In this document: positions 1 through 64,000 of the stretch, piece after piece
How the letters are laid out: each line of letters begins with the position of its first letter
How positions within the stretch are numbered: position 1 is the first letter of the stretch
Source: Mantamonas sphyraenae STR306
Lineage: Eukaryota; Protista; CRuMs
Assembly (NCBI GenBank): GCA_026936335.1
Contig: JAPMXV010000043.1
Coordinates: 1-64,000 of the forward strand
Reading direction: 5' to 3'
Length of the DNA stretch: 64,000 bases
Translations under genes and position numbers: made by a program
Notes under the pieces: generated by a model
The model's database searches: none
What the model saw: only the letters and a program-made list of their open reading frames with translations
What the model was told of the DNA's origin: nothing

Positions 1-9355: not shown

Positions 9356-12283
9356 ATGCAAACTTCCTCTCAACAACCCCCTTCCATCGCCCACCTCCTC
9401 ACCTCCCTGGGCGATGGAAACAAAAAGGTCCTCCCTCATCTCATGTACATCTTTGAGGACCTACAGTCGCGCAACGACCATCTCGACCGTGAACTCGCGC
9501 ACACCTCCCGCCTCCTCAAGGAATCCACCCACGAGTGCAACCGCCTGCGCACAGACCTCCAAACCGTAAACACAAAGACAGACAAGACCGCACGTCAGCT
9601 GCGCAACCAGCTCGCCCTTGCCCAGGAGCGCCTCAAACATCTCAGCCTCAAAAAGGACCACGTCATCGACAACGGCCAGCTCAAAGACATCAAGACCCTC
9701 GAGCTCGAACACCTCCGCGCAAAGGTCGAGCTCCTCGAGCAGATGGAATCCGGCTGGAAGGTCTCCATGGACCTCCTCGCCGAGGAACGCGACCGCGCAA
9801 ACGCCGTTGTCCTCGAGTGGGAGACCCGCCGCATGAACGACCGCGACGCCCAGTCCTCTTTCATTTCTTCGCTCGATCGCAAAATCCAGGCGTTTGAGCA
9901 GGAGCTCCACGATCTCGAGGCTGCCATCTCCGAACGCGTCGCCACCGAAGACCTGCGTCAGAACCGCGTCGACGACTTTCTCGCCTCCCTTACCAGTATC
10001 ACCAGAAACGCAAGCGTACGTTTGCCACCCCCGCCCATCCCAGACTGGCACACACTCATCCCCTCTGCCCGCCTCGAAAATCTCTCTCTCCTGCACACAC
10101 ACACACACACACAGGTCCCTCGTCCTCCCACAGACGAGCCCGTCACCTTTGCCTACTTGCGTGTTGCTCTTTCCGAGCCTCAGCAGTGGGCGTATCCCGA
10201 CCTCATGTTTGTTGCCTTGGGCGTGCTCGTCCGCTTTGTCCGCACCGTCGCCGCAGAGAATAACGGCTCCATCGTTTCCCACACCGCCAACTCCGACGTC
10301 TTTCTCATAGCCTTCTCAACCCCGACAGAGGCCCTCAACTTTGCCATGCGCATCCAGCTGGACATTGAATCCCAGCCCTGGCCAAAGCAGCCCCTCGTCC
10401 TGAACAACGACGCCACCGGCGCAGACTTCCAACACAAGCCCAAGCTCAGCGCCCCAAAGGCCTCCCACATCTCCCACTCCGCATCCGATGCTGCGCGCCA
10501 CACAAACTCCTCCGACCCGTCCTCCTCCACCTCCTCCACAACACGCTTTGGCGATCCCATCGAGTCCATCCACGAGTTTGAGCTACAAGGCAACCAAGAC
10601 GACCAGATGGAGTACGACGGCCTCCGTGTCGCCATTGGCATCCACACCAGTGACGCAAGTCAGTATATTGACGCTGTCACAGGCAACGTGTGCTACTACG
10701 GCGATGCCGTCACCGCCTGCGCACAGATTGCACGCCTCGCACACGGCGGCCAGATCCTCGCCAGTGCAGACACCATCCGTCTCGTCAAGAACCAACTCCA
10801 GTTCTTCTACCACAGCAGCGACATGCCTGCCATTTACCAGCTCGCCAGCCGCATGCACACACGCAATCTCGGCTCCTTCACGCTCGGCAAACGAAACGGC
10901 GACCCCATCATCCTCTCCACCGACCCTCCATCGGCCCTTTCCACCCTTTCCCTCGTTCAGGTCCTGCCCGAGGCCCTCTCCGACGAGGAATACCCTCCCG
11001 TCGACGATTCCCCTTCGGTGCTCAAACAGGACGCCACCGCCATCGCCTCTCTCATGCACAACGTCCGCAAGGAAAGCCAGCGCTTCACCGTCGACCTCAC
11101 CAACTTCCTAGGCTCAGTGGAAAAGTTTGGCACGCGTACAGTGCATCTCCGCGACGAGCTCGACCTCTCCAAGGACGTCACCCTCAGCTGGAAGCGCATT
11201 GCAGTCGCACAAGTCCGCGCCATGGTCCAGGAAAAGCAGGACATCGAGCAGCGCATGCGCGCACTCGAACGCAAAAACGTCTTTCTCCGCCAGGTTGTCG
11301 ATGGCCTCACCCACGCCGTCATTGCCTTTCGCAAGGGTGCACGCAAGAACGACGCCCTCCTCCTGCAGCTCGACAAGGTCAGCACAGACAACGCCAAGAT
11401 GAAGGACAACATCGTCACTCTCGACTCCAACCTACGCCAAGAGATGGACTTTAAGATCGTCATTGCCAAGTACTTGCAGGACCTCGGCAAGCGCCTCAAC
11501 AGCTACCACCAGCTCCTTGCCAACAAGAGCCCCACCTCCTTTGAGGCCGCTCTCAAGGTTCTCGAGCTCATTGGCGGCAAGATGCTCGAGGAGGACCTCA
11601 AAATCAAGTACACCCTCGACAAGCACCTCGACCGCTTCAGCAAGCTCCATCTCGACATCCGCCACTACGCAACCGTCATCACCCAGGCCAAAAAGGCCGG
11701 CCACTACGAGCTTGCCCAGGCCGCACGCGACGTAACCAAAATGATGAACAGCAGCAGCAGCAGTAGCAGCAGCAGCAGTGGTACCACCACCACCTCCTCC
11801 TCCTCCGCCACCGCCAACCCAAACACCGTCTCCTCCTCTCCGGCCCCCACCACCGCTTCCTCTTCATCATCCTCCTTCTCCGAACAACCCCCATCTTCTG
11901 ATCCTGTACAAACCACTGTCCCACTCCCCGAGATCCGCAAACACGCCTCTGCCGTAGCTGCACACCCTTCCTCCACCACCACTTCCCCCGCTACCTTTAC
12001 CCCCATTCTGGACTCTCCTGCCCAGTCTCCCCGCCAACGCCTGACTCAACACAGAGTTTCCCGTCAACATCACCCAACTCCTTCCACACATACCCCTGGC
12101 CGTCGCCACCGCGCCGCTTCCAACGCCTCCTCCAGCTCCGCGTCGGCCAACCACGTCAAGACGCTCGAGTTTGGATCCTTGTCCGCCCAAAAATCCCCTC
12201 GCAACCCCTCCCCTCGCACCACCCCACGCAACCATCGCCGCAACACCCATCAACGCATATCTGGAGGGTCCAATGCATTCTGA
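9356..12283 (+). CDS. Coiled-coil protein with a degenerate class III nucleotide (adenylate) cyclase domain; in-frame intron 10016-10114
   Basis: GLRVAIGIH...DAVTGNVCYYGDAV...ARLAHGGQILAS matches the fungal/trypanosomatid-type cyclase core; flanking heptad coils; GTACGT...(CA)nG 99-nt intron. Confidence 0.8.
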   Translation: MQTSSQQPPSIAHLLTSLGDGNKKVLPHLMYIFEDLQSRNDHLDRELAHTSRLLKESTHECNRLRTDLQTVNTKTDKTARQLRNQLALAQERLKHLSLKKDHVIDNGQLKDIKTLELEHLRAKVELLEQMESGWKVSMDLLAEERDRANAVVLEWETRRMNDRDAQSSFISSLDRKIQAFEQELHDLEAAISERVATEDLRQNRVDDFLASLTSITRNASVRLPPPPIPDWHTLIPSARLENLSLLHTHTHTQVPRPPTDEPVTFAYLRVALSEPQQWAYPDLMFVALGVLVRFVRTVAAENNGSIVSHTANSDVFLIAFSTPTEALNFAMRIQLDIESQPWPKQPLVLNNDATGADFQHKPKLSAPKASHISHSASDAARHTNSSDPSSSTSSTTRFGDPIESIHEFELQGNQDDQMEYDGLRVAIGIHTSDASQYIDAVTGNVCYYGDAVTACAQIARLAHGGQILASADTIRLVKNQLQFFYHSSDMPAIYQLASRMHTRNLGSFTLGKRNGDPIILSTDPPSALSTLSLVQVLPEALSDEEYPPVDDSPSVLKQDATAIASLMHNVRKESQRFTVDLTNFLGSVEKFGTRTVHLRDELDLSKDVTLSWKRIAVAQVRAMVQEKQDIEQRMRALERKNVFLRQVVDGLTHAVIAFRKGARKNDALLLQLDKVSTDNAKMKDNIVTLDSNLRQEMDFKIVIAKYLQDLGKRLNSYHQLLANKSPTSFEAALKVLELIGGKMLEEDLKIKYTLDKHLDRFSKLHLDIRHYATVITQAKKAGHYELAQAARDVTKMMNSSSSSSSSSSGTTTTSSSSATANPNTVSSSPAPTTASSSSSSFSEQPPSSDPVQTTVPLPEIRKHASAVAAHPSSTTTSPATFTPILDSPAQSPRQRLTQHRVSRQHHPTPSTHTPGRRHRAASNASSSSASANHVKTLEFGSLSAQKSPRNPSPRTTPRNHRRNTHQRISGGSNAF

Positions 12284-12290
12284 TGTCTAT

Positions 12291-15200
12291 TCAAAACAGC
12301 TTGCCAACCTCTCGCTTGCTCTTCCACACCTGCACTGCCCACCACACCGCCACGCCCATCAATCCGACGCCCCACACCGAAAAAGTCACAATTGTGCCCA
12401 CCTCGGCACTCCACATCCCAATTGCAATCGTCAGCGCGCCAAACGACGTCACAAACGCCAGCGCATAGGACGTCGTACGCCACACGTTCACCCACCGGAT
12501 GTCCCGGCACGGCTGCGCACGCAAACACGCAATCGTCAGCGTGCCGTACACCACCGTCGTTACAAGCAGCGTCAACTGCACATACTGCGCATCCCCCAGA
12601 AAGATCGACAGCACCGTGATGCCCAGCTTCAGTGTGCGTTCAAACACCGCAAACGCCTCGATAAACAGGATGTCCCGCTTGCCCGACCGGTCGTTGATGA
12701 AAAACACCCCCACAAAGAACGCAGTCGTCACGTAGTAAGCCAACGCCGCCAGCGCCACTGCAGACAGCACTGCGTGGTTGCCTGTCCAGCACACAGGGTT
12801 TCCTTCCAGGTTGTCTGCCACGGGCGCCCTCGTGAAGCCTCTGTAGTTGCAGTCCACAACACGCAGCAGCGCACTGACAACCGGGATGAAGCAAGCATTC
12901 GGCAACAGTTTCACAAGCGAGTTGGGAACTGTCTTTGCAAAGTTGGGCGTTACAAACGGAAACTTGGCAAGCACATAGTCGTGGTATCGCGTCGCGTAGC
13001 TCAGTTTGCTCTTCTGATACCCCACTCCCGTACGTTCCCGCGCAAGCATCAGTTGCGAACCGCCCAGGTAGCTGGCAATCATCCACCACACAATCACCAC
13101 CACCAGCGCAACCACAAAGTTCGTCTCGGTCGTCGTGTCCACGCTGAAGCTCACGAAAAAGTCCGTGCCCACAACCATCGGCCGCGATACACTCGCCACA
13201 AACTGCTCTCGCGCAAACACAATCGCGTGCAGCTGCACAAACTCCACGAGAAGCTGCACCAGTGGCACCATGTTCGGTCCCAACTTGCGGATGTGTGTCC
13301 GCGGGTCCGACGCCTCCATGAACCGTTTGTCCTTTCGTGCAAGCCACACCACCCACACGGCAAGCAGGCCCAGCACAAGCACCGTGCTCACCACAAGTCC
13401 CACCGCTCGGTCAGACGTCGCTGCACTCGACGCCTCCAGCGCAAACGGCAGCACCCACGGCCCCACCACGCACAGAAACGTAAACACAAGCGCTGCCACC
13501 ACGTGGTTGCTCCGCGAGCTGTCCACAGGCACCTTGCTCTGGCGCATGTGCAGCATCAGAGCATCGCTCATGTTGACATGCTTTCGTTGCTGCATTGCCC
13601 GTCGGTGGCCACTCTTGCTAGCCTTCACAACGTGCCGTGCGCTCTGCAGCAGCCCCATCATCTTCCCCGCCTCTCCTACTGTCAGCGCACGGTCCAACGT
13701 CGCCCCTGCACCCGCATACTCCTGCGAGCGCTCCTGCGCACGCCCTTGCTTCTGCCGCGCACGCAACGCTTCCACATCCTCCCCCACCCCTTCTATGCCG
13801 CGTACGATGCGTGCGTTCTGCATATGTTCCGACCCGAGCTCGTGGCCCTTGTCCACATCCTTGCTGCCACTTGACTCTTCCTCCCTTTCCAAGCGCACGG
13901 CTTCGCCTCCGTCCGCTCCACCCGCATGGTGTGTCCCATGGTGATTCAGGCCCAGCAGTCCCAGCAACATGATGTACGGTGCAAACACCGCGTAAGGCAG
14001 CACCACGCACACAAAGTATTGCACGTACCGCCGCATCCACAACACCTTCCGCGACAACCCACTGCCTTCTCGGTGCCGTTCCAACACCTCCAGCGTGTCC
14101 AGCAGCGCGTCTCGTTGTCTGCCCAGCTGTTCGATGGCATCGCGCACCTGCAGGCCCACAATCATCGGCTTGCCCTTTCCGTGTGCGCTCTCGGGCAACA
14201 ACGCCACACTCTTCACCAGCCGCATCGTGCACGTCTCGCTCTCCACATCGTGGTGCAGGTACGCTCCCTTGCAGCACGGTCCACACACCTTGGCCACGGG
14301 CTTGCGCACGGCAAGCTCGCTCAGCTCCTTCTCCACGCTCTTCAGACTCTGCTTACACAGCTCCCGCGCAGTCAGCCCAAAGTGCGTCTCTGCGTTCAGC
14401 AACTCCTGCTTCCGCTCCCTCCCGTTCACCTTCTCCACATGCTGCAACAGCACATCCAACGCTTCCGCGCTTCCAAAGCACGCTGCGTCGTGCACAGGAT
14501 ACCATCCCAAGTCGTCCGCCACATCATACTGGCCTCCCATCCAAAGGATCTGCTGCACGTTGCTCGCCACCCCATGTGCGGCTGCAATGTGGCACGCCGT
14601 ACGTCCTAGCGGGTCTGCTTGCAGCCCCACTCCCGATCGGTTCAGCTCCCCTCGCAGCTCGCTCAGCGTCATTCCTTGCATGCGCAACGTGTTCAGGTCA
14701 AACCGCCGCTCCAGCAGTCTGTGCACTCCCGTGCGCACGATGTCCCGTCTCACAGAGTTCTTGGTGTCCGCTGCCGTCGCAAACGGATCCACAGAGTACG
14801 AGTGAAGCTCGTTCATGATCCGCTTGTCCACGCGGTACTTCAGGCCCAGTTCGTATGCGCTCAGCCCGTTCGATGTGTGCATCAGTGCATTCTGCTTCGC
14901 CACCCGCAACAGATACACCACAAGCGACACCTTGTTGCTTGCCACCGCTTGATGCAAGAACGACACCCGGTGCTCGTCCAGCTCGCCCACACGTGTCAAA
15001 AACCCTCCCGGGTGCGTGTGCGGCCACAACACCCGCAGCACAATGTGAAACGCCAGCGTGTACCCCTTGTCTGCACACTGTCGCAGAAGACCTACCACCC
15101 ACGCGTGCTTCACCTCGCTTGCGTCCACTGCCTCTTCGCGCACCTGTGCCAGATTCTTTGCCAGGCTCTTCCACGGCGCATTGTCGTACAACAGCATGCG

Positions 15201-18173
15201 AATCAGATGCGCCTCCGCACGTGTGCACTCATTGTACGAATTCACAACATGGACAGCCGTCTCCTCCACCTCGTGCCACGCTCGCTTTCCCGCCTCCGCC
15301 TCCGCCTCCGCCTCCATACACCGCATTTGCGGCATCATGTTGTAAAACAACGTCGTCGACACGCCTTCCACGTAGTCCAACCCCACCGTCAGCTGTGGAT
15401 GCTCCTCTCGCAGACGCGACACAAGCCCGTATCCCACCTCGTTCCCGCTCACATCCAATCGCTGCAGGTGCTTCTTGCTCCCACGCACCCCGCGCACAAC
15501 CTCTCGCCTCACATCTGCCTTGTCAAAATGCCCATTCACCACAAACCGCATGCGCAACGTCTCCAGCCGCTTGCTGTTGGCCACGCCCTCAAAAAGCACG
15601 CGTGTCCCGCCGCCCACAAACGTGCACTGCGACACATCCAGTGTGTGCACGCTCGTGCTCTCCTTCAGCATTGTTGCCACCCCTTGGCCACACATCACCG
15701 TGCCGCGCACGTACACCTCTCCCAGTTGCGCCATGTTGCCCAACTGTTTGAATACCCCCTCCTCCAGCGTCTCGTTTGCCGTATTGCCCATGCTATGCGA
15801 CATGTCCAGCGCGCGTACACTCTTGTTGCTCCGCGCCACCTCCCGCAGCAGCGTGCTCGTCTCTGCGTCCGCATCGCGCCACAGATACTCGTTGTTTGCC
15901 ACACTCAGCCGTTCCACCACACACGACGGCGCCGCAAGCGCACGCAGCAGTGCGTGCAAGTGCGCCGTCGACAAGTTGCACCCGTCCAGACTCACCTCTT
16001 TCAGTGTCCCGCATGCAAGCTCCATCGCTGCCGCAAACTCCTCCAATTCCTCCTCCGCTCCAATGCCCTTGTTGTCGTTCGCCCGCAACGTCTCCAGTAC
16101 ACTCCCGTCCCCTCGGCTTTCCAGCATCTCTCGCACCATGCTCGCCGTCATCCCGTTGCCCGACATGTCCAGCACTCGCAGCGTGCGATTGTACGCCATC
16201 ACCTCGCACAGCGCTTCCCTCAACCAACCGTCCGCATCGTCCGCATCAATCTCCTCATCCTCCCTCTCTGCCTCCACAGACACGCGCACATCCTCCACAC
16301 TCGTCTCGCCACATCTCGCCACGTCCTCCACCGTCATGTTGTACCCTAGGTTCAGGGTGTGCAGCTGGTTGTGCATCGGGAGCCGCCCGTCCGTTGCCGC
16401 CGCTTCCTCCACCTCCTGCGCGTCCGTTTCGTCCACAAACGTGCTCATGTTTTCATACGGCCGCACATACGTATCCCATGCGCGCTTCACCTTGCGAGCG
16501 TATGCCATCTCTGCCGGCCTCCCTGCAAGCGTACGCAGCACGTGGCCCATCCCGCGCACTGACAGCCTGTTTCGTGACACGTCCAGCTCCTGCAGAGACG
16601 GGTGCATCCTTAGCATCGGCTGCAGCATTACCACACAGCCTTCGGGCGCATCCACCCCTCGCAGCACCAGTGAACGAAACTGCGCACGCGTCGGCAGCTT
16701 CTTGAGCAGGTCTCCCACAGAATCGCTCTCCAGCTGCACCTGCTCCAGCCGCAGCTCACGCACCTGGTTGTGGTACACCGCAGAAATCACCTTGTCCATC
16801 TCGTACCCGTCCAGTGTGCTATCCGTGATCCGCAGCACGTGCACCTCTTCCGAATCCTTCAGCTGCCCCGTCAGCCGATCCAGCGTGTCTCCGCTCACCT
16901 CGCCCAGGTGTGGCAGGTGCACATGATCCATCACAGGTGCTGCCACAAGCAGACGTGTGATCGTGTCGTACAGCTGGTCATAGTCGTAGATCGACACGTC
17001 TTCATGCGCTCCCGACAACAGCTGCACACGTTCCAGCGTGCGGTTCTTTGCCAGGAATTTGCGCAGCCTCTCTCGCGTACGCGACGCAAACACGTTTTGG
17101 TGCAGCAGCAGCGTGCGCAGCGCCTTGTTCTCTTCCAGCGCCGCCAGTCGTGCCACTCCTGCGTCGTCCAAAGAGTTGTGCGACAAGTCCAGCGTCACCA
17201 GCCCTGGACACGCTTGCGCCACCGTTTCCAGCACCTCGTTTGCGTCCCGGATGCTGTTGTGCGACATGTCCACACTCTGCAGTGCCGGGCACTTGGCCAA
17301 CGTCCCCACCACGCTCTCAAACACTGCCGTTCCGTTGCGCAGGCTGCACCCGCTCACATCATAGTGCATCAGTCTCGGGCTCGCCAACGTCAGAGCTGGC
17401 ATCGCAGATCCGTGTAGCGACAGTGTGTGCACCTCGCTAAGTTCTACCGCGTTGCAAAGCCGCTCCAACGCGTACCGCCCTTGAGGAAACGCAACCACGT
17501 TTGTCAGGCGCAGCACTCGCAGCGGCGACTGCTTTGCCTCCAGCAGGTGTCCAATCGACGACAACATGTGCGATGTCACTCGTACCTTGTCCAAAACAAT
17601 GGTTGACAGCGTGCTCGACTGCGACGCCGCCGAGAGGGCGGCGTCCAGCATGTCAGCGTCTTCAGGCTCCCCTTCGATGTGCAGCACTCGAACGTGCGCA
17701 GACGCCCCAATCACATGCGTGATCTTTGACAACAGATGCGGGTCGTCGTGGCTGTTGTAGCTAGAGCTCATCGAAAAGTGGTTCGTCCCCGACGCCAGCG
17801 GGACACGAAAGTCCAAGTTGACCCTCGTCAACACCGGCGCAAACATGCTGCTGCTCCCAATCCCTCCACCTGCCCTGCTCCCACCTCCACTTCCACCTCC
17901 ACTCCCTCCGCTTCTCACGCTCCGCCCGTTGCTCTTGCCGCTTTGTGGCGTGCGTGGCGTTTGCGAAAGTAGAAATTGGACGTGCGGCGAAGCCAACGAC
18001 TCCACAGACGACCCCTCTCTCCCGCCTCGCTCCACCCCTGTCCCTGTCCTTGGCCCGACCCCTCCTGCGCTTGAACCTGCTCGTTCGCTTATAATCTCAA
18101 TGCGATGCAACGCAGAATCTTCCTCCGGTGCTTCCGGCAGCCGCAGGAACGACGAGGCGCTGCTGCTGCTCAT
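12291..18173 (-). CDS. Large LRR (RNI-like) + ankyrin repeat + multi-pass membrane protein
   Basis: Many LxxLDLSxN repeats; ankyrin motifs GRTACHIAAAHG and GWYPVHDAACFG; about 10-11 hydrophobic segments in the C-terminal third; start taken at MSSSSS (an upstream ATG at 18233 overlaps the next gene). Confidence 0.85.
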   Translation of the reverse strand: MSSSSASSFLRLPEAPEEDSALHRIEIISERAGSSAGGVGPRTGTGVERGGREGSSVESLASPHVQFLLSQTPRTPQSGKSNGRSVRSGGSGGGSGGGSRAGGGIGSSSMFAPVLTRVNLDFRVPLASGTNHFSMSSSYNSHDDPHLLSKITHVIGASAHVRVLHIEGEPEDADMLDAALSAASQSSTLSTIVLDKVRVTSHMLSSIGHLLEAKQSPLRVLRLTNVVAFPQGRYALERLCNAVELSEVHTLSLHGSAMPALTLASPRLMHYDVSGCSLRNGTAVFESVVGTLAKCPALQSVDMSHNSIRDANEVLETVAQACPGLVTLDLSHNSLDDAGVARLAALEENKALRTLLLHQNVFASRTRERLRKFLAKNRTLERVQLLSGAHEDVSIYDYDQLYDTITRLLVAAPVMDHVHLPHLGEVSGDTLDRLTGQLKDSEEVHVLRITDSTLDGYEMDKVISAVYHNQVRELRLEQVQLESDSVGDLLKKLPTRAQFRSLVLRGVDAPEGCVVMLQPMLRMHPSLQELDVSRNRLSVRGMGHVLRTLAGRPAEMAYARKVKRAWDTYVRPYENMSTFVDETDAQEVEEAAATDGRLPMHNQLHTLNLGYNMTVEDVARCGETSVEDVRVSVEAEREDEEIDADDADGWLREALCEVMAYNRTLRVLDMSGNGMTASMVREMLESRGDGSVLETLRANDNKGIGAEEELEEFAAAMELACGTLKEVSLDGCNLSTAHLHALLRALAAPSCVVERLSVANNEYLWRDADAETSTLLREVARSNKSVRALDMSHSMGNTANETLEEGVFKQLGNMAQLGEVYVRGTVMCGQGVATMLKESTSVHTLDVSQCTFVGGGTRVLFEGVANSKRLETLRMRFVVNGHFDKADVRREVVRGVRGSKKHLQRLDVSGNEVGYGLVSRLREEHPQLTVGLDYVEGVSTTLFYNMMPQMRCMEAEAEAEAGKRAWHEVEETAVHVVNSYNECTRAEAHLIRMLLYDNAPWKSLAKNLAQVREEAVDASEVKHAWVVGLLRQCADKGYTLAFHIVLRVLWPHTHPGGFLTRVGELDEHRVSFLHQAVASNKVSLVVYLLRVAKQNALMHTSNGLSAYELGLKYRVDKRIMNELHSYSVDPFATAADTKNSVRRDIVRTGVHRLLERRFDLNTLRMQGMTLSELRGELNRSGVGLQADPLGRTACHIAAAHGVASNVQQILWMGGQYDVADDLGWYPVHDAACFGSAEALDVLLQHVEKVNGRERKQELLNAETHFGLTARELCKQSLKSVEKELSELAVRKPVAKVCGPCCKGAYLHHDVESETCTMRLVKSVALLPESAHGKGKPMIVGLQVRDAIEQLGRQRDALLDTLEVLERHREGSGLSRKVLWMRRYVQYFVCVVLPYAVFAPYIMLLGLLGLNHHGTHHAGGADGGEAVRLEREEESSGSKDVDKGHELGSEHMQNARIVRGIEGVGEDVEALRARQKQGRAQERSQEYAGAGATLDRALTVGEAGKMMGLLQSARHVVKASKSGHRRAMQQRKHVNMSDALMLHMRQSKVPVDSSRSNHVVAALVFTFLCVVGPWVLPFALEASSAATSDRAVGLVVSTVLVLGLLAVWVVWLARKDKRFMEASDPRTHIRKLGPNMVPLVQLLVEFVQLHAIVFAREQFVASVSRPMVVGTDFFVSFSVDTTTETNFVVALVVVIVWWMIASYLGGSQLMLARERTGVGYQKSKLSYATRYHDYVLAKFPFVTPNFAKTVPNSLVKLLPNACFIPVVSALLRVVDCNYRGFTRAPVADNLEGNPVCWTGNHAVLSAVALAALAYYVTTAFFVGVFFINDRSGKRDILFIEAFAVFERTLKLGITVLSIFLGDAQYVQLTLLVTTVVYGTLTIACLRAQPCRDIRWVNVWRTTSYALAFVTSFGALTIAIGMWSAEVGTIVTFSVWGVGLMGVAVWWAVQVWKSKREVGKLF

Positions 18174-18231
18174 AACAAACTGAAACTTTTCCCTTGCTGG
18201 CCGCCGCGCCCCACTCCGCCCACAGCAACAC

Positions 18232-19713
18232 ATGACCCACTCCCGTTACTCTTCCCTTGCGCTGTGTTTCCTCGTGCTGGCCATCCCTCTCCTTCAAGCT
18301 CCTCCCGCCGTAGCCCAAGGCGACCAGGCCCAACCCGACCGTGTCATCCACGTCCAGCTCAACGGCGTGCCCACCATCCTCAACGAGCTCACAAACACGT
18401 CTGCACCGGCGCAGCCCCAGTCTGTCACCCTCACCTCTGCTACCTCCACCGTCGCCGAACTCCTCTCCCTTGTCGAGGCCCACTTCCCCAAGCTCCGTCC
18501 GCTCCGCGCTGCCACTCTCTATACTCCCCAGGGCAACCCCGTTGAGAACGCACACGTGTCTCAGCTCAAGAACAACGATCTTCTCTACCTTCTCCAGGAG
18601 AGCGAGCAGTTCATGTGGCCTGCTCCTCGTGTGGGACACAAAAGTGCTCGCTTCGTTTCCGCTCTTCCCGCGCCGTCACAGAGGTTTACGCCGGCCCCTG
18701 ACCCACTCACACCCTTCCGTACACACATTTTCCCCTTCAAAACAGTCCCCCTCGGTGCACCTCACCCTTCCCTCAATCTCACGGGCATGGATGACCTCCA
18801 GCTCACCGTGGTCAGCACCTCGCCCCGTGTCTTTCTTGTCGACAAACTCCTCACCGCAGACGAGTGCGACCTCCTCATCAAACTCGCCGAGCCCAACATC
18901 ACCACCCAGGTCGAGGACGAGGAGCCGTCCGTGTGGATGGATATGGAGTCTCACCCCATTTTTGACGCCATCGAACGCCGCCTCCGCCACGTCACTCGCG
19001 TCCCCTACGCCGAGAAGAGCGGCGAAGACGTGCAGGTGGCTCGGTACAACTCCACCCGCGTGTACGAGCACCGTTACGACGCCACCGACGACCAAAGCGA
19101 CGATGGATACAACAGGTACATCTCGGCCGTCCTCTTTCTCAACTCGGTTGCGGCCGGAGGCGAGACCGTGTTCCCCTTTGCCAACGGCAACAAGTTCAAT
19201 GACAACTACACAGATTGCAACCAAGGTCTCAAGGTGCGTCCTCGCAAGGGAGCCGCCCTCCTCGTCTACAACCTCAATGCCGGCGGCGTCGTCGATGGAG
19301 AACTCGACCTCGCCTCCCTCCGAGGCGAATGCCCGCCCACCCAGGGGTTCAAGTATGTCGCCAACAAGTTCATTTGGAACCACCCAGATCCGGACGACAG
19401 CGAAAGCGAGCTCAGCGACGACGACGACGCTGCCTCGGCTTCGGCCTCTGCCAGCGAACTCAGCGGAGAGGACGATGACGCTGCCGACCTCAGCGCAAGC
19501 GCAAGCAGTGGCGAAGAAGAACGCGATGACGATGCAGACGACACACAAGGCGCTCCTCGCTCAGCCGGACGTCAACAAGACGATGACGAGAGCGAAGGCG
19601 ACGAGGAGGACGACGGCGACGACGACGGTTCAGGTTCCGCCTCCGACGACGACCACAACGACGCACAGGATAGCCAGGATGCAAAGGACAACAATGCAAA
19701 GACCGAGCAGTGA
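18232..19713 (+). CDS. Secretory-pathway prolyl 4-hydroxylase-like protein, probably inactive; in-frame intron 18644-18745
   Basis: Signal peptide; SPRVFLVDKLLTADECD, GEDVQVARY, FLNSVAAGGETVFP, GLKVRPRKGAALL, GFKYVANKFIW; acidic C-terminal tail. Confidence 0.85.
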   Translation: MTHSRYSSLALCFLVLAIPLLQAPPAVAQGDQAQPDRVIHVQLNGVPTILNELTNTSAPAQPQSVTLTSATSTVAELLSLVEAHFPKLRPLRAATLYTPQGNPVENAHVSQLKNNDLLYLLQESEQFMWPAPRVGHKSARFVSALPAPSQRFTPAPDPLTPFRTHIFPFKTVPLGAPHPSLNLTGMDDLQLTVVSTSPRVFLVDKLLTADECDLLIKLAEPNITTQVEDEEPSVWMDMESHPIFDAIERRLRHVTRVPYAEKSGEDVQVARYNSTRVYEHRYDATDDQSDDGYNRYISAVLFLNSVAAGGETVFPFANGNKFNDNYTDCNQGLKVRPRKGAALLVYNLNAGGVVDGELDLASLRGECPPTQGFKYVANKFIWNHPDPDDSESELSDDDDAASASASASELSGEDDDAADLSASASSGEEERDDDADDTQGAPRSAGRQQDDDESEGDEEDDGDDDGSGSASDDDHNDAQDSQDAKDNNAKTEQ

Positions 19714-19830
19714 GTGCGCATGTCGACGTGAGAAAAATGAAGCGGCGGATGCGCACGCGCACAGCACGCGCAACTGCCACAAACTCAACCGCTCCCCGTT
19801 TTCTCCCTCCCCATCGCTCGCCTCGATCGT

Positions 19831-21605
19831 ATGAGTGGGCGCAAGCGCAAAAACGAGGAGGATTTGGATGGCGACTACCTAGCCAACAGTATTAGCGAGT
19901 CTGCAGACTCGCTAATCGACGACGACGAGTGGAATCCAAGTGGGGCCGACGGCAAACGCAAGCGGCGCAAGTCGAGCTCAAGCAGCAAAGGAGACGCCAG
20001 CACGTCCAGCGCAAGCACAAACGGCACGTCGGTAGCCCGGGTCAAGCCCAATGCCAACGGCGAGTACGTGTGCGACGTGTGCAACGAAAAGTTTGCCCGG
20101 AAGCGCCAATTGCAAGATCACCTCACCCTGCACACGGGCGAGCTGCCCTACGAGTGCCGCACCTGCGGCAAGCGCTATCGCGTATGGCGCTCCTGGTTTG
20201 ACCACGAACAAACACACACCAAGCCGTTCCACTGTGACGAGTGTCCCAAGCAGTTTGCACAACAGTCGCAGCTCAAACGTCACAAGCTGACACACAGTGA
20301 CGTCAAGCCGTACCCGTGTCGCTTCCCCAACTGCACCAAGGAGTACCGTGACAAGCGCACCCTGGTCAACCACATGCGCAAGAAGCACCCGGACTGGAAT
20401 GACTCCAAGCTCAATCTCCTGCACCCGAACAACCCGAACCCGGGCAAAATGCCCTCCTACAAAACAAGCAGCAAAAAGAGGAGTGGCAAGAGCACGGCTG
20501 CGCGGAAGAAAACTACCGATTCGGGCGGCAAGGCGGCCAAGGGCGGGAAAAAGTCGGGAGGGAAGAAAGACCTTGACGATGCTGACATCCTGGACGACCT
20601 TGAACGCCCCACCATCGAGCGTGGCTCCCTCATCACGGACTCCCTCGGCATCCCTCGCCACAGGCAGCAAATTCGTTCGCGCGAGCCCAGCGCTGGTTCT
20701 GCCTACAGTGGCGAGGACCACGGCGAGCCGCTTCCTCTGCTCAATATGTCCACCGAGGAACTGGAGCGAAAACTGTTCAGCAGCATGCCCCTGGGCAGCG
20801 GCGACGCAGTGGGCATCAATCTCGGAGCTTCTGCCACAGGTCTCCTTGCACAGGGACGTGTGGTGAGCGCCTCCGCGTCCTCGACAGGTTCGGCAGCAAA
20901 CTCGAGTGGCGCGCACGCCTCTTCCTCGACCTCGGCCACCCTCAGCACCCGCCAATCCATCACTCACCTGCACGAGCGTTCCCTCTCCGAGCGCACCACC
21001 TCCTCCACCAGTGTCGGCTCATTCAAGCACTATCTGCCCAGCACTGCTGCCGGCGTTGATGCCATGGCCTTGGACGCCCTCGAGTCTGTCAACTCCAACA
21101 ACCACACAAGCGCCAACTCCTCCTCTTCGTCCACCTCCATGTCCGCAGACTCGGACATGCTGGAGCACAGCAACACAGAGACCCTCCTTGCGCACACCAC
21201 TGCCGGCCAGCAAGCGCCGGCCAGAACTGCCTTTCTTTTCAACGGCTCCAGCAGCGGCAGCGGCGATGCCGCCAACGATGACCTTGCACAAATCGACGGT
21301 ATGTAATCATTCCACGCGTCGCGCACATGCCAACCCCCCATGCACACCTCTGCTCACAAACCGATGACGCGCCTCGCCTCCCTTTTTGCACAGTTTCACC
21401 CCTGGGCGACCACACAGTCTCGGACGAGTTCCTTCAGCCTGCATTCCGCTTGGACAGGGGCTCCATGGCACACTGTCTCTACTGCGGTCTGCTGTATACA
21501 ACCGACAACAACGACACAGCCTTTTGCTCTCTCGCGTGCCAGCTCAATGCAGTCACCAGTGAAGTGGACATGGGCGCCTTTGACGGCTCTTTGTTTTCCG
21601 TATGA
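19831..21605 (+). CDS. C2H2 zinc-finger transcription factor with a C-terminal CxxC...FCSxxC module; intron 21299-21393
   Basis: Four C2H2 fingers with HTGELPY-type linkers; GTATGT...TTTTGCACAG intron joins the CLYC...FCSLAC exon in frame. Confidence 0.88.
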
Positions 21606-21711
21606 CCTTGGCTGGGCAGTTGCGGTCTGCATTTGCATTCGTCGCTGCTGACAAGGAAACATCAACCATGAAAAGAAACGCGCTTCTCCTCATTTCCCTC
21701 CCTCCCGTCCC

Positions 21712-23033
21712 TCACCGAAAGTCCACAACGGCCAGATGGTCGACGTCATACGACGCAATAACCAGCTTGTCGCTCCCCTCACCCGCAAACTGCACCCCCT
21801 GCACAAAGCCGTCCTCGGCGGTGGTTTGAAAAACCAGGTCGATGTTGCCCTCGCGAGGATACGACCACACGTACACCAAGCCGTCCTGGCCGGCCGAAGC
21901 AAACAGGTCGTCGGTCGGGTGCTCGGCCAACGCAGACACGCAGCGAGCGTGCGCCGCAATCTCGGCCACCTGCCGCTGGTCCGTCAGGTCAAACAGCACC
22001 ACGTGGCCCGACGCATACCCCACCACCAGCATGTCTTCGCGCACAATCATCGATGTCGCCACGTCACCCTGTTTGTATGTAAAGTCTGCCACCAGCATGT
22101 TGTTTGCGCTCACATTGACCGCACACACACGCCCGTCTGCATCCGCCACCGCCAGTACACTGCCGGCCCCTGCCAATGCCATGACGCTGCCTTCACACAC
22201 ACTCACGCTGTCCACTGCCTCAATCGTAGCTCCGTTGCTTCCCAACACCGTCTCCTTATCAAACAGTAGTACCTTGCCCGTCCCCGTGCCTACGTTTTGG
22301 TTGCCGTTTGTCAGCCTCAAAATGTTTGCCCGCGCCTCTCCCCACCTCACCTCACCTGGTCCACTGCCATGGGCTGCCATGCCCATGGCTTTGCCACCAA
22401 CAGTGTACCTACACCCGCTTCCGTCACAACTTACCCAGGGCCACCATCTCCTTGTCGTTGGCGTTGGTCACTTGCGCGATGCCCAGAAACGGACTTGGCG
22501 TTCCGCTGCTCCCCTCCTCTGCACGCGCGGAAAAGTGAGTGTCCCGTTCCATCTGTGCTGCCCAACCCAAATACCGCTGTCCTCCCTTCCTCTCCCATTC
22601 CTTCCTCCTTCCCCAGGTGCCCCTTCACTCACCCTTGCTCTCCACCTCAGCGACGCGTGCCAAGCCGCCCTTGCCCGCAGCAAACATCTGCGCCCCTTCC
22701 ACGTTGGTAGCCACCAGCAGATCGTCCCCACACCACCGAACCTGCGTTACATCCATAGCGTTGCGCACAGGAGCTCGCTGCGTTACAGGCGCTTTGCCAG
22801 AGTCCACCGCTGCGCCGTTCAGCAAATCCGCCCTGTGTGAGCGCGCCAACCTCTAATTTTTCCTCCAAACACTTCCCACCTTGACCCACACACTTACCAG
22901 ACTCACCCACCAGGTGCACCTCGTACCTGTGGAAGTAAGCCATCTGCTCGCCATTGTTACTCAGCTGATTGAACCCTGCTGAGATGCTGTTCTTCAGCGG
23001 CAGCAAGGTGGCCGACGAGGAGTTGCTGGACAT
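21712..23033 (-). CDS. WDR54: WD40 protein, WDR54-like; introns ~22833-22926, 22519-22632, 22290-22434
   Basis: [54 protein letters not shown] and VIASYD resemble WDR54; GT-AG introns give a continuous frame (first donor uncertain). Confidence 0.7.
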
Positions 23034-23210
23034 GGCCGCTTGCGAAAGAACCCTTGCATCACCGTGCGCACCGTCCCTGGCGCCTTGGATCACACATGCC
23101 CAGACGCACACACGGACACACGGACACACACACACTCTCACTCTCTCTCTCTCTCTCTCTTTCTCCATCAGAGCGTCCCGCGCCCCGCCCCGCCCAGCGA
23201 AACAAAAGCC

Positions 23211-23933
23211 ATGGAGATTGAGTACGCGCTTCCCCTTGTTTCCACCCCACACCTTGTGCCACCCGCTTGCGCCTCCCTGTCCTCGCCACAGCCACATCCG
23301 CCGACGACCGCGAGCCCCGAGAGTCACTCCCCCGCCCCTCATTTCCCGACCGACTCTTCGTCTTCCTTCCACTCACACTGCCTCCTTCGCTCGTCCCCAC
23401 GCACACACAGGGCCGCCAGTGAGGTTGCCCACTACGAAGTGGATGTGGAGGAACAGGTATGTGGCCTGTTTGGCCCGGCCTGTGTGCCGCCAGGCCTCGA
23501 GCATGCGCGCACGTCTGGACCCGTCCGCACCACACCAGCTGACACCCAGCACATACACACACACACCACACACACACACCACACACACACTATGCAGGAA
23601 CATGAAAGCGCAGGGGTCGACGAGATGGGCGACGGCATCGACGAGGCCGAGCTCGTTGGCAGCAGCAGCTCGGACGACGCCAACGCGGACAGCCAGGAAA
23701 CAAACCACCTCACCACAGACTTTCTTACAAAGTACGAGCGCGCACGCATCCTTGGTACTCGCGCCCTCCAGATTTCCATGGGTGCCCCCATCATGGTCGA
23801 AACAGAGGGAGAGACAGACCCGCTGCAGATTGCCCTCCGCGAGCTGCGTGAGCAAAAGATCCCGCTCACAGTCCGCCGCTACTTGCCCGACGGTTCTTAC
23901 GAAGACAGGAGCGTCAACAGTCTTATCCAATAA
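23211..23933 (+). CDS. RPB6: RNA polymerase I/II/III shared subunit RPB6; introns 23222-23410 and 23457-23597
   Basis: [26 protein letters not shown]...[32 protein letters not shown]. Confidence 0.97.
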
Positions 23934-23955
23934 TACCTCATCATCAGGGGCTGCT

Positions 23956-25866
23956 TCATTTCCCTTGTTCCTCGGCTTCCTTGCCCCCGGCCTCCCCCGA
24001 GTACGAAAACGAGCTCAACGGGTCCTCCTTCTTCTTTGTCTTGCTGCGGTCTGCCTTGAAACCCTTCTTGCCCCTGTACAGCTTCTTTGCGGCTGCCTTC
24101 TTCTTCGCCTCGATTGCCTTGGCCACCCGCTTGTCCTTCTTTGCCTCGCTCAACAAATAGCTCGGCACGTCGCTCATACTCTTGCGATTCCGCGTCACAT
24201 GCACTGCCTTTTTGTGTTCCAGCGCACTCTTGTCAAATGGATTCTCTTCAAAGTGCGCCTGCAGCGCTTCCGAGTTCAGGATCTCCCGCTCCAGCTCCGC
24301 CAGACGCAGCTTCTTGATCCGCTTCTTTGTCAGCGTCCCATATGCGTCCTGCGACCGGTACGCAAACTTTTCCAGCAGCTTCTTGTTCACTGGGAACGGT
24401 CGCAGCAGTTGGTCATCCTGAAGCGCTGCCGCCTCTTCCTGGCCCGCCGTCTGCTCCGCACGTTTGCGAAGGTACGAGCGGATCGTCTTGAGCACCTTGC
24501 CATGCGCCGCGTTCTTCTTGTCAAAGAACGTCAGAGCATTGCCCGAGCGCCCTGCACGTGCCGTGCGTCCCACACGATGCACATACGACTGCAGCGAGCG
24601 CGGAAGATCCAGGTTGATCACCGTGTCCACCGCTTTAAAGTCAATGCCACGGCTCACGTTGTACTCTTGCAGCGACACACGCGATCTCTTGCTGCCTTTG
24701 CTGCTCTTCTGTGTCACCTTTTTGCGTTTCTTGCTGCCTCGGCTCGCCTCGGCCTCTTCGTCCACCTCGCTCTCGCTGTCCTCCTCCTCCTCTTCCTCGC
24801 TGTCCTCTTCCTCCTCTTCCTCCTCTTCTTCGTCAAAGCGCCGCTCGTCTTCATCATCGCCGGGGTCGTCTGCAATGAGAACGTCAAACACGCCCTTGTT
24901 GAACTGTTGGATGGCGTGGTAGCGGCTGTTCTGCGGAAGCTCCGAGTTCAGCACGGCTGCGTCCATGCCAAAGTCCTGCAGGTAGAGCTTGAGCGCATAG
25001 CACGTGTCCACCTTGTTGGCGAAAATGAGCGTCTTCCCCTGGAGCACGGCCAGCTTGAGGTGCACGGCGAGGAAGCGGAACTTGGGCTCGCCCTGCATGC
25101 CCAGCGCAAAGTGCCGCAGCTGCCCTTGCAGCGGATCTTCTTGAGCCTGGTTGAGCTTCAGCACCACAGGCTTGTTCAGCACCAACCGCTTGAGGTTTTC
25201 CACGTCGCCGTTCATCGTGGCTGACATGAGCAGCGACTGCGCATGTGCTCGCTTGTGCTTCAGGATGGCCCGCACATCGTCGTTGTACCCAAACGACAGG
25301 ATGAGATCTGCCTCGTCGATAACCAACACCTTGAGGTGGTCCAGGGTGATGCTGCCCTCCTGCAGGTGCTTCAGCAGCTGCGCGGGCGTGGCGACAACCA
25401 CGTCCGGCGAGTCCGCCAATTGCCGCTGCTGGGCGCTGTGCTTCGTGTCCTTGGTCAGCACCACACACGACACCACGTTGTTGCAGTATGTACACAGCTT
25501 GACGACGTTGTCCCGCACCTGTGCCGCCAACTCGTGCGAAGGAACAAGCACAAGTGCAAGGCAGCCCGAGATTTGCCCGTCCGCCTCCTCCTCCTCTTTG
25601 CTTTCCAGCACACGCTGCATCATCGGAATGGCGTATGCTGCCGTCTTGCCTGATCCTGTGCGTGCTCGTGCAAGGATGTCCTGGCCCTGCAGCGCCGCTT
25701 CCATGCATGTTGATTGGATCAACGTCGGCCGCGTGAACCGCAGACTCGCTGCAATTGCCTTGAGTAGCCTCTGGTCCAGGTTAAAGTCGCTGAACGATTT
25801 GCTTTTGTCCACTTCATGCGTCTGCTTCGCCTTTGAGGACGACGACGACGACGACAAAGAAGACAT
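23956..25866 (-). CDS. DDX56: DEAD-box RNA helicase DDX56/DBP9
   Basis: ARTGSGKTAAY, DEADLILSFGY, SAT, EYNVSRGIDF, HRVGRTARAG, LNSEALQAHFEENP. Confidence 0.95.
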   Translation of the reverse strand: MSSLSSSSSSSKAKQTHEVDKSKSFSDFNLDQRLLKAIAASLRFTRPTLIQSTCMEAALQGQDILARARTGSGKTAAYAIPMMQRVLESKEEEEADGQISGCLALVLVPSHELAAQVRDNVVKLCTYCNNVVSCVVLTKDTKHSAQQRQLADSPDVVVATPAQLLKHLQEGSITLDHLKVLVIDEADLILSFGYNDDVRAILKHKRAHAQSLLMSATMNGDVENLKRLVLNKPVVLKLNQAQEDPLQGQLRHFALGMQGEPKFRFLAVHLKLAVLQGKTLIFANKVDTCYALKLYLQDFGMDAAVLNSELPQNSRYHAIQQFNKGVFDVLIADDPGDDEDERRFDEEEEEEEEEDSEEEEEEDSESEVDEEAEASRGSKKRKKVTQKSSKGSKRSRVSLQEYNVSRGIDFKAVDTVINLDLPRSLQSYVHRVGRTARAGRSGNALTFFDKKNAAHGKVLKTIRSYLRKRAEQTAGQEEAAALQDDQLLRPFPVNKKLLEKFAYRSQDAYGTLTKKRIKKLRLAELEREILNSEALQAHFEENPFDKSALEHKKAVHVTRNRKSMSDVPSYLLSEAKKDKRVAKAIEAKKKAAAKKLYRGKKGFKADRSKTKKKEDPLSSFSYSGEAGGKEAEEQGK

Positions 25867-25948
25867 GCCCACCGGTGTTCTCGAAAACTCACGCTGGCTC
25901 CATTGCCGCGACTCCTCCAAAATACATTCCACAGAGGTTTACACCCAC

Positions 25949-27294
25949 TCACTCGTCTGGCCATTCCACGTGGAATCCCAAGTCCTCAAACATCAGCTTG
26001 CCGACCGAGTCTATCTCCTGCACGAGCCACGCAAACTTGGCCGAACTCATCGACTGCACATACACGCAGTAGTCGTCGACAAACACGCGATTGAGGATGT
26101 ACCTCTGGTCGCTCTCGGCAAACAGCCGGCGTATGCACAGCAAGGCTTTGAGAATGACACGCCGTCCCGAGTTCAGCAGCGTGCGTGCATCTACGACACA
26201 GGCTCGGGTCAGCTCTAGGCTTCGGTACAGGGGATAGGCCACTGACCGGCGATGAAAAGCCACCAATACGTCCTTCACGCTGTCCATGTCTGTGTCCAGC
26301 CAGCTGAGCATGGGTGAGAGCATCGCAATGGTCCAGTTGCTTTCCACTGTATGCTCGCCGTATGTGCTGCGTTTGTCGTACGCATACGCCAGTAGCAGGT
26401 CCAACAGACCCAGCGTCACCTGTTTCTTATGTTCAATCAGTGGCATATGCCTGTCCCCAAGCTTGATCAGCGCCTGGCGTTCGTCCTCGTCAAAAGCGTC
26501 TTTTGACGGCCACTGCAGCTTCTGCCGCACCAGTTCGTCAATCTCCTCGTTGGCGTGTGTATCGTACATGTAATACTCAATGTCAAACTTGTCCTGTTCG
26601 GCCTCCTCGCGCTTCTCGGAGCGCTCAGCCCGTGTGTACGTCTCCGGTGCGTCGTTCTCAATACACAAGGAGAACACAGAGCCCAACTGGCCAAAGATGC
26701 CACTCTTGGACTCGTCAAACCCGTAGGACACGGATCCGTCGAGCACTTTGTCCAGCTGCACACCACCCAGGGGCTCGTCCTGCTCCAGCTCCCAGTCCAA
26801 GGCGCTTGCTCGTTCCACGTCTTCCTGGGTGATTTCTCCGTCTGCCCCTCCAGTGGCCAGCTCCTCCACAAGCATGCTCTTCCCTAAAGACCCCGACGAC
26901 GTGCTAAAGAGCCCGCCCACTGCGCCACCGGCACTGCTGTTGCTGTTGCTGCTGCTGCTGCTTGTGCTGCTTGTGCTGCTACCCGACTCGTTGCCGCCAC
27001 GTGCAAGCAGCCGCGACGTCAGCGTAAGGTCGCCAAAGTCTTGGCCTGCATTGAGCTTGGTGCAGGTAAAGGTGACGACGTTTGTCTCGTCGTCCTTGCT
27101 GACGCGGATTGTGTCGTCGCCTCGAGGAGCGGATGACCAAAGCGCAGGCGCAGGAAGTACGGCGTCAAGTGAAGCATGAACTTATCCTGGAGCACATAGT
27201 AGTCGAGGGCGCCGAGGTCAACGTACGGCAGGCGCACGGCGATGCTGACGTGCTCTTCACTCTGGGACACCTCGAAATCCGGCGTGATGGTCAT
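25949..27294 (-). CDS. SHQ1: H/ACA snoRNP assembly factor SHQ1 (apparent 1-nt frameshift near 27120)
   Basis: MTITPDFEVSQ...PYFLRLRF CS domain; GLLDLLLAYAYDKRSTYGEHTVESNWTIAMLSPMLSWL; RRSVAYPLYRS; YILNRVFVDDYCVYVQ. Confidence 0.92.
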
Positions 27295-27348
27295 TGCGCT
27301 GCCGTGTTGCGCGTGCATCCAAAAGACAACAGTTGTCCCGCAGAGAGG

Positions 27349-29348
27349 ATGAACATTAGGCAGCTGCTGGCGGTGCAGACGTTGCAGCATTGCCAGGTGT
27401 GGGCAATCACGTCGTCAAACACGGTGGAGATTTACACGCCCAAGGCGGAGCTGGCTCAGACGCTTCAGCCCGCACGCAAACTGACAGTGGGACGGGCAGA
27501 AACGGCGGACGACTTGGGTTCGCTCACGTGCATGTGTCGCGTGATAACAAGCAGCGACACGTTGGTGTACTGCGGCACAGACGCAGGGTACGTGCGTGTG
27601 TTTTCGGCTAGAGACCTCAGCGAGGTGACGACGTTTCGCGTGGTGGCAGACACAAAGATCACATGCATGGAGGCAGTGATTGTAGAGACACGTGCTGGCC
27701 AAGGACGCAGAGGCAGCTCGAGCGGAGAGTCGGGGCGGGTACGAACAACAAGAGGCGACAATGACGAGGGCCAACGGGAAGGGCAAACTCAGAGGCAAGT
27801 AAGGCTGTGGGTGGGCGCCGAGGACAACCAGCTGTATGTGTGGGACACAGCGCAAGGCCAGCTGCTCAAAACACTTGCGGCACACACAAACTCAGTTCGC
27901 TGTGTGCTGTTTGTGGGGCGCGGCGAGACCAACGGCAGGCAGGTGGTCTGGTCGGGCGGCGACGACGGACGGATGCTGATGTGGGACGCAGCCACACACC
28001 GCTGCCTGCGAATCGTCGACGGACACACAGCCGGGGTGACGGCTCTCGTGCATGTGGCGGCGCACGGCCAGGTGTGGTCGGCGTCCTGTGACAAGACGGT
28101 CCACAGCTGGGAAGCGCAAATCTGGCGATGCTGTGTTTGAAATGAGTGGTCACACAGGCTGGGTCAATTGCTTGGCTGTGGATGCGGACGGAGAGCGTGT
28201 GTGGAGTGGCTCGTCGGACCGAACAGTACGTGTGTGGGCGTGCAAGGACGGACGAGAGCTGGCCGTCCTCGACAAACACGCACGCATGGTGTGGTGCTTG
28301 TTGGCCATGGACACGCGCGTTTGGATAGTTTATGCAGACAAGCACATCGAGCGTGTGGCATCCGTGGACATTGAAGAGAGCAGCTCGTCGTCCTCGTCAT
28401 CAACCGCAAACAGCATGAGCGTGAGCACTCCGCAGCCACAACGTACCCCTGCGCCAAAGAGTGGCTACAAAGACCATACACAGACAGACGGTGCGATGAC
28501 GCTCAGCTGGCAGCAGGGCAACAGCTCGCGACTGCTGTCGCCGAGCGCACACTGGGACGCCGTGCGTCGGAAAATCCGAGCGTCGGGCGGTGTACATACG
28601 CCACACAGCAACCACCAGGGACACATGAGCATGTCCGAGGCGGCGCGCGCCATTATGGGAAGCACCAGCACCGATACCAAAGAGCAGCCGCCTGCAAAAC
28701 GACAAGTATCGTTCCGGGAAGCAGCGCAGCGTGTTGTGAAGCAAGGACAAGAGGGCAACGGAGGACAAGCAGGACATGGGACACACATGGCAGATGCGGC
28801 CCACGAACTGATGCGCAAGAACGCTCAGCTGCGGAGCAAGATGAAGGAGTACGAGCGAAAGCATGCTGAGGAAGAGCTGGGCAGGGAGGAGATGCACGAA
28901 TGGGTAGAAACCCTGCAAAGCACGGTGAAGAGCATGCAGGAGAAATACGACGAGACCGTGGGTGGGCTGACGCGCGAGCTGATTGAGGAATCTACAAAAC
29001 GGCTGGAACTGGAGCACGAGGTGTCCGGTGACACAGCAACGCTGGTTGCACAGCTGAAAGCCGAAAAGAGGCGACTGGAGGAGTTGATCAAGGAGCAGAA
29101 GACGCAGCTGGCAGAGCGCGAGTCGCAGCTCAGCAGCACGCAGGAGCTGGTCGAAGACGAACGCAAACTCAAGCTCGAATGGCAGGCCAAGAGCAATGCG
29201 GCTCATCAAGAGGCCGAAGTTGCCAAGCAGGAGCTGGAGCACGCTCGCAAAGAGCTTGAGACAGCTCGCGAGGAGGCGCGTGTGGCCGCAAAGCAGGTGG
29301 AGCTGGCCCAGGCCGAGATCCATCGGCTCCAGCAAGAGCACGAACAGC

Positions 29349-29391
<43 letters not shown>

Positions 29392-30525
29392 CACAGCGTC
29401 TCATTTCAAACCACCACCAGCAACACAACGATGAACGAGCATGAAACGAGACAGGCTCAACCGCAGCCGATGACGCCAAGTAGGCAGGCGATCGAGCAGG
29501 TTGCGCATATGGACTGGTTGCTTGCACAGGGTTCGCCAGGATGGACAGGTAGCAGCGTTGCCTCGGGGATAGACGAGGAGCTGAAGAAGCGACTGATGGC
29601 GCAGAGCAAACGGGCAGCACAGCGGATCAGTGACCTGCAGGAGGAGCTGCAGGATGTGCAAGAGCGCAACGAGGAACTGGAAAGCAAGATGAGCAAGTAC
29701 CGAGGGCGAGTGGCTCGGTTGCAGGTTGTGCAGCAGACACACCAGGAGATGCTGCCGCGGTTGCGCACGGCCGAAGCAGAACTGGAGCGCGCACGCAGGG
29801 ATGTAAGCGAGCACAAGCACATTCAAATGCATCTGCAGAGCAAAGTGGACATGCTGGAGGCGACAGTTGCGCGCGAGGCAGTGGAGCGCGAGTCGTTGGA
29901 GAACGAGCGGCGTGCGGCGCTGCGTGAGTTGGACAGCGCACAACGCGGCAGTGCAACCGAAGTGGGCGAAGTGAAGAAACAGCACCAGGCTGAGCTGGAC
30001 GAACTGAAGAAGCAACACCGTGGGGAGCTGGAACGGCTGCATAGTCAGCTTCTGGACAACGAGGCGGCGCTACGCAGGCAGCTCGATCAGAGCAACATGG
30101 GCGAGCAGGTGGCCACATTGCAAAACCAAAACATGCAGAACCAAATCGGCAGTCTGCAGGCACAGGTGGCCGAGCTGGAGGAGGCTTTGGAGGCCATGGA
30201 AGACGAGCGGAACGCCCTACATCAACAGTTGGCCCTTCACCACATCCGCGAAAAGCACCAAAGCAACCTGGTGGCCCAGCTGCAGGGGCAATTGGAAGAA
30301 AAGTGGCAGCTGGAAGCCAAGGTCGAGTCGCTCAAGTCGCGTGTGGCCTCTGAAACAGCGCTGAACACGGCCTCGCCTCCGCCGCGCCAGCACCAGCACA
30401 GCCAGCGTATGCCGTTCCAGTCACTCGCCAAGCATGCACACAACTTTGACGCCGACATGGACGAGGTCAACTCCGCGCTAGCACGGCAAGAGGCGACGCT
30501 ACGGAAACTGGATGCAACTCGCTGA
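27349..30525 (+). CDS. WD40 beta-propeller plus long coiled-coil protein (apparent frameshifts near 28118 and 29395; the last segment could be a separate gene from ATG 29431)
   Basis: Repeats such as VWSGGDDGRMLMWD, GHTAGVTAL, VWSASCDKTVHSW, SGHTGWVNCL and VWSGSSDRTVRVW span two ORFs; followed by E/Q/K-rich heptads. Confidence 0.75.
29348..29389 (+). repeat. (CAA)n microsatellite encoding poly-Gln
   Basis: Pure CAA run in the coding frame. Confidence 0.95.
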
Positions 30526-30771
30526 ATTTGGCGGAAATGCGCGTTTCTCCATTGTTTGGCAACATTCTCACGGCTCACTTGCCCCCATTAGCAAATGGAG
30601 CCTCGACCGCCCTCCGTTCCGTCCAGCATGTTGAGATGTGTTTGTGTCTGCGCGACGCGACGTGAGTGCGACCCCGTCCGGGATTCTCTGGACCGGTGCG
30701 CATGCAGGTCACGCGTGCAGACGTTGGTTTTTGGTTGTTGATTGGTATGGTGAGTGGGTTCGATGAGCGCT

Positions 30772-33700
30772 TTAGGCCTCGAGCTCGTCGATCTTCTCCA
30801 TCGTCTTCTTGATGTTGCGGTTGACGCGAGCCAGCTTGCGGTTGATGCGAGCGCGCAGGCGCGTGCATCGGCAAGTGAGGCGGTTGAGCCAGCCGGCGAA
30901 GCGGGCACGCAGGGACTTGTGGTGCTTGAGACGACGCTGGTGGGCGGCCTTCTTGGCAGCCTTCTGGCGACGCTCGTGCTTGCCGCAGCGCTTGTTGAAG
31001 CGATCCTCAATGCGTTCGTAGGCGCTGTTGTACTTACGGTACAGGTCCTTGTAACCGAGGATGTCGATGCGGTTGTCGATGCTGCGCAGCAGCTGGCGGG
31101 CCAGGCGTGCGTTGCGTCGGCAGTTGACATCGGCAAAGTCCTTCCTGAAGCGGTACCAGTGGAGGGCAATGCGCTTGGCGGCGTGGCGCTTGGCCGCACG
31201 CTCCACAGCAGTGGCGGAGCGCGTGGAGTGGCCCACGACGTAGTCGTAGTGGCAGGCCTTGCGCAGGTTCAGGTTGAAGATGCGCTTGCACGCACGTGCG
31301 GCGGCTCGCTTCTGGGCCTTGTTGCGGTACATGACCTTGGGCAGCTTGCCGCGCTGGTACGCGAGCTGCTTGAGGTAGTACGCCCAGGCGTGGGCCTTGT
31401 GCGCAAACAAGGTCTGCGACTTCTTGGCCACACCCCACGTGTGCGAGAAGGCGTCGTTGTAGCAACGACCCAGCCACTTCTTGGCACAGTTGGGGTACAC
31501 CTTGTTGTTGCGGCCAACCAGGTCGTGCTTCTTGGAGCCGTTCAGGCGACCACACAGACCGTTCAGCTTGTTCTTGTACACGCGCGGGTCAGCACGCAGG
31601 TACAGATTGCCGAAACGGCCGTGCTTGTGGACGACCACGCTCAGGCCCTTGTAGGCAAAGGTGACACGGGCGCCCTGACGAGTGGCCAGAACACCGGCGC
31701 CCAGGTTGTAGCGCTTGTTCTTGCGGCTGCTCAGGCCGGCGTGGATCTTGCCATTGACAATGACCTTGCCCTGGGCAGTGACCTCAAAGTGGACGGCGCC
31801 ACCACGGCCGATCTTGCCCGCAGCTGCGGAGAAGCGGCTAAAGGTGTGGCGCAGGGAGCCCTTGGCAAAGCGAGCCTGCACTTCCAGGTCGGTGGACTTG
31901 GCCATGGTGTACTCGCCAATGAGCTGCATCTCGTAGTACACTCCGTCAAAGGTGCGCACGTGCGGGTCGCCCGAGGCGTAGCACTGGCTGTACTTGGTGG
32001 GACGACGGTGCACCTTGCGCACGCGGCGCTTGCGGCGTTGCAGAGCACGCACGTTGGCCAGGTAGCGGGCACGCAGCTTGAGCAGACGTGCACGCACGGC
32101 CTTGGACAGGCGCTTGCTGCGCAGGCGCTTGTTCAACAGACGCAGGCGGCGCGCAAAGCGGCGAGCCTGGTGGCGACGCGAACGCGAGGCCTTGCGGGCC
32201 TTGCGACGTGCCAGACGACGACGCTTCTGGTTGAGGCGCGTGTTGGCGAGGGCACGGCGCGTGTTGGCCACACAGCGACGCGCCTTGTGCAGGGCAGCCT
32301 TGGCACGGGCCAGACGCGTGCGCAGAGTCTTGTTGGACTTGCGACGGCGCAGGGCCTTGGCCACCAGTCGCACACGGCGGGTCTGAGCACGCACAGAGTA
32401 CTGGCAGCGACGCAGGCGGAAGCGACGAGCACGCACAAGACGAGCGCGACGCTGAACGGCAGCGCGACGGCGAGTGCGACGCGAGATGCGGCGGCGGCGG
32501 CGCTTCTTGCCACCCTTCTTGGCAGCACGACGACGCTTGGCCAGCTTGCGGCGCCACGCGAGCACAGACTTGCGGTAGCGTGCGTTGAGCCACTTCTGGA
32601 TGCGCTTGCTGTTGCGGCGGACCACCTTGCGGCCAGCACGTGCCTTGGAGACAAGCAGGCGCAGGCGGCGGGTGTAGGCACGGATGCGAGCAAGGACCTT
32701 GGGGCTCTTGGTACGCAGGCGGCGCAGACGACGCAGGTTGCGAACGACGCGGCGGCGGATGACACGCGACTTGCGCAGGTTTCGCTTGGCAGCACGCAGC
32801 TTGGCACGCAACGAGACGACAAACTTGCGCTGCTGGGCACGGATGCGACGAGTGCGGCACTTGCGCGAGGCGTTACGCATGCGAGCGGTGACAAAGCAGC
32901 CACGCTTGAGGGCAGCACGCATCTTGACAAGGCGGCGACGCAGAGCCTTGGCACGGCGGCCAAAGCGACGAGCAGCCTTGCGGGCCTTGCGGACGCCACG
33001 CAGGCGACGGCGAGCACGACGCAGGGAAGCCAGAGCCTGGCGCTTGTGCTTGCGCAGACGCAGGCGCATGGCACGTGCACGAGCACGCTTGACACGCAGC
33101 ACACGGCGCTTGGCACGGCGTGCAGCCTTGGCGGCACGAGCACGCAGAGCACGCGCACGAGCACGCACACGGGCCATGGCAGTCACGGCGCGTGCCTTGC
33201 GCGTGCGCTTACGCACACGGCGCTGGAAGGCGCAGCTGCGGCTGACCTTGCGCCAATAGGCGGCAGTGTGCAGGCGGTTGAGGCGCAGGCCACGGGTGGA
33301 GCAGCGGCGACGCAGGAGCGTGTTGAGACGACGCAGCTGTGTGTTTGCGTTGCGTGCAGCCTTGCGCTGGCGACGAGCCAGACGGATCAGATGGCGACGC
33401 GAACGTGCGTTGCGAGAACGCTTGGCACGAGAGCGAGCCACACGGGCGCGAGCGATGGCGTTGCGAGCAGCGCGACGGAGGCGGGCGACCAGACGGTGGT
33501 TCTTGCGAGCCACGTGGCGCGCGCGAGCCTTCCAGACGCGAGCACGGCGACGCACAGCGCGGCGGCGCAGGCGCAGACGCTTCAGGGTCTTTGCCAGCTT
33601 GGCACGCTTGGCACGGCGACGAGCAATCTTGGCACGGGTGGCACGCAGGGCGCGAGCCTTGGCCAAGAGGATGGCCTTGCGCTGGCGAGCACGGCGACCG

Positions 33701-36700
33701 GCGATAAGGGCACGGTGCTGCACGCGACGCATGGCACGCTCGGCACGGATGCGCTTGGCCAGCTTGCGGCGCAGGGCACGCATGCGACGGAGGCGGCTGT
33801 TGAGACGCTTGCGGCGCAGGCGCAGGCGCAGGTTGTGGCGCAGGGCACGCTTCTTCCAGGAAGCACGGCGCTTGGCACGCAGGCGACGAAGACGCAGCTG
33901 GAAGGCCAGCTTGGCCTTGTTGTCACGCGTGCGCACAAGTCGGCGCAGGGAACGGATCTTGGTGCGGAGCAGCGCACGGCGGGCCTGGCGAGCGCGGCGG
34001 CGACGGCGGTGAGCGGCCTTGATGGCACGCTTGCAAGAGGCGGCATAGGCACGCCAGACACTGCCGGCGTTGCTGCGGGGCACCTTGCGCGTGCAGTGGC
34101 TGCGGATGGCACGGCGGGCGTAGATGGTGGCGTTGCGGATGTCCCAGTACAGGGTGCGGGCACGGCGCATGGTGCGGCGGGCCAGAGCCTGGCGACGGCG
34201 AGCAGCGCGACGAGCAGCAGAGCCACGTGCACTGCGATGCTGACGCACACGCAGGGCATGGAGACGACGGGCGGCAGCGTAGCGCTTGGAAGCTGCACGC
34301 AGGACCTTGTTCAGGGAACGCAGACGCAAGCGCAGGGCACGCGTGGTGACCAGACGGGCCTTGCGGATGGCGTTGCGCATCTGCTTGCGCTTGCGAGCAG
34401 CCACGTAGCGACGCGAACGGTTGCGCGTGCACAGAGCGTACACGGCATAGTTCAGGGTCTGGTTCTTGCGGCGAGCCTGACGCCTGCAGGCCTTGAGGAT
34501 GCGCTGGGCAGTCTTCTTGGCAAGCTGGGCCACAGCACGTGCGGCAGCCTTGATGTGCTTGGCACGCTGGGCACGGCGGTGGCGGATGCGTCGACGAGCA
34601 ACGCGGGCCATCTTGTTGAGCGAGTCACGCACGCAGTTGTAGAAGCGGACGGGCATGGCGCTCTTGCAGCGGCGCTGAAGGCGGCGGCGGCGGTGCAGGG
34701 GCACACGACGCAGCAGGGCCGAGGCCTTGGTGCGCCAGATGCGGCTGGTGCCGGCCGGGGCGGGCTTGCGGAACCAACAGAGGCCTGTGGAACGGGCAGC
34801 CACACCGTAGTTGGTGTACACATACACGTTCCAGTAGCCTCCGTAGGCCTTGTTGTAGTGGGCCACAACACGCACGGAGCGCTTGCCGGCACCCACCTTG
34901 TACGTCTTCTTGAAAGACTTGTTGGCCAGACGAGTGGCCTTGCCCTTGTACACAATGTCCACCTTGCCGTTGAGACCACGGTTGCCAAAGCGCTTGTGCA
35001 GCTTGAGGGTGGTAAACACAGTGAGCTGCTTGAATCGGAACAGCACCATCTTGCCCGTCTTGGAGTAGACGTTGAACGCCTTGTTGTTGAACGAGCGGTA
35101 GTGCGGGTCGCCCGTAGAGCGGCACGTCACGGCCTTCTTGTTGCGCTTGCGGCGCGCCAGGAAGCGCTTGCGAGCGGCAATGGCCAGGGCACGGCGGCGG
35201 CCAAGCTCATTGTTGACACGGTTGCGCACGCAGGCAAAGAAGCCCGCGGCAACGAGACGCACTCCGCGGCCGTAGCGAGCGCGGCAGGCACGGCGGATGG
35301 CACCACGCAGGCGGCGGGAAGCCACACGACGCAGCTGGGCAGAGGCCTTCTTCAGCAGACGACGGTGCATGGCACGGCGCTGACGCAGAGTGTTGCGCAC
35401 AACGGCGGTCAGCTTGCGCGACAGATCGTACACGCAGTTGTAGTAGCTGGCATGGGTCTTGCGCGAGCGACACATGCGCACGGCACGGCGACGCTGGGCA
35501 CGGGTCATGGCACGCAGCAGCTTCTGGGACTTGGCGGTCCACTTGGCGCTGTTGACATTGGTGCCCTGGCGCGAGTGGCACAGGCCAGAGGAAATGGCAG
35601 CCACGTTGGCACGCGCATACACGTACACGTTGTAGTAGCCACGGGTTTGACCACGGTTGGCAGCAGCCAGCTTCTGGTACTGCAGCACGACACGCACGCG
35701 GCGTCCGTTGGTGCGGAAGCGGAAGGTCTTTGCGCCCTTGCCCTTGCGCACGAGCAGCTTGTAGCTGCGCGGGCCACGCGTCTGACCGTCCTGAGTGTAC
35801 ACGGCCTTGGTGCGTCCGTGTTGCACCGTCACACGCGAGTTGAGGCCACGCTTGGCATGGTACTTGCTGTAGCGAATGTGGGTGGTGATCTTGAATCCCG
35901 GCAGCTCAAACAGCACGTGGTCGCCCGTCTTGCCGTAAATGTTGTACGACTTGCCAGCAAAGGTGCGGTAGTGGGGATCGCCCGTGGAGCGGCAGTGCAG
36001 CTCGCGAGCGGGCTTCTTGCGCACCTTGCGCGGCAGCTTGGTGCGCTTCTTCTGACCGCGGCGGCGAGCAGCGGCATTGTTGCGGCGGATGTACACACGC
36101 ACGCGGTTGCGCACGCACAGGTAGCGGCGATACACATGCTTGCCGTACTTGCGGCTGCACAGGCGCGACACCTGGGCGCGTTGCACCTTGGTGACGCGGG
36201 CAACCAGCTTGGCAATCTGCTTCATCAGGCGGGCGTTGTTGCGCGCCTTGTTCGCCTTGCGCTTCAGACCACGAGCAAAGTCCACGTAGCAGTTGTAGCG
36301 TGAGGCTGGGCTGCGTCGCACGCCACACAGGCGCTGAGCAGCGGCGCGCTTCTTGGCGGCAATCGTCGCCAGGACCTTGGCCGAGCGGCGATCCCACACC
36401 GTGGTGTTGGTCACCGTGCGACCACGGCCAGACACGCACAGGCCCGAGGCCACGCGAGCCACGTTGCCACGCACCGTCACGTACACATTGTAATAGCCGT
36501 GAGCCATGGGACGCTTGTCATCCTCATCCTCATCCTCATCCTCATCCTTGACCTCCTCGCTCTCGGCCTCGCTCTCGGCATCTTCCTGCTCCTCATCCTG
36601 TTCCTCGTCCTGGACGCGGCCACGACGGAAGCGACGGCAGAAGCGCTGGTCTTCCTCGCTGTCGTAGTCCTCGAGCTTGTAGTCCGAGTCGAGCACATCG

Positions 36701-39370
36701 ACGGCATCACCGGCCTCGGCGGCGGCATCCATCTCATCCTGGTCCTGCACACGACGGCCACGGAGACGCCTCCAGGCACGAGCGCGAGCACGTGCGTTGG
36801 CACGTGCACAGGCACGCTTGGCGCGCGCACGAATGGCAGCCTGAGCACGGGCACGGCGGCGGCGAGCGGCGGCTGCACGCTTGGCAGCACGGCGCTTCTT
36901 GGCAGCCAGCAGTTTGGCTGCACGACGAGACGCGCGCTTCTTGCGCATGGCCTTGCCGTACGACGTCATCACGTACTGCAAGTTGAGGTGAACAACCTCG
37001 CCGCCCACCTTGATGGCGTAGGTCGCGCGCGTGCCCTTCAGGCGGTATGCCTTGGGACCCGTGTAGCGGCCCTGCTCGCTGTACAGAGCGAGCGTGTTGC
37101 CGTTGCGCACCTCAATCTGAGAGTTGACGCCGCGCGAGCCCCACTGGCCCTTCAGCTTGATCACGCTGTACACCGTCAGCTTGCCGTAGCGGAACAGCAC
37201 ACGGCGGCCCTGGTAGTTGTACACGTTGAAAGAACGTCCAAAGAACGAGCGGTAGTGCGGGTCACCCGTCGAGCGGCACGTCACACGCTTGGACACGTGC
37301 TTGCGTGCTGCGCGGCGGCGACGAAGCTTGCGACGCGTTGCGTTGCGCGCACGGATCGCGGCAGTCTGCTTGCGGTGTTCAGCACGCACACACACATAGA
37401 ACGCCTTGCGTGTGGCAGCACGGCAACGTCGGTTCACGCTCTTGCGCTGACCCTTGGTCATGCGGCGCAACAGCCACGCGGCCAGGTTGCTGTAGCGGCG
37501 CGCGTTGGCGTCGTTCTTCTTGTCGTTTGCTCGCTTGCTGCCAGCCTTCTTACCACCGGCGTGACGTGCACGGCGCACGCACAGGAAGTAGCGGAATGTG
37601 TTCTTGGCATGCTTGCGACATGCCATGCGGATCGTCGCACGGCGAGCTCCGGTCAGCTTCTTCAACAGACGCGCAGCCTTCTTTGCAAAATGCTTGCGAG
37701 CACGGCGTCGCGCACGCGCAGACTTTTTGCCGATGCGGCTCACGCGAGCACGCACACGCTGCACGCAGCGGAAGTAGCCCAGGCTGTTCGCCTGGCGACA
37801 CTTCTTGCCAATCAGGATGCGGTGTGCCTTGCCTACTGTACCCAGCAGCTTCGTGGCGCGGTTCAGCCAGTAGCGCGAGTCCTTCGGGCGGCCGTTCTTC
37901 ACCAGGCAGCGGTAGTAGCTGCCTGCGTTGCGGCGATGCTTGCGGCACAGACCCTTCACACGACGGCGCTCGTTGCCCTTGAGGCTGCGCAGAATTGCAC
38001 GCACGTTGTGCTTGCGGCGGCGCACGCGGCGACGCGCGCGACGAGTGTGGCGACGGTTGGCGCGGCCCATGCCACGCAGGTTGTCCACCACGCAGTTGTA
38101 GAACTTGGCCGGGTTCTTGCGCACGTTGTTGCAGCGTGCACGCACCTTGGTCTGTTCTGCCTTGCTACGACGTCGCAGCTTCGCCTCGGCGCGAATTGCA
38201 AACGTGTGGTTATGTGCATACTTGCCGTCCTTCGACGCGCACAGGCCACGCGTTGCCGCGTTGGCGCGCTTGTTCTGCGTCACGTACACGTTGTAGTAGC
38301 CCCAGCCCTTCGGCATGTGCTTGTGCACGTGCTTGCGGTTCAGGCGGTGGTACGTCAGGCGCACGTTCACCGAATCCGCACCCACCTTGAACGTGTGGTT
38401 TGCCTCCGTGTTCTTGTTGCGGTTGAAGCGCTGTGATGTTTATCACCCTCCTCCGTGTCAGTCTCTTGCACCTCTGCACTGCACGGGCGGAAAGAAAAAC
38501 GGTGGCCGTTCCACAGAGGGTCTCAAAATTCCACACAGGATTGCTTCCGGCCGCCCTTCCGCAAGCCACGGAGCACGCATCCTGTCGGGAACCTTCACAT
38601 CCCTCCGCAGACACACAGCACACCATCACCGGAACACGCGCTCTGTACATGGGCTCTCCTTGCACGTGCACGCGCCCCCTTTCTCTTTGGCAAAAACCAC
38701 AATCTCACTCCCAAGGCTACGTACCAGATTCTTCGGGCCCGAGTAGCGGCCCACAGTCGAGTAGTGCGCACGGCGGCCCTTGTACACCACCGTCACCGCG
38801 GTGTTCACACCACGGTTCGACCACCACAGGCTGTGAGTCAGACGAGTGTACACAGCCAGGTTGCCTCGCTTGAAAAGCAGCATCTGGCCCTGCATTCCGT
38901 AAACGTCGTAGCGCTTGCCATACAGCGAGGTGTAATGGGGATCACCCGTCGAACGGCATTGCGCAGCATCAGCGCTGTGTGTTCCAACGCCCAAAACACG
39001 CCCGTTGCTCGTCAGTCTCTCAGAGTAACCCCGTCCCCAGATGTGCCCTGGAAAGGCTGCGAAAAAAAAAAAGGCTGCCTCCGTCCCACTCACTCCCAAC
39101 TTACTCCACGTCCTTCACTTCCTCGTCCACAGCGGTCACGCCCTCGACATCAGCCTGTTCTCCAGACATCTTTTGATCGAGAATGCGCTCCACCTCTGCG
39201 TCCTCCTCCGCCATCTCCTCCTCTTCGGTTTCCACATCGTCCACAAGAGGTTGCGCCTCGGCGGCTGCTGCCGCTGACTTTTCGTCAGCAGGTACAGCCT
39301 CCTCAGCCACAACACAGCTGCTCAAGCCAATGATTGCGAGAATCAGCAGAGCAAGAGCTGCAGCCTTCAT
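30772..39370 (-). CDS. Giant secreted Arg/Lys/Ala-rich protein (~2724 aa) with five VWD-like GDPH modules; introns 38975-39104 and 38431-38724
   Basis: Signal peptide MKAAALALLILAIIGLSSCVVA; GTAAGT..ACACAG and GTACGT..TCACAG introns give a continuous frame; C(R/Y)(S/A)(T/S)GDPH five times, each followed later by GLC; the last module is typical VWD (GDPHVRTFDG...GLCG). Confidence 0.88.
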
Positions 39371-39494
39371 GTTGATGGTTGGGTTTTCTTGAGTTTGGTT
39401 GGCTGCGCTGTGACGCCCGCCCCTTGCCAACCCAACCAGACCCGCACCAGCTCCCCTCCGTACAGCAACACCCCACATCACGCGCGCACACATC

Positions 39495-42400
39495 ATGGAC
39501 GCTCTCGATCAAGACAACGTCGCACATGTTGTCCTTGATGCCTTCAACGCGAACAAGATTCAGTCGTGGGTCACCCAGTTGCTCACCTCGGGTCACGTCC
39601 TCCCATACGACGCCACAAAGTCCCTCAACGCCCTCTTCCGAGGCGCGAACCAGCTGCAAAGTCGTCACGACAACGCGCACGACGCTCACGCCATCCGCCA
39701 ACTCCTTCTCGATTCGCTCCTCGACATCCTCCTCAACCGCACGGCAGACTCCCCCAAACTTGAAGCGGAGACCGTCGCCTGTGTCCTCACACACCTTGAT
39801 CGGTGCTCTGCAGACACCCTTCTCAGCATGGTCACCCGCCTCGTCAAGATCCTCGCCGCAGACACAACCAGCATCGGTTCGCCACACCTCCTCTCCCTCC
39901 TGCCCAAGAGCCTCGCCATCATCGGCCAGTACCCGTCCATTCACATAGCCACAGACGGTATGTCGCCATTTCGAATCCAATCCCCCACTCCCAACCCCCA
40001 ACCCCCATGCGCCTCCCCTGCACCTTTTGAAGCTCCGGCAGGTGAGTGGAAAACCAACTTGCTCGCTCGCTCACTTTGCACAACCCACACCCCCTCCGCC
40101 CGTTCACGCAGGTGTTCATCAGCACATCGAGGGACCCGCCATCCAGAAGCAGTTTATCTCCCAACTGTGCACCATCAACCTTCGCGGAAAGCCTGTGAGT
40201 CCATCCTGCCCTGCTGGGTCCACTCCCTTGTGCTGATCACTCACCCCGCCAAAATTCCCGCTCGATTCCCGTTTTCGGTTCCTGCCGTCCGTTCTCTGCA
40301 CACTCCTCGCCTCTGCTCAGATGGCCCCCATCATTGTCATGCTGCGCGACTTGCCTCTCACCAAGGCCCATCTGGTGGAGGCTGTCGACAATCTGTGCGA
40401 ACAGTTGCCGCGCGTCAAGCTGCAAGAGCTTCCGTCTGTTGTCTACCAGCTTCTGCTCTTCTCATCCCTCGGCAACAAAGCCCAGCTCCTCAAGGCCATT
40501 GTGGCACACATGATCAACCTCGACCACGCTGCAAACAAGCACGCGCGCGATGACACACACGACGACGACGGCTCCGCTGCCCACCACGACGACGACGACT
40601 CCATGGACACCGAAACCATCACCCACGCAGACCATGCACAACGTTTCGACCCACTCCACTTGCGCAACATCCAGGGCACAATCCTCCTCCATGTCCACTT
40701 TGCCGTCACCCAAGACCAAGACCTTGGCAAGGAGCTCTTCAAGCTCCTCAAGACCGACCACACCCTCCTGTCTGCGTTCTCCATCGCCCTTCTCCTCTCC
40801 ATTGTTCGTGTGCAGCGCCTCCACGACGCCGTCATCGACCACATCAAGAGCCTTGTCGCCGCACACGCCAAGCTCTCCCAATCCCCGCTCATGGCCTCTC
40901 CCGCCCTCCGTGCCTTCCACCGCCTTGTACACGACCACGACGTGCCCGATCTCCTCCTGCTCGCCGTGGAAAACTCTCGCTCTGGTTGGGATCTTCTAAC
41001 CCCGTCCATTGTCAGCCTTGGCCTCTCCATGATCGACGGCGTGCGTCCCCGCCCCGGTGCCCATCTCGCTGCTGCATCCCGCAACGCCCACGGCCTTCCC
41101 ATGACCCCCGTGCGCGCTGCTCACAACCACAAGATGGACTCCCAAAACATGCCTGTCCCTGATCTCGTCGCTCACCACGGTGTCGACCTTCTCAACGCCG
41201 CCTTTGCAGCGCACTCGGTCACACGAACCGAGATCCTTCAGCAGATTCTGTCCCACGTCGTCATCAAGAGCCCCAGCCTCCCTTACCACCTCACCCTTCT
41301 CGCCACCCTCTGTGACAAGCTCCCTCACGAGGTCCTCCTGCACACAGACCACATCAAGGAGACTCTAGACTACCTCGCCTACCTGCCCCCAGACACGGCG
41401 ACCTCCCTCCTCACCGCCATTGCGCCCCTCGCCGCGCTCTCTCCCTCCTTTGCCGACTACCTCATCATGGTCCTCCGCAAAGCCCTGTTCTCCCGTGAGC
41501 CGGCCTCCCGCGCCGTTGCACTTGACGGTTTTGTTCTCATTCTCCAGCAGGCGGCCACCCTCACCCACCATCGCTCCACCGCCGCCCCCAACGACTCTCA
41601 GGCCTCTTCCTCCTCTTCCTCCTCCTCCTCCTCCTCTGCCGTCGACGACGAGCCGTCCAAGCTCCTCCTCGACGTCTTTGGAAACTTGCGTCGCGCTGCC
41701 TCACAACAGGCCTCTGTGCGTGCTCACTTGTACACCAATCTCGCCAAGCTCTACCGCAAGGCCCCGCTCCTGCGCCCGCTCATCCTCGAGCTTCTCGAAG
41801 ACCAGCTCCACCGCTACCTTGACTCCTCCACGGGCATGCCACAGCTCCAACATTGTTGCAACTCCACCACAGAGATCGAACCAATCCATCATCTCCTTGC
41901 CTGCGTCAATGCGTGCATCTACGTCAACTCCCGCAGCCCGGCAGCCACCGCCACCGCCACCTCCTCCACCTCCTCCTCCTCCTCCTCTCAGGATCAAGAC
42001 GAACCCCTTGCTGCCGTCACGTCCATCATGGACGCCATGGCCAAAACCGTCGCCAACGCATCCCTCGACGACTTTGACCTGGACCTCCAGCAAGACTTTG
42101 CACTCCACTCCGACAGAGGGCGCGCCAACCAGATCCTCGCTCGTCTCGTCATCGGTATCCACGTCGCAACCATGGAGTATGTCATCCTCACCTCCTCCCA
42201 CAACACCGAAAGCATGCTCCTCACCCTCTATCAACGCTCTCGCGAAATCAGCGCCACCCTCGAGTCCGCCACCGCTGCTTCCTCGTCCTCCTCATCCTCC
42301 TCATCCTCCTCATCCTCCTCAGACATCATCTCCCTGACTCCCACCATGGCTCCAAAACCCAAGAGCAAGAAGAAGCGTGGCCGCGCAAACGATTCGGGCG

Positions 42401-44067
42401 CCGACTCTCACAGCCAGGATTCGTCCGTCTCAACCTCAACCTCAACCTCGGCGTCCACATCCACAGACGCACCCCTGCTCAACGTCACCGACCCCATCGC
42501 CCTCACACGCGCGTGCAGCATTCGCATGGGCAGAAGGCTCCTCAAGCACACCAGTCCCCTATCCTCGGATACCATGGACTTTGCCAAGTACGTCGTCCAT
42601 TGCCTCCACACACACCTCGTCAGTGGCCACAACACGAGCCTGGCTCTCAACGCGCCCCATTCTGCCAAGCAAGAAGCCATCTTTCTCACCTGCAAAACCA
42701 TGAGCCCGCTCCTGTACAACCTCTACAAGCACTGGCTCACCCTCGCAAACACCGCTGGCGCCGCCCACATGCGCGATCTCCTCAAGGCAACCCTCCTCGC
42801 CTTTCGCGCTTCCATCGATGCTTCCACACACTACGTCACCATCGACCAGTTTGATCACATCGCCCGCGCCATCGTCGCCGACGCTGGCGCGGCCACAGAC
42901 GCACAGCTCTTCCTCCACGCCACAAACGCCCTGGCTGAGCTCTGCGAGTCACACATCTCCCAGCACTGCGAAGCCGCAGAATGGACTCCCGCCACTCACT
43001 TTGCAGACATTCATGCCGTCCTTGCACGCCGCTTCCTTGTCCGCAAACCTGACTACGCCACCGAACGCGTCAACTGGCTCGATTCCTTCTGCCAGGAACA
43101 GAGCATGGAGCACACGGGCATCGTCTGCCTCCTCTTTGCCACCAACCTGCACCTCAACCATGTCCTCGACGAACCCCACGTCGCAAACACCCTGGCCACA
43201 GATCTTCTCAACGGCAAAGGTCGCGTCAACGCTGCCGACGACAACGAGCTCGTCGACCCCCACTACCGCTCCGTCAACCAGCACACCTACTCTCGCCTCC
43301 TTGCTACTCTCATCGCACACGCCGACGACCAGATCGCATACATGGAATGGCTCCTCGACCAGCTGAAGGACGTCGATCTCGCCAAAGCTGTCCCCTCTGC
43401 CACCTATTCTTCCTCCACACGCATGCACCGTGTCGTATCCAACCGCTCTCTGGCCTCCACACGCATGCGCGACGCCCTCATGCGCAACCTCGACTCGTTT
43501 GTGCGCCTTACCGCCGATGTCTCGCGCACACTATGTGAGGAGCCAAAGAACAGCGAGTCCATGATCCGCATGCTCACTCGTTTCTACGGCCTCATGCAGA
43601 ACCTCGTCAAGTACGTCATCGCATCCAAGATCGGCGTCCAGCGCAGCCTCCAACGCGTCATCGACCAGGTCAGCTCAAACGTCACTCCAAACGTCTACCT
43701 CCAGCTCACCAAGCGCTCCGAGCTCGAATCGTCCCTCACTTCCGCCAAGATGAGCAGGGAGGCTCATCTCATCTCCACTCTCGTCTTTAACATCGAGCAG
43801 TACGAGCGCTTCCTCATCAACCTTGCCAACAAGTCCAAGGGCACAACAAACCTTCTCCGCAACATCCGTCGCAGCACAGCACGCGACTTTCGCATCAACG
43901 TCAACCAGCTCAAGGCTGCCATGGTCGAGGCTCGCAGGGAACACGACAGCGACGACGACGAAGGCGAAGACGACAACGACAACGACGACAACCCGACCGC
44001 CGGATCAAAGAGAAAAAAGGCTTCCCAACCTCCGGCTGCCCTTAAGCGTCAACGTGTGGGCATGTGA
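39495..44067 (+). CDS. FANCI: Fanconi anemia group I protein; introns in 39958-40111 (possible 9-nt micro-exon 40033-40041) and 40195-40320
   Basis: LQELPSVVYQLLLFS, QGTILLHVHFAVTQDQDLGKE, LIMVLRKALFSRE (ubiquitinated-Lys region), QQASVRAHLY, LVFNIEQYERFLI, STARDFRI. Confidence 0.93.
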
Positions 44068-44147
44068 CCGCGCGAAACGACAATTCCAAATGCACGTGCT
44101 CCACCTCCCCGCCACCCAACCCAACCCAAACCCAAATCATTCTCTCC

Positions 44148-47100
44148 ATGGACGTGCAGGACACACGCAGCGCCGACGTGGACATCATGGACCAGGACGA
44201 GGCAAACGCCTCGTCCCCTACCACCACACGCCGCCGTAGTTCGCGCCAGCGACGTAGTCTCGTACCCGAGGCATCGCTCAAACGTCGCGTACGTCTGCCG
44301 CCCAGCTTTCTCCGCCCAGGCTCCACAAGCCTCCCTCACACACATCTCCATACGCACACACACATCCGTAGCTCGAAGACAGCGAAGAGGAGGACGAAGA
44401 GGACGAGTACGAAGACGACGCGGCCCGCGCAAGCAGCGACAGCGACGACGACAATGATCAGGAACACGCACACACGCCCAAACGAAGCCGCAAGCAGCCC
44501 AGCCGTGCACGTGCAGCCCGCTCCACCGCTTCCTCCGCTTCCTCCTCCTCCGCTGCCTCCGCCTTGGACACAGACGATGCCCTCGATGACATCGAGGAAG
44601 ACGAGGAGGCTTCCCTTTTCTGTACGTCAGGAATCTTGGCCACCCCGCGCCAAAAAAAAATGGCGCGAAAACCCCGCACTCCCACTTACACGCTCACCAA
44701 CCCGTTTCCCTTTTCCCCCCCCTCCCCGCACTGTTGCCAGACGAAATCAAGCAGAAGGGAGGCAACATTGGCGAGAGTGCAAAGCTCCTTGCCGAGATGT
44801 ACTGCCAGGACAACGCCAAGTACGACGCCGTAGCAAACGTGCTCAACCTCGTCCTCAACGCGTCCGGCTGCACAGCGTACCACTTTGACGCCACCACAGC
44901 CGAGCAGCTTGCCTCGGGCAACCCCGACCTCGCCGCAGATATTCTCAACGATATCGACGACAAGTTCCCCACAGGCACCGAGGCCTACGCCCTTCAGCAA
45001 TCAACTTTTGCCTCCCGCTATGCAAAGCTCTTTCGCCAGCTCGTCGAAAGCATCCAGGGACAGGGCCAGGCTGTCGTCGCCTCCCTCTACACAGATCTCA
45101 CCAGCGCCTTCGCCGGTCTCACAGACCTCATCGGGCCCCTTCGCCACGCCGTCGCCCTCGCTGCCATGAATCTCCTCCTCGCAGGCGCCACACGCCTCCA
45201 CAAGCTCGACCGCATGGGCAAGCACGCAGACCGCCAGAGCATGGATGCTCTCCTCGACACACTGTTTGACACGTGCGTTTGTCCAACACCGTTTCCGAGT
45301 CCCACCCTCCCAACCGCCCTTCACACACACACACGCTCACTCACTCACTCACATCCCTACGCTTCGCATCTTCCCACAGCCACTTTACCGAACGCTGGAA
45401 GGACACACGCGCTGTCATCCGCAAGACGGCCATCGAAACCTTGGGCCAGATCATCACCACCGCCCCGAGCAAGTACCTCAACGATGGCTTCATGAAGTTT
45501 ATGGTGTGGTTGGCTCACGACAAGGATGCAACGGTCCGCCTCGCGTCCATCAAGGCCCTCACTACCCTGTACACCAAGCATCCCAACAAGCAAGATCTCG
45601 CCACCCTTAGTCGTCGCTTCTGGCAGCGCCTGTACGCCATGGCCCTCCACGACGTCGACGAGAACGTCAACGTCGCTGCCTATGCCCTCGTCGGGATCTG
45701 GATGGACCGAGGCATCACAGACATGGTCTACGCTTCCCTCGATGCAGACCAAGACGATCTCGCCAACGCTGCCAAGCCCATCCGCATGACCAGCGACCAG
45801 ATCAAGTACAGAACCATGGAGCACGCTCTCTGGTCGGGTCTCATGCACAAGCGTCCCTCGGTGCGCCACGCTGCAGGCAAGCTCTTCTTTGACGCCCTGC
45901 TCGCTGGCAACGCCTCTGCCATCACCGCCTCTGCTCTCCAACCCTCCTCTGCCTCCTCCTCCGCCCCATCCACTGCCTCGGACGCCGCAGAGTTTTTCAA
46001 CGACGACGCCATCGGCGCAGAGTATACCTACGACAGCCCCTCGCCCCTCGCGGCAAAGTCCCGCACGGCCACAAAGGACACCGACCACTTCCGCCGCCTG
46101 GCCACCCTCATCTCCATCCTCATCCATCCAGACTTTGAGCAGCTCAGCAACCTCGCATACATCGTCGACGCCATCTGGCTGCCCATGCGCGACTCCCTCA
46201 CCTGTTGGCCAAACCTCGTTGAGCTCATCCAAACCTCCGACAGAGACCTACTTGCTCGCTGGCCTGAAGATGACGCAGACAACGAGAGCCTCCATGTGCA
46301 AAACATCCGACTCGTTGTCGCCCACCTCCTCCTTCTGGCTGCAAAGCGATTTGTAGGCAACCCCCTCCTCATCGGCCACGGTGAATCCCTGAAGGTCAAG
46401 CAGGCGGATGCACGCAAGGCCTCCAAACAGCTCTTCAACGCCCTTGCTCCAACCCTTCCCGCCCTGCTCTCCCAGGCCGACAGCGTTATCCTTGAGAAAC
46501 TCGTCGTCCTGCCTGTGTACATGCATCTCGACAGCTACAAGCAAGGCGACCTGCTCCAGCGAACCCTCGACGCTCTCGCCGCCACACTCACCAATCACTT
46601 CCAGTCTGAACTCCTGCGCAACTGTGGCGCGACCCTCTGCCATCTCGCGTCCTCCACCGCCTGTGTCTCGTCCGTCACACACACCGTCAAGCAGGCTGCC
46701 GTCGCCATCATTGCAAACTGCAGGGAGTGGGCAGACACCCTCGAGCTGAAGCAGACCGCAGTCACCATGCACGACGAAGATGCCGCCTCCGGTCGCGCTT
46801 CTGCCACCGACGCACGCCGCCACGATCTGCTTCTTCTCGTCCAGGACGCGCGCACAAACCTCATTGCCGCCTTCAACCGCCTGCGACACCTCGCCGTCTA
46901 CTTTGACCTCGCTGCCATCACCGGCGACGCCGTCCTCGATCGGCTCGTGCTCCCCACCCTCCTCACGCAGTGCACCGCCTACCATGACGACCCACAGTCG
47001 GTCGACACACAGTTGGCCACAAACTGTGTTGTTGCAACAAAGGCCCTCCTGTTGCACGCCCTCAACGACTCGGCACGTGCAGACCAGACCCTGAGAGACA

Positions 47101-48062
47101 TGAACACAGCTCTCGAGGCATGCTGCTTCCTCGCTTCACCTCTCGACGCACAGTACGACCACCAGCGCAAGAGCCAGCTCGAGCTCCCCTGGGCAGTGTT
47201 TGAACTCCTGGCAGACGTCAGCATGGCTGCGCGCAGGCTCGATCTGCAATGTGACGCCTGGCTGGCCTCGGGAAACGTTCAGCTCCTTGACCGCTTCATT
47301 CTCACCCTCCTGGGCGCAGACACGTCGGCCAACGAGGTGTCGTACACCCTCCAGTGCCAGAAGCTGCTCTCCATTGCTGTCTACCGCATGTATTTGCAAG
47401 GCTTTGCGCCCCTCGACTCGGTCGCTTTGCTCCTGGCCATGCACCCGTGCCTTTCCAAGACCATCCAAGACACCGTCAAGGACCTGCGCACAGATCTGCG
47501 CAAGCGCAGCCCCGCACGCGAGTGGAAGCTGCTTCTCCTTGCTCTGCAGCAGGCCTACATGCACACCCAGCATGCCGACAAGGTGGCAACCACGTTTGCA
47601 AAGTCTTTTGCCGCCTTTCGCAAGACCAGCCAGCGCGACACAGACGCCCTTCACCGCATCATCACCGGTGGCATCTCATGGGTGCTTGACAACGACGACC
47701 AGACCATCTTGCATTCGCGCATCCCGTTCTGCTCGTCGGTTCTCGCCACATTGGCCGCAAAGCTCGTCAAGATCGACTCGACCCTCGCCAAGGACGCAGG
47801 CCGTCTCATCGAGCGCCTCTGTGAACCCTTGCAAATGGACGTCGGCAGCCGCCAGTACAGGCCCGTTTACGACCTCATCCGCCAACTCAGCGGCCAAACG
47901 CCGAGCCGCCATCCGACAAACACCTCCTCCTCCTCCACGACAGGTACGCCCGGCGCAAAGGCCAAGCGCAGCCTACGCCTTGGTCGCGCACGTCCAGGTA
48001 GCTCAGGCAAGAGGAGGTCCTCTCGGAAGCGCGTCAGCCAGCTGCCGATGCTTGCCGGGTGA
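44148..48062 (+). CDS. SCC3: Cohesin subunit SA/STAG/SCC3-like, divergent; introns 44289-44371, 44622-44740, 45273-45379
   Basis: PLRHAVALAAM, HFTERWKD..AVIR, PSKYLNDGFMKFMVWLAHDKDATVRL, VRHAAGKLF, AYIVDAIW match STAG/SCD motifs; all three introns are in phase. Confidence 0.85.
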
Positions 48063-48211
48063 AAAGAGATGGACCAACAACAAAGCCATTGATTCCGTCT
48101 TTTGATAGGTGAAACTCCGCACGTACCGGCTGTTTGTCGAGCGCAGCGTTCTGTGTGCCGACAAGGCCAGCGCCGAAATCAATCTACCCCCTCCCACTTG
48201 GCTTGCATCCG

Positions 48212-49319
48212 TCACTCTCCTTTCTCCTCAGCTGCCATGGGGAACTCGTCCACATATTCTACTGTCGGCACGTCTGCAAAGTAGTCCATGATGCGCTGCT
48301 GATGCAGCGGCACCGTCAGATTCACAACGTGGTGCTCTGGGTGTGACATCACCTGCTGCGGCCGGTATGAGGCAAAGAGGTCCGCCAGTGTGCGCTTCGA
48401 CGAACTCTCTAGACCACCAAGGTACTCCAGGGTATAGTAGGTGAAGCGGTCGATGACTGCCACTCCCATGTTGGCGTCCGAGTGATGCTGTGCGTCGTGC
48501 AGCCCCTTGGTCAGTCAGTCTATGTACCCACGACGCCTCACACGCTGCCACTATGGCTGCACCTACCGAGTATGAGTTCTCGCCAAGCTTGCTGCTCCCG
48601 ATGGCCACTATGTTGGGCGATTTGAAGCGCTTGTGCAGCGTGGCGGCCTGGCAGGTGTCGGCAATGAACAGCACCCGGTTGTACCGTCCCGCACGATACA
48701 TCTGCTCAAACGCATCCGCCAAGTCGTAGCTACTCACTTCCTCTGCGTCTTGGAACTTGAGAAATTCGTCGCCGCCATGACCTGTTAGGTAGACAAGCAC
48801 GTTGGACGAAGCGTCACTGCGCAACCGCTTGCTGGACGGCACCGAGGCATCGTGGCGGCCCGTGAGCAGACGTAGAAAGTTTTCCACAGTCACTTCGTAG
48901 CCTCTGTAGTCCACCTGTACATTGTGGCCGTACAGATTGGCGTTGTCGGTGCGAACCGAGGCCGGGAACGGATTGCGCGCGTTACACGGCATATCGTCCG
49001 CCAACATCAGGATGATGCGGTCATCCGGAATGCCCAGCCGTTTCACCGAGTGGTAAAAGGATAGAGCGTTTGCCACGTGTCTGTAGTTGAACCAAAACCT
49101 GCTTGTGCACACAATCACCGCCCAGTTGGAGGCATGGCCACGTCCACGTCCAACCTGCGCATGTGCCTGAGTGCCCGCCACACACACGACAGCAACCAGC
49201 ACCCACAGCACCCACAGCACCGTCCAGCTGGGCCTCCGCGCTCCCACGCCTGCAAAACCCCTCCGTCCCTTTGCCCTTTCACTGCCTCGTTTCAACACCG
49301 TGCACAACTTTGGTTCCAA
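48212..49319 (-). CDS. PIGK: GPI-anchor transamidase catalytic subunit (peptidase C13); intron 48488-48566; start codon not located
   Basis: [73 protein letters not shown]. Confidence 0.95.
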
Positions 49320-49970
49320 ACGAGCTAAACATCAAACTACATTGTCTTTACTCCTTTCACATCCTTCCCCCACTCCCTTTCCAACCTCCACACACCCTGC
49401 CCACTCTCCCAACAACCCTCTTCTCCCTCTGTGCCCGCGCGTCTGCATGTTGACATGCAGAAAATCGCACTCGTTTTTTGGCGCGCACTTTCCGCCCAGC
49501 ACTTTCCCCGGCCCCCACACACTCCACACACTCCCATCGCTCTTTGTCTTTGGTTTGTTGCATGTCTCACACGGAGGCGATGCTTGTTTTGTGGAAAAAA
49601 AGATGCGGTGCACCGCAGAACCTGGTGGTTAGTGCAGACCAGGGCAGTGCGACAACCGCGCGCGCTAGCAAGCTAGCGGAGTGCGAGGTTGTGTCCGCGA
49701 GAGAAATTATAATGATCATATCGAGGGCCGTAGCCCTCGGAATGTTGATCAAAACATTCAGAACAGATACTACACTTGATCTAAGCCAGAGGCCAGAGAA
49801 GCTGGTTGCATCGGCGCAGCGGGAGCGCACGGCATTTGAAGGGCACCGGAAGGCGGAAAGTGCGCACATGCAGCCTTTGGGGTGTGGGGCTTATGGAAGG
49901 GTGTTGGAACGGAGGAGGGCAGTGCAAGGAAGAGCCGAACGGGGGCTTGGTGGGAAAGAGGGGGTGCCGC
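49132..49970. repeat. Left arm of an ~839-bp inverted duplication
   Basis: Reverse complement of 56315-57152; by eye about four substitutions and one 1-nt indel. Confidence 0.97.
49607..49806 (-). ncRNA. U2: U2 spliceosomal snRNA, copy 1
   Basis: Reverse complement of 56478-56677; contains AGATCAAGTGTAGTATCTGTTCT. Confidence 0.96.
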
Positions 49971-50021
49971 GCCATGGGTTGCACAGGAATCGGCGAGGAA
50001 AGCGTGTGTGTGCTGTCCTCC

Positions 50022-51599
50022 ATGGAATCCAACAACAATGAGAGCCTGCGCCCTGCTGCCAAGAGGAAGCTGGAACAGGTCGTCGAAGACAACGACGACG
50101 TGAACGTGGAGCTGGACGGGCAGGAAGAGCGCAAGCGACAACGCATCGAGCCCGTTCTAGCCACAGCCGACGCGGAGCAGGCCGCAGAGACATACCTGGG
50201 TAAGTGAGACTCATTGACATCGGCGACGACACCGTTACGAGTGGCTGACCAGTTGCTGGCCCCGACACAGAGCGCATCCTCTACGACGGCCACACAGAGC
50301 CACGCAGCTGGCACCTGTGGACAAAGGAAGACGACCAGAAACTTATTGGTGAGTGTGGCAGTGGATGCTACTATGTGAGAGGGGTGGACAACCAAAGACA
50401 CTCACACGCACACGCACACACGCACACACACACACGCAGACAACGTGCTCGCAGTTGCCGATCTTGCCCTTGTGCACAAGCGCGTCCGCTTCTCCTACCC
50501 ATTCTCCATCCAAGACATCGAACTGCGCTGGTTCCACCATCTGTACGAACAAGTGGATCTAGGAGGAGACGACGCAAGGCAACGGCGGCGGCAAGGAACA
50601 CCCGCAGTCGTCGAACAAACAGCAAACGGCGTGCCTGTGCCCGCAGCTCCAAAGAGCGGCGAGTTTTACGCCCTGCAAACGCACATGCAACCAGGCATGG
50701 AAGTGCCCTGGAATGAGAGGGAGCTCCAGGTGCTTCCGTTGATGAAAGAAGCCCTGCGAAACGCAAGCGAGGGCACCCAAAAGGAAGCCCTCTACACCGT
50801 GTGGGCCACACACAGGACAGCAATGCACCCTATGCGCTCGCTTGACGACTACCTGCGAGCATGTACAAAGGACGAGGAGGAGAATGGCGCCGCAAGTGCC
50901 GGTGACTTGCCAGACACGCAGCATGACTCGACCCAGCAGGCTGTGGACACGGAACTCAGCGACGCCGTGAACAACCACCGCCGAGGTGAGGGCAGGAAAC
51001 CATCACGCAGCATCAACTTTAGCTCCACCATGTGGGCCAACTACCAGCGAGGACAGGCATACGAGCAGATTCTCGAAATCGAGGAACAACGCGACACGTG
51101 GCCATCCAACGTCATTGCACGGCTGTACGGTTCTCGCGTCGTGCACAACATGACCTCCAAGGAGATTGTGCTCGGACGTCCCAACAAGAAGGCCCCCGTG
51201 GATGTCGATTTGACTGCAGAGTGCACATCGTCCTCGGCATCACGTAGCATCTCTCGCATCCAGGCCCTCATTACCCTCAAGTTTGACGGGTGCTTTTACA
51301 TCAGCAATATTGGCGTGGCGTCTTTGTTTGTCAACGGCGTGGCTTGCTCCTGCGGCGAGATGCTTATTCTCCCGCACGGCTGTGCCATCGAGATTGCTGG
51401 CACCGTGCTCACATTCCAGATGAACCGCTACGTCATGGACCAAATATGGTCCAACGTCAACACACGCATGCTCAAGTTGGACGACGAGCTCGCACAGATT
51501 GCAGGGGGTGAAGCCCAGCCCGCTTCAATGGCCGAGCAAGAACCGGAACGGGAACCTGTGCCGACGCCAACCACTGAACCATCTGTTGCAGAGACTTGA
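50022..51599 (+). CDS. MCRS1: Microspherule protein 1 / MCRS1-like FHA-domain protein; introns 50200-50270 and 50349-50439
   Basis: WTKEDDQKLIDNVLAVADLALVHKRVRFS...ELRWFHHLY N-domain; FHA region EIVLGR...VDVDL...ISRIQALI...FYISNIG...VNG. Confidence 0.88.
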
Positions 51600-51713
51600 C
51601 TCCGGGCAACCGAGTTTGCACAACCGTGGCCTCCTTTGCACTTTGTGTGTGTGGGTGCTGCAACACATGACGCAAGGATTGAAAGCAATGTTCAATTTCA
51701 TTTCCCGCACCTT

Positions 51714-52967
51714 TCATCGTGACCGTGCCAAATCCAAGTCACATTGCACTTGGACGGTGCCTGCGTCGGATCCACAGGCTACCAAGTTGATGTCTGGATG
51801 GTTGTCCAGACAGTTGAGAGCCAGATAGTTGTCGACAACCTTGTCCAAGGCCTGGTCGCTCTTGCTGCTCCATTGCATGAGCTTTCCGTCTTCTCCACAG
51901 CTTAGCACATTGTCTGGACGGAACGGATGGAATTGCACCTGCCACACACTGCCCGAGTGGCCAGAGATGGTACGTACGGGTGGCTGCAGCTTGCGCACAT
52001 CCCAGAAGCTCACTGTGCCGTTCTCATCTCCGGTCACCAACATGTCCGACTGCCCTGGATGGCACGACACACTATGCATGGCTGCTGCTGCGCCGTCGTC
52101 ACTGCTCACAATCATCGGGGCCTCTTCACTGCGGACGTCAAACACCTTCAGCAAACCACCCGAGCTCACCGTCGCAAAGCAGTTCTGTCCCAGCAGCTGC
52201 ACACCGTTGATGCTCGTTCCGTCGGCAAACTCTGCACATGACGATGTGTGTGTGTTTGCGAGAGAGAGGTGTCCGTGTGTGTCCGTGTGTGAGCTGTCCT
52301 GTCCTACGTTTCCTGTGTGCCTGGCGCGCATTCTTCCAAAAGCCGCTCCCGCGCACTTACCATACGAGCGCACAGGCTCATCTGCACTCTGTTCGAGCAA
52401 ATGCACACGCCCATCTTGCCCTGCGCTAATCAGACGCCCTGTGTCCACGTCCACATCCAACACTACGCGGCCTTTGTCGTGAAGATCAGCCCACACCCGC
52501 TCCAGACACTCTTCGTACTCCACTGCACATGCATTGGACACCAGATTGAGATCTTCTTCTCCAAACCCCGACCCAAACTTGCTGCTACTACCGCTGCTGC
52601 TGCTGCTGTTTGATAGGCCCTCTTGGCTGCCCAGGCCGGGCCAAGAGGTTGCGTCCAAGTCCAGCAAGCACACTGCCCCCGAGTACGTGGCACACGCGAT
52701 ACGTGCATGCATCTCCTGTAGAGGCACAAACGACTTCACCGTCGTCAGCCGTGGCACCCCCAGCACACTGCACTCGTGATGCAGATCCAGCAGCGCTTCC
52801 GACATCATGGGAATCGTCTGCGACCACAGGGACAACCCAGCCCCCTGGTTGTCGTCGCAGGCCACAGCAAGCACCGTGGAATCTACCCCGGCGCCACCAA
52901 AGGTCGTCCATGACAGACTTTGCACCGGCTGATTCACAAATGCGTTTGTGGGTGCGTCGCGTTGCAT
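51714..52967 (-). CDS. NUP43: Nucleoporin Nup43-like WD40 protein; in-frame intron 52232-52360
   Basis: FVNQPVQSLSW; SVSCHPGQSDMLVTGDENGTVSFWDVRK; HSGSVWQVQFHPFRPDNVLSCGEDGKLMQW; LVACGSDAG. Confidence 0.8.
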   Translation of the reverse strand: MQRDAPTNAFVNQPVQSLSWTTFGGAGVDSTVLAVACDDNQGAGLSLWSQTIPMMSEALLDLHHECSVLGVPRLTTVKSFVPLQEMHARIACATYSGAVCLLDLDATSWPGLGSQEGLSNSSSSSGSSSKFGSGFGEEDLNLVSNACAVEYEECLERVWADLHDKGRVVLDVDVDTGRLISAGQDGRVHLLEQSADEPVRSYGKCAGAAFGRMRARHTGNVGQDSSHTDTHGHLSLANTHTSSCAEFADGTSINGVQLLGQNCFATVSSGGLLKVFDVRSEEAPMIVSSDDGAAAAMHSVSCHPGQSDMLVTGDENGTVSFWDVRKLQPPVRTISGHSGSVWQVQFHPFRPDNVLSCGEDGKLMQWSSKSDQALDKVVDNYLALNCLDNHPDINLVACGSDAGTVQVQCDLDLARSR

Positions 52968-52974
52968 TTGCGTT

Positions 52975-55412
52975 TCAGCTGCCTCCCCCCGCGCTCATCC
53001 CCACCGCGACCAACACCAGTTGCACCACTCCATACACACAATCCATCACCTCGAACGCATACTTGGGCGAAAACACAGACCAGACAAACAGGTGGTGGCG
53101 CATGGCCGTGAGAACAACCGAAAAGCCGACAAGCTCGGTGGCACGCTGCAGCAGCGTCCATCCAAGCCATGCGGCCTTGGATGGTGGTCCAGGAAGGATG
53201 CTCACCACAGCAACATCCATCAGCAGGCGTCCACAATACGTGGTGATAAATAACAGCACAGACGAAGGCAGCCAGTGGTAGCTTGTCATACCCACGTACG
53301 CTGCGCTCACATCCACACTCGAGATGGCGTTGGACAATCCCGTGCTGAACATGCCACTTTTACCCAGGGCCAGCCCCACCATGGCCAACCACGGCAAGGC
53401 ACGGCCAGGGCCCTTCGCCACCCTTGCTGCGCCTACACCACGCACAAGCTGTGCCAATAGAAGCTGTACAAGCACCAAGGCATGGTTGTGTTGCCGTTGC
53501 AGAAGCATACCGAGCTGTGCCAGTCCAAGCAGCACTCCCTGCCCGCCACCTGTCGCCCAACCAGCTGCCACAATCGACACCATTGCTCCCCGAGCCACCT
53601 GCCATTTGCGATTCTCACCATGCACCCACACAAGCAGCAACGCCGCTGAGTGCAGGCCAATGCCAATGCATGTGCGCACCAGCGATCTCCTACCTTGGCC
53701 GCGTAGAGAAAGCAGCACCACTCCGCACACGAGCAGCATGCCCACGCACGCCACTGTGCTCTGTGTAACCATCCACTCTGGGTGTGCAACCAGCCACTTG
53801 GCCACATCGCTTTGATGGCGCCATTTGTCCCCGGTGGCATTCCAAGCGCGTAGAACACGCACCAACGGCAGCCCCACCGCCCAGCGCAAGTCCTCAAACA
53901 CTGCACGCAGCAATAGAAGCAATGATGCTCCTCCGTACCACACTTGGTGTTCCTCTTCCACCAGCGAGCTCGCTGCAAGGGTTGCCGCATGGACGATTAC
54001 TGCCACACGGGCAACCCACCATCCGCGTCGCTCGCCATCCGCTGTGTCTCCTGTTTGTCCCACATGCAACACCCATATGGCCATCAATAGCACAACTTGC
54101 ACACCAAGAACTGCCATCAGCGTTTGCAGATCTACGTGGGCGTATTCGGCACGGAACGCCCCCTGTGCCTCGTGCAGCAGGGCCACATCCATGTCTTCAC
54201 CCGACTGTACAGCAGAAACCAACCTATCAAGCATATCTCGAGGTAACTGCGTCGCCACATTTGCCAAATCGACGAACTGCAGTGCGTTCAAACGCAGCGC
54301 CGTCTGCCGCATTCCCGGCGGAAGCATGGAGGGCACCACAACCCCCAGCGAGTTGCGAGGGATGGGCAAACCTTGCAGCAGAGCCAATGTAGGTACCAGA
54401 TCTATCTGAGCAATGCCCTGAGCATGTACGTTGACCTCTTCACTCTTGAGCCACTCCGCCTCGCTGGCCATCACCACCGTAGCCATTGTCTCTGCCTGGC
54501 TGGATCCACCGTGTTCCCCGCGTCTGTCATTCCGTGGTCCGACAACAGAAGCAGCAAAGGCGTCGCGGCAGTGTGCTGAGAAACGCTGTCCTCTGCGTCG
54601 GCTTTCGCGTGCACGCCCGTGTGCACGTATGCAAACGCATCGTCCATTTGACGCAGCTTGGCTGGCAATTGAGACGCATGGGAGCCGTATGTGTGACCCA
54701 GATGGTCCACGCCCAGGTAATGCAGCACCATCCAGTCCCATTCGCTGCAGCGTTCCAGTTCGGGCTGCAGGTGTCGCGACACGTTGTGGTCCACCTGTGT
54801 GTAGTCCCACACGTAGAAGCTAGCGGTGCCATCGGAGCGCACAAACGAGTCTGGGAACAAGCGAAGCCAGGTGTCATCGCCAAACATGATCAGCCGCCGT
54901 CCAGCTGCCCTCGCCTGAGTCACCAGGTTGTCTGTGCGCATTGCCATCGAGTTGAAATTCATGAGGACGTCCACGAACGAAGGCACCACCCCGCTTACAA
55001 GTGCCTTGACGCGTGGTAGGGTCACTGTTGGCGCCTGAGCCTTGGCAACAAAGCCTCGAGCTCGCCCCTGGGCCAAAAGCGACTGCACAAACGGCATGGC
55101 TCGGCCATGGTGTACCTCTGCGTCACAATGCATACTTGGCACACCTGTGCCTTGCAACTGGTCCGCGTTGAACACCGAGTCTGCACGCAGAGCGTCCACA
55201 AGCATCAACACCGTGCGACTGACCGGCGGCGACGTCTCCACCGCCTCCAACGACACCTGCGCCTGCAAATCGGCCACCAGTCCACGTGTGTGTCCCCATG
55301 TATTCGCAGACGTGTGCTGTGGAAGCATGGGGAAGAACGCACGCACAAACAGAGGCAGCGTGCACACCAGCGCCAGCGACAACGTCGCCAACCATAGTGC
55401 ACGCCACTCCAT
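52975..55412 (-). CDS. PIGG: GPI ethanolamine-phosphate transferase PIG-G/GPI7 (apparent 1-nt frameshift near 54513)
   Basis: VDALRAD, PTVTLPRVKAL, FGDDTWLRLFP, LHYLGVDHLGH, SDHGMT..G.HGGSS, QIDLVPTL, SSLVEEEHQVWY, MRHHLFVWSVFSPKY. Confidence 0.93.
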
Positions 55413-55428
55413 TTTTTGTGTGACGGCC

Positions 55429-56220
55429 ATGTCGCACGCCACCCTCGACATCATCGAACAGCATCCGGCGGGGGCATCCTCTTCCTCCTCCACATCCCCC
55501 TCCTCTTCCTCCTCCATATCCTCCTCCAACAACTCGGCACCGCAGCGGCTGTGGTACCGCGAACTGCACACAGGCGACGAAGACCAGGCACGCAAGCTGC
55601 ATGACACCTGGTTCCCGGTCAAATACGATGACACCTTTTATAAACGACTCCTGGACGGCACCTACATCACCGTGGCGGCCGTAGAGGGGGGCGACGAGGA
55701 CACAGGCGAGATTGTTGGCATTGTTTCCGGCCGCCTGCTCCAAGAGTGGGACGTCACCGAAACCATCTTGGACTTTGCCCCCACCCAAAACCGCAAGCTT
55801 GCGTACATCAGCACACTCGGCGTCATCGACCGCTACCGTCGCCAGGGTGTCGCCACAGAACTGATCCGGCGCTGGACCGGCCTGGTTTCGCAGAACAAGG
55901 ACTGCGAAGCCGTCTATCTCCATGTCATTGGATACAACACCTCTGCACAGGCCTTTTACGAACGCAACGGCTTCCAATGCCTGCGACACAACCCTCGCTT
56001 TTACTCCATTCAGGGCCGCCGCTACGACAGCTTCACGTACGCCTTGTACATCAACGAGGGCCAGCACAAAAACTGCGTCGATCATTGTATAGATTCTTGT
56101 ATCGGCATGGCCCAGTCTCTGTTCTCCCTCTGTGGCTGTGGCGAAGAAGAGGTCCTCGTCATTCCGCGCCTCCATGACGCCCCAGAAGACATTGTTGCCA
56201 CAAATAAGCGATCCAGGTAG
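55429..56220 (+). CDS. NAA60: N-alpha-acetyltransferase 60 (NatF)-like GNAT
   Basis: LHDTWFPVKYDDTFY, AYISTLGVIDRYRRQGVA, AVYLHVIGYN, FYSIQG..YDSFTYALYINEG; Cys-rich C-terminus. Confidence 0.88.
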   Translation: MSHATLDIIEQHPAGASSSSSTSPSSSSSISSSNNSAPQRLWYRELHTGDEDQARKLHDTWFPVKYDDTFYKRLLDGTYITVAAVEGGDEDTGEIVGIVSGRLLQEWDVTETILDFAPTQNRKLAYISTLGVIDRYRRQGVATELIRRWTGLVSQNKDCEAVYLHVIGYNTSAQAFYERNGFQCLRHNPRFYSIQGRRYDSFTYALYINEGQHKNCVDHCIDSCIGMAQSLFSLCGCGEEEVLVIPRLHDAPEDIVATNKRSR

Positions 56221-56477
56221 CCTCATTGGCCGGGTTTGAGCAACGTGTGTGTGCCCTTGTGACTACACGGGCTCAGCTCGGCCTGCAATGAATCGCAAAC
56301 TCGACACTTGCAGGGCGGCACCCCCTCTTTCCCACCAAGCCCCGTTCGGCTCTTCCTTGCACTGCCCTCCTCCGTTCCAACACCCTTCCATAACCCCCAC
56401 ACCCCAAAGGCTGCATGTGCGCACTTTCCGCCTTCCGGTGCCCTTCAAATGCCGTGCGCTCCCTCTGCGCCGATGCA

Positions 56478-56677
56478 ACCAGCTTCTCTGGCCTCTGGCT
56501 TAGATCAAGTGTAGTATCTGTTCTGAATGTTTTGATCAACATTCCGAGGGCTACGGCCCTCGATATGATCATTATAATTTCTCTCGCGGACACAACCTCG
56601 CACTCCGCTAGCTTGCTAGCGCGCGCGGTTGTCGCACTGCCCTGGTCTGCACTAACCACCAGGTTCTGCGGTGCACC
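56478..56677 (+). ncRNA. U2: U2 spliceosomal snRNA, copy 2
   Basis: GCTTCTCTGGCCTCTGGCTTAGATCAAGTGTAGTATCTGTTCT 5' domain with branch-pairing GUAGUA; stem IIa GAATGTT/AACATTC; IIb CGAGGGC-TACG-GCCCTCG; stem III with GCTTGC apex; stem IV CCTGG..TGCAC..CCAGG..GGTGCACC. Confidence 0.96.
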
Positions 56678-56964
56678 GCATCTTTTTTTCCACAAAACAA
56701 GCATCGCCTCCGTGTGAGACATGCAACAAACCAAAGACAAAGAGCGATGGGAGTGTGTGGAGTGTGTGGGGGCCGGGGAAAGTGCTGGGCGGAAAGTGCG
56801 CGCCAAAAAACGAGTGCGATTTTCTGCATGTCAACATGCAGACGCGCGGGCACAGAGGGAGAAGAGGGTTGTTGGGAGAGTGGGCAGGGTGTGTGGAGGT
56901 TGGAAAGGGAGTGGGGGAGGGATGTGAAAGGAGTAAAGACAATGTAGTTTGATGTTTAGCTCGT

Positions 56965-57152
56965 TTGGAACCAAAGTTGTGCACGGTGTTGAAACGAGGC
57001 AGTGAAAGGGCAAAGGGACGGAGGGGTTTTGCAGGCGTGGGAGCGCGGAGGCCCAGCTGGACGGTGCTGTGGGTGCTGTGGGTGCTGGTTGCTGTCGTGT
57101 GTGCGGCGGGCACTCAGGCACATGCGCAGGTTGGACGTGGACGTGGCCATGC
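56965..57152 (+). pseudogene. Duplicated 5' fragment of PIG-K (signal-peptide region only)
   Basis: Matches the PIG-K N-terminus (one V/A difference) up to GRGRGHA, then continues into unrelated sequence. Confidence 0.75.
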
Positions 57153-57257
57153 TTGCATGCCTGCCTGCCGTCCATCTCTCCGCAAGATCCGCACAGCGCC
57201 GGGCTCCCATCACCCACAGGACCCTCATCGCCCGTCTTTGTTGTCTTTGTTCACTAG

Positions 57258-58509
57258 CTACCTCTCCACATCCCCGTGCCCAATGCCAATCCTGCTCATC
57301 CGCTCCCGTTGCAGCTGCTCCTCTGTGGCCAGCAACGCCTCTTCCCTCCTCCTCACTGTGGCCTTGAGCTCATCCACCTCTGTCTCCAGTGTCGACACCC
57401 GTGCTCGCATTTGCTCTTGCTGCCGCTCGCTGTTCTCTCGCATGCGCACAACCTCCCTTTGCTGCATCGTCTGCACCTGCCCGTGCCGCTCCAGCTCCTT
57501 TTTCAGCACCCCCACTGTCCCTCGCAGCGTCTCCACTTGTCGTTCCGCTTCCACGGCACGTCTCTCTGCCCCTTGCAGCTGTTCCGCCTGTTCCCGTGCC
57601 CTCTCCGCCCCGAGCTGCTCCGCCTGCACTTGCGCACGCAGCGCCTCTTGGCTCTTGTGCTGCTCCGCCATCAATTGCGCCCCAAGCCGCATCACTTCGC
57701 TCTCCAGCTTCCCATTGTTCTCCCTCAACCCATCCACCTGAGCCCGCAGCGCGGTCTTTTCCCCGGCCCATTTCCCGGCCTCCTCCCGCCGCCTCTCCCG
57801 CTCATTCCCCTCCCTACGCCGTGCCTCCTCCACACGCTCTTCTGCCTCCCTTGCACACTCATTCCGCACTGCCTCCACCTCCCGCTTGCCCCGCTCCCGC
57901 TCCGCCTCCGTCGCTGCACGTGACTCGGCCAGCGCCCGTTTGCACGTCTCGTGCTGTGCCATCAGAGCATCGCTTTGCTCTCTCAATTGCACCAGCAACT
58001 CCTCTTGCTGTTCCCTCTGTTCCAGCATTTCTCGCACCTGCTGCTCCAACGCCAGCCGTAGCTTCCTCTCCTTCAGGTACTGCCACCTTTGTGTCAGTCC
58101 TCGCATTTCACGCACCCGCTTCCCGCTTCCCATGTCCACTTACTTTGAACGTCATCGCTTGCAGTTCTTCCCCTTCTTCCTCCTCCACGTCTGCCTGCAG
58201 CTCCCTGCTCGCAAACTTCAGGCTCTGAGCCAGCGCGCTGGATTCCTCAAAGCCCGCCGTGCTCTCCTCAAACAGCACTTTTGGCACATGCACCGCCTCG
58301 TCTTCAAACCGCACACTCCGCTGCGACCTTTGCGACTGTGCCAGCTTCGACCGCAGTCCCTCCCACACCGCCTCGTCGTCCTCGGACTCTTCCCCGCTCT
58401 GCCCTCCCAACCCTTCCCCCGCCCCGTCCACCAGCAGCGACCGCTGCACGCTGCTCTCCTGCGCCACAAACCACTCCAGTTCAGACGCCCACGATGTGTC
58501 GTGTTCCAT
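57258..58509 (-). CDS. Coiled-coil protein of unknown function; intron 58080-58143
   Basis: GTAAGT...CTGAC...GGCAG intron joins TFK to YLKERKLRL in frame; E/R/Q-rich heptads. Confidence 0.75.
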
Positions 58510-58592
58510 CCTGTGTTGGTCCACACACCGCATCCTGCCCCACACTCCAACCAACCTTTTTCTTTGGCGTTCCCCCCTGCACGGCTGTCCTC

Positions 58593-59010
58593 ATGTCCCG
58601 TCGCACCCTCACCCTCTTTGCAAACATCTCTCAGGAGATGACCCAGCCCAAGCTGGTCAACGGAAGGTGGCGCAAGCCACAGGTCTCTCGCCGCCGCGCA
58701 GCCGAGTTCCGCAAGCAGCAGGACCCAAGGCCACTCAACACAGAACGTGTCAATGTACAGGGCAAGGGCCGCAAAGCTGATCGCGAAGCTGCACAACGGT
58801 AACTTGGTCCTCCGCCCTTCCTCCTCGTTTCTCCACACCCCAAATTCCCTCGTCTCGCATGTTTTCCGCGTCTCACCCACCTCCCCTGCCCCGCACAGCC
58901 AAGCCAAGATCCAGCAGCTCCTTGCCGATCAGGACAAGATCAAACAAGAGCGAGGCATGAAGAAAAACTCCTCTCAGGACGACGCCTTTGCCCTCCTCGG
59001 CCTGAAATGA
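58593..59010 (+). CDS. Mitochondrial ribosomal protein mL59-like; intron 58799-58898
   Basis: PKLVNGRWRKPQVSRRRAAEFRK and KGRKADREAAQR..KIQQLL resemble mL59 motifs; intron is in phase. Confidence 0.65.
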
Positions 59011-59160
59011 AAACCACACCCGCCAACCACCGCTCCGCCCCACCTGTCCTTGCTCTCCAGCTTTCCGAGGACCTGTCCTCCGCCTCTGTCTCCTTCCACG
59101 CTTCCCAACCACTCTTCCCCTCTCCCTCTTGCTCGCTACCCCGTCCCCAACCCAACAAAC

Positions 59161-59629
59161 ATGGTCAAGGACGACGCGGGTTGCCCACAGTCGCATCCGC
59201 ACGGCCTCGTTGAACCGATCAAAGACAAACAATGTCAACAATAGGGCCCACACAGACCTCCTACAGGTGGCCACCTCCAACAATGCTGCTGCCTCTGGGC
59301 AACCCACCCCCAAGGGCGGATTTGCACAGGCCAAATCCCCAGCTGCCAGCGCACACTCCTCCTCTCACACCCGCTCCACAAACACCCTTTTCAACATGAA
59401 CATTCGTGAGATCGTCGCCTGGTTCCTCTTCATCCTCCTCGTCGTCGTTCCCACTGTCTCTGTCTTTATCGGCTCGCCCCCGGCCGCTTTTTCGGCTCTG
59501 GCACTTGCTCTCGTGACCCCGGCCGTCATCCTCCTCATCGTCTCCCTCCTCTCCCGCCTCCTGCGCCGCCAGGTGCTTTCCCACCCCACCATGGACACTG
59601 CACAGTCCCCGAAGGTATTTGCAACGTGA
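59161..59629 (+). CDS. Two-TM ORF; a small membrane protein or a 5' exon of the downstream channel (start uncertain: 59161 needs an indel, otherwise 59396)
   Basis: IVAWFLFILLVVVPTVSVFIG and FSALALALVTPAVILLIVSLL hydrophobic helices; donor-like GTATTT/GTGACT near its end. Confidence 0.5.
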
Positions 59630-59852
59630 CTATCGCACACACAATCCCTGACCACCCGCCGTTTCCTTTTTCGTCCCGCGCTCACCCCGTTGTCCGCCAC
59701 TCTCAACCCCCCGCCCTTTAACCACACGACGCACGCACGCCTTTCTACCAGAACGCTTCGACCGCGCCGACAGCACAGCCAACCTCGCCGAGCTCTTTTC
59801 CAGGACGACCTCCTCTGCTCGAATCACCTCTCTCGGCAGCCTCAGCCCGCCC

Positions 59853-62800
59853 ATGCACTCCTCCTTCAACGACGCAGACACTCCCCAGACCCCCGCACGC
59901 TCAAACACTGCACGCAATTTTGAGCTCGCTCGCCTCGAGTCCACCATCAACCACAACGAGCTCCTTCAAACCGAGCAGTCTCTCCGCGACAACGTTGGCA
60001 GCACCCTCATGGAACGCGTCAGCATCATCCTCTCCTCCAACAACCAGATAGGCTTCGTCATCGAGTGCTATCAGCTCCTCGTCACCCTGGTCGCCTGCTT
60101 CGACTATCTCATCCTCATCGCCAAAATCCGCTACGACCCCGACGCCCAGATCTATCTCTTTTCAGATCCCAACGACCGCTATGCCCTCGTTCGCATCTTT
60201 CCCCAACTCTTTGTATTCTTCACCTTTGTCTCTGACTTTACCCTCCGCTTCATTGCCGCTCCGAAGCGCCACACCTTTCTCGCACACACCTACAGCCTCG
60301 TCGACCTCCTCATCATCGTACCTCAGGCCCTCATCCCTGACCTCACCGTCCATGTCGGCGACGTCAACCTCGCTCTCCTCACCTCTGCCTTCCGCTTCCT
60401 CCGCATTCAGCGCGCACTCAAACTCCTCGACTCCCCCCCCGTCGTTTTTGCCTTCAACGAGACCAAGCGCACCCTTGTCCAGCTCATCCTCACCATGATT
60501 TGTCTCCTCTGCGTCAGTGCTGGCATCTTTGTCGCCCTCGAGTTTCCCTGCCGCATCGATGGCTGCAGCACCGATCTTCGCCAATTTCACGGCGCCCTCT
60601 ACATGGTCGTCGTCACCATTTCCACAGTGGGCTACGGTGACCTTGCTCCTGTTACGACACCTGGCCGCGTTTGCGTCATGATCCTTATCCTCCTCACAGC
60701 CCTCATCGTCCCCTTCTACGCATCCCGACTCGCCGATCTCTATCGCTCCACTGCCTTTGCCGGCCGCTATAGCCCGCGCCCAGACACAGAGCACGTCCTC
60801 CTCGTCGGCGATGTCACCGTGGACTCCCTCCTTGCCATTGTCAACGAAATCTTTCACGAGGACCGCAAGGAGTGGCAAAACTCTCGACTCGTCATTCTCA
60901 AGGATCAGATGCCCTCCGACAAACTCATCCGCTTGCTCAAGTCTCCCTTTTTCCTTTCCCGAGTCCGCTTCCTCCGTGGCTCCGCACTCAATCCTCTCGA
61001 CCTTGCTCGTGCCAGCGCTGCCACCGCCAAAGCCATCTTTGTCCTTGCCAAGAAGAATGCCCTCGACGTGCCCGGCGCAGACACCGCCACCGTACTTTCC
61101 GCTATTGCCGTGCGCAACGTCAAGCAGGATGCCGCGCCCATGTTTGTGCAAGTCCACCAACCTCACTTTCAGCACATCGCCCGCTCCGCAGGCATCGACA
61201 ATGTCGTCTGCATCACGCGTTTCCGCTGGCAGCTCCTCGCCCAAAACTGTGTCGCGCCAGGCAGTGGCACACTCATCGCCAATCTCCTCAAAAGCTTTGT
61301 CCTCAAAGAGAGCGACGTTTCACGCGCGGCCGGCCAAGCCAACGCCTGGTGGCTCGAATACCGCTTCGGTGCAGGCCACGAGGTGTATTCTTTTGCGTGC
61401 AAGCGCACAGACCGCATCCAGGTCTCTGGCTTTGCCGACATGGCCTACTTTCTCCATCTCCGCTACGGAATCACCCTCATGGCCCTCGCCACTCGCCCTC
61501 CCCGAGGTTACCGCCACCAAGGCCAAGACCTTCGCGTATTTATCAACCCCGGCAGCCGGTACATCATCCGCAACGGCGACCTCCTCTTTGTCATTGCTCA
61601 GGATGCGTCGCAACCCGAGCAGGCACAGCGCGACATGGAAAAACCCGACTTTTACAAGGAGATGGACTTGTGTCTGTTTGACCGCATCCTCTCGCCTGCT
61701 CGCCAGCTCGAGCAGTACCACGAACGCACGGATCCGGCTCTGTACGGCACGGCTGAACACGCCATCGTCCAGCAGCTCATCGACGGAAAGCCGCTCAGCC
61801 ACCAGGTCTCCTTGCAGAAGCGCCGTCTCCTCGTACGCCGTGGCGTCACCTCGGATTACGTCGACCAGCACGCTTCTGTCTCCAAGGCAGCTGACGGGGT
61901 GCGAGCAGGCAAGCGTCGCATGGCCACCACCCCGCATGCATCCCCACAACCAACCATCATTGCCCTCGACTCCGAGTCGGAATCGGATGCATCAGACGTC
62001 CAGTCCAACCGTCCGGCTCAGGATAGTGTCATGCACCCAGACAACCATATCCGGCTGCCCGACGGTCGCGTGTTTCCCATCCGCCCCGTGCAGGACAACA
62101 CCTCGTTTGCATACAACGCCACCATCCGCAGACCTCTCACGAGCGCACTTGTTGCACGTGTGCCCGAAAAGACCCACGGCCACATTGTCGTCTGCGGCGA
62201 CGTCGATGGCTTCGAGTCTTTCCTCGAGGTCATGCGCCGCGAGAACGACATGCCCCAGCGTGTCGTAGTTCTCCTTCTGCAAGCTTTGCCCGCTGTGGAT
62301 CAGTGGGAGCAGATGAGTACGTTTGGCCACGTGTACATCGTTCTCGGCTCGCCGCAGAAACCGGAGGATCGCAAACGTGTCAACATGTCCACAGCCACCG
62401 CCGTCGTCCTCACTGCCAACAGCTCCACGGAACGCCAGAACGGCAAAGAGGTTGACGTCGCCTGGCTGGACTCCCAGTCGCTCATGAACCGCATTGCCGT
62501 CGAGGACTCGCTGCATCCGCGTGCCTTTGTCATGACCGAGCTCCTCTCCAGCAGCAATGTCAAGTTCTTTGAACGCAGCGAGCAGTTCCAACGCGGCTAC
62601 ATCGACTCGTACGCCTTTGCAGAGGGAAGTGTCATCGTTCATGCGCTCATGGATTCCCTCCTGTGCAACATGTACCTCAGCGGTCCCTTTCAGCAGTTTG
62701 TCGAGGCCCTGCTGGGCGACAACCAGCTCCGCCTCTACCGTGTGCCAAATCACTTTGTCGGCGGTACCAACAGCACATATGGCCATCTTTTTGCCTCCCT

Positions 62801-63689
62801 CATGGGCCACCAGCAGATGCTTTGCGTGGCCTTGTACCGCAAGAACGCAAAGAACGGCCGACGGTTCGTCTTTACCGCTCCCGAATTCAACACCAGCCTG
62901 CAAGCTGGAGACATGGTCTTTGTCATCCTGCCCGACACTCGCGTGCAGAACCCTCCATCGAGCAAGCGGCGCCAAACACGCATGCGCTCTGCCACCGATA
63001 TCCGTTCCATGGCCGACGAAATGCAGGTGGAACCCGAACACAGTCTCGGCAAAGGAGTTGGGGACAGACAAGGTCGCAACGATGCCGACGACGACGACGA
63101 CGACGACAAAGACGACGACGAAGGTGCACACATCGACGACATTGACGCTGCCATTGATCGCGGTGTGCTTTCGGAGGGCTTGAGCGAGGAACAAGAACGC
63201 ATGTACGATCAACTCGACTCGTACGCCATGCCCTTGTTGCCCGAAGAGGAGGATGAGGACAGCGATGTCCCATCTACTCCAAGCAACGCCCTGGCCGCTC
63301 CTGCAGGCGAACTGGCCACTCCGGCACACATGCCACGCAGCAACAGCGACGATGAAGTCAGCCCCAATGGGAACGCGGAAGCAACAAGTCACACAGAAAC
63401 GCAGGAGGTCACCGATTTCCAGCTCGAATCCAGTTCCAACGACTCTGTGTCAACCACGGCCAGCAGCTCCACCGAACGAACCGAAGAACGCCCAGCCGCC
63501 ATGGCATCCCCAAGTACAGATGAGGTTACTGCCATGTTCATGGGTGCTGTACACAGCAGCGATGACGACGACGAGGCTGGCATGGCCACGGGTCAGCTCG
63601 CGTCATTGCGCAGTCCCGCAGGCAAACGCCCGCGTCCAAAGGGCGTCAAGACACGCAAGAGGGCTGTGACAATGACATTTGGAGCGTGA
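59853..63689 (+). CDS. Slo/BK-family potassium channel (6TM + two RCK domains)
   Basis: S4 FRFLRIQRALK; pore TISTVGYGDLAP; RCK motifs FLRGSAL...DLARA, LLAQNCVAPGSGTLIANL, GHIVVCG. Confidence 0.93.
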   Translation: MHSSFNDADTPQTPARSNTARNFELARLESTINHNELLQTEQSLRDNVGSTLMERVSIILSSNNQIGFVIECYQLLVTLVACFDYLILIAKIRYDPDAQIYLFSDPNDRYALVRIFPQLFVFFTFVSDFTLRFIAAPKRHTFLAHTYSLVDLLIIVPQALIPDLTVHVGDVNLALLTSAFRFLRIQRALKLLDSPPVVFAFNETKRTLVQLILTMICLLCVSAGIFVALEFPCRIDGCSTDLRQFHGALYMVVVTISTVGYGDLAPVTTPGRVCVMILILLTALIVPFYASRLADLYRSTAFAGRYSPRPDTEHVLLVGDVTVDSLLAIVNEIFHEDRKEWQNSRLVILKDQMPSDKLIRLLKSPFFLSRVRFLRGSALNPLDLARASAATAKAIFVLAKKNALDVPGADTATVLSAIAVRNVKQDAAPMFVQVHQPHFQHIARSAGIDNVVCITRFRWQLLAQNCVAPGSGTLIANLLKSFVLKESDVSRAAGQANAWWLEYRFGAGHEVYSFACKRTDRIQVSGFADMAYFLHLRYGITLMALATRPPRGYRHQGQDLRVFINPGSRYIIRNGDLLFVIAQDASQPEQAQRDMEKPDFYKEMDLCLFDRILSPARQLEQYHERTDPALYGTAEHAIVQQLIDGKPLSHQVSLQKRRLLVRRGVTSDYVDQHASVSKAADGVRAGKRRMATTPHASPQPTIIALDSESESDASDVQSNRPAQDSVMHPDNHIRLPDGRVFPIRPVQDNTSFAYNATIRRPLTSALVARVPEKTHGHIVVCGDVDGFESFLEVMRRENDMPQRVVVLLLQALPAVDQWEQMSTFGHVYIVLGSPQKPEDRKRVNMSTATAVVLTANSSTERQNGKEVDVAWLDSQSLMNRIAVEDSLHPRAFVMTELLSSSNVKFFERSEQFQRGYIDSYAFAEGSVIVHALMDSLLCNMYLSGPFQQFVEALLGDNQLRLYRVPNHFVGGTNSTYGHLFASLMGHQQMLCVALYRKNAKNGRRFVFTAPEFNTSLQAGDMVFVILPDTRVQNPPSSKRRQTRMRSATDIRSMADEMQVEPEHSLGKGVGDRQGRNDADDDDDDDKDDDEGAHIDDIDAAIDRGVLSEGLSEEQERMYDQLDSYAMPLLPEEEDEDSDVPSTPSNALAAPAGELATPAHMPRSNSDDEVSPNGNAEATSHTETQEVTDFQLESSSNDSVSTTASSSTERTEERPAAMASPSTDEVTAMFMGAVHSSDDDDEAGMATGQLASLRSPAGKRPRPKGVKTRKRAVTMTFGA

Positions 63690-63753
63690 TTTCAGGTGAT
63701 CAACAGGTAGACCATTGCTGTGCAGGTCCAATGAAACACGACATTGCCTCTTC

Positions 63754-64000
63754 TCACCCGAGATTCAGCGTCTCCAACGTCTCCTCAAACTTGGCGGCCA
63801 GATGCATGTGCACGTGATGCTGGGCCGGCATTTCAATGACCACCACCTTTCCGTTGGCCTGGATGTGCAGAGACGGGGCCACGTGGAGCGGCATGGCCGC
63901 TGCGGCAAGCATGTTCAGCAGCGACACGCTCTGAGCAAATCCAGCCAGTTGCACTTTGCGCCGCAGCCTCGACTTGGGCAGCAGAGTCCACTTTGGCAGC
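63754..64000 (-). CDS. Partial CDS (3' end), possibly pterin-4a-carbinolamine dehydratase-like fold
   Basis: LPKW....LRRKVQLAGFAQSVSLLN....LHVAP....VVVI....HLAAKFE loosely fits the PCD pattern but lacks HHP. Confidence 0.4.
   Translation of the reverse strand, partial: LPKWTLLPKSRLRRKVQLAGFAQSVSLLNMLAAAAMPLHVAPSLHIQANGKVVVIEMPAQHHVHMHLAAKFEETLETLNLG

What the first reader, a model, noticed from the sequence alone, without database searches (positions are those of the whole stretch)
30772..39370. Giant secreted polycation built from five GDPH (self-cleaving VWD-like) modules: candidate self-processing, self-cross-linking extracellular material
Seen: a ~2724-aa ORF with a signal peptide; GDPH motifs at about 38935, 37260, 35975, 35105 and 31965; several hundred residues of R/K/A-dominated helical sequence; Asp/Glu almost absent outside two acidic islands. 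Established: GD/PH in VWD domains of gel-forming mucins, FCGBP and RGM autocleaves at Asp-Pro, and the resulting anhydride can react with nucleophiles. Inference: this is a polyprotein that cuts itself into extremely cationic subunits and may cross-link through its many Lys. Possible roles are an extrusome filament, adhesive/gliding trail, scale or cyst matrix, silica/polyanion template or bacteria-binding net. I do not recognise this protamine-like secreted VWD architecture from any described family.
Basis: partly seen in the sequence, partly recalled or inferred. Interest (0 to 1): 0.85.

Follow-up and report, generated by a model that had tools for sequence, protein, structure and literature searches.

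The report
Giant secreted polycationic VWD-repeat protein
A gliding marine flagellate (almost certainly Mantamonas sphyraenae) encodes a 2,724-residue secreted protein with about +700 net charge, built from five mucin-type VWD modules with intact self-cleavage motifs. It belongs to an uncharacterised gene family whose codon usage resembles that of actin and tubulin.

Summary
A three-exon minus-strand gene (39370..30772) encodes a signal peptide, an acidic pro-region, four short GDPH modules, a 794-residue Arg-rich stretch and one Pfam-grade VWD. The protein is 22% Arg and 9% Lys, with net charge about +706.

The short modules are true but divergent VWD domains. AlphaFold gave pLDDT 90, and Foldseek matched MUC5AC, MUC2, VWF, FCGBP and RGM.

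The frame is coding:
- Its codon adaptation resembles actin, tubulin and RPL3 (0.66, against 0.26-0.36 for neighbouring genes and 0.28 for the antisense ORF).
- The genome holds five or six Arg/Lys-rich paralogues.
- Mantamonas plastica transcripts encode homologues of up to 2,964 residues with 27% Arg.

GDPH is intact in 35 of 35 modules. Cysteine spacing and parity match FCGBP, whose cleaved fragments stay disulfide-tethered.

My best reading is a highly expressed secreted polycationic glue or binder for substratum or bacterial prey. That role is inferred. No RNA run or localisation data were available.

Smaller basic relatives exist in Heterolobosea (Naegleria, Willaertia, Percolomonas), and none has been characterised. 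The scan had already flagged the paralogues on other contigs of this genome. I rate it a new variant of a known kind.

The parts
39105..39370 (-). Exon 1: ATG at 39370, signal peptide (aa 1-22, 39305-39370), then an acidic pro-region (net -23 up to the first cleavage site)
   Evidence: The GTAAGT donor begins at 39104, exactly at the in-frame stop.
38975..39104 (-). Intron 1 (130 nt, GT..AG). Two alternative in-frame acceptors would start exon 2 at 39016 or 39007.
   Evidence: No RNA was available to choose between the acceptors.
38725..38974 (-). Exon 2: N-terminal half of VWD-like module 1, including the first GDPH (38935-38946)
   Evidence: (38725-38958 matches module positions 1-78, E 2e-13).
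38431..38724 (-). Intron 2 (294 nt, GTACGT..CAG), lying in a loop of module 1
   Evidence: The frame carries stops, and the module alignment resumes at 38430.
30772..38430 (-). Exon 3 (7659 nt including the stop): the rest of the protein
   Evidence: GC3 0.78; CGY 97% of Arg codons; AAG 99% of Lys codons.
36436..37278 (-). Module 2 (GDPH at 37255-37266), with a ~170-aa insertion in a loop. The insertion includes the acidic island at ~36517-36744.
   Evidence: (36967-37278 matches positions 1-108; 36412-36513 matches positions 114-147), and (TCATCC x5 repeat).
35578..35994 (-). Module 3 (GDPH at 35971-35982), the module that was folded
   Evidence: pLDDT 89.8, all-beta; Foldseek: MUC5AC, MUC2, VWF, FCGBP and RGM VWD; best E 8.5e-7.
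34777..35124 (-). Module 4 (GDPH at 35101-35112)
35125..35577 (-). Spacer after module 3: basic helices stapled by two Cys pairs, the first carrying the YYNCVYD motif. Equivalent spacers lie at 37279-38238, 35995-36435 and 34366-34776.
   Evidence: W, C, C, D, C invariant in 18 units from two species; helices, pLDDT up to 96. C8 homology is unproven.
31984..34365 (-). 794-aa Arg-rich region (about 33% R, virtually no D/E), amphipathic-helix periodicity, occasional Cys pairs
   Evidence: hydrophobic moment peak at 100 degrees, z 3.5; only composition is conserved with paralogues; no tandem DNA repeat.
31504..31983 (-). Canonical VWD domain (GDPH at 31960-31971, with TFDG and GLCG motifs)
   Evidence: (PF00094, E 5.7e-18, 66.2 bits, profile 1-155).
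30775..31503 (-). Basic C-terminal tail (~240 aa, 8 Cys) with no transmembrane or GPI-like hydrophobic end

Best explanation
This is a real and probably very highly expressed gene of a mantamonad. It encodes a secreted, disulfide-stapled polycation. Shown: a signal peptide, then a 78-residue acidic pro-piece, then four compact VWD domains. Each of the four is followed by basic helical hairpins pinned by Cys pairs. Next come a 794-residue Arg-rich amphipathic-helical stretch, a canonical VWD and a basic tail. Inferred: in the ER each VWD folds and its GD|PH bond hydrolyses autocatalytically, as in FCGBP, mucins and RGM. The Cys five residues upstream of each cleaved Asp stays bonded to the GLC Cys of the same module. 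The product would therefore be one covalently tethered chain of six fragments (net charges -23, +124, +64, +70, +401, +69), not free subunits. Cleavage would serve to stabilise or mature the domains. Once secreted, the +700 charge would make it an electrostatic binder of polyanionic surfaces. My most likely role is a cationic glue that attaches the gliding cell to the substratum or to its own acidic mucilage, and/or sticks to bacterial prey. This parallels the VWD/GDPH proteins found in diatom adhesive trails.
For: Gene and frame: Pfam VWD at 66 bits; the five GDPH modules read in two exon frames that two GT..AG introns join into one; CAI 0.66 against 0.26-0.36 for neighbours, 0.72-0.83 for actin, tubulin and RPL3, and 0.28 for the antisense ORF; T-ending preferred codons are shared with the highly expressed set. 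Fold: AF2 pLDDT 89.8, with GDPH between strands 1 and 2; Foldseek probability 1.0 to solved VWD domains. Family: 33 module matches in the genome, on giant ORFs with R 15-25%. M. plastica transcripts P0152 (2964 aa, R 27%, five GDPH) and P0002 (signal peptide, acidic region, then GDPH module in one ORF) show the same design. Paralogue C6 also has a signal peptide and acidic block. Constraint on the motif: GDPH is intact in 35 of 35 modules found by a GDPH-independent signature. Oxidising compartment: 50 Cys in the mature chain; a perfectly covarying extra Cys pair in the module alignment. Tether: Cys spacing of 138 against 139 for FCGBP C472-C611 (PMC8267560); fragment Cys parity 1/even/even/even/even/odd. 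Role: VWD/GDPH proteins occur in diatom adhesive trails and other bioadhesives (PMC7335047; bioRxiv 10.1101/2023.03.06.531300). Mantamonas is a surface-gliding bacterivore (PMC10492846). In the Arg-rich region only composition is conserved, as expected for a bulk-charge material.
Against: There is no transcript, proteomic or localisation evidence for this gene; no RNA run was on record and the laid runs were DNA contigs. The signal peptide was judged by rule, not by SignalP. Cleavage is unproven: the Gln that assists cleavage in FCGBP D10 appears by manual sequence alignment to be replaced by an invariant Tyr, and the TFDG Asp is missing in the short modules. How a cell moves +700 charges through the ER is unexplained. 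The 23 net negative charges of the pro-piece cannot neutralise them, and no polyanionic partner was identified. The adhesive role rests on analogy only. Unverified scan notes report many other 'signal peptide - acidic - cationic' families in this genome, which fits an antimicrobial or granule-cargo theme equally well.
Confidence: 0.5

Rival explanations
1. It is a prey-killing polyprotein. The precursor is delivered to food vacuoles or secreted onto bacteria. Kexin/furin-type convertases cut it at its many dibasic sites into cationic amphipathic helical peptides that permeabilise bacterial membranes. The VWD modules and acidic pro-piece serve only for folding, sorting and self-protection.
For: 264 dibasic and 40 R-x-[KR]-R sites, and amphipathic-helix periodicity (z 3.5 at 100 degrees) in the Arg-rich region. 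The acidic pro-piece plus cationic body resembles defensin and major-basic-protein precursors (my own knowledge). The relatives with a named source belong to bacterivorous mantamonads (M. plastica) and heteroloboseans. Unverified scan notes list many signal-acidic-cationic families in this genome.
Against: Conserved Cys-pair hairpins and 35 of 35 intact VWD modules point to a large folded, disulfide-linked product rather than small peptides. No peptide-like repeat unit or conserved processing site was seen. Sizes of 2,700-3,300 aa are unusual for antimicrobial-peptide precursors.
Confidence: 0.2
2. It is the matrix or cargo of a regulated secretory granule or extrusome. The polycation is condensed with a polyanion (polyphosphate or an acidic glycan), using VWD-mediated packing as in Weibel-Palade bodies and mucin granules. 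It expands on discharge.
For: Solved VWD assemblies form pH- and Ca-dependent storage tubules (the PDB matches include MUC2 and VWF tubules). Codon usage suggests very high expression. The extreme charge demands a counter-ion partner.
Against: The Mantamonas genome paper that was searched does not mention extrusomes. The short modules lack C8, TIL and E domains and apparently the Ca-site Asp. No partner polyanion gene was identified.
Confidence: 0.13
3. It is a protamine-like intracellular nucleic-acid or chromatin binder, and the apparent signal peptide is spurious.
For: The composition resembles protamines and Arg-rich RNA binders.
Against: A signal peptide followed by an acidic block recurs in paralogue C6 and in M. 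plastica P0002. VWD is an extracellular fold. The Cys count is even and one Cys pair covaries.
Confidence: 0.03
4. It is not a real protein. The Arg-rich frame is a by-product of G+C-rich DNA, or of a gene on the plus strand (ORF 30754-36303).
For: The antisense frame is also open for 1849 codons. The Arg-rich region has no sequence-specific similarity to paralogues once composition is corrected.
Against: The antisense ORF has CAI 0.28 and no Pfam hit. The minus frame has CAI 0.66. VWD modules flank the Arg-rich region in frame. M. plastica transcripts carry homologous Arg-rich ORFs. All paralogues keep the same composition.
Confidence: 0.02

Closest known systems
FCGBP (IgGFc-binding protein) of vertebrates
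   Same: A secreted giant with many tandem VWD domains, nearly all carrying GDPH. The Cys five residues before the Asp and a Cys about 139 residues later tether the cleaved fragments. FCGBP-like proteins are the best non-mantamonad hits of the module profile.
   Different: There is no FCGBP_N, C8, TIL or E domain. The modules are about 145 aa and Cys-poor. FCGBP is acidic to neutral (R+K about 8%), whereas this protein is 32% R+K. The spacers here are basic helical hairpins.
Gel-forming mucins and von Willebrand factor D assemblies
   Same: The VWD beta-sandwich fold (Foldseek E down to 8.5e-7, TM about 0.6), the GLC(G) motif, and the secretory route.
   Different: There is no PTS mucin domain (S 4%, T 4%, P 0.9%), no CK or CysD domain, and no detectable C8 or TIL. 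Only a 12-column 'YxxCVYD' motif aligns to C8 (hhalign probability 9.9%).
Diatom adhesive-trail GDPH/vWD proteins (Amphora Ac629 and relatives; expanded in Seminavis)
   Same: Secreted GDPH-bearing proteins of a surface-gliding protist, located in adhesive trails (as cited).
   Different: Their homology to the mantamonad modules was not tested. The primary paper (Lachnit 2019) was not held, so its definition of the domain could not be read; secondary sources call it diatom-specific. [quoted passage not shown]
Uncharacterised basic VWD proteins of Heterolobosea and of metagenomes (Naegleria gruberi XP_002671385, Willaertia magna KAL9649995, Percolomonas MMETSP0759)
   Same: Signal peptide, GDPH VWD, a Cys-pair motif ending in C-[VI]-x-D, then a Lys/Arg-rich helical tail. 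R+K is 20-29% and D+E is low.
   Different: They have one or two modules and 280-930 aa, and are mostly Lys-rich rather than Arg-rich. Those inspected show no acidic pro-piece. None has a known function.
Polycationic secreted materials by analogy: sandcastle-worm cement proteins, eosinophil major basic protein with its acidic pro-piece
   Same: A secreted polycation. The acidic pro-piece recalls the major-basic-protein precursor; the need for a polyanionic partner recalls the worm cement. This comparison is from my own knowledge and was not tested.
   Different: No sequence or fold relationship. Those proteins are far smaller and lack VWD.

Membership tests
VWD domain (Pfam PF00094) | Sequence score above the Pfam gathering threshold (22.9 bits) | tested here: met
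   C-terminal module: 66.2 bits, E 5.7e-18, profile positions 1-155; 51.5 bits in the genome scan.
VWD domain (Pfam PF00094), short modules | Sequence score above the Pfam gathering threshold | tested here: inconclusive
   8 of 21 short modules hit VWD at E<1 (best 5.3e-6). Module 3 scores 19.9 bits, below the 22.9 cut-off, and only the N-terminal half aligns.
VWD domain, short modules | VWD beta-sandwich fold with GDPH in the loop between the first two strands | tested here: met
   AF2 pLDDT 89.8, strands at 2-5 and 10-12 flanking GDPH. The top 40+ Foldseek PDB hits are all VWD domains, probability 1.0.
GDPH-autocleaving VWD (FCGBP, MUC2, RGM type) | Intact G-D-P-H with the Asp and His that mutagenesis shows are required | tested here: met
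   35 of 35 modules. Requirements taken from PMC10880436.
GDPH-autocleaving VWD | Actual hydrolysis of the Asp-Pro bond | not testable with these tools
   Needs recombinant protein or mass spectrometry. By my manual sequence alignment, the assisting Gln of FCGBP D10 is replaced here by an invariant Tyr.
GDPH-autocleaving VWD | Inter-fragment disulfide across the cleavage site | tested here: inconclusive
   Both Cys are invariant, with spacing 138 against 139 in FCGBP. Fragment Cys parity fits. The bond itself was not observable.
D assembly (VWD-C8-TIL-E) of mucins, VWF and FCGBP | A C8 domain following VWD | tested here: not met
   No Pfam C8 hit at E<5. hhalign probability 9.9% over 12 columns. 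Foldseek alignments run into the C8 region only at rmsd about 16 A.
D assembly / gel-forming mucin | TIL domain, PTS domain, FCGBP_N | tested here: not met
   No such Pfam hits. The composition is poor in S, T and P.
RGM (repulsive guidance molecule) | RGM_C above threshold (27 bits) | tested here: not met
   19 bits, over residues 2132-2170 only.
Diatom GDPH-domain adhesive trail proteins | Homology to the diatom GDPH domain; presence in trails | not tested
   The primary paper (Lachnit 2019) was not held, and no diatom sequences were compared.

The most novel reading that the evidence does not exclude
Mantamonads, and in simpler form heteroloboseans, make a previously unknown class of extracellular material. 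It would consist of abundantly expressed giant poly-arginine proteins that auto-process at every VWD module. Their charge, and possibly the Asp-anhydride formed at GD|PH (as ITIH heavy chains use it on chondroitin sulfate), would let them form a covalently reinforced complex coacervate with acidic glycans or bacterial surfaces. That material would be the cell's gliding adhesive or prey-capture glue.
Probability: 0.15. Interest if true: 0.85.

Novelty: new variant of a known kind. Interest (0 to 1): 0.68.

Why it matters
Three reasons.

1. No characterised secreted protein that I know of combines a mucin/FCGBP-type multi-VWD architecture with roughly +700 net charge. Six genes of this kind, with codon usage like actin, imply a major cell product in a deep-branching eukaryote (CRuMs) whose cell biology is almost unknown.

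2. It extends FCGBP-like tandem GDPH-VWD architecture well outside animals. Earlier work found VWD in only a few protists, and never in repeats.

3. The 35 of 35 conserved GDPH motifs offer a clean, non-animal system for asking what Asp-Pro autoproteolysis is for.

If the protein is an adhesive or a bacteria-binding net, it is also a natural polyarginine biomaterial.

Tried and rejected
- **RNA evidence.** The look-up of sequencing runs found four holders, none on record as RNA. The single read-laying run showed contigs colinear with the genome (introns not skipped where contigs cover them), so these are DNA. Splice junctions and expression therefore remain inferred.
- **C8 homology of the spacers.** Pfam gave nothing. 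hhalign against seven FCGBP-type C8 domains aligned only the YxxCVYD motif, at probability 9.9%. Foldseek on the VWD+spacer model extended into C8 only at rmsd about 16 A. I treat this as unproven.
- **Sequence conservation of the Arg-rich region.** blastp with composition correction gave no hit. Without correction, scores were barely above shuffled controls. I rejected the idea of a conserved domain array there; only occasional Cys-pair motifs recur, and those were seen by eye.
- **Tandem DNA repeats.** They do not explain the Arg-rich region: none were found.
- **Antisense ORF 30754-36303.** Rejected as a gene.
- **Literature.** There were no hits on the Naegleria homologue's identifiers, and Lachnit 2019 was not held.
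- **Handling of the joined model.** The joined three-exon model was assembled only inside local scripts, for counting composition, charge and Cys parity. It was not sent to any search or fold tool. All searches used exon-wise or locus references.


Full report
**Identity of the DNA.** The window encodes eukaryotic proteins: FANCI, C2H2 zinc fingers, WD40 and LRR/ankyrin. Its assembly has 25,061,354 bases in 78 contigs and about 59-60% G+C. These figures match the FALCON assembly of Mantamonas sphyraenae, which has 25.06 Mb, 78 contigs and 59.19% GC (PMC10492846). The closest homologues of the gene come from the EukProt transcriptome of Mantamonas plastica. I therefore take the organism to be M. 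sphyraenae, a marine gliding, bacterivorous flagellate of the CRuMs supergroup. This is an inference, not a label supplied by a tool.

**Gene model.**
- The minus strand is open from 38385 to 30772.
- An ATG at 39370 opens a frame encoding a signal peptide and an acidic stretch. That frame ends in a stop overlapping a GTAAGT donor at 39104.
- Three in-frame acceptors are possible, with exon 2 starting at 39016, 39007 or 38974.
- Exon 2 ends at 38725 before GTACGT. Exon 3 starts at 38430 after CAG.
- Exon 2 covers module positions 1-78, and exon 3 resumes with the remainder of the module. The second intron therefore sits in a loop of module 1.
- The same order, signal peptide then acidic block then first module or basic body, occurs without introns in paralogue C6 and in the M. 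plastica transcript-derived ORF P0002. This supports the splice model by analogy.
- No RNA run was on record.
- The joined model was built only inside scripts, for counting. Every search and fold used exon-wise references.

**Composition.**
- The model has 2724 aa and net charge +706. Its only hydrophobic 19-mers are in the signal peptide. It has 50 Cys after the signal peptide and 11 N-glycosylation sequons.
- Exon 3 is 22.4% Arg, 9.4% Lys and 14.1% Ala.
- D+E is 2.2% outside the two acidic islands, which are the pro-piece and an insertion in module 2 at about 36517-36744.

**The frame is coding.**
- Codon usage is extreme and matches a reference set of actin, tubulin and RPL3 taken from the same genome. 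CGC+CGT make up 97% of Arg codons, AAG 99% of Lys codons and CAG 95% of Gln codons, GGG is absent, and the T-ending GCT, GGT and CGT codons are enriched.
- CAI is 0.66. Six neighbouring ORFs give 0.26-0.36, the reference genes 0.72-0.83 and the antisense ORF 0.28. The paralogues give 0.57-0.76. I read this as translational selection, meaning high expression. That is an inference.
- The long plus-strand ORF 30754-36303 has no Pfam hit. It is the expected shadow of a stop-poor, CGY/GCC-rich frame.

**The modules are VWD domains.**
- The last module is a textbook VWD (PF00094, 66 bits).
- The four short modules (about 145 aa) fall below or near threshold by sequence: 8 of 21 family members hit VWD, best E 5.3e-6.
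- An AlphaFold model built from 21 paralogous modules is confident (pLDDT 89.8, pTM 0.85) and all-beta, with GDPH between strands 1 and 2.
- Foldseek against the PDB returns only VWD domains at the top: MUC5AC, MUC2, MUC5B, VWF, FCGBP, Cypridina luciferase and RGMB. E goes down to 8.5e-7, with probability 1.0.

**Spacers.**
- After each module come basic helices with two Cys pairs. W, C, C, D and C are invariant across 18 units from two species.
- In the unit model these helices reach pLDDT about 96.
- The first pair carries YYNCVYD, which resembles the central motif of the C8 domain at the equivalent position. Pfam finds no C8 and hhalign gives only 9.9% probability over 12 columns.
- A degenerate C8 is therefore a lead, not a finding.

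**Family.**
- The module finds 33 matches in the genome. They lie on three giant ORFs on contig C50 (3306, 3200 and 2864 aa, with 6, 8 and 4 GDPH), on ORFs on C6 (1154, 793 and 788 aa) and on C59 (866 aa).
- All of these are Arg/Lys-rich, with R 10-25% and K 5-10%.
- Two ordinary-composition VWD proteins lie on C31 and C57.
- A profile search of 1.84 billion representatives gave 209 hits. The best are M. plastica transcripts, followed by animal FCGBP, tectorin and mucin-like proteins.
- Interspersed among those are about 25 small basic proteins (R+K 20-29%, D+E often below 5%). They have a signal peptide directly followed by a GDPH VWD and a basic tail.
- The named sources for these are Naegleria gruberi, Willaertia magna and Percolomonas. 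The rest are unnamed EukProt, MMETSP or metagenome sequences.
- Lang et al. 2016 had noted VWD in a few protists such as Naegleria, never together with C8 or TIL (PMC4948705).
- M. plastica P0152 is a transcript-derived ORF of 2964 aa with 27% Arg and five GDPH modules, preceded by 1300 Arg-rich residues. The polycationic frame is therefore transcribed in a sister species.

**The Arg-rich region.**
- It has no tandem DNA repeats.
- With composition correction it has no similarity to the Arg-rich parts of paralogues. Without correction it scores barely above shuffled controls.
- Its hydrophobic moment peaks at 100 degrees (z 3.5), which indicates amphipathic helices.
- What is conserved is composition and charge, as expected if bulk electrostatics is the function.

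**Cleavage and its consequence.**
- GDPH is intact in 35 of 35 modules detected with a signature that ignores those four residues, although the modules are only 38-50% identical to one another.
- In FCGBP D10 the Asp and the His are required for cleavage, and a nearby Gln helps (PMC10880436). By manual sequence alignment that Gln position is an invariant Tyr here.
- In FCGBP all GDPH sites are cut in the ER. Each pair of fragments stays joined by one disulfide, C472-C611, and the Asp-anhydride was found hydrolysed rather than cross-linked (PMC8267560).
- The mantamonad modules keep exactly these two Cys, five residues before the Asp and 138 residues later in the GLC motif.
- The six predicted fragments have 1, 12, 8, 6, 14 and 9 Cys. 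That is the parity expected for one bridging disulfide per site.
- A further Cys pair is either present in both positions or absent from both across the modules. This indicates a second disulfide and an oxidising compartment.
- I conclude that the protein probably matures as one tethered chain, with the acidic pro-piece still attached, and not as free cationic subunits.

**Function.** Nothing here localises the protein. Several points argue for an extracellular polyanion-binding material: the secretory signal, the extracellular fold, the disulfide pattern, inferred high expression, composition-only conservation and the huge positive charge. VWD/GDPH proteins are components of diatom adhesive trails and of other bioadhesives, and Mantamonas glides on surfaces. 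I therefore favour an adhesive or capture glue. The rivals are a precursor of cationic antibacterial peptides and a granule or extrusome matrix. Unverified notes from this scan list many other 'signal peptide - acidic - cationic' gene families in the genome, which keeps the antimicrobial or cargo reading alive.

**Verdict.** The finding is a new variant of a known kind, namely multi-VWD secreted proteins. It is of considerable interest but functionally unresolved.

Noticed in passing
window 30754-36303 (+): A 1849-codon antisense ORF rich in Ala, Leu, Thr and Gly, with no Pfam hit and CAI 0.28. It is a shadow of the stop-poor coding frame, and every paralogue has a similar shadow ORF.
   Followed up: yes
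G000 contig C50: about 41-52 kb, 71-84 kb and 125-134 kb (L019-L024); C6 28-36 kb (L025); C59 66-69 kb (L026): Five to six paralogous giant Arg/Lys-rich GDPH-module genes, three of them clustered on one 274-kb contig. C50b has eight modules, several nearly identical, which suggests recent internal duplication. The three adjacent C6 ORFs may be one gene broken by introns or frameshifts.
   Followed up: partly
G000 C31:393.3-396.1 kb (L014, L018) and C57:28.0-30.8 kb (L015, L017): VWD proteins of ordinary composition (R 4-9%, D+E 6-12%) with GDPH. They could be partners or ancestors of the polycationic family.
   Followed up: no
window 39371-39494: Only 124 bp separate the ATG of the polycation gene (minus strand) from the start of the FANCI ORF (plus strand). 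This is a very short divergent promoter between a gene inferred to be highly expressed and a DNA-repair gene.
   Followed up: no
window 37234-37267, 35612-35643 and 35095-35126: Other contigs in the sequencing runs match only about 30 nt here. This is the DNA encoding the CRSTGDPHY motif, so the motif is conserved among paralogues at nucleotide level.
   Followed up: partly
window 34849-39447: Thirteen single-base differences and a 1-nt deletion (38601, inside intron 2) separate the window from contigs of runs X1 and X2 (the only other indel, at 34932, is in run X3). This looks like allelic or haplotype variation. The one indel in runs X1/X2 falls in the predicted intron, consistent with the exon model.
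   Followed up: no
window 36518-36579: A perfect TCATCC x5 repeat and a 12-nt x2 repeat encode the Asp/Glu run of the acidic island. This is the only simple repeat in the gene. The reads tool skipped 36511-36558 as a repeat.
   Followed up: partly
G000 C37:52.7-76.2 kb: Three near-identical actin genes lie within 25 kb, and there are several identical beta-tubulin-type copies on C37 and C39. Multi-copy housekeeping genes are notable in a 25-Mb genome.
   Followed up: no
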